Shown: in pieces, positions 1-49,425 of the stretch
Layout: every line of letters starts with the position of its first letter
Position numbering within the stretch: position 1 is the first letter of the stretch
Virus record (IMG/VR): IMGVR_UViG_3300037470_000539
Location: 1 to 49,425 of that record
Length of the DNA stretch: 49,425 bases
Source: a virus
Lineage: Duplodnaviria; Caudoviricetes
Reading direction: 5' to 3' (one strand)
Position numbers and translations under genes: made by a program
The notes under the pieces: model-generated
Told to the model about the DNA's origin: nothing
Seen by the model: the letters and a program-made list of their open reading frames with translations, nothing else
Database searches by the model: none

Positions 1-848
1 TCTACCGCGTGCCCTTCACCTCCGGCGACGACCAGGAAGTCACCTTCGGAGAGCCGGTCCGCGTCCTGCAACAGTTCACCGACGCGCCGGCCGCCGCCGC
101 CGCCATCGCCACCGCAGCCGGCGAGGCGAGGCACAGAGATCGCCCCCTCGCCACTTTCACGACTCGCCTAGAAGCCGGTCGTGAAGCCAGAAAAGAGGGG
201 GGGCCGACCCCCTCCGCTACAACTGGGGACATGGATTCGGCAGCAGAGCTCCGCAAAGTCCTCGGCCTCGAAGAGGACGCGACCGACGAGGCGGTTCAGA
301 CCGCACTCGCCGAGCGTGAGGAGAACGGCGGCGGGTCCGGAGACGAGTCGCAGACGCCCCCCGGAGAGGGCGGCGAAGGCGGCGAAGGAGAGGGTGCCCC
401 CGACTCGGGGGACGGTTCGGGAGCACCGGCCGGCGAAGGTGGCGAGTCCACCGAACCGCCGGCTGCCGCGACGACGCTGCCCGACGGCATGGTCGCCGTC
501 CCAGCCGATCAATGGGAGCGCGTCCAGAAAGACGCGACCGCCGGCGCTCAGGTCGCCGACCAGGCCGAGCAGGATCGGCGCGACTCGACAGTCGCCTCCG
601 CGATCCGCGACGGCAAGGTCCGCCCCGCCGACAAACCCTCCCTGATGAACTTGCACACGTCCAACCGCGAGGGCTTCTACACCCTCCTCACCGCCACCGT
701 CGAGAAGGGCGGGCTCGCACCGGGCCTGGTCCCGACGTCGGAGCGCGGCTCGAGCGAGGACCCGGCCGCCACGGCGACGTCGGGCGAGACGTCCGATGCC
801 GAGATGGCCGCACTCTTCGGCAGCGCCTACGCAGGAGGTAAGTCCTGA
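1..848 (+). CDS. C-terminal part of Mu-like prohead protease/scaffold protein (5' part at 48720-49425); probable internal scaffold start at ATG 231
   Basis: Open frame from the window edge. 'MDSAAELRKVLGLEEDATDEAV', an acidic linker and 'VASAIRDGKVRPA' resemble Mu gpI/Z-type scaffolds. Directly precedes the decoration and capsid genes. Confidence 0.8.
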   Translation, partial: YRVPFTSGDDQEVTFGEPVRVLQQFTDAPAAAAAIATAAGEARHRDRPLATFTTRLEAGREARKEGGPTPSATTGDMDSAAELRKVLGLEEDATDEAVQTALAEREENGGGSGDESQTPPGEGGEGGEGEGAPDSGDGSGAPAGEGGESTEPPAAATTLPDGMVAVPADQWERVQKDATAGAQVADQAEQDRRDSTVASAIRDGKVRPADKPSLMNLHTSNREGFYTLLTATVEKGGLAPGLVPTSERGSSEDPAATATSGETSDAEMAALFGSAYAGGKS

Positions 849-1249
849 TGGAGCAGCTCGCCCGTTACCCGATCAACCCGCTCACGGTCAAGGCCGAGGC
901 GGAAAAGCTTCTCGCCGGTCGCCTGGTCATCTTCGACGGTCACAGCGACGAGGGCGACTACAAGGCGAAACACGCCGCCGCGAAAGCGGCCCGTGTGCTC
1001 GGCTGCGTCGAGCGCGACACGCGCGACCCGAGAGCCGACCCAGCCCCCCACGCCCACGACTCCTACCTCCGCACTCGCATCGTGCGCGCCGGCTCGATCG
1101 CCCGCGTGCTCTGCTCCGGAGAGGTCAGAGCGGGCGAGGAAGTTCAGACAGCGGCCGACGGGAAGGCGATCGTGCTCTCCGATGGCACGGCAGTCGGCAT
1201 GGCGTTCACGGCCGGAAAAGACTCGATCATCGAAGTGGAGCTCTACTGA
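848..1249 (+). CDS. capsid decoration/cement protein (DUF2190-like)
   Basis: 133 aa between scaffold and capsid; 'VRAGEEVQTAADGKAI...AVGMAFTAG..IIEVEL' pattern; TGATG coupling. Confidence 0.7.
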   Translation: MEQLARYPINPLTVKAEAEKLLAGRLVIFDGHSDEGDYKAKHAAAKAARVLGCVERDTRDPRADPAPHAHDSYLRTRIVRAGSIARVLCSGEVRAGEEVQTAADGKAIVLSDGTAVGMAFTAGKDSIIEVELY

Positions 1250-2295
1250 TGAAGCACGACCCGACAGGTTCCGAGTTGCGCCGCCTCCTCGACCGCGCAG
1301 GCCTTGCCGACGTCGAGCTCACCGAGGACGGGCGCCTTCCGGCTCTCGCCGGCAGCGACGACCCGCCGCAGACGCCGGTCGGCCAGCCACTCGGCGGCGC
1401 GACCGTCAGCGGCACCGAGGTCACGGTCGACACCTACGTCAACCCGCCGACGGTCATCCCCGGCCGCATCCGCAACCTGGTCGCGGCCAACCAGGGCTAC
1501 TTCGCCGAGGACATCTTCGCCACGCCCGGCTTCACCGTCCAGGGCGGCGCCCTCATCTACGAAGAGACCTTCCCCGAGGACTTCTTCGTGCCCGAGGATC
1601 AGAGCTTCACGCCCCGCGCTCCGGGCACGCCGGCCCCGCGTCTGGGCTCGACCCGGCGCGAGCCGAAGGTCGCCCGGCCCGAGAGCATGGCCGGGTCGAT
1701 CGAAGTCACCGACGAGGCCCGCCGGCGTAACCAGGTGCTCGGCGTTCGGCGCCAGTTCCTCCAGGCCGCCAACACCATCGCCGACCGGATGCAGAGCCGC
1801 GCCATGCAGGTCATCGCCGCGGCCGTGTCCGACTGGGGCCGCCAGCTCGAGGGCGAGGCCTGGCGCATCGAGCGCGCGACCGGCCTGGTCAACGTCGATC
1901 CCTTCACGATGCCCCACAAGGACATCGCGCTCGTCCAGAAACAGTTCCAGGACGACAGAGCCGGGGTGATGCCGGACACGATCATCCTCAACACCGCCGA
2001 CAACTACTACCTGACGGTGCTCTACTCGAGCTACCCGAACGGTGGGGTCGACGGGATGCTGCGCGACTTCGGCATCACGCAGCGGCGGGTCAGCCCGCTC
2101 GCCCCCGAGGGCGCGCCCTACTTCCTCAAACGGGGGCAGGTCGGCTCGATCGTCTTCGAGAAGCCGCTCGACCAGGAGAAATCCCGCGACGGCGAGGCGA
2201 AGACCGACATCTTCACGCTCGACATGGCGCCCCTGCTGGTCGCCGACGACGCCTCCGCGATCCTCCAGCTCACCGGCGTCTCCAAAAGCTCCTAA
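1249..2295 (+). CDS. major capsid protein
   Basis: True start is ATG 1249 (TGATG overlap); ~348 aa. 'GSIEVTDEARRRN' and 'MPDTIILN' are typical HK97-fold capsid motifs; synteny agrees. Confidence 0.8.
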   Translation: MKHDPTGSELRRLLDRAGLADVELTEDGRLPALAGSDDPPQTPVGQPLGGATVSGTEVTVDTYVNPPTVIPGRIRNLVAANQGYFAEDIFATPGFTVQGGALIYEETFPEDFFVPEDQSFTPRAPGTPAPRLGSTRREPKVARPESMAGSIEVTDEARRRNQVLGVRRQFLQAANTIADRMQSRAMQVIAAAVSDWGRQLEGEAWRIERATGLVNVDPFTMPHKDIALVQKQFQDDRAGVMPDTIILNTADNYYLTVLYSSYPNGGVDGMLRDFGITQRRVSPLAPEGAPYFLKRGQVGSIVFEKPLDQEKSRDGEAKTDIFTLDMAPLLVADDASAILQLTGVSKSS

Positions 2296-2301
2296 GGCGG
2301 A

Positions 2302-3495
2302 GTGAGACAGCCCGAGCGCCTTCGCATCCTGGGGGCCACGGCTCAGACGGAGCGCGGCCCGGTTGCGCTCAGGCGCCACGATTCGATCCCCGACGACCTC
2401 CTGCCAGGCGAGCGGGAGCGCCTCGACTACGCGATCGAGCCGGTGCCCGGTCCCTACGCCGCCGTCGACATCTTCACCACGCAGCCGCACTACTTCGACC
2501 ACGTAGCGCCGGTCTCCCGCGCCCTCCAGGCCCCGATCCAATGCCCCGAGGGCCTCGCACGCCGGCGCGGCCACCTTGCCCCCACCGCGCCCTACAACGG
2601 CTCTCACGCTGTTCGCAACCACGACACCGCTCTCGTCATGGGCCCGGCCGACATCAGGACGGCCGTGCGCTTCGGCTGGAAGCGGATCGCCTACCTCTGC
2701 CACGGCATCGGCCAGGACTACAACCGGCTCCTCTCCGCCGCGGCGCCGGGCGAAAACATTCCCTGGGACAAGGTCGACGTCGTGCTGCTCCCCTCCTACT
2801 TCGCCGAGAAGCGGTTCCAGCCGCTCTGCCCGGCGGCCGAGAAGATCGTCGTCGGGCAGCCGAAGCTCGATGAGCTGAGCGCCCTCCCTCACCCCCAGAC
2901 ACGCACCGCCGCGCTCAGCTTCCGCTGGTCGCATCAGCGGGCGCCCGAAGCGAAAGGCGCGATCGACCACTACCGGGACGGGCTCGCACAGGTCGCCGCC
3001 TACGCCGCCGCGCACGGGATCGACCTACTCGGCCACGGCCACCCGCGCATCTTCGGCAACCTGAAGACCGTCTACAGCAACGCGGGCATCGAGCCGGTCG
3101 CCGACTTCGCCGACGTCGTGCGCCGCGCCGGCGTCTACGCCTGCGACAACTCCTCGACCCTGTTCGAGTTCGCCGCCCTCGACCGCCCCGTCGTCGTGAT
3201 GAACGCCCCCTGGTACCGGCGCACCGTCAACCACGGCGGGCGCTTCTGGGACTGGGCCGATGTGGGCGAGCAGGTCGACAGCCCCGCCGCGCTCGCGCAG
3301 GCCATCGCCCGCGCCTTCGATGACCCGACCGCCGAGAGCCGCCGGCGAGTCGTGGCGGAGGTGCTGCCCCGCGCAGACGGCAGAGCCGCTGAGCGGGCCG
3401 CTGAGGCGCTGGTCGAGCGGTTCCCGGCCGAACCCCGCCCAGCTACCGCCCAGCCCCTCCAGGGGCATCGGGCGGCGGCTACGATGGCCCTGTGA
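2302..3495 (+). CDS. CDP-glycerol glycerophosphotransferase (TagB/TagF-like) / GT-B fold transferase
   Basis: Motifs 'HGI', 'VVGQPKLD', 'GHP', 'ACDNSSTLFEFAALDRPVV', 'DGRAAERAAE'. Confidence 0.7.
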   Translation: MRQPERLRILGATAQTERGPVALRRHDSIPDDLLPGERERLDYAIEPVPGPYAAVDIFTTQPHYFDHVAPVSRALQAPIQCPEGLARRRGHLAPTAPYNGSHAVRNHDTALVMGPADIRTAVRFGWKRIAYLCHGIGQDYNRLLSAAAPGENIPWDKVDVVLLPSYFAEKRFQPLCPAAEKIVVGQPKLDELSALPHPQTRTAALSFRWSHQRAPEAKGAIDHYRDGLAQVAAYAAAHGIDLLGHGHPRIFGNLKTVYSNAGIEPVADFADVVRRAGVYACDNSSTLFEFAALDRPVVVMNAPWYRRTVNHGGRFWDWADVGEQVDSPAALAQAIARAFDDPTAESRRRVVAEVLPRADGRAAERAAEALVERFPAEPRPATAQPLQGHRAAATMAL

Positions 3496-4226
3496 GCTAC
3501 TCGCGCACCTTCAGCGGCTATGCACCACCTGCGCGCGGGGAAGACGACGAGCCATTCATCACCGCGCGCATCCGTGAAGCGCTGGCCCTCGACGGGCCCT
3601 TCACGACCATCGAGGAGATCGAGCTCGACCCCGTCGACACCGATCCCTCAAACCCCGCGGCGCGCACGCTGAGCACCGACAAAGCCGAGCTCGACCCCGC
3701 CTACTACAGCATCGTTTGGGTCGACGGCGACGACGTGGAGGCGGAGGGGCCGGTCATCTACGCGTCCGGCTCTTCGCTCTCCTGGGCGCCGGCGGTGCAA
3801 GACATCGCCGATCTGCTCTGGGCCCGCACGAAGGACACCGGCGGCAACGAGGGCGAGTTCAACGAGAACACCCGCCCCACCGCGACGCAGGTTCAGCGGC
3901 TCATCGGCAGAGCGGTGCGCCGCGTCGCCTCGGCGATCGGCATCGACCCCTGCACGGGGGACTTGCGCGAGGATGCGCGGGCGGCCGCGGCGCTCTATGC
4001 GGCGATGCTGGTCGAGCAGTCCTACTTCCCCGAGCAGACCCGCAACGAGGGCTCTTCGTTCGCCAGTCTCAACTCGCTCTGGAAAGACGCGATCAGAACC
4101 CTCACCGAAGCGGTCGGCGAGCGCTGCGGCGGCGGTGACGGCAGCGCGGTCGGGGGGACCGGCCAGATGCCTTCCTCCAACTTCGACGACCGCACAATCC
4201 TCGGCCCCGCCGGACCCGCCTGGTGA
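3492..4226 (+). CDS. head-to-tail adaptor (with extra N-terminal domain)
   Basis: Synteny after capsid; 'TRPTATQVQRLI...AAALYAAMLVEQSYFPEQ' adaptor-like helical half. Confidence 0.6.
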   Translation: MSYSRTFSGYAPPARGEDDEPFITARIREALALDGPFTTIEEIELDPVDTDPSNPAARTLSTDKAELDPAYYSIVWVDGDDVEAEGPVIYASGSSLSWAPAVQDIADLLWARTKDTGGNEGEFNENTRPTATQVQRLIGRAVRRVASAIGIDPCTGDLREDARAAAALYAAMLVEQSYFPEQTRNEGSSFASLNSLWKDAIRTLTEAVGERCGGGDGSAVGGTGQMPSSNFDDRTILGPAGPAW

Positions 4227-4732
4227 CGCCCCTCACCCTGCACTACACGGTCAGCGGCGACGAAGAGGTCGAGCACGACCTGCTCGGCATCGGCGCGCGG
4301 GCGCTCGAGCCGCGCCCGATCCTCGAGCGGCTGGCCTCACATCTGCGCAGAAAAGAGGAAGAGCTCTTCGAGTCAGGCGGAGCCGGGCGCTGGGAACCTC
4401 TCGCCCCCACGACGATCGCGCGCAAGGGCAGCTCGACGATCCTGGTCGACACCGGCGCCCTGAGGGACTCTCTCACCGAAGAGGGGGCCGCCGACCACTT
4501 CGAGCAAATCCTCGGCGAAGAGCTGGTCTTCGGCACCTACGATTCCAAAGCGGGCTACCACAGACGCGGCACGTCGCGGATGCCGGCGCGTGACCCGCTC
4601 GTCACCGGCGCCGACCTCAACTTGCGCGAGATCACGCGCGAGATTCAGGCGTACCTCATGGGGCTGGAGCGCGGCGCGTTCGGCGTCTCGCCCTTCTCGA
4701 CCGCCACCCTCGATCCCTTCGGCCTGCAATGA
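4223..4732 (+). CDS. phage virion morphogenesis protein (Mu gpG-like neck/tail completion)
   Basis: 'WEPLAPTT...ILVDTGALRDSL...AGYHRRGTSRMPAR' signature. Confidence 0.75.
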   Translation: MTPLTLHYTVSGDEEVEHDLLGIGARALEPRPILERLASHLRRKEEELFESGGAGRWEPLAPTTIARKGSSTILVDTGALRDSLTEEGAADHFEQILGEELVFGTYDSKAGYHRRGTSRMPARDPLVTGADLNLREITREIQAYLMGLERGAFGVSPFSTATLDPFGLQ

Positions 4733-5388
4733 GCCTCTTCGGCCTGAGCCTCGATGGCGCCGACGCCGAGCGCGCGCTGCTCGCGCACCTCAGAGATTGG
4801 ATGCCGACCTACATTCCCGAGATCCGCCGGCAGAAGGATCCCAGCGAAAGACGCTGGCCCAACGGCGTCTCGGCGGTTCGCTCCTACCGGGTGACGCACT
4901 TCGTCGCCGAGAAGTGGCCTGAGGATCAGATTCCGTGCCTGATCGCGCACTCCCCCGGCATGGCCGACGATCCGATCCAAGAGGGCGAGGGCGTCATAAG
5001 CGCCCGCTACCTGGTCATCCTGCTCGCGATCGCCGAGGCGCGCGACGAGGAAAACACTAAGGAGCTCGCGCGCCTGTATTCCAGCGCGGCGCGGATGGCG
5101 ATCATGCAGCACCCGGACCTCAACGGATTCGCCGAAGGAGTTGCGATGGGGCGGGAAGAGCCCTTCCCGGTGCGCAAGGGTGTCGATGCCGAGCGGACAC
5201 TCATGGCCGTGCAGGTGCCCTACATCATCGACGTGGCGAACATTCTCGACGTGAGCCGCGGTCCCGCCTCCCCGCTTGAAGACCCCGAAGACCCGCCCGC
5301 CGAGAACCCGCACGTCAGAGAAGGTGGCGGCAGCGTCGAGGTCTCGCCCGTCCAGGCGCTCAGAGATGGCGGTTTCTGGGATAGCTAG
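4729..5388 (+). CDS. putative tail terminator/completion protein
   Basis: Synteny between neck gene and sheath; coupled start. Confidence 0.5.
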   Translation: MSLFGLSLDGADAERALLAHLRDWMPTYIPEIRRQKDPSERRWPNGVSAVRSYRVTHFVAEKWPEDQIPCLIAHSPGMADDPIQEGEGVISARYLVILLAIAEARDEENTKELARLYSSAARMAIMQHPDLNGFAEGVAMGREEPFPVRKGVDAERTLMAVQVPYIIDVANILDVSRGPASPLEDPEDPPAENPHVREGGGSVEVSPVQALRDGGFWDS

Positions 5389-5432
5389 TGGGCTGAGGTG
5401 GGGGGGCGGCATCCCCGTCTAGCATCGGAGGC

Positions 5433-6947
5433 GTGAAGATTCTCCGCCGCCTCTCGTTGGGCCTTCTCTTCGGCCTCCTCGCCTACAGGGTGCTGCCCGG
5501 CCACACGGTCACGATCGGCGAGAGCGCCGCATCGCCCGGCGACGCGCCCAGCACCTCGAACGCCTTCTGGGTCGGCTACCTCGAGCGCGGCCCCGTCGAC
5601 GCGCCGATCAAGGTCATCAGCCTCACCGACGCGGTCGAGAAGGCAGGCGACCGCCTCGCCGCCGATCCGACCCTCTACGACTCGATCGACGCCGCCTTCC
5701 GCGAGGGTGCTTCCGTCATCTACCTCGGCCGCATCGTCGGGCCCGACGCCGCCACCGCGATCGGCCAGCTCATCGACAGAGACAGCCTGCCGACGCTCGG
5801 CATCAGCGCCACTTCGGAGGGCGACTGGGGCAACGACATCAAAGTCTCCTGCGTCTTCGATGCCGGCGGGACCTTCATCCTCACCGTCTACTACGACGGC
5901 GCGATCGTCGAGGCGTCGCCCAGTCTCGCCAACGCCGGCGAGGCGGTGCTCTGGGCGCAGCAGAACTCCGCCTACATCGTGCTCGAGGACTTGACGACCG
6001 CCTACGAATCGGCCGAAGACCCGAGAACGCAGGACGAGACGCTCGAGGGCGGCGACTCCGATCTCACCAACGCGACCACCACGGAGCTCGAGGTCGCGCT
6101 CAACCTCTTCCGCAACGACCTCGGCGCCGGCCAGGTCGCCGCGCCGGGCTTCACCTCCTCAGAGGTCCACGACGCCCTGCTCGCCCACGCGGTCGCCAAC
6201 AACCGCCGCGCCCTGCTCGACCTGGTCGACACCGACGACGAGGACACCCTCGCCGGAGTCGCGCTCGCGCTGCGGGCCGCCGACGACAACGGCGCCCGCT
6301 TCGGCGGCGCCTTCGCCCCGCGCTTCAGAATCCCCGGCATCTCGGCGGGCACGACTCGCACGGTCCCCTACTCGGCGATTCAGACCGGCCTCATCGCTCG
6401 CGCCGAGGGCGCGGGGCTGACCCCCAACAAAGCCGCCGCCGGCAAGAACGGTCGCTGCCGCTACGCGACCGGGCTGACTCAGGACTTCACCGACGCCCAG
6501 CGCGAGGTGCTCAACGACTCCGGCGTCAACGCCGCGATCCTGATCCGCGGCATCCCGACCACCTACGGCAACCGCACGCTGACGAACCCCACCACCGACG
6601 GCGACTGGAAGAGCTTCTCGGCCTCCCGCCTCGTGATGGCCGTCGCCGCCGCATCCGCCGAGGTGATGGCCGACTACGACTTCGAGGAGATCGACGGCCA
6701 CGGCTACGTCTTCAAGAAGCTCCAGGGCGACCTCTCCGGCCGCGCCTGCATGCCCTTCTACCTCGCCAACAGCCTCTACGGCCAGACGCCCGAAGAGGCC
6801 TTCAACGTCAACACCGGCCCCGACGTCAACACGCCGACGACGATCGCCGCCGAGCAGATCAAGGCGAAGGTGGCGATCCGGGTCAGCTCAACGGGCGAGA
6901 TGCTCTTGACCGAAATCGTCAAAGTCCCGATCACGGAGAGCCTCTGA
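5433..6947 (+). CDS. tail sheath protein
   Basis: 'GYLERGPVDAPIKV', 'GDWGNDIKV', 'LNDSGVNA...YGNRTL' sheath motifs. Confidence 0.9.
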   Translation: MKILRRLSLGLLFGLLAYRVLPGHTVTIGESAASPGDAPSTSNAFWVGYLERGPVDAPIKVISLTDAVEKAGDRLAADPTLYDSIDAAFREGASVIYLGRIVGPDAATAIGQLIDRDSLPTLGISATSEGDWGNDIKVSCVFDAGGTFILTVYYDGAIVEASPSLANAGEAVLWAQQNSAYIVLEDLTTAYESAEDPRTQDETLEGGDSDLTNATTTELEVALNLFRNDLGAGQVAAPGFTSSEVHDALLAHAVANNRRALLDLVDTDDEDTLAGVALALRAADDNGARFGGAFAPRFRIPGISAGTTRTVPYSAIQTGLIARAEGAGLTPNKAAAGKNGRCRYATGLTQDFTDAQREVLNDSGVNAAILIRGIPTTYGNRTLTNPTTDGDWKSFSASRLVMAVAAASAEVMADYDFEEIDGHGYVFKKLQGDLSGRACMPFYLANSLYGQTPEEAFNVNTGPDVNTPTTIAAEQIKAKVAIRVSSTGEMLLTEIVKVPITESL

Positions 6948-7354
6948 TGCGTGTCGACCAGGAACGCGTAACCGTCAACATCGCCGGCAGAGACCTCGGC
7001 GTGTTCGACATCTTCAGCGGCGGCGCCGCCAAAGCGGAGAGCACGAAGCACCGCGCCGGCGGCATGGCCCCCGAGGAGTCCCTGGGCGGGCCCACGAGCC
7101 GCGACGACTTCACCTTGCAGCGCCTCTACAAGCTGGAGCGCGACCACGGCCTCGCCAAGTTCCTCGACGGCCAGGTCGGCATCGGCAGAGTCGTCGCCGT
7201 TCGCCAGAAACTTGCACGGGACCGCTCCACAAGCGGCGACCCGATCACGTACACCGGCACCCTCATGGGCTTCACCCTGCCGGACCATGACAGCTCGAGC
7301 GCGGACAAGGCAATGGTCCAGCTCGAGGTATCGGCCGACGAGTCGATCAGCTAG
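6947..7354 (+). CDS. tail tube protein
   Basis: 135 aa right after sheath; 'FSGG...HRAGGM...LGG...FTLQR' T4 gp19-like tube pattern. Confidence 0.8.
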   Translation: MRVDQERVTVNIAGRDLGVFDIFSGGAAKAESTKHRAGGMAPEESLGGPTSRDDFTLQRLYKLERDHGLAKFLDGQVGIGRVVAVRQKLARDRSTSGDPITYTGTLMGFTLPDHDSSSADKAMVQLEVSADESIS

Positions 7355-7381
7355 TCGGCCTCCACGAAAAGGAGATACCGA

Positions 7382-7978
7382 ATGACTGATGAGCTGGCCG
7401 ACCAGGGGGTCGAGGAGACCCTTGACGGCGAAGAGATGGCCGACGATCTGGCGGCGACGAACGGTGTCGCTCCCCCTCCGGTCTTCGAGCGGTTGCAGAA
7501 GGCATACGAGGAGGCCGGCGTCGATCGTCGCACCACCCTCCCCATCGTCCCCGGCCGCTTCGGCGGCAACTTGGCCGCGCGCTACCGCCCGGTCGACTGG
7601 GAGAGGATCCGCAGAAAGATCAAGCGCGCCGCCCGCGGCGGGATGACCGAAGAGGACGAGCTCAACTACGGGGCCTCTGTCATCGCGGAGGCCTGCGAGA
7701 CGATCCTGATCCGGCTGGAGGATGGCGCGGCGCTGGTCCCCCTCCACAGGGCCTACTCGAAGTGGCGCGACAGCGACCCTGTCCGCTTCGACGAGCGGCT
7801 CTGCGAGGCGATCGGCATCAACTACAACCCCGGCCTGAACGCGGCGGCAGTCTGTCGTCTCGTCTTCAAGAACCCGCAGGCTCTCAACGACCACTTCGCC
7901 GAGCTCGACGCTTGGCTGAAGGAGGCCGTCGCCGGCGACGATGAGGACGAGGATGGCACGGAGGAACGCCCTACCTGA
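7382..7978 (+). CDS. tail assembly chaperone
   Basis: Strong RBS (AAAGGAG); lies between tube and tape measure; acidic C-terminus. Confidence 0.7.
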   Translation: MTDELADQGVEETLDGEEMADDLAATNGVAPPPVFERLQKAYEEAGVDRRTTLPIVPGRFGGNLAARYRPVDWERIRRKIKRAARGGMTEEDELNYGASVIAEACETILIRLEDGAALVPLHRAYSKWRDSDPVRFDERLCEAIGINYNPGLNAAAVCRLVFKNPQALNDHFAELDAWLKEAVAGDDEDEDGTEERPT

Positions 7979-8196
7979 AGGAGCTAGCTGCCGAGGCCGC
8001 ATTCGATGTCGCGGCCTCGGCAGCACGCTCCGGCCTGCTCGACGCTTGGCTCTCTGCGCGCTGGCCCGACGAGATGGGTGTGCTCGAGACGATCCGCTAC
8101 CGGGCCGAAGAGCAACGCCGCGAAGAGCTCGACCGGCTGGCTCGCAACATAGGCGACCGCGTCGCCGAGGTCGTCTCGAAGCTGATCCCGCGCTGA
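7972..8196 (+). CDS. -1 frameshift extension of the tail assembly chaperone (gpGT-like); absent from the ORF track
   Basis: Open -1 frame 'YLKELAAEAAFDV...VVSKLIPR*' with phage-like codon usage, bounded upstream by TGA 7942-7944; no ATG/GTG near its 5' end. Confidence 0.65.
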   Translation, partial: YLKELAAEAAFDVAASAARSGLLDAWLSARWPDEMGVLETIRYRAEEQRREELDRLARNIGDRVAEVVSKLIPR

Positions 8197-8206
8197 GGGG
8201 GGCCGG

Positions 8207-10885
8207 ATGAACCCCGAGCTGATCGCCATCCGCGCCCGCATGACGGGCGGCAAACAGGTTCTCGCCGAAGGCCAGACGGCCGCCAAAGGCGTCGCGGCCC
8301 CCGGCGCGGCGGCGGCGGCGAGCGCGGCGAAAACGAAAAGCGCCACGGCGGCGCTCAGCGCCAGCCTGCAAAAGCAGAGCGCGATGATGCGCTCCGTTGG
8401 GCGCGGGATGACTACCTACGTGTCCCTGCCGATGCTGGCGATCGGCGCCGTGTCGGGCAAGATGGCGGTCGACTTCGACAGGGCGATGCGCAACGTCAAC
8501 AGCATCGCCCAGCTCCCCGAGCCCGCGCTTCAGAAGCTCAACGACGACGTGCTGGCGCTGGCCGGCAAGACGGCGCAGGCCCCGAGAACGCTCGCCGAGG
8601 GCCTCTACGATCTCGTCTCTTCGGGCTTCAACGCGAGAGAGTCGCTGGGGATCCTCGAGAAGTCGGCGCTGGCGGCGACCGCCGGGCTGTCGACGACCGA
8701 GGTCTCGACGAAGGCCGTCGCTGCGGTCCTCAACGCCTACCGGCTCCCCGCGAGCGAAGCAGGCAGAGTCTCCGATCTCCTGTTCCGCACCGTCGACCGC
8801 GGCGTCGTCACCTTCCACGAGCTCGCCGGCACCATCGGCGACGTCCTGCCCTTCGCCGCTCAGCTCAGCGTCGGGCTCGACCAGGTCGGCGCCGCGATGG
8901 CGACCATGACGAAGGCGGGCCTGTCGCCGGCCGAGTCCTCGACGCGGATCAAAAACGTCCTCGTCACCCTGCTCAAACCGGGCAAAGACCTCTCGAGACT
9001 GCTCAGAGAGATGGGCACCACGGGCGAGCAGCTCGCGCGCAGACACGGCCTCCAGGGGGCGCTCGAGCAGATCCTCAGCCGCACCGACGGGACCAAACAG
9101 GCCGTCGCGGCCCTCTTCCCCAACATTCGCGCGATGGGCGGCGTGCTGGCCCTCACGGGCCTAAACGCGCGGGGGGCGGCAGAAGACCTCCGCGGCATGG
9201 GGGAAGCCTCCGGCGCCACCGCCCTCGCCCTCTCCCAGCAGTCGCAGTCGACCGCCTTCAAGGTGCAGAAAGCCTGGGCGCGGTTGCAGGCGGCCCTGAT
9301 CGCGATCGGCCAGGAGGTCTTGCCGATCGTCACCCCGCCCCTGGTCGCGCTCGCCAGCGTCCTCGAGCGGGCGCTGGCCTGGTTCTCCAGACTGCCGGGC
9401 CCGATCAAAAGCACCGCCGGCGGGTTGATGCTCATGGCCGCCGCCGCCGGGCCGCTGCTCCTGCTCGCCTCCAGCCTGCTCAAAGTGCGCCTCTCGCTGA
9501 TGCTGATGTCGGCCGCTGCCGGCGGCGCACCGGCGGCGGGCGCCGGCGGCAAGCTCATAGCCGGGCAGATGGTCGGCGGGATAGCGAAATCCATCGGCCC
9601 GCTCGCCGCCGCGGCCGGGCTCGGCAACATCGCAATCTCCGCCACCGAGGGCGACTGGAAGGGTGCCGGGTTCAAGGCCGGCGGCGCGCTCGTCGGCGGC
9701 ATCGCGGGCTTCATGCTCGGCGGGCCGGCGGGGGCGATGATCGGCGGCGGCGCCGGATCGTTCCTCGGCGGCTTCCTCGGCGATCTCTTCGCTGGCGGCA
9801 GGGATTTGACCGCCGTGCAGAACAGGGTCGCGGCCAGCAGTCGCAACGTGGCGCGCTGGCAGCGCGATCAGCGCCGCGCCAGCTCGACCCTCACCGGAGC
9901 GCAGGACGCGCTCTCCCTTGCCCAGAGGCGCGCCCAGACGGCGTCTCGGGGCGTTGGAGCCGCGGAGCGCAACCTGGGGGCCGTGCGCCGGAGATTCGGC
10001 GCCTGGTCGCAGCCAGCCCTCACCGCCGAGTCCCAGCTCATCGTCGCCAAGAACAAGCACTTCCGCGCGACCAAGCGGTTGCAGAACGCGGAGCGCCTGC
10101 AAGGCGTCGCTCTCGCGGCCTACAAAACGGTCACGAGACAGGCGCTCGCCGCCGACAAGGAGCACATCGTCGGCCTCAGGCAACTGGTCAGAGAGAAGAC
10201 CCGCAACTTCAACGCGGCGCGGTGGAGCAACGCCTCCAGCGCCAAGCAGGCGAGGGCGGCGCGGGCCGTGCTGACAGCGCAGGGCCAGCTCTCCGGCGCG
10301 CAGAGAAACTACGCGAAAACGCTGCTCGACGCCGCGCAAAAGGCCGGGCCGAACTGGGCCAAAGCGCAGAGCAGAATGTCGGCCACGATGCTGAGATTCG
10401 GCGGGCGCCTCTCCGACTTCACGCCGAAGCTCAACCGCCTCGGCAGAAACCCCGCCCCCGAGCAGCTTGCCGACGCCTTCGCGGATATGGACAAGCGCCT
10501 CGCTCCGATCCTGCGCCGCTCGCAGCGCCAGATCGACGCCCTGCACCGCAGAATCGACAGCCTGGGCTCCCTGTCTCTGCCCGACCCCGGCTTCGGCCTC
10601 CCACGCACCCGCCCGCCCCGCAGAACGCCGCGCGGCGCCGCCGGCTTCAGCAACTTCGCCGGCGGCATGGCTTGGGTCGGCGAGCGCGGGCCCGAGCTGG
10701 CCTTCCTGCCGCGTGGCTCCGACCTCATGCCCGCCGAGCCCTCCAGGCGCTTCATGTCCGACCCCCCCGCCGCGCCGCGCCGCGATCGCGTCATCTGGAA
10801 ACAGAAGGTCGAGTTCAAGGTCGGCCGCCGGGTGCTCGCCGAGGGCGTCATCGAAGAGCAAGACGACGAGGAGGCGCGCTACTGA
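8207..10885 (+). CDS. tape measure protein
   Basis: 892 aa Ala/Gly-rich with TP901-type core ('FDRAMRNVNSI', 'LAEGLYDLVSSG'); C-terminal 'AWVGERGPEL'. Confidence 0.92.
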   Translation: MNPELIAIRARMTGGKQVLAEGQTAAKGVAAPGAAAAASAAKTKSATAALSASLQKQSAMMRSVGRGMTTYVSLPMLAIGAVSGKMAVDFDRAMRNVNSIAQLPEPALQKLNDDVLALAGKTAQAPRTLAEGLYDLVSSGFNARESLGILEKSALAATAGLSTTEVSTKAVAAVLNAYRLPASEAGRVSDLLFRTVDRGVVTFHELAGTIGDVLPFAAQLSVGLDQVGAAMATMTKAGLSPAESSTRIKNVLVTLLKPGKDLSRLLREMGTTGEQLARRHGLQGALEQILSRTDGTKQAVAALFPNIRAMGGVLALTGLNARGAAEDLRGMGEASGATALALSQQSQSTAFKVQKAWARLQAALIAIGQEVLPIVTPPLVALASVLERALAWFSRLPGPIKSTAGGLMLMAAAAGPLLLLASSLLKVRLSLMLMSAAAGGAPAAGAGGKLIAGQMVGGIAKSIGPLAAAAGLGNIAISATEGDWKGAGFKAGGALVGGIAGFMLGGPAGAMIGGGAGSFLGGFLGDLFAGGRDLTAVQNRVAASSRNVARWQRDQRRASSTLTGAQDALSLAQRRAQTASRGVGAAERNLGAVRRRFGAWSQPALTAESQLIVAKNKHFRATKRLQNAERLQGVALAAYKTVTRQALAADKEHIVGLRQLVREKTRNFNAARWSNASSAKQARAARAVLTAQGQLSGAQRNYAKTLLDAAQKAGPNWAKAQSRMSATMLRFGGRLSDFTPKLNRLGRNPAPEQLADAFADMDKRLAPILRRSQRQIDALHRRIDSLGSLSLPDPGFGLPRTRPPRRTPRGAAGFSNFAGGMAWVGERGPELAFLPRGSDLMPAEPSRRFMSDPPAAPRRDRVIWKQKVEFKVGRRVLAEGVIEEQDDEEARY

Positions 10886-11511
10886 TGGACCCCGAAATCC
10901 GCCTGAAGGGGCGCCGCTTCGACTTCACCATCCCGCTCGGCAGAGGGATCGTCATCCCCACCGGCGGCGGCGCCATGATCGAAGAGGAAGAGCGCCCCGA
11001 GGAGACCTCGCTCAGCGTCTACAAAGGCAACGCCCTGATCCGCCTCGCCGTGCCGGTGTTCTACGACGGCTGGCCGAACCGCAACATCTACCCGAAGGTC
11101 GAGCAGATCCTCAACCTCTGCATCGGGCGCAACGGCAACCCGCCCCCCGACTTCACCGCGACCGGCCCGATGCCGTTCTCCGGCTCGCGCTTTCAGATGG
11201 ACGGCTTCCCTGAGTGGGGGGAGGGGATCGGCCGGCGCGGCAACTGGCTCGTGCGCCAAGAGCTCACCGTGAAGCTAGTCGAGTTCGAGGACCCCGACGC
11301 GATCCGCTTCCGCCGCAGACGCAAGAAGCGCACCGGCATCTCCCGCGGCATCCCGCTGACCGCCGTCACCGTCAGAGGCGACACCCTCCAAAAGATCGCC
11401 TCGCGCTTCTACGGCAACCCGGCGCGCGCGGGCGAGATCGGCAAGCTAAACGGCATCCGCGACGTCCGCAAGCAACTGGCGCCCGGCCGGACCCTGAAGC
11501 TCGAGGACTGA
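10885..11511 (+). CDS. LysM-domain tail tube initiator/baseplate protein
   Basis: ATG 10885 (TGATG); C-terminal LysM 'TVRGDTLQKIASRFYGN...IGKLNGI...LAPGRTLKL'. Confidence 0.85.
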   Translation: MDPEIRLKGRRFDFTIPLGRGIVIPTGGGAMIEEEERPEETSLSVYKGNALIRLAVPVFYDGWPNRNIYPKVEQILNLCIGRNGNPPPDFTATGPMPFSGSRFQMDGFPEWGEGIGRRGNWLVRQELTVKLVEFEDPDAIRFRRRRKKRTGISRGIPLTAVTVRGDTLQKIASRFYGNPARAGEIGKLNGIRDVRKQLAPGRTLKLED

Positions 11512-11512
11512 C

Positions 11513-13342
11513 GTGGCCGAGGGAATCAAGCACGGCCCGGCGCGGCGGCTACGCGTCCAGGGCATCACCTCCAACCTCGACGACATCGTCTTGCGCGGAG
11601 AGAAGTGGAAGGCCAAGATCGGCGACGCGATCGTCGGCGGGCGGCTGGTGCGCTCCATCGGCGGCGCCTCGACGGTCGAGATCGCCATCCGCGACCACAA
11701 CCGCAAGATGCTCAACTCGCCGCTGCTCGAGGAGCGCTACGACATCGCCCTCGACGGGCTCCCCTTCCGCTTCGTCAAGGCCACCTCCGAAGGTAGAGCG
11801 GAGCCGCTGACGCTGGTGCACGAAGCGCGCGCCGTCGCTCTCCTGCGCGCGCTCCACGGCCCCCACAAGGCCTACCGCGACAAGATGACGCGCGCCGAGT
11901 TCGCCAAACGCCGCGTCGACGAAGCCGACCCCTCGGTCCGCTTCATCTGCCCCCAGCTTCACCGCAGACAGCCGATCAGAAACGAGCGCGACGCCCGCGA
12001 GCGCCGCCAGCAAGCGCAGCTCGAGCGCGGCAAGGGCATCGACGACGGGGAGGTGACGCTGACCGTGAAGGGAGACCGCGCCACCTCCCAGCAACTCGCG
12101 CGCGGCGATCGGGCCCTGCGTGTGGCCGAGCAAGAGGACGCGCCGGCGCGGGTCATGGTCGCGCTCATCATGGCGCTGATCGTCGAGTCGCTGATCGGGG
12201 GCATCTCCGCCAACGTGCTCCAGGTCATCCCCTCGACCGCGGCCGCCGGCGGGTTCGCGCCGACCAACCTCGAAGCCAGCGTCCGCGGCTTCCTGACCGG
12301 CTACTACTCCGGCCATCAGGGCGCGATCGCCTACTACAAGGCGAACCCCGACGCGCCGCCGCACGAGATCGCCCAAGCCGTCCAGGCCTCGGGCGCAGGT
12401 CAAGCATCGGGGGGCGCCGCCAACTACGGCCCCTACGCGCAAGAGGCGCGCAGATGGGTCGAGTCCTACGGGGGCGGGGAGATCAGCACGCTCGACTACG
12501 TGCGCTACGCCTTCGAGCAGGGCAGGAAAGAGTCGAACTGGGCCTGCATCCGGCGGCTCGCCCAAGACGTGCGCTGGCGCTGCTTTGAGTCCGCCGACTG
12601 GATTTACTACGTCACCGACGAAGACCTCATGCGCTCGATGGCGCGGATGGTCATCACCGACTCGACCCCCGGCATCGAGGACACGAGCTTCGACTACGAC
12701 GTCGGCAAGGAAGTGACGGAGCTGCGGGTCACGGCGCGCGCGAGAGCCTGGGCCGCCCCCCCCGGCGCCTGCGCTCTTGTGCGCCGCCACGGGCCGGCCA
12801 ACGGCCGCTATCTCGTGCACCGCATCGAGTCGTCGCTGGCGCGCCGCAACTCGCCGTGCGACATCATCCTGCGCCGCCCCACCGAGCCGCTCCCAGAACC
12901 GGCGCCCGAGACGAAGACGCGCTCGGTGGGCTTCGGCCCCGCCAATGCCCCGCTCGCAGTCGGCCGCATGATCGCCGCGATCGACCGCATCGACAAAAAA
13001 AGCTACCCCTACGTTTGGGGCGGCGGGCACGGCAGCTTCGACGGGCCCTACGACTGCTCCGGCTTCGTCTCGGCGGTCCTGCACGCCGGCGGCCTGCTCG
13101 ACGCGCCGCTCGTCTCCGGCGCGCTGGCGGGGAAATACCAGGGCGGGGAGGGGGAGTGGTTCACCCTCTACGCCGACGCCGGCCACGTCTTCGCAAAAAT
13201 CCGCACCGCTTCGGGCTGGAGATACTTCGGCACCTCGCATTCCAACCCCAGCGGCGGCGCGGGATGGGTGCCCGACGATGACGGCACCTCTGGAGCCCCT
13301 GCGCGCAGCGGTAAGGCCGCCCGGCACCCCAAAGGCCTATAG
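11513..13342 (+). CDS. baseplate hub protein with C-terminal NlpC/P60 peptidase domain
   Basis: Synteny after LysM gene; 'YPYVWGGGHG...YDCSGFVS...GHVF' catalytic Cys/His. Confidence 0.8.
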   Translation: MAEGIKHGPARRLRVQGITSNLDDIVLRGEKWKAKIGDAIVGGRLVRSIGGASTVEIAIRDHNRKMLNSPLLEERYDIALDGLPFRFVKATSEGRAEPLTLVHEARAVALLRALHGPHKAYRDKMTRAEFAKRRVDEADPSVRFICPQLHRRQPIRNERDARERRQQAQLERGKGIDDGEVTLTVKGDRATSQQLARGDRALRVAEQEDAPARVMVALIMALIVESLIGGISANVLQVIPSTAAAGGFAPTNLEASVRGFLTGYYSGHQGAIAYYKANPDAPPHEIAQAVQASGAGQASGGAANYGPYAQEARRWVESYGGGEISTLDYVRYAFEQGRKESNWACIRRLAQDVRWRCFESADWIYYVTDEDLMRSMARMVITDSTPGIEDTSFDYDVGKEVTELRVTARARAWAAPPGACALVRRHGPANGRYLVHRIESSLARRNSPCDIILRRPTEPLPEPAPETKTRSVGFGPANAPLAVGRMIAAIDRIDKKSYPYVWGGGHGSFDGPYDCSGFVSAVLHAGGLLDAPLVSGALAGKYQGGEGEWFTLYADAGHVFAKIRTASGWRYFGTSHSNPSGGAGWVPDDDGTSGAPARSGKAARHPKGL

Positions 13343-14698
13343 ATGCCCGATCTGACCCCCAGACCCTCTCAGGCGCTCCCAGACGGCCGCCGCGGCACCG
13401 TCTGCCGCGCTCCCTCGGGGTTGGGCGAGCCTTTCGAGGTGGTCGTGCCCGGCTTCGACCACGACCTCTTCTTCGAGATCCGGCGCTGGTCGGCGCGCGG
13501 TTCCACCCTGCCGGCGATCGACGACAGAGTCCTCGTCCTGGTCGACGACAGAAACGAGCCGTGGGTAGCGGCGTGGTGGCCGGCCGCTGGCGACGAGCCC
13601 ATCACCGGCGAGAGAGGCGCAGACGGCGACGACGGCGCCGATGGGGCGACCTGGCACGTCGGGACGGGGGCGCCTGACAGATCGCTCGGCGTCGACGGCG
13701 ACTTCTACCTCGACGAGGCGACCGGCGACGTGTACCAAAAGGCCGCCGGGGAGTGGGCGCTCAGAGCCAACATCGAGGGGCCGAGAGGCGCCGACGGCGC
13801 TCCGGGCAGAGACGGGGCGAACGGCGCTGACGGGGCCGACGGCGACGATGGGAAAGACGGCAACACCGTCCTCACCACCTCCGGCAGACCGTCGAATGGA
13901 ACCGGCGTCGACGGCGACTTCGCCTACGACCCCGCCGCCAGCACCATGTACGGCCCGAAGGCCGCCGGGGCGTGGCCCGCCGGGGTGTCGCTGAGAGGCG
14001 CGGACGGCAGAGACGGCGCCACCGGGGCCGCTGGCAGAGACGGCGTCGACGGTGACGATGGCGCGGATGGCGCGGCAGGCGAGGGCATCTACCGCGTCCG
14101 CGCCGCGACCACCGCCAACGTCACGATCTCCTCGGCGCTCAACAACGGCGACTCCCTCGACGGGGTGACGCTCGCCACCGGGGATCGGGTGCTGGTCAAG
14201 AATCAGTCCACCGCCTCGCAGAACGGCATCTATGTGGTCGGAGTGACCCCAGCGCGGGCGACCGACGCCGACGGCGTGGGCGAGTTCCAGTCCGGCTCGG
14301 TCGTCTCGGTCAGCGAAGGCACGGCCAACAAAGACACCCTGTGGATGCTGACGACGAACGGGACGATCACCCACGGCTCGACGGGGATCGCCTTCGCCCC
14401 GGCAGGCGCGGAGCATTTCCCTGAGCTGGCAGCGGGAGGCCCGGCGAAGCTCGCGTTCGGGACGGGAACAGTCACGTTTCCCGGCGGCAGCGTCGCCAGC
14501 AGCACGGTGAATGTGACCCACGGACTAGGGGCAACGCCGACCTCCGTTGTCTTGACCGTTTTGCCGACGCGATACGACTTCTGCATCGTGGACGTAACCG
14601 CCACCTCTAGCACGACCTTCACGGTCCAAATGCGGTCGGTCGGCCTCACCCCGCCCAACGGCACAAGAATGAACTTTTCGTGGTTGGCGATGGTCTAA
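13343..14698 (+). CDS. baseplate spike / collagen-like tail fibre fusion
   Basis: N-terminal 'LPAIDDRVLVLVD...PWV' gpV-like OB motif; Gly-X-Y repeats; 'GDRVLVKNQ..ASQNGIYVV' fibre domain; beta-rich C-terminus. Confidence 0.75.
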   Translation: MPDLTPRPSQALPDGRRGTVCRAPSGLGEPFEVVVPGFDHDLFFEIRRWSARGSTLPAIDDRVLVLVDDRNEPWVAAWWPAAGDEPITGERGADGDDGADGATWHVGTGAPDRSLGVDGDFYLDEATGDVYQKAAGEWALRANIEGPRGADGAPGRDGANGADGADGDDGKDGNTVLTTSGRPSNGTGVDGDFAYDPAASTMYGPKAAGAWPAGVSLRGADGRDGATGAAGRDGVDGDDGADGAAGEGIYRVRAATTANVTISSALNNGDSLDGVTLATGDRVLVKNQSTASQNGIYVVGVTPARATDADGVGEFQSGSVVSVSEGTANKDTLWMLTTNGTITHGSTGIAFAPAGAEHFPELAAGGPAKLAFGTGTVTFPGGSVASSTVNVTHGLGATPTSVVLTVLPTRYDFCIVDVTATSSTTFTVQMRSVGLTPPNGTRMNFSWLAMV

Positions 14699-14735
14699 TG
14701 CTCACCCCCGTCCGAGTCAGATAGAAAGGATCGCA

Positions 14736-15092
14736 ATGGAAGCAAGCGCCCAAATAGCCGACACCTACTCAGAGGAGGCGAAGATCACCGCGGCAGCCGA
14801 GCTGACCGAGCGCGAGCTGGCGGTGCTGATCCTCTACCCGACCGACCGCGAGGGGCTGGCGCACCTGGCCGACGAGTACGACGGGATCACGGCCAAAATC
14901 CAGAAGGATCTCGACCTCTCGGTGGCCGGCCGCGAGGGGAAGCGATGCTCAAGCCCCGGCTGCCACACCGCCGCCGTCTACCTGATCGACGACGACGGCG
15001 AGATCCTCAAGGCGTGCCAGCCCCACCTGAGCGCCCTGATCGACGGGGCGTGCGTGGTGACGCTGATCGACGTCGCGCTCGAGGACAGCTAG
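14736..15092 (+). CDS. hypothetical protein
   Basis: RBS AAAGGA; coding-like codon bias. Confidence 0.6.
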   Translation: MEASAQIADTYSEEAKITAAAELTERELAVLILYPTDREGLAHLADEYDGITAKIQKDLDLSVAGREGKRCSSPGCHTAAVYLIDDDGEILKACQPHLSALIDGACVVTLIDVALEDS

Positions 15093-15121
15093 GGCTGCAA
15101 GGCCCGCCGTAGACTGAGCGC

Positions 15122-15430
15122 ATGACCCTGATCCCCAAGCTCGCCGTGCCGCTCCGGATGGGAACGAGCGGGCTGGCCGTGGTCGAGCAGGGCTCGGGAG
15201 ACGAGATCGCCGCCTGCGTCTACGCGGTAGTCGCAACGCCGCACGGCTCGCGCCTCGAGGAGCCGGACTTCGGCGTCGAGGATCCCCTCTTCAGCGAGCT
15301 CCCGATTGAGGACGTCGACGGCGAGTGGCTCGAGCAGATCGCAGCCTGGGAGCCGCGGGCCGACATTTTCACCACGCAAGACATCGTTGACCTGACCGAC
15401 AGAATCCGAGTGGAGGTGGCGCCGCGGTGA
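15122..15430 (+). CDS. baseplate wedge protein (gp25/GPW-like)
   Basis: 'TPHGSRLEEPDFGV...IAAWEPRA' signature. Confidence 0.85.
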   Translation: MTLIPKLAVPLRMGTSGLAVVEQGSGDEIAACVYAVVATPHGSRLEEPDFGVEDPLFSELPIEDVDGEWLEQIAAWEPRADIFTTQDIVDLTDRIRVEVAPR

Positions 15431-16608
15431 GCTATTTGACGATCCCCATCGAGCTCGACGCCGAGGCCCTGGTCGAGCAGGTCTTCGCCGACATGGCCGA
15501 GGCCTTCCCCGGCTGGGAGCCGTCGCCCGGCAACCCGGAGAGCTTCCTGATCCGCGCCGTCGTCTACCGACTGGTCGTGCCGCTCGTCCAGCTTGCCGCC
15601 GACGTGCCCGACGAGATCGCCCACCGGCTCGGCGAGGAGGTCTTCAACCTCGCCCCCATCGCGCCAACCGCGGCGACGATCGCAACGACCTGGACGTTCG
15701 TCGACGACGCCGGCTACACCATCAAAGCGGGCACCGAGGTCGACATCGCCACGGCCGCCGACGAGGCCAAAGGCTTCCGGGTGCTGAACGAGGTGACTGT
15801 CCCGCCAGCATCGACGGCGACGGATGCGGGCGCCGTCATCCTCGAGGCGGTCGAGGACGGCACCGACTACAACGGCCTCGACGGCGACGCGACGCCGGTC
15901 GATTCGATCCTCGGCTTCGAGTCGATCGCGCTGGTCGGCTCCACGTCGGGCGGCACCGACGCCGAAGAGCCCGCCACGTACCTGACCCGGCTGGTCGACA
16001 CGCTCAAAACGATGGGCCCGCACCCGATCATCGCCTCCGATGTGGAGACGCTGGCGCGCAACATCTCCGGCGTCACCGGCGCCCTGGCCCTCGACCTCTA
16101 CGACCCCGGCACCGACGACCCCGAAGACACCGGCACCTGGGACACCGAGCGCACGGTGACGGTGGCGGTCCACGATCCCGACGGCGAGCCCTGCTCGAGC
16201 GGGGTGAAAGCCGACGTCGAGGCCGACCTCGAGGCCAAGCGCGAGGCGAACTTCGTCTTCAACGTGGTCGACTTCGACTACACCGAGGTCGATGTCGCCT
16301 ACACCGTCGCCGTCCTGCCGGGCCACGACCAGGCGACCGTCGAGGCGGGCATCGACGCGGCGCTCGAGGAGTACCTCTCGCCCGCCAACTGGGGCTTCCC
16401 AATCCCCGGCGACGCGACCCAACGCCAGCGCCGCAAGACCCTCTACTTCCAAGACATCGTCACCCTCATCAACAACCAGCAGGGCGTCGACGTCTACACC
16501 TACCTGGCGATCAACGCCACCGGCGATACGCCGGCGACCGATGACGTGACCCTCGACGGCGCGGCGCCGTTGCCGAGACCGGGCATCATCGGAGTCGCGA
16601 CCTCCTGA
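15427..16608 (+). CDS. baseplate J-like protein
   Basis: 'AVEDGTDYN', 'GGTDAEE...YLTRL...D.E.LA' motifs; synteny. Confidence 0.88.
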   Translation: MSYLTIPIELDAEALVEQVFADMAEAFPGWEPSPGNPESFLIRAVVYRLVVPLVQLAADVPDEIAHRLGEEVFNLAPIAPTAATIATTWTFVDDAGYTIKAGTEVDIATAADEAKGFRVLNEVTVPPASTATDAGAVILEAVEDGTDYNGLDGDATPVDSILGFESIALVGSTSGGTDAEEPATYLTRLVDTLKTMGPHPIIASDVETLARNISGVTGALALDLYDPGTDDPEDTGTWDTERTVTVAVHDPDGEPCSSGVKADVEADLEAKREANFVFNVVDFDYTEVDVAYTVAVLPGHDQATVEAGIDAALEEYLSPANWGFPIPGDATQRQRRKTLYFQDIVTLINNQQGVDVYTYLAINATGDTPATDDVTLDGAAPLPRPGIIGVATS

Positions 16609-16635
16609 TTGAAGGCGGGTATAATGGGCTGCATA

Positions 16636-17115
16636 ATGCCGATGCCAGCGACTACCGCAGAGTCATTCTGGGCAAAGGTCGATGTCGTGGGAGAGGAAGA
16701 CTGTTGGCTTTGGCGGGGTGCACCCGCTCGCAACGGATACGGGAAGGTGCAGATTAAGGGGCGAACTTGCATCGCGCACCGGGCCGCATTCGAGTTCGAG
16801 CATGGCCCGATCCCGCATGAAGACCTTGAAGGAAACCGAGTGCTGGTCATCCACACTTGCGATACCCCCCTTTGCTGCAACCCCAGACACCTCCGCCTTG
16901 GGACTGCCGCCGACAACTCGCGGGACATGGTCAGCCGCGGACGCAGTATGAGGGGCGAGCGGAACCCACGAACATCGCTTAACGAACGTCAGGTCCACGA
17001 AATCCGCGATCTCTACGCTTCCGGCGCTCGACAAGTGACCCTCGCCAGATCATTCGGCGTGCATCAAGGCACGATCTCCAACATCGTTCGCGGGAAGACG
17101 TGGAGCCATGCCTAG
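16636..17115 (+). CDS. HNH homing endonuclease with C-terminal HTH
   Basis: 'FWAKVD...CWLWRG...GYG...AHR...HTCDTPLCCNPRHL..GT..DN..DM'; TATAAT at 16620; atypical codon usage. Start could be 16636 or 16642. Confidence 0.9.
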   Translation: MPMPATTAESFWAKVDVVGEEDCWLWRGAPARNGYGKVQIKGRTCIAHRAAFEFEHGPIPHEDLEGNRVLVIHTCDTPLCCNPRHLRLGTAADNSRDMVSRGRSMRGERNPRTSLNERQVHEIRDLYASGARQVTLARSFGVHQGTISNIVRGKTWSHA

Positions 17116-17731
17116 GCCAATCGCTAGCGAAGCCGCTGAAGAGCTCTACAGCGCCCTCGACCCCGCCTTCACGGCGCTCGACGAGGACAACGACTGGACC
17201 GTTCTGAAGCTCTGCATTGCGATCGTCGCGGCCGAAATCGACACGATCCACACCTACGTCACCGACTCCGACGACGGGCCCGGCTGGCAGATCCTCCTCG
17301 ACCCCGACCGCTGCCCCGTCGAGGCGCTGCCCTGGCTCGCCCAGCTCGCCGGCGCCACTCTCAGCCCCGACATGGACGAGGCTCAGCAACGCGCCGCGAT
17401 CAAATCCCCGGAGGCCTTCCGGCGCGGCACCCCGGCCGCGATCGTGCAGGTCGCTCAGCGGCGGCTGACAGGCACGAGAACGGTCCTCTTCGTCGAGCGC
17501 TACACCGGGCTCCCCTACCGGATGAAGATCGCCACCCTGGAGTCGGAGACCCCCGACCCCGCCCTGACCGAGGCCGAGATCATCCGCGAGCAGAAGCCGG
17601 TGGGGATCCTCCTGTTCTTCAACTCCTCGCCCGACTGGACGTGGGACGAGCTGGCGGCCGAGCAGAGAACCTGGGACGACGTCGAGAGAACCTTCGCCAC
17701 CTGGGACGCCGTCGTCACGCACCAGCCCTAG
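17108..17731 (+). CDS. baseplate/tail protein (P2 gpI-like)
   Basis: 'DPDRCPVEALPWLAQLAG...RRGTPAAI' signature. Confidence 0.85.
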   Translation: MPRPIASEAAEELYSALDPAFTALDEDNDWTVLKLCIAIVAAEIDTIHTYVTDSDDGPGWQILLDPDRCPVEALPWLAQLAGATLSPDMDEAQQRAAIKSPEAFRRGTPAAIVQVAQRRLTGTRTVLFVERYTGLPYRMKIATLESETPDPALTEAEIIREQKPVGILLFFNSSPDWTWDELAAEQRTWDDVERTFATWDAVVTHQP

Positions 17732-17738
17732 AACGCAA

Positions 17739-17760
17739 ACGACCCCCCGGAGGGGGCCGT
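17739..17760. terminator. hairpin between convergent genes
   Basis: ACGACCCCCC-GGA-GGGGGCCGT imperfect stem; short T-tract on minus strand. Confidence 0.45.
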
Positions 17761-17785
17761 CGCGCTCAACGGACAGAGCTGCCTG

Positions 17786-18394
17786 CTAGCACGCACCGTA
17801 CCAAGCGCCCGTCCCCACGTCGGAGACGATCCGGTTGGCGATGATGTGCTGCTGTAGGGGCGTCGCGGCGCTCGGGTAGGGGGCGAAGGCGAGGCCGCCG
17901 TAGGCCGCCCACGTCGAGGGGATGACCTGGTAGGCGCCGTCTTTCGTATTGCCGTGGTCGGGGGTGAAGTCCCCGCCCGACTCCCCGCAGACGATGTACC
18001 AGGGCACCGCCCACCAGCAGCCATCCGCCGGCCCGGCTCGCCCGCCCTTGCACGGCCCCGAGTGGGGCGCGATCTGGCGGTAGAGGCGATAGCGGCCGTA
18101 GGCGCGCCGATCCTTCGCCCACCTGTTCTTCATCGCGGCGCGGTGAGACGGGCTCGCAGCGCAGCCCAGACGCCGTCTCAGCGCCCTCACGACTCTCTTG
18201 GGGGGCTTACCCCTCTGCCATAGGCCCGGCGCCCACGCGCGCCCTGAGAAGGGCTTGAACGCCTGCGCCGTGCAGGTATGCGGCGGCGCCTGCACTCGGA
18301 TAGATTCGTTCGCTGTAGGTGTCTGAGCGGCGGTCGTCTGCCACGTCCCGGTCAAGGCAACGGCAGCGACCGCCGCAAGGGCGATGCGCTTCAA
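17786..18394 (-). CDS. secreted resuscitation-promoting-factor (Rpf)-like transglycosylase
   Basis: Signal peptide 'MKRIALAAVAAVAL'; 'IVCGESGG...GAYQVIPSTWAAYGG...ATPLQQ..IA...GTGAW' Rpf domain; GGAGG RBS before a TTG start. Confidence 0.85.
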   Translation of the reverse strand: MKRIALAAVAAVALTGTWQTTAAQTPTANESIRVQAPPHTCTAQAFKPFSGRAWAPGLWQRGKPPKRVVRALRRRLGCAASPSHRAAMKNRWAKDRRAYGRYRLYRQIAPHSGPCKGGRAGPADGCWWAVPWYIVCGESGGDFTPDHGNTKDGAYQVIPSTWAAYGGLAFAPYPSAATPLQQHIIANRIVSDVGTGAWYGAC

Positions 18395-18531
18395 TGGATT
18401 CCTCCTGTCAGGGGCGCCGCCGGGCGTTAGCGGAAGTGGCGGCGCGATTGGTGCGTCTGGGGCCTCCCCGGCCTTGCTCGCTCTACAGGTTCGCGGCGCA
18501 GCCTAAGCCAACAGCCGGACCCCGCCCGGCC

Positions 18532-18657
18532 TCAGGCTGGGAAATCGCCTTCGGCTTCCCAGTCATACGGGCGCTTCCGGAACATGGCCTCGACCCACAC
18601 CCATGCCCCGAACGCGCAGACGCCGGCCAAGATGACTCTCGCAACGATCTCTTTCAT
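18532..18657 (-). CDS. small membrane protein
   Basis: 'MKEIVARVILAGVCAFGAWVWVEAMF...' single TM; ATGA overlap with the upstream gene. Confidence 0.5.
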   Translation of the reverse strand: MKEIVARVILAGVCAFGAWVWVEAMFRKRPYDWEAEGDFPA

Positions 18658-19043
18658 GCCGCTCTCTTCGCAGCCCTGGGCCGGTCTCCTGTCAGCTCCG
18701 GTGCTCGCCGCCACGCCGCGGCGCGCGTCTGGGCGCGTTCTTGCAAGGTCAGGGCCCGGCCTTCGTAGGCGGCCTGGTAGTAGGGCCGGTTCTCCTCGAG
18801 CAGCACCCGGTCGTCGCGCAGCTCGCGCGCCAGGGTGACGTCGACCACGCCGTCGATCTGCGAAGGCTGGACGCGGTTGATCGCCATCGACCACGCCTCA
18901 TCGAACGGCAGCCGGCGCTCGTTTGCCGCCGACAAGACGGTCAGGACGTTGCGCGACGCGAGGTGCTCGCCGTCGGACACGCGATGCTCCAGCGCGGCGT
19001 AGAGCCGGTCAAACCCATCCGAGGCGGAGAACGAGTCGGTCAA
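18654..19043 (-). CDS. hypothetical protein
   Basis: Coding-like codon bias on minus strand; TATGCT -10-like element at 19055-19060. Confidence 0.6.
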   Translation of the reverse strand: MTDSFSASDGFDRLYAALEHRVSDGEHLASRNVLTVLSAANERRLPFDEAWSMAINRVQPSQIDGVVDVTLARELRDDRVLLEENRPYYQAAYEGRALTLQERAQTRAAAWRRAPELTGDRPRAAKRAA

Positions 19044-19097
19044 CTCAGGCGGGGAGCATAGTCGGCGGGGCGGCGGCCGACAAGTACGCTGAGCTTC

Positions 19098-19292
19098 ATG
19101 CCGGAAGAAAAGGGGGAGCAGGCGTGGGTGTGGATCACACGTTCCTGCGCCGTGGTCGGCTTTGCTGTCCTGCTCGCGACAGTAGGCTTCAACGCACCCT
19201 GGGGGGCATACCTATTACTACTAGGCTTGTTCTTCGGACCCGAAGTGCTCCGCGGTCAAATCCAGATCAACCGCCGCCAGCCAGAGGAATGA
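19098..19292 (+). CDS. small two-TM membrane protein (holin-like)
   Basis: Two hydrophobic segments; leaderless after TACGCT; lysis-region synteny. Confidence 0.55.
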   Translation: MPEEKGEQAWVWITRSCAVVGFAVLLATVGFNAPWGAYLLLLGLFFGPEVLRGQIQINRRQPEE

Positions 19293-19423
19293 TGGTCCCG
19301 ACCACATACCGAAGCCGACCCCCATCCCCCCTTGCAGGAACTCGCCTGATCTCGCTCTACTTCCTCGTCTTGGCGGTGCTCGCCGTCCTCGCCACCCTTC
19401 TTCAGAAAGCCATCGGCGCGTGA
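19289..19423 (+). CDS. small membrane protein
   Basis: ATGA overlap; 'LISLYFLVLAVLAVLATLL' TM. Confidence 0.5.
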   Translation: MMVPTTYRSRPPSPLAGTRLISLYFLVLAVLAVLATLLQKAIGA

Positions 19424-19857
19424 GCCCCTGCGCCCCCGCCAAGTCGGCGCTCGGCCGCTGGTGGCAGAGGTACGTCGGGGCCATCGCCTTCGTGATGGTG
19501 CTCATCATCGGCGCGATCGGCTTCTGGCAAAACGACAGTCGGCAGCAGAGCCAGGAGACCGAGCGGAAGGCGCGCGTCAAAGCGCAGGCCGAGATCAACT
19601 TCTACGTCTGCTCCGAGAACAACAAGCAGGACCGGATCCTCGCCTCCCTGCTAGCGATCTCGATCGGCAACGCTTCCGACAAACCCTTGACCAAACGGCA
19701 GTCCTCGGCGCTCGCGGTCTTCGAGGAGGCGCTGCGCCAACTGCGCGCCTTGACCCCCTGCAACGCGCTCGCGGAGGCGTTCCTCGAGGCGTCGAACACC
19801 GACGACTACCGCGCCATCCGCCGCGTGCTGCGCGCTCAGGACAGTTTCCAGCCGTAG
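19420..19857 (+). CDS. membrane-anchored protein of the lysis cassette
   Basis: N-terminal TM followed by a helical domain with Cys residues. Confidence 0.6.
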   Translation: MSPCAPAKSALGRWWQRYVGAIAFVMVLIIGAIGFWQNDSRQQSQETERKARVKAQAEINFYVCSENNKQDRILASLLAISIGNASDKPLTKRQSSALAVFEEALRQLRALTPCNALAEAFLEASNTDDYRAIRRVLRAQDSFQP

Positions 19858-19887
19858 GGGTTGAGGGGCGGGGCTAGACTGAGTCGC

Positions 19888-20730
19888 ATGACTCTTCGCG
19901 GCATTCGTGACGCTCTGACGCAGGTGCTCGAGGCGCTGCGTCGCGACGAGTCCCTCCTCAAGAAGGCGCGCCGGCGCTACAGAGCGAACCGCAGACGGGC
20001 CTACAAGGCGCACAACCAGGCGGAGCGCGCGGAGGACAGAGCCGACCGGATGCGCCGCGAAGGCCATCCTCTCGCCGCGGCGCGCGCCGACAGACACGCC
20101 GGGCGCCGTCACGCCGTCGCCTACAAAAACCACGTCCGAGCGCAGTATTGGCTCGGCAGAATCAAGGCGACCACGCGGCGCATCGACAAGCTCGAGACGC
20201 GCGAAGACCACCTCCGCGCCGAGATCAAGCGCCTCAAGGGCGTGACGATCAAGGGCAACGTCGCCACCGGCGGAACCCCCGGCGAGCGCTGGAAGGCGGT
20301 CTGCATCGCCTCAGTCGTCAACTGCTCATCGGGCAAGCGCCGCAACGCCTACTCGATGCTCGGCTCGTGGGACGTCGACCACCCGATCGTCCCCGGCGAG
20401 CAGCCCGGCCAGCGCTCCGACTGCTCCCAGACCCTCACCGCTTGGGCGAAGGCCGCCGGCCTCCCCGACCCGAACGGGCTGGACTTCACCGGCGGCTACA
20501 CCGGCACGCAGGTTCAGGGCCGCAACGGCTGGAAGCAGGTCTCCGAGACCGCGATGCGCAAGAAGGGCTGGGGCTACGTCGTCTACGGCGGCGGCGCCGG
20601 CCATCACGTCGAGGCCTACATCGGGCCCGGCGATCGCACCGCCGGACACGGCTCGCCGCCCGTCGACTTCGGCCGCGTCAACCTGTTCGGCAACGGCGAC
20701 TACCGCTGCTTCATCTACGACCCCGACTGA
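19888..20730 (+). CDS. endolysin (C-terminal NlpC/P60-like Cys/His peptidase; very basic N-terminal coiled coil)
   Basis: 'RSDCSQ...GYTGT...HHVEAYIG...GHGS'; flanked by membrane genes; leaderless ATG 19888. Confidence 0.7.
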   Translation: MTLRGIRDALTQVLEALRRDESLLKKARRRYRANRRRAYKAHNQAERAEDRADRMRREGHPLAAARADRHAGRRHAVAYKNHVRAQYWLGRIKATTRRIDKLETREDHLRAEIKRLKGVTIKGNVATGGTPGERWKAVCIASVVNCSSGKRRNAYSMLGSWDVDHPIVPGEQPGQRSDCSQTLTAWAKAAGLPDPNGLDFTGGYTGTQVQGRNGWKQVSETAMRKKGWGYVVYGGGAGHHVEAYIGPGDRTAGHGSPPVDFGRVNLFGNGDYRCFIYDPD

Positions 20731-20744
20731 GAGGAACCCCCCGC

Positions 20745-20933
20745 ATGATCTCCCCGAAGGTCTACCTGCCCGTACTGGTCTCGATCGTCGCCGCGATCGC
20801 ACTCGCCGTCATCACCGGCGACAAGACCTACCTGGTGAGCATCCTGATCGGCCTGGTGGCCGGCGGCACCGGTGTAGCCGCCCCGCCGGCGCCCGGAGTC
20901 CGCCAGTCCGATGTGCAGCGGCTCAGCCAGTAG
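20745..20933 (+). CDS. holin-like two-TM protein
   Basis: 'MISPKVYLPVLVSIVAAIALAVI...LVSILIGLVAGG' directly after the endolysin; GAGG RBS. Confidence 0.65.
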   Translation: MISPKVYLPVLVSIVAAIALAVITGDKTYLVSILIGLVAGGTGVAAPPAPGVRQSDVQRLSQ

Positions 20934-20963
20934 TTGACACGCGTCCACTAGTTCTGTTACCTT
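20931..20963 (+). promoter_or_regulatory. operator-promoter copy 1
   Basis: TAGTTGACACGCGTCCACTA imperfect palindrome containing -35 TTGACA (20934); TGnTACCTT -10 (20958). Confidence 0.85.
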
Positions 20964-21001
20964 CGGGGGCGTCCTATCCCACGCTTCCCCGGAGGTAATC
21001 G

Positions 21002-21442
21002 ATGTCCGCCACCGCGTCGCCGCCGCATGATCTCGACGTCGTCAAGGCGCTCAACCACCCGCTGCGCCAACGCATCCTCGCGCACCTAGACCACCCGACC
21101 GCCAGAGTCCAGGCGAGCCCGGTCAGAATGGCGGAGGCGCTCGACGCATCGCTCGGCGACATCAGCTACCACGTCAAGGTGCTGCGGGATCTCGGCGCCG
21201 TCGAGCTCGCGACGACCAGGCCGCGCCGCGGTGCCGTCGAGCACTTCTACCGCCTGACCGGGAAGGTGCGCTGCAACGGCAAGCTCGACTGGCACGACCT
21301 CGGCCGGCTGCCCGAGCCGGTGAGATCAATCATCCGCCATGCGCTCGAGGCGCGCGACGAGCTGCTCTCCGACGGCGAGACCGGCATGTGCGAGCGCGAC
21401 GAGGACGCCTGGCTCACCGACCTCTTGAAGGTGCTGGGCTGA
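21002..21442 (+). CDS. ArsR/SmtB-like winged-HTH regulator (candidate repressor)
   Basis: 'KALNHPLRQRIL...ASP..MAEAL...ISYHVKVLRDLGAVEL..TRPRRGAVEHFYRL'. Confidence 0.85.
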   Translation: MSATASPPHDLDVVKALNHPLRQRILAHLDHPTARVQASPVRMAEALDASLGDISYHVKVLRDLGAVELATTRPRRGAVEHFYRLTGKVRCNGKLDWHDLGRLPEPVRSIIRHALEARDELLSDGETGMCERDEDAWLTDLLKVLG

Positions 21443-22104
21443 TGAGCATGTACGGCACGCTGTTTGGTCAGAACCCTGCGGCTGGCTTGCTCTGCGCGAT
21501 CCTGGGCAAGAGACCCGCCGACTTCGGTCGCTTCCGCGACGCCTTCGTGGCTGAGCGCAACGGCGAGCCAGTCATTGCGGTCTACACCCGCAACGGCGGC
21601 GGCAACCGCTCCTGCTTCTGCGAGGACGATCCGAGATACGGCTACAAGGGATGCCGGCACCGCGTCGAGGAGGAGGAGGTCGACGAAACGGTCGAGCTTC
21701 CAGACGAGGAGGGCAGAGCGAAGGGCTACGCCCCCTGCAACATCTTCGTCGGCTCGAAGCGCATGTTCAAGACAGGCAAGCGGGTGATGCACCCCTACTA
21801 CGTCTGCGAGGCGCCGGGCAGCGACGAATGCGCTTGCCCCGGTTGCACAATCACCTATCGCCTGCCCGAGCTCGAGGGCTATATCCGCGACGAGGACGAC
21901 GACTTTGACTCCACCTACGCGACGATCTACTTCCGCCCGCCCGAGGAGTACCGGGAGGTGTTGGCAGGCGCGATCCGCGAGGGCACCCCGTCTGAGGACT
22001 GGGCGCAGTTCATCGCTGCCCTTGAGGATCCGCCCGACGAGCCGAAGACCGACAACGAGAAGCGCGCCGTCGCCCTGATCGCCAGCTTGAAAGAGGCGAG
22101 CTGA
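21442..22104 (+). CDS. Cys-rich phage hypothetical protein
   Basis: TGATG start; 'VYTRNGGGNR...DDDFDSTYATIYF'. Confidence 0.7.
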   Translation: MSMYGTLFGQNPAAGLLCAILGKRPADFGRFRDAFVAERNGEPVIAVYTRNGGGNRSCFCEDDPRYGYKGCRHRVEEEEVDETVELPDEEGRAKGYAPCNIFVGSKRMFKTGKRVMHPYYVCEAPGSDECACPGCTITYRLPELEGYIRDEDDDFDSTYATIYFRPPEEYREVLAGAIREGTPSEDWAQFIAALEDPPDEPKTDNEKRAVALIASLKEAS

Positions 22105-22421
22105 TGCCCCGCTACTTCACCTGGAACGTCGCCCTCTTCGCCGACCTGGGGCACGCCTCGGTTGGCCGCTACAGAAGCCGGCGCCGGGCGATGCGGAGTT
22201 TCGCCGGCGCCCGGATGGTGCAGGTCGGGGACTACGGGCGGATGCGGCACGCGACCATCGAGGCGCGCTCCTGCGACGAGGTCATCGCCAAGCTGCCGGA
22301 GGTCTTCCCGGCCGGCGTCAACATTCAGTCGATGGACGTCGAGGCGAGGATCGAGCTCGACCCCCTGACCGACGAGCCGACCGGGCGCGATCTCACGGAC
22401 GTGTTGCGGGGGGCGCAATGA
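22104..22421 (+). CDS. hypothetical protein
   Basis: Translationally coupled in operon. Confidence 0.6.
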   Translation: MPRYFTWNVALFADLGHASVGRYRSRRRAMRSFAGARMVQVGDYGRMRHATIEARSCDEVIAKLPEVFPAGVNIQSMDVEARIELDPLTDEPTGRDLTDVLRGAQ

Positions 22422-22732
22422 AACCCCCCCGGATCCCCGAAGACCTGGTCGCTCGCGCTCGTGCCCGCGCCCGCGAGGCCGCCGCCACGATGCGCGAGAA
22501 CGGCGCCGACCCCGGACCTCAGGCAGACGCCGCCGCTAACGCCGCTCTCAGCGCCGCCTGGGGCAAGCTCCGGGGTGACATGGCCGACCGGGCCTCGCAC
22601 CTCATCAGCGCCGCACAAGCCCTCCTAGAGGCCGACGCGCGCGAGCCCGACGATCGCTCCGACAACTACCAGGCGAAGCGCCGCGGCCTCGAGCGGGCGC
22701 TGGCCGACGTCGAGGGGGCCGACGATGCCTGA
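22418..22732 (+). CDS. hypothetical protein
   Basis: Translationally coupled in operon. Confidence 0.6.
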   Translation: MKPPRIPEDLVARARARAREAAATMRENGADPGPQADAAANAALSAAWGKLRGDMADRASHLISAAQALLEADAREPDDRSDNYQAKRRGLERALADVEGADDA

Positions 22733-23000
22733 CGAGCGGCGATGGACATTGACTTTTATTCTCGGCTACGGCTGGAAGGTTTCGGGGCCGAATCTCGACT
22801 CGCAAACGTCCATCGAAGTCATGCCCGTCGGAGTCGTGGAGCCGGGTCGATGGTGGAGGGTGCTCGACCCGAACGGAGAACTTTGGTGCGAGACCAGCAG
22901 CGAGAAGGAAGCGCGCGCCGCCATGCGCCCAGGCGACAAGCTGGAACGGCAGTTTGTCGGCGAGACCCCTACCGAATGGAGGGCGGCCGACGATGACTGA
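22725..23000 (+). CDS. hypothetical protein
   Basis: 8-bp overlap; RBS-like GAGGGG. Confidence 0.55.
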   Translation: MPDERRWTLTFILGYGWKVSGPNLDSQTSIEVMPVGVVEPGRWWRVLDPNGELWCETSSEKEARAAMRPGDKLERQFVGETPTEWRAADDD

Positions 23001-23316
23001 CCAGGCGGTGGTGGAAGCGGCGTCGGTTGCCTTCACGGACACGATCAACCCGCATATCGGCGGGGAGGAGCGATCCGACGAGATCAGCGCGCTTGCCAGC
23101 GAAGGGATGCCCGAAGCCCTCGCCGCCGCCCTCCCTATCGAGCGCAAGCGTTGGGAGGGGGAGGTGCGGGAGCGGACAAAAGCCGAGTTCACCCGACTGG
23201 CCGGGGAGGCCGTCGCCGAGGGCGACGAGCACAGAGAGCAGATGATCGAGGTCGGGGCGCTGATCGTCGCCAACGTCCTCAACGCCGTCTTCGCTGCCGA
23301 GGGCGAGAGCAAGTGA
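22993..23316 (+). CDS. hypothetical protein
   Basis: ATG 22993 after GGAGGG; coupled. Confidence 0.55.
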   Translation: MTDQAVVEAASVAFTDTINPHIGGEERSDEISALASEGMPEALAAALPIERKRWEGEVRERTKAEFTRLAGEAVAEGDEHREQMIEVGALIVANVLNAVFAAEGESK

Positions 23317-23507
23317 TCGTCCCGGCGACAGAGGCGATGCGGCTCTGCGCCCTGAAAATGGAGAGCCTCTCCCCCGACGACGCCGCGCGGCCAGACGTGC
23401 GAACGATCTACGCGGCGGCGGCGCAGATTCATGCAACCTCCCTTATCGGCAGGTCCACCTACCAAGCGGACGACCGGATTGACGTTCCCGACTGGCTTGC
23501 CGGATGA
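23313..23507 (+). CDS. hypothetical protein
   Basis: GTGA overlap at start, ATGA at end. Confidence 0.5.
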   Translation: MIVPATEAMRLCALKMESLSPDDAARPDVRTIYAAAAQIHATSLIGRSTYQADDRIDVPDWLAG

Positions 23508-24046
23508 ACGAGACCGAGCTCGCCGACCTGCGCCTCGCCTTCCGCGTCGCCGGCACCATCGCGCCGCGCACGGGCCGCCTGCTGCCGTGCTGGCTCGCGC
23601 AGTTCGACGAGCGCAGACGGCCGTGCAGCGGGCGCATCGAGGCCTTCCACTTCATCGGGCAGCAGCGGATACGGAACGCGCTGGCGCTGCCGCCGAGAAG
23701 CGTGTGCCCGGCCTGCTGCGGCCGGGGGTGGGTCGAGCCGCCGCAGCAGGCCTTCGATCCCAACGCGACGATCGAGCCCGTCGTCGTCGGCGTTGACTGC
23801 CCGCTGTGTGACAACGGTTTCTACGATCCGGCCGACCTCGTCCTCTTGGCGCAATGGGATCCCCGCAACGCCGGGCCCGGCTGCATCGGACACCACCGCC
23901 GCCTCGATAGCCACGCGACACCGGGGCTGGTCGTGCCGCACTCGGCGCTCCCCGCCCGCGTGGTCGAGTTCTGTCGTGACTGGGGATTAGAGTCAGACTG
24001 TGACCGAAAATACCCAAATGCCGGCGAAGACTTGTCCGGTATGTGA
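23504..24046 (+). CDS. Zn-binding protein, HNH-like fold with inserted CxxCxGxG finger
   Basis: 'C...CSGRIEAFH...CPACCGRG...CPLCDNG...DPRN...CIGHH'. Confidence 0.55.
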   Translation: MNETELADLRLAFRVAGTIAPRTGRLLPCWLAQFDERRRPCSGRIEAFHFIGQQRIRNALALPPRSVCPACCGRGWVEPPQQAFDPNATIEPVVVGVDCPLCDNGFYDPADLVLLAQWDPRNAGPGCIGHHRRLDSHATPGLVVPHSALPARVVEFCRDWGLESDCDRKYPNAGEDLSGM

Positions 24047-24596
24047 GCAGAGATTTCGGATCGCAAGCCGTCAGATGCGCCACCGGCGCCAAATCTATTG
24101 CTCGCGTAGATGCTCAAACCGCCGGCGGCGCCTCGGTCAGCCCTCTTACGACCCTGCCACGGGAGTGCTGTTTTGTTCGGTGGGAGGTTGCGATAGGCCA
24201 GCGCAGGCACGCGCACTCTGTGGGGGACACTACGCCCGTTGGTTGAAGATCGGCCACGTTGACGCCGCCCAGCCCCTTCGCACCCGCTCGCCAAAAGGCA
24301 CCGTGCGAAAGAACAGCGGAGGCTATTTGTATGTGCACGCCGCGGGGCATCCCAACGCTCACAAGGATGGGCAGATCGCAGTTCACCGACTGGTCATGGC
24401 CGAGTTGCTCGGGCGTCCCCTGAAAGATTCCGAATCGGTGCATCACCGCAATGGGGTGCGCACCGACAACCGACCCGAGAACCTGGAACTTCGGGTCCGC
24501 TACCATGGCTCCGGGCAGGCGGTCGAGGACCGCATAGAAGACGCCCTTTGGGTTCTTCGCGAGTACCTACCTTCAGCTTTATCTGCGGCCGCATGA
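24018..24596 (+). CDS. HNH homing endonuclease
   Basis: 'VHRLVMAELLGRPL...VHHRNGVRTDNRPENLEL'; N-terminal Zn fingers; atypical codon usage. Confidence 0.88.
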   Translation: MPAKTCPVCEQRFRIASRQMRHRRQIYCSRRCSNRRRRLGQPSYDPATGVLFCSVGGCDRPAQARALCGGHYARWLKIGHVDAAQPLRTRSPKGTVRKNSGGYLYVHAAGHPNAHKDGQIAVHRLVMAELLGRPLKDSESVHHRNGVRTDNRPENLELRVRYHGSGQAVEDRIEDALWVLREYLPSALSAAA

Positions 24597-24847
24597 GCCC
24601 GGCGACCATCGCCCTCATCATCTGCGCCGCCGCCGCGTGGATCGGGGCCGTGGCGCTGCTTGTCCACCTTCCGCCCCGCCCCGCCCCACCTCTCATCGCC
24701 GGCGAGTGCGCGGAATGCCACGGCCCGATGACCCCTCTCGGCCTCCTCGCCGCCGTCAGAACCGACGCCGGCCCCGTCCACCGGGAATGCTTCTGCGGCC
24801 CGCTGGCGCCCGGAGACGAGCCGCCTGGCTGGCCCGGCCTTAGTTGA
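24593..24847 (+). CDS. small membrane protein with Zn-finger-like C-terminus
   Basis: ATGA overlap; N-terminal TM; CxxC...HxxC. Confidence 0.5.
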   Translation: MSPATIALIICAAAAWIGAVALLVHLPPRPAPPLIAGECAECHGPMTPLGLLAAVRTDAGPVHRECFCGPLAPGDEPPGWPGLS

Positions 24848-24872
24848 CACGCGTCCGCTAATCCGATACGCT
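24841..24872 (+). promoter_or_regulatory. operator-promoter copy 2
   Basis: TAGTTGACACGCGTCCGCTA; TTGACA 24844, 17-bp spacer, TACGCT 24867. Confidence 0.85.
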
Positions 24873-24909
24873 GCCAACGCCTTCTATCCCCGAGTCTGAG
24901 GAGTGCCGC

Positions 24910-25902
24910 ATGACCGAGCCCGTAAGCCTGCCGGTGGAGACCCTGACCGAGGCGCTCCCCGAACTGCGTCGCCCCTTCGCGTCCAGCGCCGTCAAGTGGA
25001 AGATCCAAACCGCGGGCCCGAAGGGCAGACCAGCCGAGTACGCGATCGTCATCGGCTACATCGACGCCCGCCTGGTCAGCGCCCGGCTCAACAAGGTCGT
25101 CGGCGGCAACTGGTCGGAGAAGCCGATCCGCATCGAGGGTCAGGGCAACGCGCTCATGTACGAGCTGACCGTCTTCGATCAGACGCACGTCGACGTCGGC
25201 ATCGGCCAGGGGAACGACTCCGACATGAAGCTGAAGGCGGTCCACTCCGACGCGCTGAAACGGGCGGCCGTGCGCTTCGGCATCGGCGAGTCGCTCTACG
25301 CGGCGCCGCAGATCACCCTCAAAGTCACCGAAGACGGGGCCGAAACCAACGACGGCGTGCCGACGCTCAAGCGGCGCCGCGACGGCAAACCGAGCAACCT
25401 GCGCGAAGCTCACCTCTCCCATCTCCGCAAGTGCTACGAGGACTGGCTGAGGTCCGAGGCCGCAGACGGCTTCGGCACCCCGCTCAGTCACGGCGACGCT
25501 GCTTCGGGGTCGGTCGGCGACCCGGTCGGGTCCGAGGAAGAGGCCGACACCGCCACGGCGCCGGCCGCCCTCGACGACGAGCGGGCGCAGGAACTCGGCA
25601 CGCGGGCGCGGGCGCTGCGCGATGAGATCCGCGCGCTCGACCCCGACGCCCTCCCCGCCCAGTCCTTCGACACGGCGATGGGCCAGCGCGAACACTCGCA
25701 CGAGCGGCTCGAGGACTTCGTCGGCAACCTCGCCGAGCTCAAGGGCAACATCGAGCGCTTCGAGGAGCTGCGCCTCGAGCTGGCCGACAAGATGGACGAG
25801 ACCGAGCTGAAGGCCGCCGTCGACAAGGCGAACCGCCGCGGCTCGCGATCGGAGCGGGTCGAAGTCCTGGAGGAAGCGCTGGAGGAGGTGGCAAACCGAT
25901 GA
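24910..25902 (+). CDS. Rad52/Rad22-family single-strand annealing protein (Sak-like)
   Basis: 'L.RPF....VKWK...YIDARLV..RLN.V.G..W...KAVHSDALKRAAVRFGIG..LY'. Confidence 0.88.
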   Translation: MTEPVSLPVETLTEALPELRRPFASSAVKWKIQTAGPKGRPAEYAIVIGYIDARLVSARLNKVVGGNWSEKPIRIEGQGNALMYELTVFDQTHVDVGIGQGNDSDMKLKAVHSDALKRAAVRFGIGESLYAAPQITLKVTEDGAETNDGVPTLKRRRDGKPSNLREAHLSHLRKCYEDWLRSEAADGFGTPLSHGDAASGSVGDPVGSEEEADTATAPAALDDERAQELGTRARALRDEIRALDPDALPAQSFDTAMGQREHSHERLEDFVGNLAELKGNIERFEELRLELADKMDETELKAAVDKANRRGSRSERVEVLEEALEEVANR

Positions 25903-26297
25903 CCGAGCACATCGAGGGCTACGAGAACCGCCGCCGGCGCCTCGACGAGATGGTCGTCGGCCAGGTCATCGACCCCGACTCCGGGAGGAAGGTCGACTAC
26001 GAAGCCGGCGTGGAGCCTCTCATCTACCTGCCCAGCGGCGAGGCGGTCTCGCCGGACGAGGCCCGCGAACGCGCGGCGCAGATCGTCGCCGCCGCCAACG
26101 CGGCTGAGGTCGGCCCGCGCAAGTTCGAGCCCGGCGATCGCGTCGAGCACGATGAACTCGCGCCGCGCTGGTACGCGACCGTGGTCGGCTTCTCGCCGAC
26201 GATGCGGATCGTCACCGTCCAAGAGGACTGCTTCGGCTTCGACTCCCGCAACGTGCACCTCGACGTCGACAAGATCAGGCACGTCGCGGGGGGCTAG
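25899..26297 (+). CDS. hypothetical protein
   Basis: GGAGG RBS; ATGA overlap. Confidence 0.6.
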   Translation: MTEHIEGYENRRRRLDEMVVGQVIDPDSGRKVDYEAGVEPLIYLPSGEAVSPDEARERAAQIVAAANAAEVGPRKFEPGDRVEHDELAPRWYATVVGFSPTMRIVTVQEDCFGFDSRNVHLDVDKIRHVAGG

Positions 26298-26474
26298 ATG
26301 GCCTACGAGCGCGTCACGATGACCGTCGAGGGCCGGGTCTCTCGGCACGACGATGAGCGCGACAGACGCGACGACGACGCCTGGAAAGCGTTCAAGGGCG
26401 ACGTCGGCATCCTCCAGCGCGCGCATCGCTACCGGCACCTGTTCGACGAACCCGAGGAGGGCGACCGTGGCTGA
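26298..26474 (+). CDS. small hypothetical protein (58 aa; absent from the ORF track)
   Basis: 'MAYERVTMTVEGRVSRHDDE...' fills the gap exactly between its neighbours. Confidence 0.55.
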   Translation: MAYERVTMTVEGRVSRHDDERDRRDDDAWKAFKGDVGILQRAHRYRHLFDEPEEGDRG

Positions 26475-27807
26475 GGACTACCGCAACCTCGACCCCATCC
26501 CCGAGGAAGAGCAGCCCGACCTGCCGGCCGACTGGACGCCCTCGCAGAGCTTCCTGCGCCATCACGACCGCTGCGACCGCGCGGCGCTCCTGTACCTGCG
26601 CCACCGTGGCGGCGCGGCGACGCATGAGCTGAACCGCGGCGCGTTGATGCACGAGGCGATCGACCGCCTGCTGCGGATGCTGGTCGCCTCTCAGCGTGAA
26701 CGAGTGCAGGGGATCGGCACCGACCTGGGGCCCGGCTATGTAGCCGACGCCCGCGAACACGCCGAGCACCTCGCAGAGCAGCTCGAGAACACGATCCCAC
26801 CCGAGCTCGGGCGCCAAGTCCTCTACGAGGTGATGGCCGACAACCCCGAGATGCAGGTCTCCGCCGCCGAGCGGGATTCCCTGCGCTACCTGATGGACCA
26901 CTTCTGCCGGGGGACGCACTTCGAGCCGAACCAAATCATCGGCATCGAGAAGACGCTGACGCTGGAGACCGGCGGCTTCCGGGTGCTGATCCGCCCCGAC
27001 CTGATCGAAGACCTGGGGGGCGGGGTGTGCCGCATCCGCGACTGGAAAAGCGCGTGGCCGCCGGACTCCGAAGACTTCCGCGCGCAGGCATACGACTCGC
27101 ACGGCAACCCCCGCTGGGCCGGCAACTATCAGCTCAACATGGCGGCCGTGGTCGCCGCCTTCGGCGTCACCGACGACGGCCTGCCGCTCGGCAACTTCGA
27201 GCGCTTCATCCTGAGCCTGGAGTACCCCCGCATCCTGCGCGACGATGGGATCGACACGCGCACAGTCGAGGTCGACCGCCTCCAGGTTCAATCCTTCCGC
27301 GACGACCTCGACCTCCAGCTTCACCGCCTGCGAGAGGTCTGCCTCGGCAAACGCAAGTGGCAGCCGACCGAGGGCAACCATTGCCGCGAATGCCCCTGCG
27401 AATACGAGTGCCCCCTGCCGCGGCACCTGCGCCCCGAGTCCCAGCTCGCCAACCTCGACAGCATCGAGGATCTCGAAAGAGCGGCGACGAACTGGCACTT
27501 CGGCACCGGCCGGATGGCGAAGCTGAAATCGCGGCTCAAAAAGGCCGCCGAGGGGCTCCCCGATTCCGACCTCGACCTCGGCGACGGGCTGCGCGGGGTG
27601 CGGATCGGCACCGACTTGGCGCTCGTCTTCACCCCGACCAAGACTGAGAAGATCATCGACCGCGACAACATGTTTGCTGCCGCTGAGGCCGCCGCCAAGT
27701 TCGGCGAGCCCTTCGATCGCGCCCAGCACGTCAAAGTGAGCGAGGGCGTCACCTTCGCCAAGAAACGAATCCCGCCGCGGCGGGAGAACGGAGAAGTGGA
27801 TGGCTGA
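26467..27807 (+). CDS. PD-(D/E)XK RecB-like exonuclease
   Basis: GTG after GAGGAGG; 'E...IRPDLI...IRDWKS...YQL...HCRECPC...CP'. Confidence 0.85.
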   Translation: MAEDYRNLDPIPEEEQPDLPADWTPSQSFLRHHDRCDRAALLYLRHRGGAATHELNRGALMHEAIDRLLRMLVASQRERVQGIGTDLGPGYVADAREHAEHLAEQLENTIPPELGRQVLYEVMADNPEMQVSAAERDSLRYLMDHFCRGTHFEPNQIIGIEKTLTLETGGFRVLIRPDLIEDLGGGVCRIRDWKSAWPPDSEDFRAQAYDSHGNPRWAGNYQLNMAAVVAAFGVTDDGLPLGNFERFILSLEYPRILRDDGIDTRTVEVDRLQVQSFRDDLDLQLHRLREVCLGKRKWQPTEGNHCRECPCEYECPLPRHLRPESQLANLDSIEDLERAATNWHFGTGRMAKLKSRLKKAAEGLPDSDLDLGDGLRGVRIGTDLALVFTPTKTEKIIDRDNMFAAAEAAAKFGEPFDRAQHVKVSEGVTFAKKRIPPRRENGEVDG

Positions 27808-28084
27808 GAAAAAGGGCTACGAGTACCGCGTCCTGGTGATGGAGTTGCCGGGCGCCAAGGAGTTCAACGCCGGCACCGCCGGCTCCGTGCGGTTCAAGTC
27901 GCTCGGCACCTTCGAGGCGCGCACGCCTGAGGACGCGGTAGAGCAGGCCGGGCGCCAGCACGACTTCCCCGACGGCTCCGAGCTGGTCGCGGTCGCGCTC
28001 TCCAACTGGCACGAGCGCGTCATCGCGGTCGAGACACGCCGCGACGTGACCGCCCGGAAGAAGGAACCCGCCGGTGACGCTTGA
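27800..28084 (+). CDS. hypothetical protein
   Basis: Coupled in operon. Confidence 0.6.
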   Translation: MAEKKGYEYRVLVMELPGAKEFNAGTAGSVRFKSLGTFEARTPEDAVEQAGRQHDFPDGSELVAVALSNWHERVIAVETRRDVTARKKEPAGDA

Positions 28085-28445
28085 GCTGACCGACTGGCTA
28101 CGCCGCAACTTGGCGGCGCGTGCGGCCGCTGAAGCGCCTGAGGAGGCCTGTGGGCTGATCGGTCGCGCGCGCAACGGCTGCCTGGGCCTATGGGTGGCGG
28201 AGAACAGCGCAGAGGACCCGCAGGCGAGCTTCGAGATCCGCGCCGACCACCTGCTCGAGCTTCTGCGGGCGATAGACATGCACGGCGAAACGCTCGCCGG
28301 CGTCTACCACTCCCACCCGCACGGGATCGCGGAGCCGAGCGTCGCCGACCGCCAGACGGCGCGACTGTGGCCGGGCCTGACGTGGGTCATCGTCGGCATC
28401 GGATCAGGCGAGCCCGAGTTCTGGAGCGGGGTGCTGGTGCCATGA
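28074..28445 (+). CDS. JAB/MPN (Mov34) metallo-isopeptidase
   Basis: 'PEEACGLI...YHSHP....PSVAD' complete JAMM motif. Confidence 0.9.
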   Translation: MTLELTDWLRRNLAARAAAEAPEEACGLIGRARNGCLGLWVAENSAEDPQASFEIRADHLLELLRAIDMHGETLAGVYHSHPHGIAEPSVADRQTARLWPGLTWVIVGIGSGEPEFWSGVLVP

Positions 28446-28945
28446 TCTTCCGCCCCGACCTCGCCCTCGCCATCCTCAGAGGCGAGAAGACCGCCACCCG
28501 ACGGGCGATCAACCCGGAGAACCCGCGGTCGCCGTGGCGGCCCTGGGATCCCGCCGACCACTCCTACCCGGTCGGCAACGTGTTCACCGTCAACCCCGGC
28601 CGCGGCATCCCGCGCGTCGCCGAGTGCGAGGTCACGGGTCGGCGGATCGAGCCGCTGATCCAAGTCGACGACGCCGCGGCCAAGCGCGAGGGGTTCACGA
28701 ACCGAGCCGCCTTCATCGCTGCCTTCGTCGAAATCAACGGCGCCGGGCCGGTCGGCGAGGCCGCTGCCCGGATGCGGGCTGAGCGCGTCCACGTCGTCGA
28801 GTTCAAGCTGCACGGGCCCGACTGCATGGGCTGCGACGGCTGCGGGTGGTGCGAGGGATCGCCCGCCTGGACCTGCACCGACTGCTTCGGCACCGGGATC
28901 GAAGTCACGCCCGCCGGCCGCGCGCTGGTCGCCGGGCTCGCATGA
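28442..28945 (+). CDS. ASCH-domain protein with C-terminal DnaJ-like Zn finger
   Basis: 'AILRGEKTATRR...DAAAKREGF'; CxxCxGxG twice. Confidence 0.8.
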   Translation: MIFRPDLALAILRGEKTATRRAINPENPRSPWRPWDPADHSYPVGNVFTVNPGRGIPRVAECEVTGRRIEPLIQVDDAAAKREGFTNRAAFIAAFVEINGAGPVGEAAARMRAERVHVVEFKLHGPDCMGCDGCGWCEGSPAWTCTDCFGTGIEVTPAGRALVAGLA

Positions 28946-29949
28946 GTTGGGAGATCCGCGAGGGCGAGGCCGCGAGAGAGCTCGAGGCGCTGCCCGACCG
29001 ATCCGTGCATTGCTGCGTGACGTCGCCGCCCTACTGGGGACTGCGCGACTACGGCGCGGAGGGGCAGCTAGGCCTCGAATCCAACCCCGACGACTACGTT
29101 GACCGCCTCGTCGGCATCTTCGACCAGGTCGCCCGCGTGCTGCGCGACGATGGCACGGTCTGGCTGAATCTCGGCGACACCTACGCGGCGAAGGCGCGCG
29201 GCTCCGACGTCGGATGGGAGACAAGCCGGCTCACTAACCCCGGCCACGTTCAGAAGGCACAGGCCGCCAGCCTGCGGGGAAGCGGCGAGCGCCACCGCGG
29301 CAAGGGCGCAGGCCTCAAGGAAAAGGATCTCGTCGGCATCCCGTGGATGGCGGCCTTCGCTCTGCGCTCGGCGGGCTGGTACCTGCGCCGCGACGTGGTG
29401 TGGTCGAAGTCCAACCCCATGCCCGAAAGCGTCCGCGACCGCCCGACGTCGGCGCATGAGTACCTGTTCCTGCTGACCAAATCGCCGCGCTACTTCTACG
29501 ACGCCGAAGCGATCAAGGAACCCGATTGCGGCCGCGGCTCCGGCAACGGATACAGAAGGGAAGAGCGGCTGACATACGACGATGGGAAGGGCGCTCGAGG
29601 TCAAGATGAACCCTGGCAGCCTGGCGGCGGCCGCAACAAACGCTCCGTCTGGGAGATCGCGACCCGGCCCTTCCCCGACGCTCACTTCGCCACCTTCCCG
29701 CCCCAACTTGTCGAGCCGTGCATCCTCGCCGGGACCGCGCCCGGCGGTCTCGTGCTTGACCCCTTCGCCGGCGCCGCCACGACAGGCCTGGTCGCAGCCC
29801 AGCTCGGGCGCCGCTTCCTCGGCATCGAGATCAATCCCGAGTACGCAGCTATGGGAAGGGCGCGGATCGAACGCTGGGAGGCAAACCCGGCGGGCTACCT
29901 GACCGGCGACCCCGAACCGATCGAGGGGCAGATGGGGCTGATCGACTAG
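28942..29949 (+). CDS. DNA methyltransferase (N4-C/N6-A, beta class)
   Basis: 'VTSPPYW', 'HFATFP..LVEPCI', 'VLDPFAG..TT', 'GIEIN'. Confidence 0.93.
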   Translation: MSWEIREGEAARELEALPDRSVHCCVTSPPYWGLRDYGAEGQLGLESNPDDYVDRLVGIFDQVARVLRDDGTVWLNLGDTYAAKARGSDVGWETSRLTNPGHVQKAQAASLRGSGERHRGKGAGLKEKDLVGIPWMAAFALRSAGWYLRRDVVWSKSNPMPESVRDRPTSAHEYLFLLTKSPRYFYDAEAIKEPDCGRGSGNGYRREERLTYDDGKGARGQDEPWQPGGGRNKRSVWEIATRPFPDAHFATFPPQLVEPCILAGTAPGGLVLDPFAGAATTGLVAAQLGRRFLGIEINPEYAAMGRARIERWEANPAGYLTGDPEPIEGQMGLID

Positions 29950-30407
29950 TGGCGAAGACGATCCTGCTCACCGAGGCAGAGCTGCGCTACGCCGCCTACA
30001 CCGGCATCGACCGTCAGGTCTCCGCGCTCTCCCACCGGCGCAGCGACCAGTTCAGACCGCGCGACTACTGGAGCACCCACATACTCGCCTGCATGGCTGA
30101 GCTGGCGGTGGCGAAGTGGCGCGGCCGCTACTGGTCGGGCTTCGCCGACGCCGGCTTCCACAGCGACAGCGACGTCGGGAAGGGGGAGGTGCGCTCCTCG
30201 GGCAACTACGACTCCGACCTCATCCTCCGCCCGCGCGACAGAGAGAAGGGCGACGCGCCCTTCGTCCTGGTCGTCACCGACCCGCCCGAGATGCACCTGG
30301 TCGGCTGGGCCTACGGGCGCGAAGCGATGGTCGAGGAGTTCTGGCGCGCGACGCCGGCGCCGGCGGCCTGGTTCATGCCTCAGGACCGCCTGCGCCAGAT
30401 CAGCTAG
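29949..30407 (+). CDS. putative PD-(D/E)XK-like nuclease / phage protein
   Basis: 'AELAVAK...DV...EVRS' resembles a restriction-fold active-site pattern. Confidence 0.45.
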   Translation: MAKTILLTEAELRYAAYTGIDRQVSALSHRRSDQFRPRDYWSTHILACMAELAVAKWRGRYWSGFADAGFHSDSDVGKGEVRSSGNYDSDLILRPRDREKGDAPFVLVVTDPPEMHLVGWAYGREAMVEEFWRATPAPAAWFMPQDRLRQIS

Positions 30408-30441
30408 CGGGGGCGGCATCGCTGGCTACGGTTTCCCTGCC

Positions 30442-30591
30442 GTGGCCCGCAAGAACCACAACGCCAACAAGGGCGGTAACAGTCACTCTCGCGGCGGCGG
30501 CGGGTGGATGAAGCGCGGCAAGAAGGGCAAGCGCAAGAACGGCGCGCCGCTGACGCCCGGCGCGATGCACTCCAGGACGCGCCTGCGCTAG
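30442..30591 (+). CDS. small very basic protein (49 aa; absent from the ORF track)
   Basis: MARKNHNANKGGNSHSRGGGGWMKRGKKGKRKNGAPLTPGAMHSRTRLR; follows a GGGGG-N13-TACGGT promoter. Confidence 0.55.
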   Translation: MARKNHNANKGGNSHSRGGGGWMKRGKKGKRKNGAPLTPGAMHSRTRLR

Positions 30592-30602
30592 CCTCCCGCC
30601 AT

Positions 30603-30691
30603 CGGGGCGTAGCTCAGACGCCAGCGGTGGTCCGCGAAAGAGTGAGGGGTCGCGCCCCTTGACGGTGTTCGGCACACACCCGCCCCGACCA
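30603..30691 (+). ncRNA. aberrant tRNA-like RNA (Pro-type acceptor stem, enlarged D-loop, encoded CCA)
   Basis: CGGGGCG/CGCCCCG acceptor + A + CCA; TA-GCTC/GAGT D-stem; GAGGGG/CCCCTT stem; GGTGT/ACACC T-like stem. Confidence 0.65.
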
Positions 30692-30743
30692 CTCTCCGCC
30701 CTCCTAAGGCCGTTACGTCCGCAGGGGCGGGGACACTCCCCCC

Positions 30744-31262
30744 ATGCAACAGGAAGCGCTCCTGGAGCCGCTCAGCCCGCCCAGAGGCCCCGATCTCCGC
30801 CCGGTCGGCGATCGCACCTGGCGCTTCACCATTGTCGGCACGCCGGTTCCGCAGGGATCGAAGAAGGGCTTCGTCCACCCGCACATCAAGGGCCGCGTGA
30901 TGCTGGTCGACGACAACGCGAAGAAGCTGAGACCGTGGCGCCAGCAGATCACCCTCACCGCCCGCGCCCAGCGGCCACGCTGGCTGCGCGAACCCGTCGA
31001 CGGCCCGATCGGCCTGACGCTGGTCTTCGTTCGCCGGCGGCCGAAGAGCCACTTCCGCGGCGACGGCCGCACCCTCGGCGCCGGCGCGACGCGCTACCCC
31101 GACACGAAGCCCGACGTCGACAAGCTCGAGCGGGCGATCCTCGACGGCCTCACCGGAGTCGCCTTCGTCGATGACTCCCGCGTCGTCTCGCTCGCCAGCG
31201 TCAAGCGCTGGGCCGAACCGGGTGAGCCGGAGCAGGTCGAGATCGAACTCACCGTCCTCTAA
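30744..31262 (+). CDS. rusA: RusA-family Holliday junction resolvase
   Basis: 'GTPVPQGSK...KPDVDKLERAILDGLT...DDSRVV'. Confidence 0.92.
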   Translation: MQQEALLEPLSPPRGPDLRPVGDRTWRFTIVGTPVPQGSKKGFVHPHIKGRVMLVDDNAKKLRPWRQQITLTARAQRPRWLREPVDGPIGLTLVFVRRRPKSHFRGDGRTLGAGATRYPDTKPDVDKLERAILDGLTGVAFVDDSRVVSLASVKRWAEPGEPEQVEIELTVL

Positions 31263-31263
31263 C

Positions 31264-31295
31264 GACGGACGGCACCCCGAAGAGTGCCGTCCGTC
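31264..31295. terminator. 12-bp perfect hairpin after rusA
   Basis: GACGGACGGCAC-N8-GTGCCGTCCGTC; no clear U-tract. Confidence 0.55.
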
Positions 31296-31363
31296 CGGGC
31301 CGCAAAGATGCGGGCCGTGTTCTATCCCGCTGACCAGCCTACCAACGAAGAGGAGACTCCCTG

Positions 31364-31756
31364 ATGGAAGCAGCGACAGCGACAGCGCCGGGTAAGCGAC
31401 TCACCGAGGTGCCCGAGGAACCAGACGAGGCGAAGCCCAACGGCGAGCCCCTGGACGGCGAGGGCGACGGCGAGACCGCACCGCCGAAGGTGCCGCCGCT
31501 CGAGATCGACGGTGCCGGGTCGCAGCTCACCCTCTCCGTCGGTGGCGAGGTGCCCAACGTCTCGCAGGTCAAGCTGCGCGGCGGCTCGATCGCCATCCGC
31601 GCCGGCGAGTTCAAGAAGGGCGACGTGGTCGAGCTCGCGATCCGGGCCCGCTGCGTCGAGATCGACGTGGTCGACAAGATCGACGGACAGACGGGCGATG
31701 TGACGGAGACGATCCGGCGCCACGTCTTCAAGGCGGTGCACGTCGAGAAGGTGTAG
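31364..31756 (+). CDS. hypothetical protein
   Basis: AAGGAG RBS; strong codon bias. Confidence 0.7.
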   Translation: MEAATATAPGKRLTEVPEEPDEAKPNGEPLDGEGDGETAPPKVPPLEIDGAGSQLTLSVGGEVPNVSQVKLRGGSIAIRAGEFKKGDVVELAIRARCVEIDVVDKIDGQTGDVTETIRRHVFKAVHVEKV

Positions 31757-31780
31757 CGCCCCCGCACTTTCCGTGCAACA

Positions 31781-31824
31781 AAAAGGCCGCGGGCTTGACT
31801 GCCCCGCGGCCTTTTGCATAGAGT
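31781..31824. terminator. bidirectional terminator overlapping a sigma70-type promoter
   Basis: AAAAGGCCGCGGG/CCCGCGGCCTTTT stem; TTGACT (31795) in the loop, 18-bp spacer, TAGAGT (31819). Confidence 0.65.
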
Positions 31825-31863
31825 CGCGTTTGTGACGACGACGACGATGCGAAGTATTGCAAG

Positions 31864-32040
31864 GTGAGCGGCCGTAACCCTCGCCGCCGGGCAGGCGCTT
31901 GGTGGCAGAACTCGAAGGCGCGCCCCAAGAGATGCGCCAGATGCAGCCGCTCCTACCGAGCGAAGTCCCCACGGGATCGCTCCAAAAACTGCCAGTCATG
32001 TCGTGCGCGACACCGCGAAGAAAGACGCGCGCGACCATAG
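31864..32040 (+). CDS. small basic CxxC-CxxC Zn-finger protein (58 aa; absent from the ORF track)
   Basis: MSGRNPRRRAGAWWQNSKARPKRCARCSRSYRAKSPRDRSKNCQSCRARHREERRARP. Confidence 0.5.
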   Translation: MSGRNPRRRAGAWWQNSKARPKRCARCSRSYRAKSPRDRSKNCQSCRARHREERRARP

Positions 32041-32294
32041 CCCGGCGTCACGCCCGGTAGCTGCCGGGGCCACATAGCTGGCGGTGAACCCGCGCGTGCC
32101 GAAAGCCGACGCGGGGCGTGCGAAGCAGGCCGGGCCTTTCCCCTGGCGGATACCAAACGAACAGCCGCGCCCCCTCTCCCGCCAGCGCCCGACCCCCCGT
32201 ACTCTTTTGATCCGCGCTAGGAAGTTAGGCGGGTGGAAGGGCGGGGTTGGCGGGCTCAGCGGCTTCATCTCTCAACAAACTGATCGAGAAAAGG

Positions 32295-32840
32295 GTGACT
32301 AGAGATAACAGCGGAGCGACCGATTTGGCCCAGTTCCTCGCCGCGCCGGCCGCGGTGCAGGAACAGTTCTGGGCGGCCATTCGCAGACGCGTCGAGTGGG
32401 AGCACCTCTACTCGCGCTGGCGCGAAGTCATGCGCGACGAGGATGCGGTGGCGCCGATCGCGCTGCGGCGCAAGGAACCGCGGCGCGTGCGGTGGGGGGA
32501 ACCCTGGCGGCGGCGGGTTGAGAAGTACCGGCGGTGGGCTGAGCGCGGCCGCAAGCAAGACCCCGACTTCGACCGCGACATGGCCTTCCTGCTGTCGATC
32601 GACGCCACCGACTTCGTGGATCGACTTCTACCTGAGGTCGAGAGGCGCGGCTCGATGATCGTCTGCCCCTTCCACGAGGAGCGCACGCCGAGCTGCTCGT
32701 TGCGGGGCACGACCTTCCATTGCTTCGGCTGCGGGCAGAGAGGCTCGATCTACGACTTCGCCGGCGAGCTCTGGGACATGGCGCGCCACGGTCGCCAGTT
32801 CGTTGAGATCCACAAACGGCTCGCGGAGATGTTCCGGTGA
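32295..32840 (+). CDS. CHC2 zinc-finger (primase Zn-binding domain) protein
   Basis: 'CPFHEERTPSC...FHCFGCG..GSIYDF'; no TOPRIM domain; start uncertain. Confidence 0.8.
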   Translation: MTRDNSGATDLAQFLAAPAAVQEQFWAAIRRRVEWEHLYSRWREVMRDEDAVAPIALRRKEPRRVRWGEPWRRRVEKYRRWAERGRKQDPDFDRDMAFLLSIDATDFVDRLLPEVERRGSMIVCPFHEERTPSCSLRGTTFHCFGCGQRGSIYDFAGELWDMARHGRQFVEIHKRLAEMFR

Positions 32841-33388
32841 GCGACGCCGCCCGCCACCTCCGCCCCGTCGAAGACGAGGTCGATCCGCTGCTCGTCCACC
32901 CCGACAGCGGCGAGCGACTGGGGGTGCTGAGCGACCACGTCCAGCACCTCCACGATCAGATCGCCGGGCTCGAGACCGACGTCCGCGCTTGGCGCACCCG
33001 GCACGCAAACCTCAAGCGCGACAAAGGCAAAGAGGCACGCGATCACCAGCTCTGGCCGGAGGCGATCAAGCTCTTCGACCTCTGGCGCCGGAAGTGCAAT
33101 CACACCCGCAGCGCTTTCACCACCGACCGTTTCTTTTTGGTCCTTCCGTTCCTCGGTCCGACCCCGACATCTCTGCTCGCCGCAGCCGAGCGGCTTGGAC
33201 TCAAAGAGAACCCCAACCCCTACGGCCCGATCATCTGCGAACGGGCAATCCTCGGCGCGGCATTTGACCCCTACTCCTCGAAGCGCAGGAACGGCTCGAC
33301 GAAGCGGCATGACGACTGGGAGCTAATATTCAGGGGTGCGGGGAAGGTGGAGGAGTTCGCGAATCGGGCCCCAAAGGGAGGCGGATGA
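32837..33388 (+). CDS. hypothetical, possibly replication-initiation related
   Basis: Coupled to CHC2 gene; coiled coil plus 'DDWELIFR...VEEF' C-terminus. Confidence 0.55.
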   Translation: MSDAARHLRPVEDEVDPLLVHPDSGERLGVLSDHVQHLHDQIAGLETDVRAWRTRHANLKRDKGKEARDHQLWPEAIKLFDLWRRKCNHTRSAFTTDRFFLVLPFLGPTPTSLLAAAERLGLKENPNPYGPIICERAILGAAFDPYSSKRRNGSTKRHDDWELIFRGAGKVEEFANRAPKGGG

Positions 33389-33843
33389 TGCCAAAGGGTA
33401 AAGACCGACCCATCTGCTCCGAAGACGGGTGCGAAGAGCCGCACAAAGCACGAGGCCTCTGCGCTAAGCACTACCAGCGCAGGCATCGCGATCCGACCTA
33501 TCAGGCCCGCTGGCGAGCGCGTAATCCCGAGAGGCGGCGTGCCTACCAACGCGACTGGTATCGGCGTAATCAGGCTCGCGAGCGACGTCGATCCTGGGCG
33601 CGAAAGGTCAAGGCTACCTACGGCTTGACGCTCGAAGAGTACGAGACGATCCTCGCTAAGGGATGCGCGGTCTGCGGAGCCTGGGAAGGCCTGTCTCTCG
33701 ATCACGACCATGCAACCGGGAAGGTCCGCGACGCGCTATGTCGTGGCTGCAATACCGGCCTGGGCTCTCTCGGCGATGACCCCGAGCGCTTGCGCGCCGC
33801 AGCGGCCTACCTCGAAAAGCACCGCGCCCCCGCGCAAAGTTGA
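33385..33843 (+). CDS. endonuclease VII-family nuclease
   Basis: 'YGLT.EEY...CAVCG...LDHDHATGKVR.ALC..CNTGLG...DDPERLRAAAAYL'. Confidence 0.9.
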   Translation: MMPKGKDRPICSEDGCEEPHKARGLCAKHYQRRHRDPTYQARWRARNPERRRAYQRDWYRRNQARERRRSWARKVKATYGLTLEEYETILAKGCAVCGAWEGLSLDHDHATGKVRDALCRGCNTGLGSLGDDPERLRAAAAYLEKHRAPAQS

Positions 33844-33869
33844 CACGCGGCCAGTAGCCCATGTATCCT
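33837..33869 (+). promoter_or_regulatory. operator-promoter copy 3
   Basis: AAGTTGACACGCGGCCAGTA; TTGACA 33840; TATCCT 33864; ATG 6 nt downstream (leaderless). Confidence 0.8.
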
Positions 33870-33875
33870 CTGGGC

Positions 33876-34106
33876 ATGAAGCCTGCGAAGTTCCCCGGCA
33901 AGTTCGTCGCGCGCAGCGACATTCGGGATCGGCTCGGCATCAGCCGCTCCTACGTCGCCATGATCGTCAGACGCGACGACTTCCCGGCGCCGGTCTCCTA
34001 CGTCATGGACGGCGCTCAGCCGGTCTGGCGCTGGGATGCCGTCGAGAGATGGGCGAGAGAATGCTGGTCGCAGTTCCGCCACAACGGGGCCGAAACACCT
34101 GCTTGA
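33876..34106 (+). CDS. AlpA/Xis-like HTH DNA-binding protein
   Basis: 'DIRDRLGISRSYV...DFPAPV...PVWRWDAVERWA'. Confidence 0.8.
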   Translation: MKPAKFPGKFVARSDIRDRLGISRSYVAMIVRRDDFPAPVSYVMDGAQPVWRWDAVERWARECWSQFRHNGAETPA

Positions 34107-34513
34107 TGCCTAATCGCGGCCGTGTCGTCAACGTCGGCGCCGGCCCGCCCGATGAGGGCTGCGAGCGCGACACCTGCCCCAGATGCGGCAGAGAGCGCTG
34201 GGAGCTGATCGTCGTCCCCGGCTGCTTCTACTGTGACCGCTGCAAAGTGGCGAGTCCCGGCCCGAATGAAAGACCGCCCGAGCCGCCCAGAGGCGAGCAG
34301 ATGGAGCATTCCTCAACCGCCTACCCCGGCCAACCGATCAAGGGCAAGGAGCTGCATCGGATCGGAGAGGCGCTGGGGTTGATTGGGGAGAGAGGGAGCG
34401 AGGAGCGGTGCGGAGGGAAGCCGGGCAAGCCTCACACGGTGCGGATCGCTCACGATCCGTGCGTCTGTCCCGGCTGCCCCGACTGCCAACCAGAACAAGG
34501 AGGAGCCGGATGA
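34106..34513 (+). CDS. Zn-finger protein, apparently chimeric (5' half is repeat copy 1)
   Basis: TGATG start; CPRC...CDRC, then a foreign C-terminus with CVCPGCPDC. Confidence 0.55.
   Translation: MPNRGRVVNVGAGPPDEGCERDTCPRCGRERWELIVVPGCFYCDRCKVASPGPNERPPEPPRGEQMEHSSTAYPGQPIKGKELHRIGEALGLIGERGSEERCGGKPGKPHTVRIAHDPCVCPGCPDCQPEQGGAG
34122..34306 (+). repeat. 185-bp exact direct repeat, copy 1
   Basis: Identical to 35810-35994 on base-by-base reading. Confidence 0.95.
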
Positions 34514-34653
34514 GCTGGCTGGTCGAATTCTTCTGCCCCAGATGTGGCCATTCGTGCCGCGTTCCGGTCGGCAATGTGCCGATGTGCGCTGGCGCTTCCC
34601 GCAAGCTACTTCACCCCGCCGTTGAAATGGTCCGACAAAGGAGGCGCTGGTGA
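34510..34653 (+). CDS. small Cys-rich protein
   Basis: AGGAGGAG RBS; ATGA overlap; 'FCPRCGHSC'. Confidence 0.5.
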   Translation: MSWLVEFFCPRCGHSCRVPVGNVPMCAGASRKLLHPAVEMVRQRRRW

Positions 34654-35273
34654 GTAAGCAGCAGGGAGACATAGAGAGGTTCGCACTTCTGAATCGCCCA
34701 ACAAGATCAGGCGCGCTTATGCGCCCGAGAGTGGTGTCCAGCCCCAACGGCGATTTCGTCACCTACTCCGACCACCTAGAACGGGTGAACTCGCCGAGGT
34801 GCATCTGCGGCCGCGAGCATCGCCCGTCCGGCATGGCCGGGACCGATCTCATCACCGACCCCGGTAAGCCGAGAAAGCCCGGCTGCCGGCAACTCACCTG
34901 GCAGGAGCTATACGAACGGATGCAGCTTGCGGTGGGGAACCGGCGAAAGGAAGCGCGCGAGTTCCTACGCCGAGCCGAGGACGCCGAGAAGCAAGTGGAG
35001 AAGTTGGAGGCTGATGTTGAGCTATTGAGCCGGGGGCGAGACATCTTCCGAGAGCAGAGCGACGCGGCTCACCGACTCCTAGACGAAGCCGAAGCAGAGT
35101 TCGAGAGGCGGGTTGCACGATGGGCTGAGGCCGCCCGTGAGGCTCGGCCCACACCGCACGCCAACTCGTCGGAGTCTCTGTTGTTCGAGGTTAGGGAAGC
35201 AACCCATAAGGCTGATCTCGAATACCTCCAACAGCGCCGAGCCGAACTAGAGGGAGGGGGAGCGGGTGACTGA
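34650..35273 (+). CDS. coiled-coil hypothetical protein
   Basis: GGAGG RBS; coupled. Confidence 0.6.
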   Translation: MSKQQGDIERFALLNRPTRSGALMRPRVVSSPNGDFVTYSDHLERVNSPRCICGREHRPSGMAGTDLITDPGKPRKPGCRQLTWQELYERMQLAVGNRRKEAREFLRRAEDAEKQVEKLEADVELLSRGRDIFREQSDAAHRLLDEAEAEFERRVARWAEAAREARPTPHANSSESLLFEVREATHKADLEYLQQRRAELEGGGAGD

Positions 35274-35508
35274 GTGGTGCCCCGACTGCGACGCGCCGTT
35301 CGATGGCGATGCCTGCCCGTGCGGCTGGCGACCCATACAAGCCGTTTCGCTGGCCTCTTACGAGCAGGTAGTTCAGCAGCGCGATCAACTACTAGAGGCG
35401 GTGAAGCGGCAGCGGGAGCGCAACGAAGCGGACCTTCTCGATCTCACCGATGCGGACCGTCAGCTCTACGAGGCAGCCGAGTCCATAGAGAGAGGTGAGG
35501 GGGTATGA
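35266..35508 (+). CDS. Zn-ribbon hypothetical protein
   Basis: 'WCPDCD...CPCGW'; coupled. Confidence 0.55.
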   Translation: MTEWCPDCDAPFDGDACPCGWRPIQAVSLASYEQVVQQRDQLLEAVKRQRERNEADLLDLTDADRQLYEAAESIERGEGV

Positions 35509-35720
35509 GCCTGTTCGTCTGTGACGACTGCGGTTGCGTCGAGAACACGGCCCTCGCAGGCCCAGGCGGCTACTGGGGCCGTACCCGCCTCGATGGGAAA
35601 GCCCGCTGCTCTGCCTGCAATCCCAAAGTCGGCAAATGGCATGGCCACTTCCCCTGTGAAAAATGGGACGGGAAGCGTGGAGTCGTAAACCGGCCCACTA
35701 CAGAAGGAGGGGAGCGGTGA
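35505..35720 (+). CDS. small Cys-rich phage protein
   Basis: 'MSLFVCDDCGCVENTAL...CSAC...GKWHGHF'. Confidence 0.65.
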   Translation: MSLFVCDDCGCVENTALAGPGGYWGRTRLDGKARCSACNPKVGKWHGHFPCEKWDGKRGVVNRPTTEGGER

Positions 35721-35809
35721 AGGCCCGCACCTACGAGGTCGAGGTCTGCAATGACTGCCATTCCAGCGAGCCTGCTTCCCATGAGATCTACTGTAAGTGC
35801 GGGGTGAGT

Positions 35810-35994
35810 GTGTCGTCAACGTCGGCGCCGGCCCGCCCGATGAGGGCTGCGAGCGCGACACCTGCCCCAGATGCGGCAGAGAGCGCTGGGAGCTGATCGT
35901 CGTCCCCGGCTGCTTCTACTGTGACCGCTGCAAAGTGGCGAGTCCCGGCCCGAATGAAAGACCGCCCGAGCCGCCCAGAGGCGAGCAGATGGAG
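35810..35994 (+). repeat. 185-bp exact direct repeat, copy 2 (retains the presumed original 3' end of the Zn-finger gene, stop 36006)
   Basis: Identical to 34122-34306. Confidence 0.95.
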
Positions 35995-36003
35995 TTGGCG
36001 GCT

Positions 36004-36036
36004 TAGTTGACACGCGGCCAGTAGTCGTGTAGAACT
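36004..36036 (+). promoter_or_regulatory. operator-promoter copy 4 (drives the RAMP-like operon)
   Basis: TAGTTGACACGCGGCCAGTA; TTGACA 36007, 17-bp spacer, TAGAAC(T) 36030. Confidence 0.8.
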
Positions 36037-36105
36037 GGCGCCGACCAAGCAAAAGCCCCCGCACCGTTCGAGCGGCCGGGGGCAGAACACCAGGAGGTTC
36101 CCCTG

Positions 36106-36771
36106 ATGTCGAAGGCAAACGGTAGTTCCACGAAAGCACCCCCTCGCTCAGAGCCGGATTCGCCCCCGCAGATCGAGATTGACCGCATCGCAGTTGGGCG
36201 GATGCGCGTGCCGATCGTCGGCGATTCCCCGCTGATCGTCCACCGTTTCTCGGAGAAGGCGAAAAAGAGCATGCTCGACAACATGCAGGGGAAGCGGACG
36301 CCCAAGAGAGCGAAGGACCCCGTAGCCGAGTTCGAGGGGAGCTTCTATCGCTTTGAGGATGGCCGCCCCGGTTTCCCGATCCTCGCGTTCAAGGCAGCCA
36401 CCGTGTCGGCGGCGCGTTTCTACGGCAAGGAAGTGACGATGACCGCCTTGCGCCAGTACCTCTTCTTCCGCGGCGATCCGGGGACCGATGGGGTCTCCCT
36501 GGCGCCAATCGAAGGCGAGGCCACGATGCGCGAGGACGTTGTCCGTGTCGGCAAAGGCGGGACTGATCTTCGCTACCGCGCCCAGTTCCGCGAGTGGGCG
36601 ACGGTCCTCGACGTCACCTACGTCAAGTCGGCGCTGACGCAGGGCTCGGTGCTCTCGCTGATCGACGCTGGCGGTGTCGGTGTCGGCGTCGGCGAGTGGC
36701 GGCCGGAGCGCAAAGGCGACAACGGCATGTACCACGTCGATCTCGATGCAGAAGTCGAGGTGCTGTCGTGA
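36106..36771 (+). CDS. standalone Cas7/RAMP-like protein
   Basis: N-terminal strand 'VPIVGDSPLIVH', 'GFP..AFKAA...AA' helix, 'LRYRAQFREW...LDVTY', C-terminal Gly-rich loop 'AGGVGVGVGEWRP..KGDNGMYHV'; AGGAGG RBS. Confidence 0.7.
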   Translation: MSKANGSSTKAPPRSEPDSPPQIEIDRIAVGRMRVPIVGDSPLIVHRFSEKAKKSMLDNMQGKRTPKRAKDPVAEFEGSFYRFEDGRPGFPILAFKAATVSAARFYGKEVTMTALRQYLFFRGDPGTDGVSLAPIEGEATMREDVVRVGKGGTDLRYRAQFREWATVLDVTYVKSALTQGSVLSLIDAGGVGVGVGEWRPERKGDNGMYHVDLDAEVEVLS

Positions 36772-37202
36772 GCGATCTCCGAACGGAGTTGCAAGCGGTC
36801 CACGACCGGAACGGCAGGCTCACTCCCGCGATCCTTGTCGAAGAGGCGCGCCCTAAACAGCACCCTCTGCACCCGGTCATCTTCGATCGGCCGGTGAAGG
36901 ACGCTGCCGAGGCCTACTATCGGTCTAGGGCGCAAGAGGTCATCCAATCGGTGAAGATCACCTATCGGACCGACCCCGACGCTGAGCCCAAGTCCACTCG
37001 GGCCTTCGTCGCCGTCCAACGAGGAGGCACCGACAATCGGGGCTTCGTTTACGAGCCGGCGGAGCAGGTTGCTCGGGATGATGCCGCGCTGGAGGCTGTC
37101 CTCGACGAGATGCAGCGCGACTGGAAGATGCTCAAAGCCCGCTACTCGCGCTTCGCGGAGTTCGCTGAGCTGGTGCGCGAAGACAGCTTGGTTGCGGCGT
37201 AA
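36768..37202 (+). CDS. helical accessory protein coupled to the RAMP-like gene
   Basis: GTGA overlap; 'GRLTP..LVEEAR...HPLH...AAEAYYR..A..VI.SV'. Confidence 0.7.
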   Translation: MSDLRTELQAVHDRNGRLTPAILVEEARPKQHPLHPVIFDRPVKDAAEAYYRSRAQEVIQSVKITYRTDPDAEPKSTRAFVAVQRGGTDNRGFVYEPAEQVARDDAALEAVLDEMQRDWKMLKARYSRFAEFAELVREDSLVAA

Positions 37203-37205
37203 AAA

Positions 37206-37523
37206 GGTAGGCGAGGCATGGCCGGGCTCGGCCGGGTGGGGCGAGGTTCGGCAGGCAGGGCATGGCGCGGCAGGGTGCGGCACCGGTGCGGCGCGGCAGG
37301 GTTCGGCAGGCAGGTCAAGGCGTGACGCGGCAGGGCGGGGTTCGGCTTGGCCCGGCAGGCCAGGCAAGGTGTGGCGGGTCCGGGCATGAAGCGGCTTGGC
37401 ATGGTGGGGCAGGCGTGGCGCGGCAGGGCCGGGCTCGGTGCGGCAGGCGAGGCACGGTTGGGCAAGGCCGGGTTCGGCATGGTGGGGCGAGGCAGTCTTG
37501 GCGCGGCTGGGCTCGGCAGGTTT
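37206..37523 (+). ncRNA. GGY-NN pentamer array in 7 blocks separated by GGYA tetramers; candidate guide-RNA locus
   Basis: 56 units in blocks (51 begin GGC/GGT; one is 6 nt) plus 8 GGYA tetramers; starts 3 nt after the accessory gene stop and ends at the terS promoter. Confidence 0.75.
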
Positions 37524-37550
37524 GAGTCTGTCGAGTCCGCCGCCTATACT
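37522..37550 (+). promoter_or_regulatory. sigma70-type promoter for leaderless terS
   Basis: TTGAGT-N17-TATACT, GTG 6 nt downstream. Confidence 0.7.
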
Positions 37551-37556
37551 CGCCCC

Positions 37557-38027
37557 GTGACCGATACGGCAGGGACACTAAAAAAAGGCTCGTGGCAGGC
37601 GAAGTTCATCGACGCATTCCGCGACACCAGCCTCGTCACCGAAGCGGCAAGGGTCTGCGGCAAGGGCCGCTCCACGGTCTACCGCGAGCGCCAGCGCAAC
37701 GAGGACTTCGCTCTCGCGTGGGCCGAGGCCGAGGAGTGGGTGACGGAAGAGCTTGAGCAGGAAGCCAAGCGCCGTGCGCTCGAGGGCTCCGACACGCTGC
37801 TGATCTTCCTGCTCAAGGCCAAACGCCCCCTCGTCTATCGCGAGTCGGTCAAGCTGGACCACGGGGGCAAGATCGGCGTCCAAGTCGAGGAAGGGGTGAA
37901 CGAGGCGATTAGTGACTACCTTGGCGACATTCAGCGGCTTGCCGAGAGACTGGGAGCGCTGGCCGATCGAGGCGAAGCTGACGCTCCTGGGCGGGCTGAG
38001 GGCGAACCTCTGGCGGCTTCAGAGTAA
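37557..38027 (+). CDS. terS: terminase small subunit
   Basis: 'FIDAF....VTEAARVCG.GRSTVYRER...FALAW.EA...LE.EA.RRA..GSDTLLIFLLKAKRP..YRE'; upstream of terL. Confidence 0.85.
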   Translation: MTDTAGTLKKGSWQAKFIDAFRDTSLVTEAARVCGKGRSTVYRERQRNEDFALAWAEAEEWVTEELEQEAKRRALEGSDTLLIFLLKAKRPLVYRESVKLDHGGKIGVQVEEGVNEAISDYLGDIQRLAERLGALADRGEADAPGRAEGEPLAASE

Positions 38028-39369
38028 CCCCGGCCAGTTGCCGCCTCCCGAGTGGGGTGCAGGCACGCGGATCTGGTACGCGCAGGGCGGCCGCGGGAGC
38101 GGGAAGACTCGCGCGGGTGCTGAGGCATTCGCCGAACTCATCCTGAACAACCCCCCCGGCGACTACGCCTGCATGGGGCCGACATTCGGCGATGCCGTCG
38201 CGATGATCGAGCACCGCAAGTCGGGGTTGGAGAAAGTGCTTGGTCCCGCCGCGTCGCAATGGAATCGCTCCAAAGGGGAGCTGTACGTGGCGAACGGATC
38301 GACCGTCTACTGCGACGGCGCCGACGATGGTGGCGAGCGCATTCAGGGGAAAGGACTGCGCGGCGCCTGGGCCGATGAGATCGGGCTCTGGAGAGCGGTA
38401 AAGACGAAGAAGGGCGAGACCAGAGGCGGGATGCAGGCGTGGAAAGAGTCGCTCGCGTTCGCTGTGCGTGAGTCGCCGGCGCTGATAGTCGCGACCGGCA
38501 CACCGAAGGGAAACAGGGGCGTCGTCAAGTTCCTGCGTGAGCGCCCGCCTGGGAGAGTCGTTTTCACGTACCCGAGCCTCGCCGACAACCGCTACAACCT
38601 GGAGCCGGAGATCGTTGCGGAGTGGGAGGCGGATTACGGCGGCACCCGCCTCGGCCGGCAAGAGCTCGAAGGCAGAGTGCTCGAGGACGTGGAGGGCGCG
38701 CTCTGGACGCTGGCGATGATCGAGGACAACCGCTGGCCCGACCTCGCCGAGCTGCGCGAAGCGCTCGACCGCACGCAAGGCAGCCGCCGCGTGGTCGCCG
38801 TCGATCCCGCCATCTCCTCGGGCGAGACCTCAGACGAGACCGGCATCGTGGCCGCGGCGCGCCTGCCCGGCGACTCCGACATCGTGGGCCGCTACGTGTA
38901 CGACGAGGATGCGCGCCGCGTCCCTCACGGGGCGGTACTGGCTGACCGCTCCGGTCGCTATTCCCCGCAAGGGTGGGCTGAGGCCGCAATCGCGCTCTAC
39001 CACGAACTGAGATGCGACCGCATCATCTACGAGAGAAACCAGGGCGGCGAGATGGTGAAGGCGACCCTGCACGCCGTTGACCCCAACGTGCCGCTCACCG
39101 ATGTCTGGGCCTCGCGCGGCAAGACCACGCGCGCTGAGCCGATCTCCGCCCTCTACGAGCAGAACCGCATCCACCATCTCGGCTTCTTCCCCGAGCTCGA
39201 GAGCGAACAGACAGCGTGGGTGCCGGGCGAACCTTCGCCGTCGCGCATGGACGGGCTGGTGTGGGCGTTGACGGACCTGTTCGGCAGCAGCTTGCAGATG
39301 ACGGCCGTGGCGGAGCCGCTCGTCAGCGCGCCGGGCCTGACCACCGATCTCCTCGACCGCCAGATGTAG
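37912..39369 (+). CDS. terL: terminase large subunit
   Basis: Walker A 'GGRGSGKT', Walker B 'AWADE', 'ATGTP', nuclease 'VVAVDPA...DETGI', 'ERNQGG', 'K..RAEP'. Confidence 0.95.
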   Translation: MTTLATFSGLPRDWERWPIEAKLTLLGGLRANLWRLQSNPGQLPPPEWGAGTRIWYAQGGRGSGKTRAGAEAFAELILNNPPGDYACMGPTFGDAVAMIEHRKSGLEKVLGPAASQWNRSKGELYVANGSTVYCDGADDGGERIQGKGLRGAWADEIGLWRAVKTKKGETRGGMQAWKESLAFAVRESPALIVATGTPKGNRGVVKFLRERPPGRVVFTYPSLADNRYNLEPEIVAEWEADYGGTRLGRQELEGRVLEDVEGALWTLAMIEDNRWPDLAELREALDRTQGSRRVVAVDPAISSGETSDETGIVAAARLPGDSDIVGRYVYDEDARRVPHGAVLADRSGRYSPQGWAEAAIALYHELRCDRIIYERNQGGEMVKATLHAVDPNVPLTDVWASRGKTTRAEPISALYEQNRIHHLGFFPELESEQTAWVPGEPSPSRMDGLVWALTDLFGSSLQMTAVAEPLVSAPGLTTDLLDRQM

Positions 39370-39398
39370 CAGTCCGCTCTCTCGCCTATTGTGGTCAC

Positions 39399-39695
39399 AT
39401 GAACAGAGCCGCGCTCAGAGCAGGCGTCGCAGCGCTAGCCCGAGTGGCCAAGACGGGGATCGCCTTTGAGGCCGCGATGGCGAACGTCGCCAAGTACGCA
39501 ACGGCGACCAGGGAAGCGGTCGAGCGTCTCGCAGCTTCGATGAACGCCCTGGACCGGCTCGGCGGCCGCGGCGCCCCCGGCGATCTGGCACGCCTCACCG
39601 AGGCGGTCCTCCGCAGAGACAGGCTCGTCACCGTGACCATGAGCGACGGCGTCTGCCGGGTGGTCTGCCGCCCCCGGCTGGAGGTGGGAACGTGA
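39399..39695 (+). CDS. hypothetical protein
   Basis: Leaderless ATG 6 nt after TATTGT. Confidence 0.55.
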   Translation: MNRAALRAGVAALARVAKTGIAFEAAMANVAKYATATREAVERLAASMNALDRLGGRGAPGDLARLTEAVLRRDRLVTVTMSDGVCRVVCRPRLEVGT

Positions 39696-39943
39696 GCCGC
39701 GGCAAGCGCAGGCACAAGCGCCCGGCTCCGAGTCCCGAGCCCATCGCCCCGCGCGGCGCCCCGCCCCGCCGGCGCGCCTTCGGCTGGCCGCACTTCAACC
39801 CCTACGCCTGGAACGGCGACACGCTCATCGACACGCGCGACGGGGCTGCGGTCGCCACCGCGCAGGAGTTCGGCCTTGCGATACCCGAGATCGAGGCTGG
39901 AGACCTCGGCGATCGCGCCCGCGCCGCCCTGGGCAAGGGCTAG
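39692..39943 (+). CDS. hypothetical protein
   Basis: GGAGG RBS; GTGA overlap. Confidence 0.55.
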   Translation: MSRGKRRHKRPAPSPEPIAPRGAPPRRRAFGWPHFNPYAWNGDTLIDTRDGAAVATAQEFGLAIPEIEAGDLGDRARAALGKG

Positions 39944-39985
39944 ACTCACGTCCACAAACGCACCACAAGGCAAAGGAGATACCGG

Positions 39986-40249
39986 ATGGACCCCGAGCAC
40001 AAGACCCGCCCCGCCGAGCACGCCGGCGATGTCCCGCAGACGCCGGCTCAAGGCCCCTGCCCTACCGAGGAAGCTGCTCTCTCGTGGATCGAGCCCTCGA
40101 TCACGCATTGCAAGTTCGTCGCCAGATCGGCGCCGACGCGGGAGAACGCGCTCGCGCTCACGAAGCTCGAGGAGGCGCGCTTCTGGGCCCGCCACGACCT
40201 CGAGCTCAAGCTGGAGGCGAAGGGAGAGGATCAGCCCGCCGCGGCGTAA
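39986..40249 (+). CDS. Tad1/Acb2-like helical-hairpin protein (candidate signalling-nucleotide sponge)
   Basis: 'TRENALALTKLEEARFWA' motif; AAAGGAG RBS. Confidence 0.6.
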   Translation: MDPEHKTRPAEHAGDVPQTPAQGPCPTEEAALSWIEPSITHCKFVARSAPTRENALALTKLEEARFWARHDLELKLEAKGEDQPAAA

Positions 40250-40297
40250 ACTCCCTCAGGCAACGAGGGCAGGTTGGATTCCCGCCCGGATGCCGGA

Positions 40298-40330
40298 AAC
40301 GCAAGCGGCCCTTCGGGGCCGTTTTGCGTT
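40298..40330. terminator. intrinsic terminator
   Basis: GCGGCCC-TTCG-GGGCCGT stem with UUCG loop, followed by TTTGCGTT. Confidence 0.75.
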
Positions 40331-40361
40331 GGGCGTCTGCGCGCCCGTATAGCTTGCGCGC

Positions 40362-41069
40362 ATGGCCGACGAGCATCCTGTCCTGAGCGCGATCGACGCC
40401 GAGCTCGAGCGGCTGAAGGGCGCGCTGGATTACCACGGGAGAGAGGTCGCGCAGATCGAGTGCGAGATCGAGGCCCTGCGCCAGGCCGCTGCTACCGTGC
40501 AGGGTGCCGTTGAGGGAACCTCTGCTGCGGCCAAATCCTCCCAAGCGCCGCAGCAGAGGCCGCTCGCATCTTCGCCGCCGGCGCCCGACCCTCCTGCACC
40601 TGCATCGAAACGCCCACGGGAACCGGGGCGCCGCATCCCGCCGAGAAGCGAGGTGCTCGAGTTCATCCGCGCACAGAGCGGGCTGACGCGACACGCGACC
40701 ATCAGGTCTCACTTCAGACTCGTCGACGAGGAGCTGCGCCCGATCTTGAAGGGTCTCGTCGCCGAGGGCCAGCTCGTCAGGACGGGCCGCACGTCGGCCA
40801 CGCGCTACTCGTTGCCCGCCGCGTCCGGCGCCCCGCCTCCCTCTTCGCCCCCGACCTCCCCGTCGACGAACGGGGCCGGCACCGAAGGCTCCCTCCAGGG
40901 CCGGATCCTCCAGGCCTGCATGCTGGGCCCGCTCACCATCGCCGAGATGAAGGCGAAGCTCGACGTCGAGGAGGGCGAGCTGCGCAACGCCGTCGGCGCG
41001 CTGATGCGGGAATCCGAGCTGCGGATACAACAGCGCAACGGCTCCACCGCCTACGCCTTCGTTGGCTAG
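40362..41069 (+). CDS. coiled coil + two winged-helix-like domains; putative DNA-binding regulator
   Basis: 'LRPILKGLVAEGQLVRTG.TSATRY' and 'LRNAVGALMRESELRI.....AY' wHTH-like ends; leaderless after TAGCTT. Confidence 0.6.
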   Translation: MADEHPVLSAIDAELERLKGALDYHGREVAQIECEIEALRQAAATVQGAVEGTSAAAKSSQAPQQRPLASSPPAPDPPAPASKRPREPGRRIPPRSEVLEFIRAQSGLTRHATIRSHFRLVDEELRPILKGLVAEGQLVRTGRTSATRYSLPAASGAPPPSSPPTSPSTNGAGTEGSLQGRILQACMLGPLTIAEMKAKLDVEEGELRNAVGALMRESELRIQQRNGSTAYAFVG

Positions 41070-41098
41070 GGGACCGCGCGCGCCGCTAGGCTGGCCTT

Positions 41099-41845
41099 GT
41101 GAGCCTCAGAACCGCCCTGTTCGAGTTCCTCTTCCCCGAAGGCACAGACGCGCCGGCGGGGCCGAGACAGCTTGAAGACCTAGCGCAGAGCGTCGAGGAC
41201 CGCCTCGCCAACATCGAGGCGCTGGTCGGCACGCCGGCGACGCCCGCCGACCCCGACCCCGGCGAGCTCGTCATCGTCAACGGCACGAGCGACCCGATCT
41301 ACCGCGAGGTCACGGGCGACGTGACCTTCAACTCCTCGGGCGCGGCGAGCATCGGGGACGGGAAGGTCGTCGAGAGACACGTCGGCAGAGCGGCGATCGT
41401 GGCGGCCGCGATCAAAGACGCGAACGTCACCTCCCGCAAGGCGAAACTGACGGCGGGGATTGTGGGGGCCAGCGGAAATCTGACGCTGACCAACTCCTAC
41501 CAGGACGTGCCGGGGGCGACCATCGACATCACGCCCGACGTGGCGAGCGTCTTGAAGGTGACTGCGGTCTTTGGTCTGCAAGCGTCTGTTGGCGCGGGGG
41601 ATTCTCGTGCCGAATCCCTTGGGACGATTAACGTTGACGGGGTAGATGAAAGCAGGGTGGCGAGGGCCAAGCTCGATACGACTGCCTCTTCATCGGATGA
41701 ATTGAAGATAACCGCTGCGCAGGTCTATTTCGTCGCATTGACAGCGGCGAGACATACCATCAAAATGCGCGCTAAATTTGAGGTAGGCGGCGGGACTTGC
41801 GGGGTTGCCGATACAGCCTTCCTCTACGAGTTGATCGCCAGCTAG
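41099..41845 (+). CDS. tail fibre / receptor-binding-like virion protein outside the tail module
   Basis: 'P.GTDAPAGP.QL..LA..VE..L' N-terminus, 'IKDANVT..K' repeats, beta-sandwich C-terminus; late-type promoter. Confidence 0.6.
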   Translation: MSLRTALFEFLFPEGTDAPAGPRQLEDLAQSVEDRLANIEALVGTPATPADPDPGELVIVNGTSDPIYREVTGDVTFNSSGAASIGDGKVVERHVGRAAIVAAAIKDANVTSRKAKLTAGIVGASGNLTLTNSYQDVPGATIDITPDVASVLKVTAVFGLQASVGAGDSRAESLGTINVDGVDESRVARAKLDTTASSSDELKITAAQVYFVALTAARHTIKMRAKFEVGGGTCGVADTAFLYELIAS

Positions 41846-42315
41846 CGCTCAACCCCTTTACCGCAAGCTCGACACGACCCTACTTTCACCTTGCGTGTCA
41901 GCCGGATCGTGAATCGCCGCTTGCCTCGGAAGCTGACGTAGCGCAAGCGGTAAGTGCCTGGCGCATTTCTCGCACAGTTGTGGACAACCAACCAGACCAT
42001 CAAGCCGCTGGCGCGATCAGGGTAGGCGGCACCGCAAGAGCCGAGCCATTGTTGCTGGATTTCACGACCCCGCAGGTAGACCCTGGCGTAGACCGCTCCT
42101 CCGCGCAACACCTTCGATTCCCACGTCTTCGGCTTCGAGGTAGCGGTTAGCGTTGTCTTCTGGAAGACCTGAGTCTTCACGGTTCGCGCCTCCGACACCC
42201 CCACCGCCAGCATGACGCCGAGGCCAATGACGACCCACACGACGCCGGCAACCACCGCCCATCGGGTCCAGCGGTAGGCGCGCTCCGCTCGTTGGTCGAT
42301 GCTCAGGTAGCGCAT
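41842..42315 (-). CDS. membrane/secreted protein
   Basis: AAAGGAG RBS before ATG 42315; N-terminal hydrophobic segment. Confidence 0.65.
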   Translation of the reverse strand: MRYLSIDQRAERAYRWTRWAVVAGVVWVVIGLGVMLAVGVSEARTVKTQVFQKTTLTATSKPKTWESKVLRGGAVYARVYLRGREIQQQWLGSCGAAYPDRASGLMVWLVVHNCARNAPGTYRLRYVSFRGKRRFTIRLTRKVKVGSCRACGKGVER

Positions 42316-42350
42316 CTTCACTCCTTTGTTTGGGGATAGAACACGGCGCG

Positions 42351-42395
42351 ACCGTAGCACGTTTAGTTGACACGCGTCCAGTCTCTTGCTACGGT
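42351..42395. promoter_or_regulatory. operator-promoter copy 5, divergent
   Basis: TAGTTGACACGCGTCCAGTC (42364). Plus strand: TTGACA-N17-TACGGT with TG extension. Minus strand: TGGACG-N18-TACGGT with TG extension. Confidence 0.8.
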
Positions 42396-42401
42396 CCGGC
42401 C

Positions 42402-42581
42402 ATGAAAACACCGCGCAAGATCCTCGCCACCCTCGCCGTCATCGCCATCTTCGTGCCGCTCTTGGCCGGCTGCGCCGAGCCTGAGCACTCCACCTACTGC
42501 CAGAACTACGGCGGCCAGGGAGAGGCCGCGCTCGACGCCTGCGAGCGCCAGCTCCAGGAGGCCGCCGAGGCGCGCTACTAG
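42402..42581 (+). CDS. small lipoprotein
   Basis: Leaderless ATG; 'MKTPRKILATLAVIAIFVPLLAGC' lipobox. Confidence 0.75.
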   Translation: MKTPRKILATLAVIAIFVPLLAGCAEPEHSTYCQNYGGQGEAALDACERQLQEAAEARY

Positions 42582-42674
42582 TTCCCCGCCGACACGAGCG
42601 GATCGGGTAAGCCGTGAGTGCCCGTCAGCGCCGGGTCGCAATCTCCCGGCAACCGCGGTAAGCGATAACCCATG

Positions 42675-42720
42675 CACGAGGCCGCGCCCTTCGCCAGTCG
42701 GGCGCGGCCTTCGTGTTCTT
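42675..42720 (+). terminator. intrinsic terminator-like hairpin
   Basis: CACGAGGCCGCGCCC...GGGCGCGGCCTTCGTG followed by TTCTT. Confidence 0.65.
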
Positions 42721-42765
42721 GGCACCCCTGCGGCGGGGGTGCCACCCTCTGCGTAGGCTGGGCGC

Positions 42766-45096
42766 ATGGCGAGAAAGCCGAGAGGGCCAACCACCGAAGT
42801 CGGCGCGCCGGCGCCGAACTACACCGCCACCGGCGGGGTGATGCCCTGGTCGGCCTACATGGACGACCGCGAGTACGCGCCCGACGTCACCTGGCCGGTG
42901 TCCAACGAGACCTACCGGCGGATGCAGGCCGACGCGCAGGTCAAGGGTCTGCTGCTCGCGACGACGCTCCCCATCCGGCGCTTCCTCTGGGAGATCGACC
43001 CCAACGGCGCGCGGCCGGAAGTGGTCGAGCACATCGCCGACTCCCTCAACCTCCCGATCCGCGGGCAGGATCGCCCCTCGGTGCGGCGGCGCCAACGCTT
43101 CGACTGGGGCCGCCACCTCGCCCACGTCCTGCGCGCGCTCGCCTACGGCCACTACTACTTCGAGCAGGTCTACGACTGGGCGGACCCGCGCGCCGGCGGC
43201 GACGGGCTCTTGCACCTGAGGAAGCTCGGCACCCGCCCGCCGCGCACCATCTCCAACATCTTGACCGCCCCCGACGGCGGCCTGAAAGCGATCGAGCAGT
43301 CGGTGGGGATCGGCTCCAACGCCGACCGCGTCCTGGGGGCGAACATCGGCAGCGGCGCCAGACTCGACGTGAGTCGCCTGCTCGCCTACATCTGGGACTC
43401 CGAAGACGACGGGGATTGGATCGGGCGCTCGATGCTGCGTGCCTGCTTCCGCAACTGGCTCATCAAGGACCGCCTGATCCGGGTCGACGCGACGAAGCAC
43501 GAGCGCAATGCGATGGGGATCCCCTGGTTCGAGGTCGACCCCAACGCCTCCAACGATCAGATCAAAGAGCTCGCCGCCACCGCGGAGCGGATGCGCGCCG
43601 GCGAGCAGGCCGGTGGCGCGGGGCCGGGCAAGCTCATGGTCAAGGGTGTCGACGGCACCCTGCCCGACACGATCGGCTCCGTCCGCTACCACGACGAGCA
43701 GATGTCGAAGAACTTCCTGCTGATGCTCTTCAACCTCGGCGGCGACGCCGCATCCGGCAGCCGCGCGCTCGGCGACACCTTCGCCGACTGGTACCCCGAG
43801 AGTCAGGGCGCGATCGCCGACTGGGCGCGCGACACGACTCAAGAGCATCAGATCGAAGACGAGGTCGCGCTCAACTGGGGCGATGACGAACAGCCGCCGG
43901 CGCTGGTCTACACCCGCCTCGAGACCTCATCCCTTGCGCTCGCCGACCTGGCGACCGCGGTCAGAGAGGGCCTGATCGCCGTCGACCCCGAGCTCCGCTC
44001 CTACATCGTCCAGCGCTTCGGCCTCCCCAAAGGCGCCGCTGAGGCCCCTCTCCCGGCTCCAGCGCCGCCCGACGCCCCTCCCGCGGCCCAACCCGCCGCC
44101 TCGGCCCCTGAGGGCTCTACGCGCCGCCCTGTGCGCTCTGAGCTTGCCACCCGACTCGCAGAGACGATCAAAGGCCCGGTGCGCTGGGCCGACGCTGCCC
44201 GCGCTGTTGGGGCCGATCCGAAGAACGGCACCGCTCGCCGCGCGCGGGACGAACTGGTGGCCGCTGGCACCCTGGTCAAACGGCATGATGGAGCGGGTGC
44301 CACGGTGTTGGCACCCCCCGCTGGCATCGCCCTCCCCGACCGCGATCTGCGGCGCCAGCCTTACGACTTCGAGGTCACGGCCGCGGTCGACTTCGAGGCG
44401 ATGGAGGCCACCTACCTGAGAGAGCGCGAGTCCCTGGTGGAGGCGGTGAAAGCGGCGCAGGGCGCGCAGATCGAGGCGCTTGCGGCTGCGGTGGAGTCCG
44501 CCGCCGGCGACGCTGCGACCCTCGCCAACCTGAGAGTCGAGCCGGTCAGCGTCGACATCATCCGCCCCCACCTCGCCACCGCCGCCAGAGAGGGGGAGGC
44601 CTCCGCGAAAGCCGAGCACGATGCCCAGATGGGCGTCGCCGCATCCGCCCGCCCCACCGCTGCCGCAGCCGACCAGGGCAGAGTCGACGACACGCTCGAC
44701 GAGCGCGCTGAGGCCGTGGCCCTGACGCTCGCCGCCGGCCTCGCCGTCGCCGCCTCAAAACGCGCCACGGCCGTCTCGACCCTCCCCGCTGCCAGCGCGG
44801 CCGCCGACGTGCGCGACTACCTGCTCGGCCTCTCCGACGCTGAGCTCAACCGCCAGCTCGGCGGCGCCACGATGCAGAGCTACAACACCGGGCGCCGCGA
44901 ATACATGCGCGCCAACGATCCGAGAGAGGTCTACGCCTCCGAGCTCCTCGACGGCAACACCTGCCAGAGCTGCCTCGGAGTCGACGGCACCGAGTACGGG
45001 TCGATCGAGGCCAGCGAATCCGACTACCCGATCGGCGGCTACATCTACTGCGACGGCGGGCTGCTCTGCCGCGGGACGATCGTTGCGGTCTACTGA
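42766..45096 (+). CDS. portal protein (Mu gp29/DUF935-like) fused to a MuF-like minor head domain
   Basis: 'ALAYGHYYFEQVY', 'GRSMLRAC...W..K', 'ER.AMGIP', 'GSRALG'; C-terminal 'YASELLDGNTCQSC..VDG...C.GG..CRG'. Confidence 0.88.
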   Translation: MARKPRGPTTEVGAPAPNYTATGGVMPWSAYMDDREYAPDVTWPVSNETYRRMQADAQVKGLLLATTLPIRRFLWEIDPNGARPEVVEHIADSLNLPIRGQDRPSVRRRQRFDWGRHLAHVLRALAYGHYYFEQVYDWADPRAGGDGLLHLRKLGTRPPRTISNILTAPDGGLKAIEQSVGIGSNADRVLGANIGSGARLDVSRLLAYIWDSEDDGDWIGRSMLRACFRNWLIKDRLIRVDATKHERNAMGIPWFEVDPNASNDQIKELAATAERMRAGEQAGGAGPGKLMVKGVDGTLPDTIGSVRYHDEQMSKNFLLMLFNLGGDAASGSRALGDTFADWYPESQGAIADWARDTTQEHQIEDEVALNWGDDEQPPALVYTRLETSSLALADLATAVREGLIAVDPELRSYIVQRFGLPKGAAEAPLPAPAPPDAPPAAQPAASAPEGSTRRPVRSELATRLAETIKGPVRWADAARAVGADPKNGTARRARDELVAAGTLVKRHDGAGATVLAPPAGIALPDRDLRRQPYDFEVTAAVDFEAMEATYLRERESLVEAVKAAQGAQIEALAAAVESAAGDAATLANLRVEPVSVDIIRPHLATAAREGEASAKAEHDAQMGVAASARPTAAAADQGRVDDTLDERAEAVALTLAAGLAVAASKRATAVSTLPAASAAADVRDYLLGLSDAELNRQLGGATMQSYNTGRREYMRANDPREVYASELLDGNTCQSCLGVDGTEYGSIEASESDYPIGGYIYCDGGLLCRGTIVAVY

Positions 45097-45605
45097 TGAT
45101 CGAAGATTTGGCCCCCCTGCTCGTCGCTCTCCTGGTCGCCGTGGTCGGCCCGTTCCTCCTGACCTGGCTGACCGGCAGGCAGCGCCGGGCCGAGAAGATG
45201 CAGGACTACAAGCGCCAAGACGAAGTTGCCGAGCGTGCGGCGCTGGTCGCGGAGAAGGCAGAGCAGGCGGCGCAGTTGCTCGTCGAGGACAACAAGCGGG
45301 TCGCCTCCCTCGCCGCGGCCGCCGCCCTGAAAACGACCGGGCAGTTGGAGAAGATCCACACCCTGGTCAACTCCAACATGACCGCCGCGATGCAGGCCGA
45401 GCTCGACGCGACGACCCGCGAGGCGGCGATGATGCGGATCGTGATCGGCCTGCGGGCCGAGAAGGGCGACCCTCCCTCGCCGGATGCCACCGCCGCGCTT
45501 GCCCGAACCGATCAACGAATCGGGGAGCTACGGGCGGCCCTCGAGGATCGGCACGAGGCGCAGGCGAAGGTCGACGCCGCCGACTTCGCCGACCGTAAAA
45601 CGTGA
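45096..45605 (+). CDS. membrane-anchored coiled-coil protein
   Basis: N-terminal TM; 'IHTLVNSNMT'. Confidence 0.65.
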   Translation: MIEDLAPLLVALLVAVVGPFLLTWLTGRQRRAEKMQDYKRQDEVAERAALVAEKAEQAAQLLVEDNKRVASLAAAAALKTTGQLEKIHTLVNSNMTAAMQAELDATTREAAMMRIVIGLRAEKGDPPSPDATAALARTDQRIGELRAALEDRHEAQAKVDAADFADRKT

Positions 45606-45609
45606 AACG

Positions 45610-46326
45610 GTGCGCCACTACCTCCTGACGCGCGCCGTCTACGATCCCGCTGTCTGGCCCATCGAGGCCAACCGACGGCGGCTGGAGCTGCTGCGCGGCG
45701 TCACGGCGGCCAGCCTGCGGGCCCAGACCGAGAGGCGCTGGAGGTGGGTCGTGCTCCTGCACCCCGACGACCCGCTGCTCGAGGAGCGCCAGCTCGCCTG
45801 CCAGCTCGCCGACGTCGAGGTCATCTTCCGCTACTTCAAGCCACCGCTCGGCACCTCGGCCGCGCGCTCGGCGGCGCTCGCCTACAAGTCGGCGGAGTGG
45901 CGCGAGGCCATCGCCGATCGACCGCAACCCCTGCTCACGACCCGCATCGACGACGACGACGCCTTCGACCGCCGGGCGCTGAAGTGGATCCGGCGGGCCG
46001 GGCGCGACCTGGCTCCGTCTCGCCGGCGCACCGCTCTCATCCTCCCCCGCGGCTACCGGGTCTTCGAGGGCCGCTTCAGCCTGGTCACTCACGAGCGCAA
46101 CGCGTGGGTGACGCTGCACGTTCCGGCCGGCGACGGCGCGATCGTCTACGACTTCAACCACAAGCGGATCGCCAGATACGCCGAGATCAAGCTCTTGCGC
46201 CCGACCCCTGCCTGGCTGTGGGTTCGCCACGACGACACCCTCTCGCGGCACAAGGTGGCCGCGAAGCCGGTCAGCGATTCGTTGCGGAGCCGCTTCCCCG
46301 ACGTCGACTGGGCGCTGCTCGCATGA
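45610..46326 (+). CDS. glycosyltransferase (putative rhamnosyl-transferase-like, GT-A)
   Basis: 'HYLLTR...SLRAQT...W.VLL...TTRIDDDDA'. Confidence 0.75.
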   Translation: MRHYLLTRAVYDPAVWPIEANRRRLELLRGVTAASLRAQTERRWRWVVLLHPDDPLLEERQLACQLADVEVIFRYFKPPLGTSAARSAALAYKSAEWREAIADRPQPLLTTRIDDDDAFDRRALKWIRRAGRDLAPSRRRTALILPRGYRVFEGRFSLVTHERNAWVTLHVPAGDGAIVYDFNHKRIARYAEIKLLRPTPAWLWVRHDDTLSRHKVAAKPVSDSLRSRFPDVDWALLA

Positions 46327-46904
46327 GAGGCTCGGAGCGGATCGCGAGGTTCTGGCGGCGCTATGACGCTGGGGAGTGGGAGCCCGATACGCGCGAGCTG
46401 GTCGAGGACGTGCTGTATCCGGGCGCGCTCTTCGTCGACATCGGCGCATGGATCGGGCCCGTGACGCTCTGGGCGCTCGGCTGCGGGGCGCAGGTCGTCG
46501 CGATCGAGCCCGACCCCGTGGCGCTGAAGCACCTCCGCACGATCCCCGACATCGAGATTTGGGAGGGCGCCGTCGCAACGCAGAGCGGGCGGGCGAGTCT
46601 CGTCTCGCATCGAGAGTTCGGCGCATCGGTGTCGCGGCTGACGCGGGGCGACGGCTACAAGGTCCGGACGTGGACGCTCGACGAGGTGCTGGGCGGGCGC
46701 AGACCCGCGCTCGTCAAGATCGACGTGGAGGGCTACGAGGTCGAGCTGCTGCCGAGCGTCGCGCCGCTGGTAGCCGAGATGGGCGCGACCTTGCAGGTTG
46801 CCCTGCACGGCAGAGCGGCCGACCCGGAGTGGTTCGCCGACTTCGGCCGGGTCAGCTTCCCGGCGAGCCCTCGAGGGTGCGTGGTCGCCTCGCCTATTAC
46901 TTGA
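46323..46904 (+). CDS. FkbM-family SAM methyltransferase
   Basis: 'FVDIGAWIG...VVAIEPDP...TLD...LVKIDVEGYE'. Confidence 0.88.
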   Translation: MRGSERIARFWRRYDAGEWEPDTRELVEDVLYPGALFVDIGAWIGPVTLWALGCGAQVVAIEPDPVALKHLRTIPDIEIWEGAVATQSGRASLVSHREFGASVSRLTRGDGYKVRTWTLDEVLGGRRPALVKIDVEGYEVELLPSVAPLVAEMGATLQVALHGRAADPEWFADFGRVSFPASPRGCVVASPIT

Positions 46905-46929
46905 CACGCGTCCACTAACTTGCTACCCT
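46898..46929 (+). promoter_or_regulatory. operator-promoter copy 6
   Basis: TACTTGACACGCGTCCACTA; TTGACA 46901, 17-bp spacer, TGnTACCCT. Confidence 0.85.
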
Positions 46930-46964
46930 ACGGGTACAAGGTCATCCACCAGAAAGGGAATCCA

Positions 46965-47459
46965 ATGACCGCCACCAAGACCCGCTTCACCACCACCGAA
47001 ACCGCGAGACTCATCCGCAAGGCGCTGAAGCAGGCCTTCCCCGGCGTCAAGTTCTCGGTCCGCTCAAGCAGCTACGCCGGCGGCTCCTCGATCAGCGTCC
47101 GTTGGATGGACGGCCCCACCGTCGACGATGTGAACGGCACCGTCAACCGCTACCAGGGCGCCGACTTCGACGGGATGACCGACATGAAGACCTACCGCGA
47201 TTCCACTCTCGTCGCCAACGAGGACGGGAGCATCGAGGAGGTCAGCTACAGCGTCGATTTCGTCAGTTGCAGCCGCAGCCATTCGGCCGAGCGCACCGCG
47301 GCAGCCGAGCAGGAGATCCGCGAGTTTCTCGGCCGCGACTTCGATCCGACCGAGCGCCTGCCGGTCAGCACCTACGAGGGCGAGCTCTACAACGACCGCA
47401 ACCGCGGCGAGTGGGCCTCGACCATCGTCCATCAGCTCCTCTACGCGCGGGCTGCCTGA
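46965..47459 (+). CDS. LPD29-like (large polyvalent protein-associated) domain protein
   Basis: 'A.LIRKALKQAFPGVKFSVRS..YAGGSSI.V.W.DGP...FDGM.D'. Confidence 0.75.
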   Translation: MTATKTRFTTTETARLIRKALKQAFPGVKFSVRSSSYAGGSSISVRWMDGPTVDDVNGTVNRYQGADFDGMTDMKTYRDSTLVANEDGSIEEVSYSVDFVSCSRSHSAERTAAAEQEIREFLGRDFDPTERLPVSTYEGELYNDRNRGEWASTIVHQLLYARAA

Positions 47460-47668
47460 TGGCCACCCCGATCGTCGCCGACATCGACACCGCCGAGCCG
47501 CTGCTCCTCTACGTGCTCGGCGGTCGCATCACTCCAGCGCAGGCCCCCGTCCTCCTAGACTCCCTGCTCGGCCAGTCAAGCCGGCAGCAGGGGCTCTCGG
47601 GCCCGACCGCCAACAACCGGCTCCACAAGGGGCGGCGACGTCTCAGAAAGGCCCTATCCCATGCCTGA
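47459..47668 (+). CDS. hypothetical protein
   Basis: TGATG coupling. Confidence 0.5.
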   Translation: MATPIVADIDTAEPLLLYVLGGRITPAQAPVLLDSLLGQSSRQQGLSGPTANNRLHKGRRRLRKALSHA

Positions 47669-47858
47669 CCTCGACGCCCACAAGATCAACCCGCCCGACG
47701 TCTACGTCGGCGCGACCGAGGAATCCATCGACTGCCCCGAGTGCGACGAGTGCATCGATGCGATCGAGGGGTGCTGCCCCTTCTGCGGCGCGGCGATCGA
47801 CTCCGACACGATCCGCGACCGGCTCGAGGATCAGCGCACGCCGCCGGAGTGGGCATGA
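47661..47858 (+). CDS. small acidic CxxC-CxxC protein
   Basis: 'CPECDEC...CCPFCG'. Confidence 0.55.
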   Translation: MPDLDAHKINPPDVYVGATEESIDCPECDECIDAIEGCCPFCGAAIDSDTIRDRLEDQRTPPEWA

Positions 47859-48115
47859 TGCATCCGGCGCTCTCAAGGGCAAAGGACATTCACGGAGAGC
47901 GGCGCTTCTACGAGCCGGGGGAACACCCCGCCACGTTCCGCCACCGGACAATCCTTAAGCAGCTCGAGCAGATCGAGCAAACCATGAGCCCCGACCGAAG
48001 CACAGCCGCTTCGGCCGCGGCCGAATACCACCGGGAAAAGATCGCCGAGTTCGAGGCGGGCGAGCACCGCGCCAAGTCTGAGTATCTGCATCGCCTGGCG
48101 CCGGAGTGGCCATGA
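47855..48115 (+). CDS. hypothetical protein
   Basis: ATGA overlap. Confidence 0.5.
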   Translation: MMHPALSRAKDIHGERRFYEPGEHPATFRHRTILKQLEQIEQTMSPDRSTAASAAAEYHREKIAEFEAGEHRAKSEYLHRLAPEWP

Positions 48116-48300
48116 GGCACTACAAGATCATCACCGCGCGCAAGCACGGCACCACGCGCACCACGCGCACCGACTTCGTCGGCGAGGACATGCTCACCGA
48201 GTACGTCAACCGCGCAGTCGCCGAGCGCGGGTTCTCCGGGCTGCGCGTCCATCCGATCAGCCAGGCCGCCTACGTGCGGGCAACGAGGCCGAATGCCTGA
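48112..48300 (+). CDS. hypothetical protein
   Basis: ATGA overlap. Confidence 0.5.
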   Translation: MRHYKIITARKHGTTRTTRTDFVGEDMLTEYVNRAVAERGFSGLRVHPISQAAYVRATRPNA

Positions 48301-48583
48301 GGCCCCGGTCGAGCGCAACCGCGACTGGCAGGCGAAGGTCAAGGGCCTGCTGCAATCGCTCGAGGCACACGGCGGCGCCGTCACCCTGCGCTCGAGCGGG
48401 GCCACGGTCAGCCGCGACGGCGAGCGCTTCCGCGTCACCTGGCCGCCCTACGGCCGGACCCGCATCTTCGACACGCCGGGGACGACGCTCCTGCACGCCC
48501 GCGGCCCCGCGCCCGCCGGGCCGACGCCCTGCATCGTGCCCAGAGGCGACGGCTCGCGCTTCGGGGATGCCCCGCCCTTCTAG
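48293..48583 (+). CDS. hypothetical protein
   Basis: 8-bp overlap; codon bias. Confidence 0.5.
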   Translation: MPEAPVERNRDWQAKVKGLLQSLEAHGGAVTLRSSGATVSRDGERFRVTWPPYGRTRIFDTPGTTLLHARGPAPAGPTPCIVPRGDGSRFGDAPPF

Positions 48584-48719
48584 AATCGCTGCTGCGCGCG
48601 CACCCTGAACCGGGACGAGGGACGCCTCCCCCGGCTCTTCCCTGAGTAACCCCGCGGATGGCCCGGCTCCGGTCGGGCCTTCTGCGTAGGGGGGCGCGTC
48701 GCTGCCTATCGTTGGAGCC

Positions 48720-49425
48720 GTGCCCGAGTTCGTAACGATCCCCGACGTCGAGCTGTTCTCGGTCGGCATGAGATGGCCGGCCTCCCACGGCGAGATCACC
48801 TTCCGCTTCGACCACCTCCAAGACGCCGTCGCGGCGCAGAACGACCCGCACATCATCCGCCCGCGGCTCACGATCGGCCACCACGACGAGACCTTCAACC
48901 CCGACGGGGAGCATCACAACCCCTTCGTGCCGCTCGGCGACGGCTACCCGGCGCTCGGCTCGGTAGAGAACCTGCGCCTGGTCAACGACGGCGCGACCTG
49001 CGTCGGCGACTTCGTCGAGGTGCCGGAGTGGTTCGCCGAAGTGCTGCCGTCCGCCTACCCGAACCGCTCGATCGAGGGCGCGTGGCTGGACGGCAAGTGG
49101 GAGGTCGAGACGCCCGGCGGCAAGAAATACGGCTTCGTCCTGACGAAGGTCGCGCTGCTCGGCATCTGGGCCCCGGCCGTCGAGGATCTCGAAGACCTGC
49201 GCCGCTTCCTGGTCTCCGGCGAGGGAGTCGTCGCCGGCGCGGCTCCGGAGGGGGGGGAACTGGCTGCGCCTAGCATGGGGGGCGTGGAAGGTTCCGTCGC
49301 AGCTCGCGCCGACGTCGACCAGGTCGTCGAGGTCTTCTGGCGCGACTTCGCCCAAGACGACCGCTACTGGTGGTGGCCGCGCGCGGGGTGGACCGACCCG
49401 AACGAGATCATCGCCGACGACGACG
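48720..49425 (+). CDS. Mu-like prohead protease, N-terminal part (runs off the right edge; absent from the ORF track)
   Basis: Leaderless GTG 48720; 'IPDVELFSVG.W...LTIGH...PALGSVENLRL...GDF..VP.W...AYPNRSIE...LT.VALLG...PAV..L.DL'; no stop before the window end. Confidence 0.85.
   Translation, partial: MPEFVTIPDVELFSVGMRWPASHGEITFRFDHLQDAVAAQNDPHIIRPRLTIGHHDETFNPDGEHHNPFVPLGDGYPALGSVENLRLVNDGATCVGDFVEVPEWFAEVLPSAYPNRSIEGAWLDGKWEVETPGGKKYGFVLTKVALLGIWAPAVEDLEDLRRFLVSGEGVVAGAAPEGGELAAPSMGGVEGSVAARADVDQVVEVFWRDFAQDDRYWWWPRAGWTDPNEIIADDD

Follow-up and report, generated by a model that had tools for sequence, protein, structure and literature searches.

Downstream of a gene for a RAMP/Cas7-like protein and a small accessory gene, the phage genome analysed here contains an array of GGY trinucleotides separated by two variable bases (NN), and this locus raises two questions: does it represent a new RNA-guided system, and what do its guides recognize? 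VIPR, which was published in 2026, is a CRISPR-related RNA-guided DNA silencer (10.64898/2026.04.26.720920). A preliminary description of the locus had pointed out a resemblance to VIPR, which holds, as the locus has the sequence and fold features of that system. It had also supposed that each pentamer accommodates one protein subunit, with GGY as the scaffold and NN as the information-bearing bases. This is the published VIPR mechanism: the available parts of 10.64898/2026.04.26.720920 and 10.64898/2026.04.26.720927 describe one Vipr subunit per GGYNN unit, with GGY buried and NN pairing with DNA. NN pairing skips one target base (10.64898/2026.04.26.720920). For the system of phage SUSP1, the available part of 10.64898/2026.04.26.720927 reports filament assembly in the 3'-to-5' direction, and the available parts of the same two papers and of 10.64898/2026.10.15.759431 report an R-loop triplex, silencing from either strand and a need for Vap1 in infection.

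The vipr and vap genes and their setting

The window is the whole virus record of 49,425 bp, which is 96% complete and has a GC content of 68%. It contains genes for capsid, portal, tail sheath, tape measure, baseplate and terminase, and the phage is therefore contractile-tailed; no integrase was found among the 58 ORFs scanned. The host is likely to be an actinomycete, because all 111 of the 111 phage records matched in a capsid-protein search are actinophages, the closest cultured Vipr homologues (50-57% identity) come from Gordonia and Mycobacterium smegmatis phages, and the named database homologues come from Thermoactinospora and a Nocardioidaceae genome. One public run, a sediment metagenome that may be the source sample, contains the phage DNA, and its contigs showed zero differences from the phage sequence over 36000-37083 and 37098-38400; none of the public runs listed was an RNA dataset containing this stretch. 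The features of the locus and its downstream neighbour are as follows.

36005..36036, + strand: copy 4 of a phage promoter motif (TTGACA-17-TAGAAC), with putative promoter function
36106..36771, + strand: vipr, encoding a RAMP/Cas7-like protein of 221 aa with the C-terminal end AGGVGVGVGEWRPERKGDNGMYHV
36768..37202, + strand: vap, accessory gene, 144 aa, PHROG 15946
37206..37523, + strand: staggered GGY/NN vrRNA array, starting 3 nt past the vap TAA
37522..37550, + strand: predicted terS promoter (TTGAGT-17-TATACT)
37557-38027, + strand: terS, with a putative leaderless start

The motif TTGACACGCG occurs in six copies, all on the + strand (at 20934, 24844, 33840, 36007, 42367 and 46901), in the form TTGACACGCG(T/G)CC followed after 17-18 nt by a -10 box, and these co-oriented copies form a putative phage promoter or operator family. 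The copy upstream of vipr is the fourth, as had been described; its -10 box (TAGAAC) departs furthest from the consensus among the six copies, and it likely drives expression of vipr, vap and the array. Behind copy 1 lies an HTH gene (21002-21439) that is a candidate regulator, and a GC-rich hairpin lies within the vipr leader at 36055-36083 (z -2.3). An exact 185-nt direct duplication (34122-34306 and 35810-35994, 1688 bp apart), the second copy of which stops 11 nt upstream of promoter copy 4, may be a recombination scar of the gain or rearrangement of the VIPR cassette. Elsewhere in the genome, an 87-aa ORF at 39986-40249 has a weak Acb2/Tad1 hairpin match (E 3.5e-5, below the Pfam cut-off) and could possibly be an anti-defence nucleotide sponge, and a stand-alone JAB-domain gene (28074-28445), a glycerophosphotransferase-like gene (2302-3495) and rhamnosyl-transferase and FkbM methyltransferase genes (45484-46904) are possible virion or surface modification genes.

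The 221-aa gene with a Gly-rich end had been read correctly, and so had its product as RAMP/Cas7-like. The AlphaFold model of Vipr (pLDDT 83) contains the RRM core, thumb and G-loop of a stand-alone RAMP homologue; its top Foldseek matches were RAMP chains of type III CRISPR systems (Csm/Cmr; best E 1.7e-5), and VIA-align against type III CRISPR chains gave a best Z of 10.6 (rmsd 3.8, 154 residues aligned). SUSP1 Vipr was the best match of a single-sequence PDB search (E 0.0033) and the sole match of a profile search (E 7.4e-7). The available part of 10.64898/2026.04.26.720927 names H17, R138, D177, W178 and R179 as the GGY-binding residues of SUSP1 Vipr. R158, E197, W198 and R199 of the present protein were aligned to the last four in the PDB sequence match, H46 corresponds to H17 by manual alignment to a Felixounavirus Vipr, and all five residues are conserved in at least 90% of 59 aligned homologues.

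The accessory gene was described as coupled to vipr through a GTGA overlap and as helical. The coupling is as stated, with the start at 36768 overlapping the vipr end at 36771, and the gene encodes a conserved protein; its predicted structure, however, is alpha+beta rather than purely helical. Foldseek gave no match to the Vap model at E 0.001, the best VIA match (Z 4.6) involved the C-terminal helices alone, no catalytic family or known fold was found and the Atlas clusters that contain Vap carry no family name. A Pfam search matched no family for either Vipr or Vap. As no profile similarity was found to the type II-like accessory genes of the Felixounavirus and LESphi2 loci, Vap would appear to belong to a different protein family from SUSP1 Vap1.

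A scan of viral contigs with the single vipr sequence returned one locus only and an alignment was required to find more; in all, 2911 Vipr homologues were found. We surveyed the best 80 of 539 viral loci and the best 80 of 542 metagenome loci, some of which are duplicates. A same-strand array lay in the fetched flank of 74/80 viral and 60/80 metagenome loci, with one opposite-strand array in each set, and vap was present in 68/80 of each. Among loci with at least 1 kb downstream, arrays were present in 74/77 viral and 33/36 metagenome cases, and all 16 NN values occur across the 440 clade guides that were parsed, so most homologues are indeed accompanied by GGYNN arrays with differing NN. Three of the loci (L002, L003 and L004) are those of the cultured phages Pipp, ODay and Saal, which have the same order of vipr, vap and staggered array; the Pipp annotation lists its array as a hypothetical protein (gene 43), which is likely an error. 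Very long arrays, of 1-2.4 kb or more, were seen in L020 (3193-5614), L057, L066 and L128. Six vipr homologues with at least 1 kb downstream (L067, L159, L163, L070, L038 and L150) had no detected GGY array and possibly carry non-canonical repeats.

Since SUSP1 Vipr is the sole PDB profile match, the fold is that of a RAMP, and arrays and vap lie beside most homologues, the locus belongs to the published VIPR family and is not a new system. The reported lack of cas1 and of a canonical repeat-spacer array was also borne out: a Cas1 search of the genome was negative (the control matched in 7/14 genomes), as was an Rfam search, no Cas family was found among the 58 ORFs scanned, and a repeat-spacer array and cas operon are absent.

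Layout of the guide array

The array occupies 37206 to 37523, i.e. the ~318 bp beginning 3 nt after the 144-aa gene that had been described, and it ends, as described, at the terS promoter. It is unique in the phage genome when both strands are scanned, and 10 GGY are in register in its best stretch of 12 units, compared with maxima of 4-7 in 100 sequences simulated with the same dinucleotide composition. The near-strict 5-nt periodicity claimed for it as one tract does not hold, because eight -1 slips (GGTA at 37206 and GGCA at 37250, 37305, 37354, 37408, 37442, 37491 and 37515) and one +1 slip (37284) break the register. The slips delimit segments of 44, 55, 49, 54, 34, 49 and 24 nt, corresponding to 8, 10, 9, 10, 6, 9 and 4 units, and six of the seven spacings equal 5n+4. 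These one-base interruptions mean that the array consists of several guides rather than one tract, and it is composed of six guides and a terminal hairpin in the published 'staggered' layout. The preliminary description had seen the repeat and missed both the guide boundaries and the one-base target skip.

37210..37254, + strand: guide 1, 8 units
37254..37309, + strand: guide 2, 10 units and one extra base
37309..37358, + strand: guide 3, 9 units
37358..37412, + strand: guide 4, 10 units
37412..37446, + strand: guide 5, 6 units
37446..37495, + strand: guide 6, 9 units
37500..37546, + strand: terminal hairpin, with the terS -35 box in its loop

Back-to-back guides overlap by 1 nt with no tail between them, 51 of the 56 guide pentamers have a canonical GGY, and the guides have 6-10 units compared with 9-16 in published systems. 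The last four array units form a hairpin with the sequence that follows them (z -4.6, 0/200 shuffles), and because of this pairing the last segment is likely an end structure rather than a guide. A downstream hairpin was rejected as a general feature of the clade, as z was below -3 in 13/95 arrays. The same punctuation is found in the homologue arrays, where 866/1115 four-base steps are GGCA, slip spacings peak at 44, 49, 54 and 59 nt and 125/139 array-bearing loci have at least two GGCA slips. In 63 clade arrays (from L002-L164 and this phage), runs of three and four pentamers recur in different guides of one array more often than by chance (19 vs 5.7 and 6 vs 0.2, respectively; this phage's array alone is not significant), which hints that guides diversify by recombination inside the array.

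The repeat could instead form a structural RNA, act at the DNA level as part of the terS promoter or extend the N terminus of TerS with low-complexity sequence, and indeed the complete array gives a better fold than shuffles do (z -3.05) and an open frame that begins at a TTG (37347) continues into terS. However, single guides fold no better than chance, homologue arrays adjoin vipr and not terS, and the grammar is that of published vrRNAs with NN strings that decode to real targets, which together make this alternative very improbable. For terS itself, TANNNT is an actinobacterial -10 box and leaderless starts occur in actinobacteria.

Predicted targets of the guides

Guides were decoded by the published rule, in which each NN pairs with the target and one target base is skipped. 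Read in this way, guide 6 spells ETWNRS(I/M)GE, and it is predicted to target the codons for (E/D)TWNRS(I/M)GE in the terL genes of sibling phages. The exact pattern of units 2-9 was found at 24 viral loci, 23 of which are terL, matched on TWNRS(I/M)GE, all in sense orientation and with the third codon position skipped; six of the terL loci additionally match unit 1, which was not part of the search, although two of these are apparently duplicates. One complete 51.6-kb phage (G003) is syntenic with the present one, has 29 open frames in common with it (some overlapping; 32-67% identity) and matches guide 6 at 18/18. No vipr was found in G003, in a search with a positive control, or in five further guide 6-matched contigs, all of which are fragments. 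Two other relatives match at 16/18 and 14/18 (the latter is G001). The phage's own terL site (38254..38279, + strand) encodes SQWNRSKGE and matches at 13/18, i.e. 72%, which is under the 80% used as a threshold in the VIPR papers.

We also scored the 119 closest TerL proteins, which were fetched without using the guide and scored as the best case over codons. Guide 6 reached at least 80% in 73 of them, 18/18 was allowed in six, and 92 gave higher scores than the allele of the phage itself. Of the 30 nearest TerLs, only 11 reached 80%, so that guide 6 would spare the closest kin and fit the next ring out. When a separate set of terL genes was scored as DNA, guide 6 gave 16/18, which was reached by 2/1000 shuffles; in a whole-flank test 16/18 was reached by 2/30 shuffles.

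The main alternative, which we regard as unlikely, is that this is a genuine VIPR locus whose guide 6-terL match arose by chance and whose real targets lie outside the databases. In its favour, the test on terL was decided on once the guide 6 match was known, clusters of 18-23 loci arise for other guides and five of the six guides are without an established target; allowing for proteome size and five guides, our rough estimate of the upper bound is near 0.05. However, the 73 TerL matches were equalled by 0/6000 shuffles and by 0/312 other clade guides, and the perfect wobble-frame match in a syntenic sibling lies in a gene of which this phage has its own homologue.

A second alternative, slightly less likely again, is self-regulation, in which guide 6 pairs partially with the terL of the phage itself and dampens the late packaging operon for as long as the early promoter is active. 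The own site matches at 13/14 bases over the 3' seven units of guide 6, SUSP1 filaments start at the 3' end according to the available part of 10.64898/2026.04.26.720927, and the array directly adjoins the terS promoter. Against this stand the sub-threshold match of the own site and the better scores of most relatives described above; in addition, siblings without VIPR share the gene order, and terL lies within the fetched flank in only 3/164 homologue loci.

The preliminary description had named competing phages or host genes as targets. For one guide the former is supported and the latter is not: in the one genome scan made, which was for guide 6 alone, 1/7 exact matches in bacterial genomes was in terL context. 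No long contig resembling the G003 terL was found in the run that contains this phage.

Matches of the other guides were less informative, and because 16-base patterns gave from 2 matches (guide 1) to ~190 (guide 2), match count alone means little. Guide 1 has no established target; a role against vipr is unproven, as its 14/16 match on DIRYRGEF of a distant vipr was equalled by 22/500 shuffles, and both mismatches fall at conserved Tyr/Phe codons. No target was found for guide 2, whose family cluster of 23 loci among 120 matches was discounted (out of the wobble frame, with 17/20 as the best score), or for guide 3, which gave a chance-type cluster of 18 loci among 120 matches and the antisense of which resembles Vipr KDPxAxF, with no match in support. 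Guide 4 matches EKVGRIALIG of a more distant terL clade at 19/20, one of four 19/20 matches; 3/120 of its matches and 0/119 of the close TerL proteins support terL, and a target in that clade is a weak possibility. Guide 5, with 6 units, is too short for target prediction, and its 12/12 self-match at 28101 was dismissed as off the wobble frame and not significant. No guide of at least 8 units matched the phage genome above 80% (guide 2 reached exactly 16/20).

The clade guides allowed the skip itself to be compared with other spacings. Three of 370 reached at least 90% on rival vipr genes, each of them wobble-aligned under the one-base skip (L037:3127, L046:3154 and L099:3197, at 19/20, 18/20 and 15/16, respectively), compared with none for skips of 0, 2 or 3 and 0/1850 shuffles. 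As matches at this level occur only under the one-base skip, they support this code for staggered arrays, and as they continue through degenerate units (GTT, GTC, GAC, GCC), such units may still be read. At 80% there was no excess, either for rival vipr (25/370 vs 126/1850) or for terL (28/379 vs 135/1895), and the idea that clade guides are generally aimed at terL was dropped.

Proposed mode of action and relation to known systems

We therefore favour, with a probability of roughly 78%, the reading that this is a VIPR locus with a staggered array in which guide 6 is predicted to silence the terL of rival relatives, with the phage's own diverged copy likely spared. On this reading, promoter copy 4 would give a transcript of vipr, vap and the array ending at the terminal hairpin, and processing would release the guides. 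By analogy with SUSP1, Vipr would polymerise with one subunit per GGYNN, burying GGY and pairing NN with the target so that every third target base is skipped, and the GGCA slips would likely reset the filament register and mark the guide ends. In a presumably shared host, a guide 6 filament bound to the terL of a co-infecting sibling would block transcription of terL and the head genes behind it, starving the sibling of packaging and head proteins, and the owner's allele, below threshold, would escape this repression. Vap may assist silencing, as Vap1 does in SUSP1. As the first two positions of each of nine terL codons are read, synonymous changes would not be expected to escape guide 6.

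Staggered arrays with guides overlapping by 1 nt have been described (10.64898/2026.04.26.720920, Results and fig. S18 legend), and the present locus has in common with them vipr, vap, a GGY/NN array, the 1-nt overlap, phage encoding and the absence of cas1. It differs in that one guide here has a predicted natural target; the text of 10.64898/2026.04.26.720920, figures and data files aside, gives no small-RNA data or targets for staggered arrays. From its non-enzymatic vap, the locus would be of VIPR type VI or VII. With type II VIPR (Escherichia phage SUSP1 and a Pseudomonas fulva prophage; PDB 36pp) it shares a homologous Vipr, the thumb Arg, the G-loop (D/E)WR, the wobble one-base skip, targets in competing elements and a lower self-match. 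However, type II guides, like those of the Felixounavirus locus, are each followed by a conserved, structured 3' tail of ~40 nt, whereas here tail-less guides abut; the type II Vap (Felixounavirus, LESphi2) is unrelated in sequence; type II targets are a satellite recombinase or lysogeny switch rather than, as predicted here, a packaging gene of full sibling phages; and the hosts are Escherichia and Pseudomonas rather than a likely actinomycete. Class 1 CRISPR RAMPs (Cas7/Csm3/Cmr) share the RRM/RAMP fold, thumb and G-loop, but here there is no repeat-spacer array or Cas1, and the code is gapped at 5 nt rather than contiguous.

Rival-phage, vipr-directed and self-sparing guides have already been described in the available parts of 10.64898/2026.04.26.720920, 10.64898/2026.04.26.720927, 10.64898/2026.10.15.759431 and 10.64898/2026.10.21.760802. 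In the parts available, the word 'terminase' occurs in the main text of 10.64898/2026.10.15.759431 in the methods only, and not at all in the supplement of 10.64898/2026.04.26.720920 (where Data S3/S4 and figures could hold targets) or in 10.64898/2026.10.21.760802.

We consider it somewhat better than an even bet that tail-less staggered arrays are functional with the same skip code and that this phage uses a single guide as a family-wide kin-exclusion weapon while itself carrying an escape allele. If so, guide 6 spells the consensus of a conserved motif of the terminase ATPase domain and thereby covers a majority of related phages, and it would provide the first natural target for staggered arrays in the literature searched, as far as its available parts go, and a new target class, i.e. 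the DNA packaging of sibling phages. The 18/18 target and the graded alleles at 16, 14 and, for the phage itself, 13/18 form a natural test series that would measure mismatch tolerance, self/non-self discrimination and the processing of tail-less guides, and the clade is tractable, since cultured phages of Gordonia and Mycobacterium smegmatis carry close homologues.
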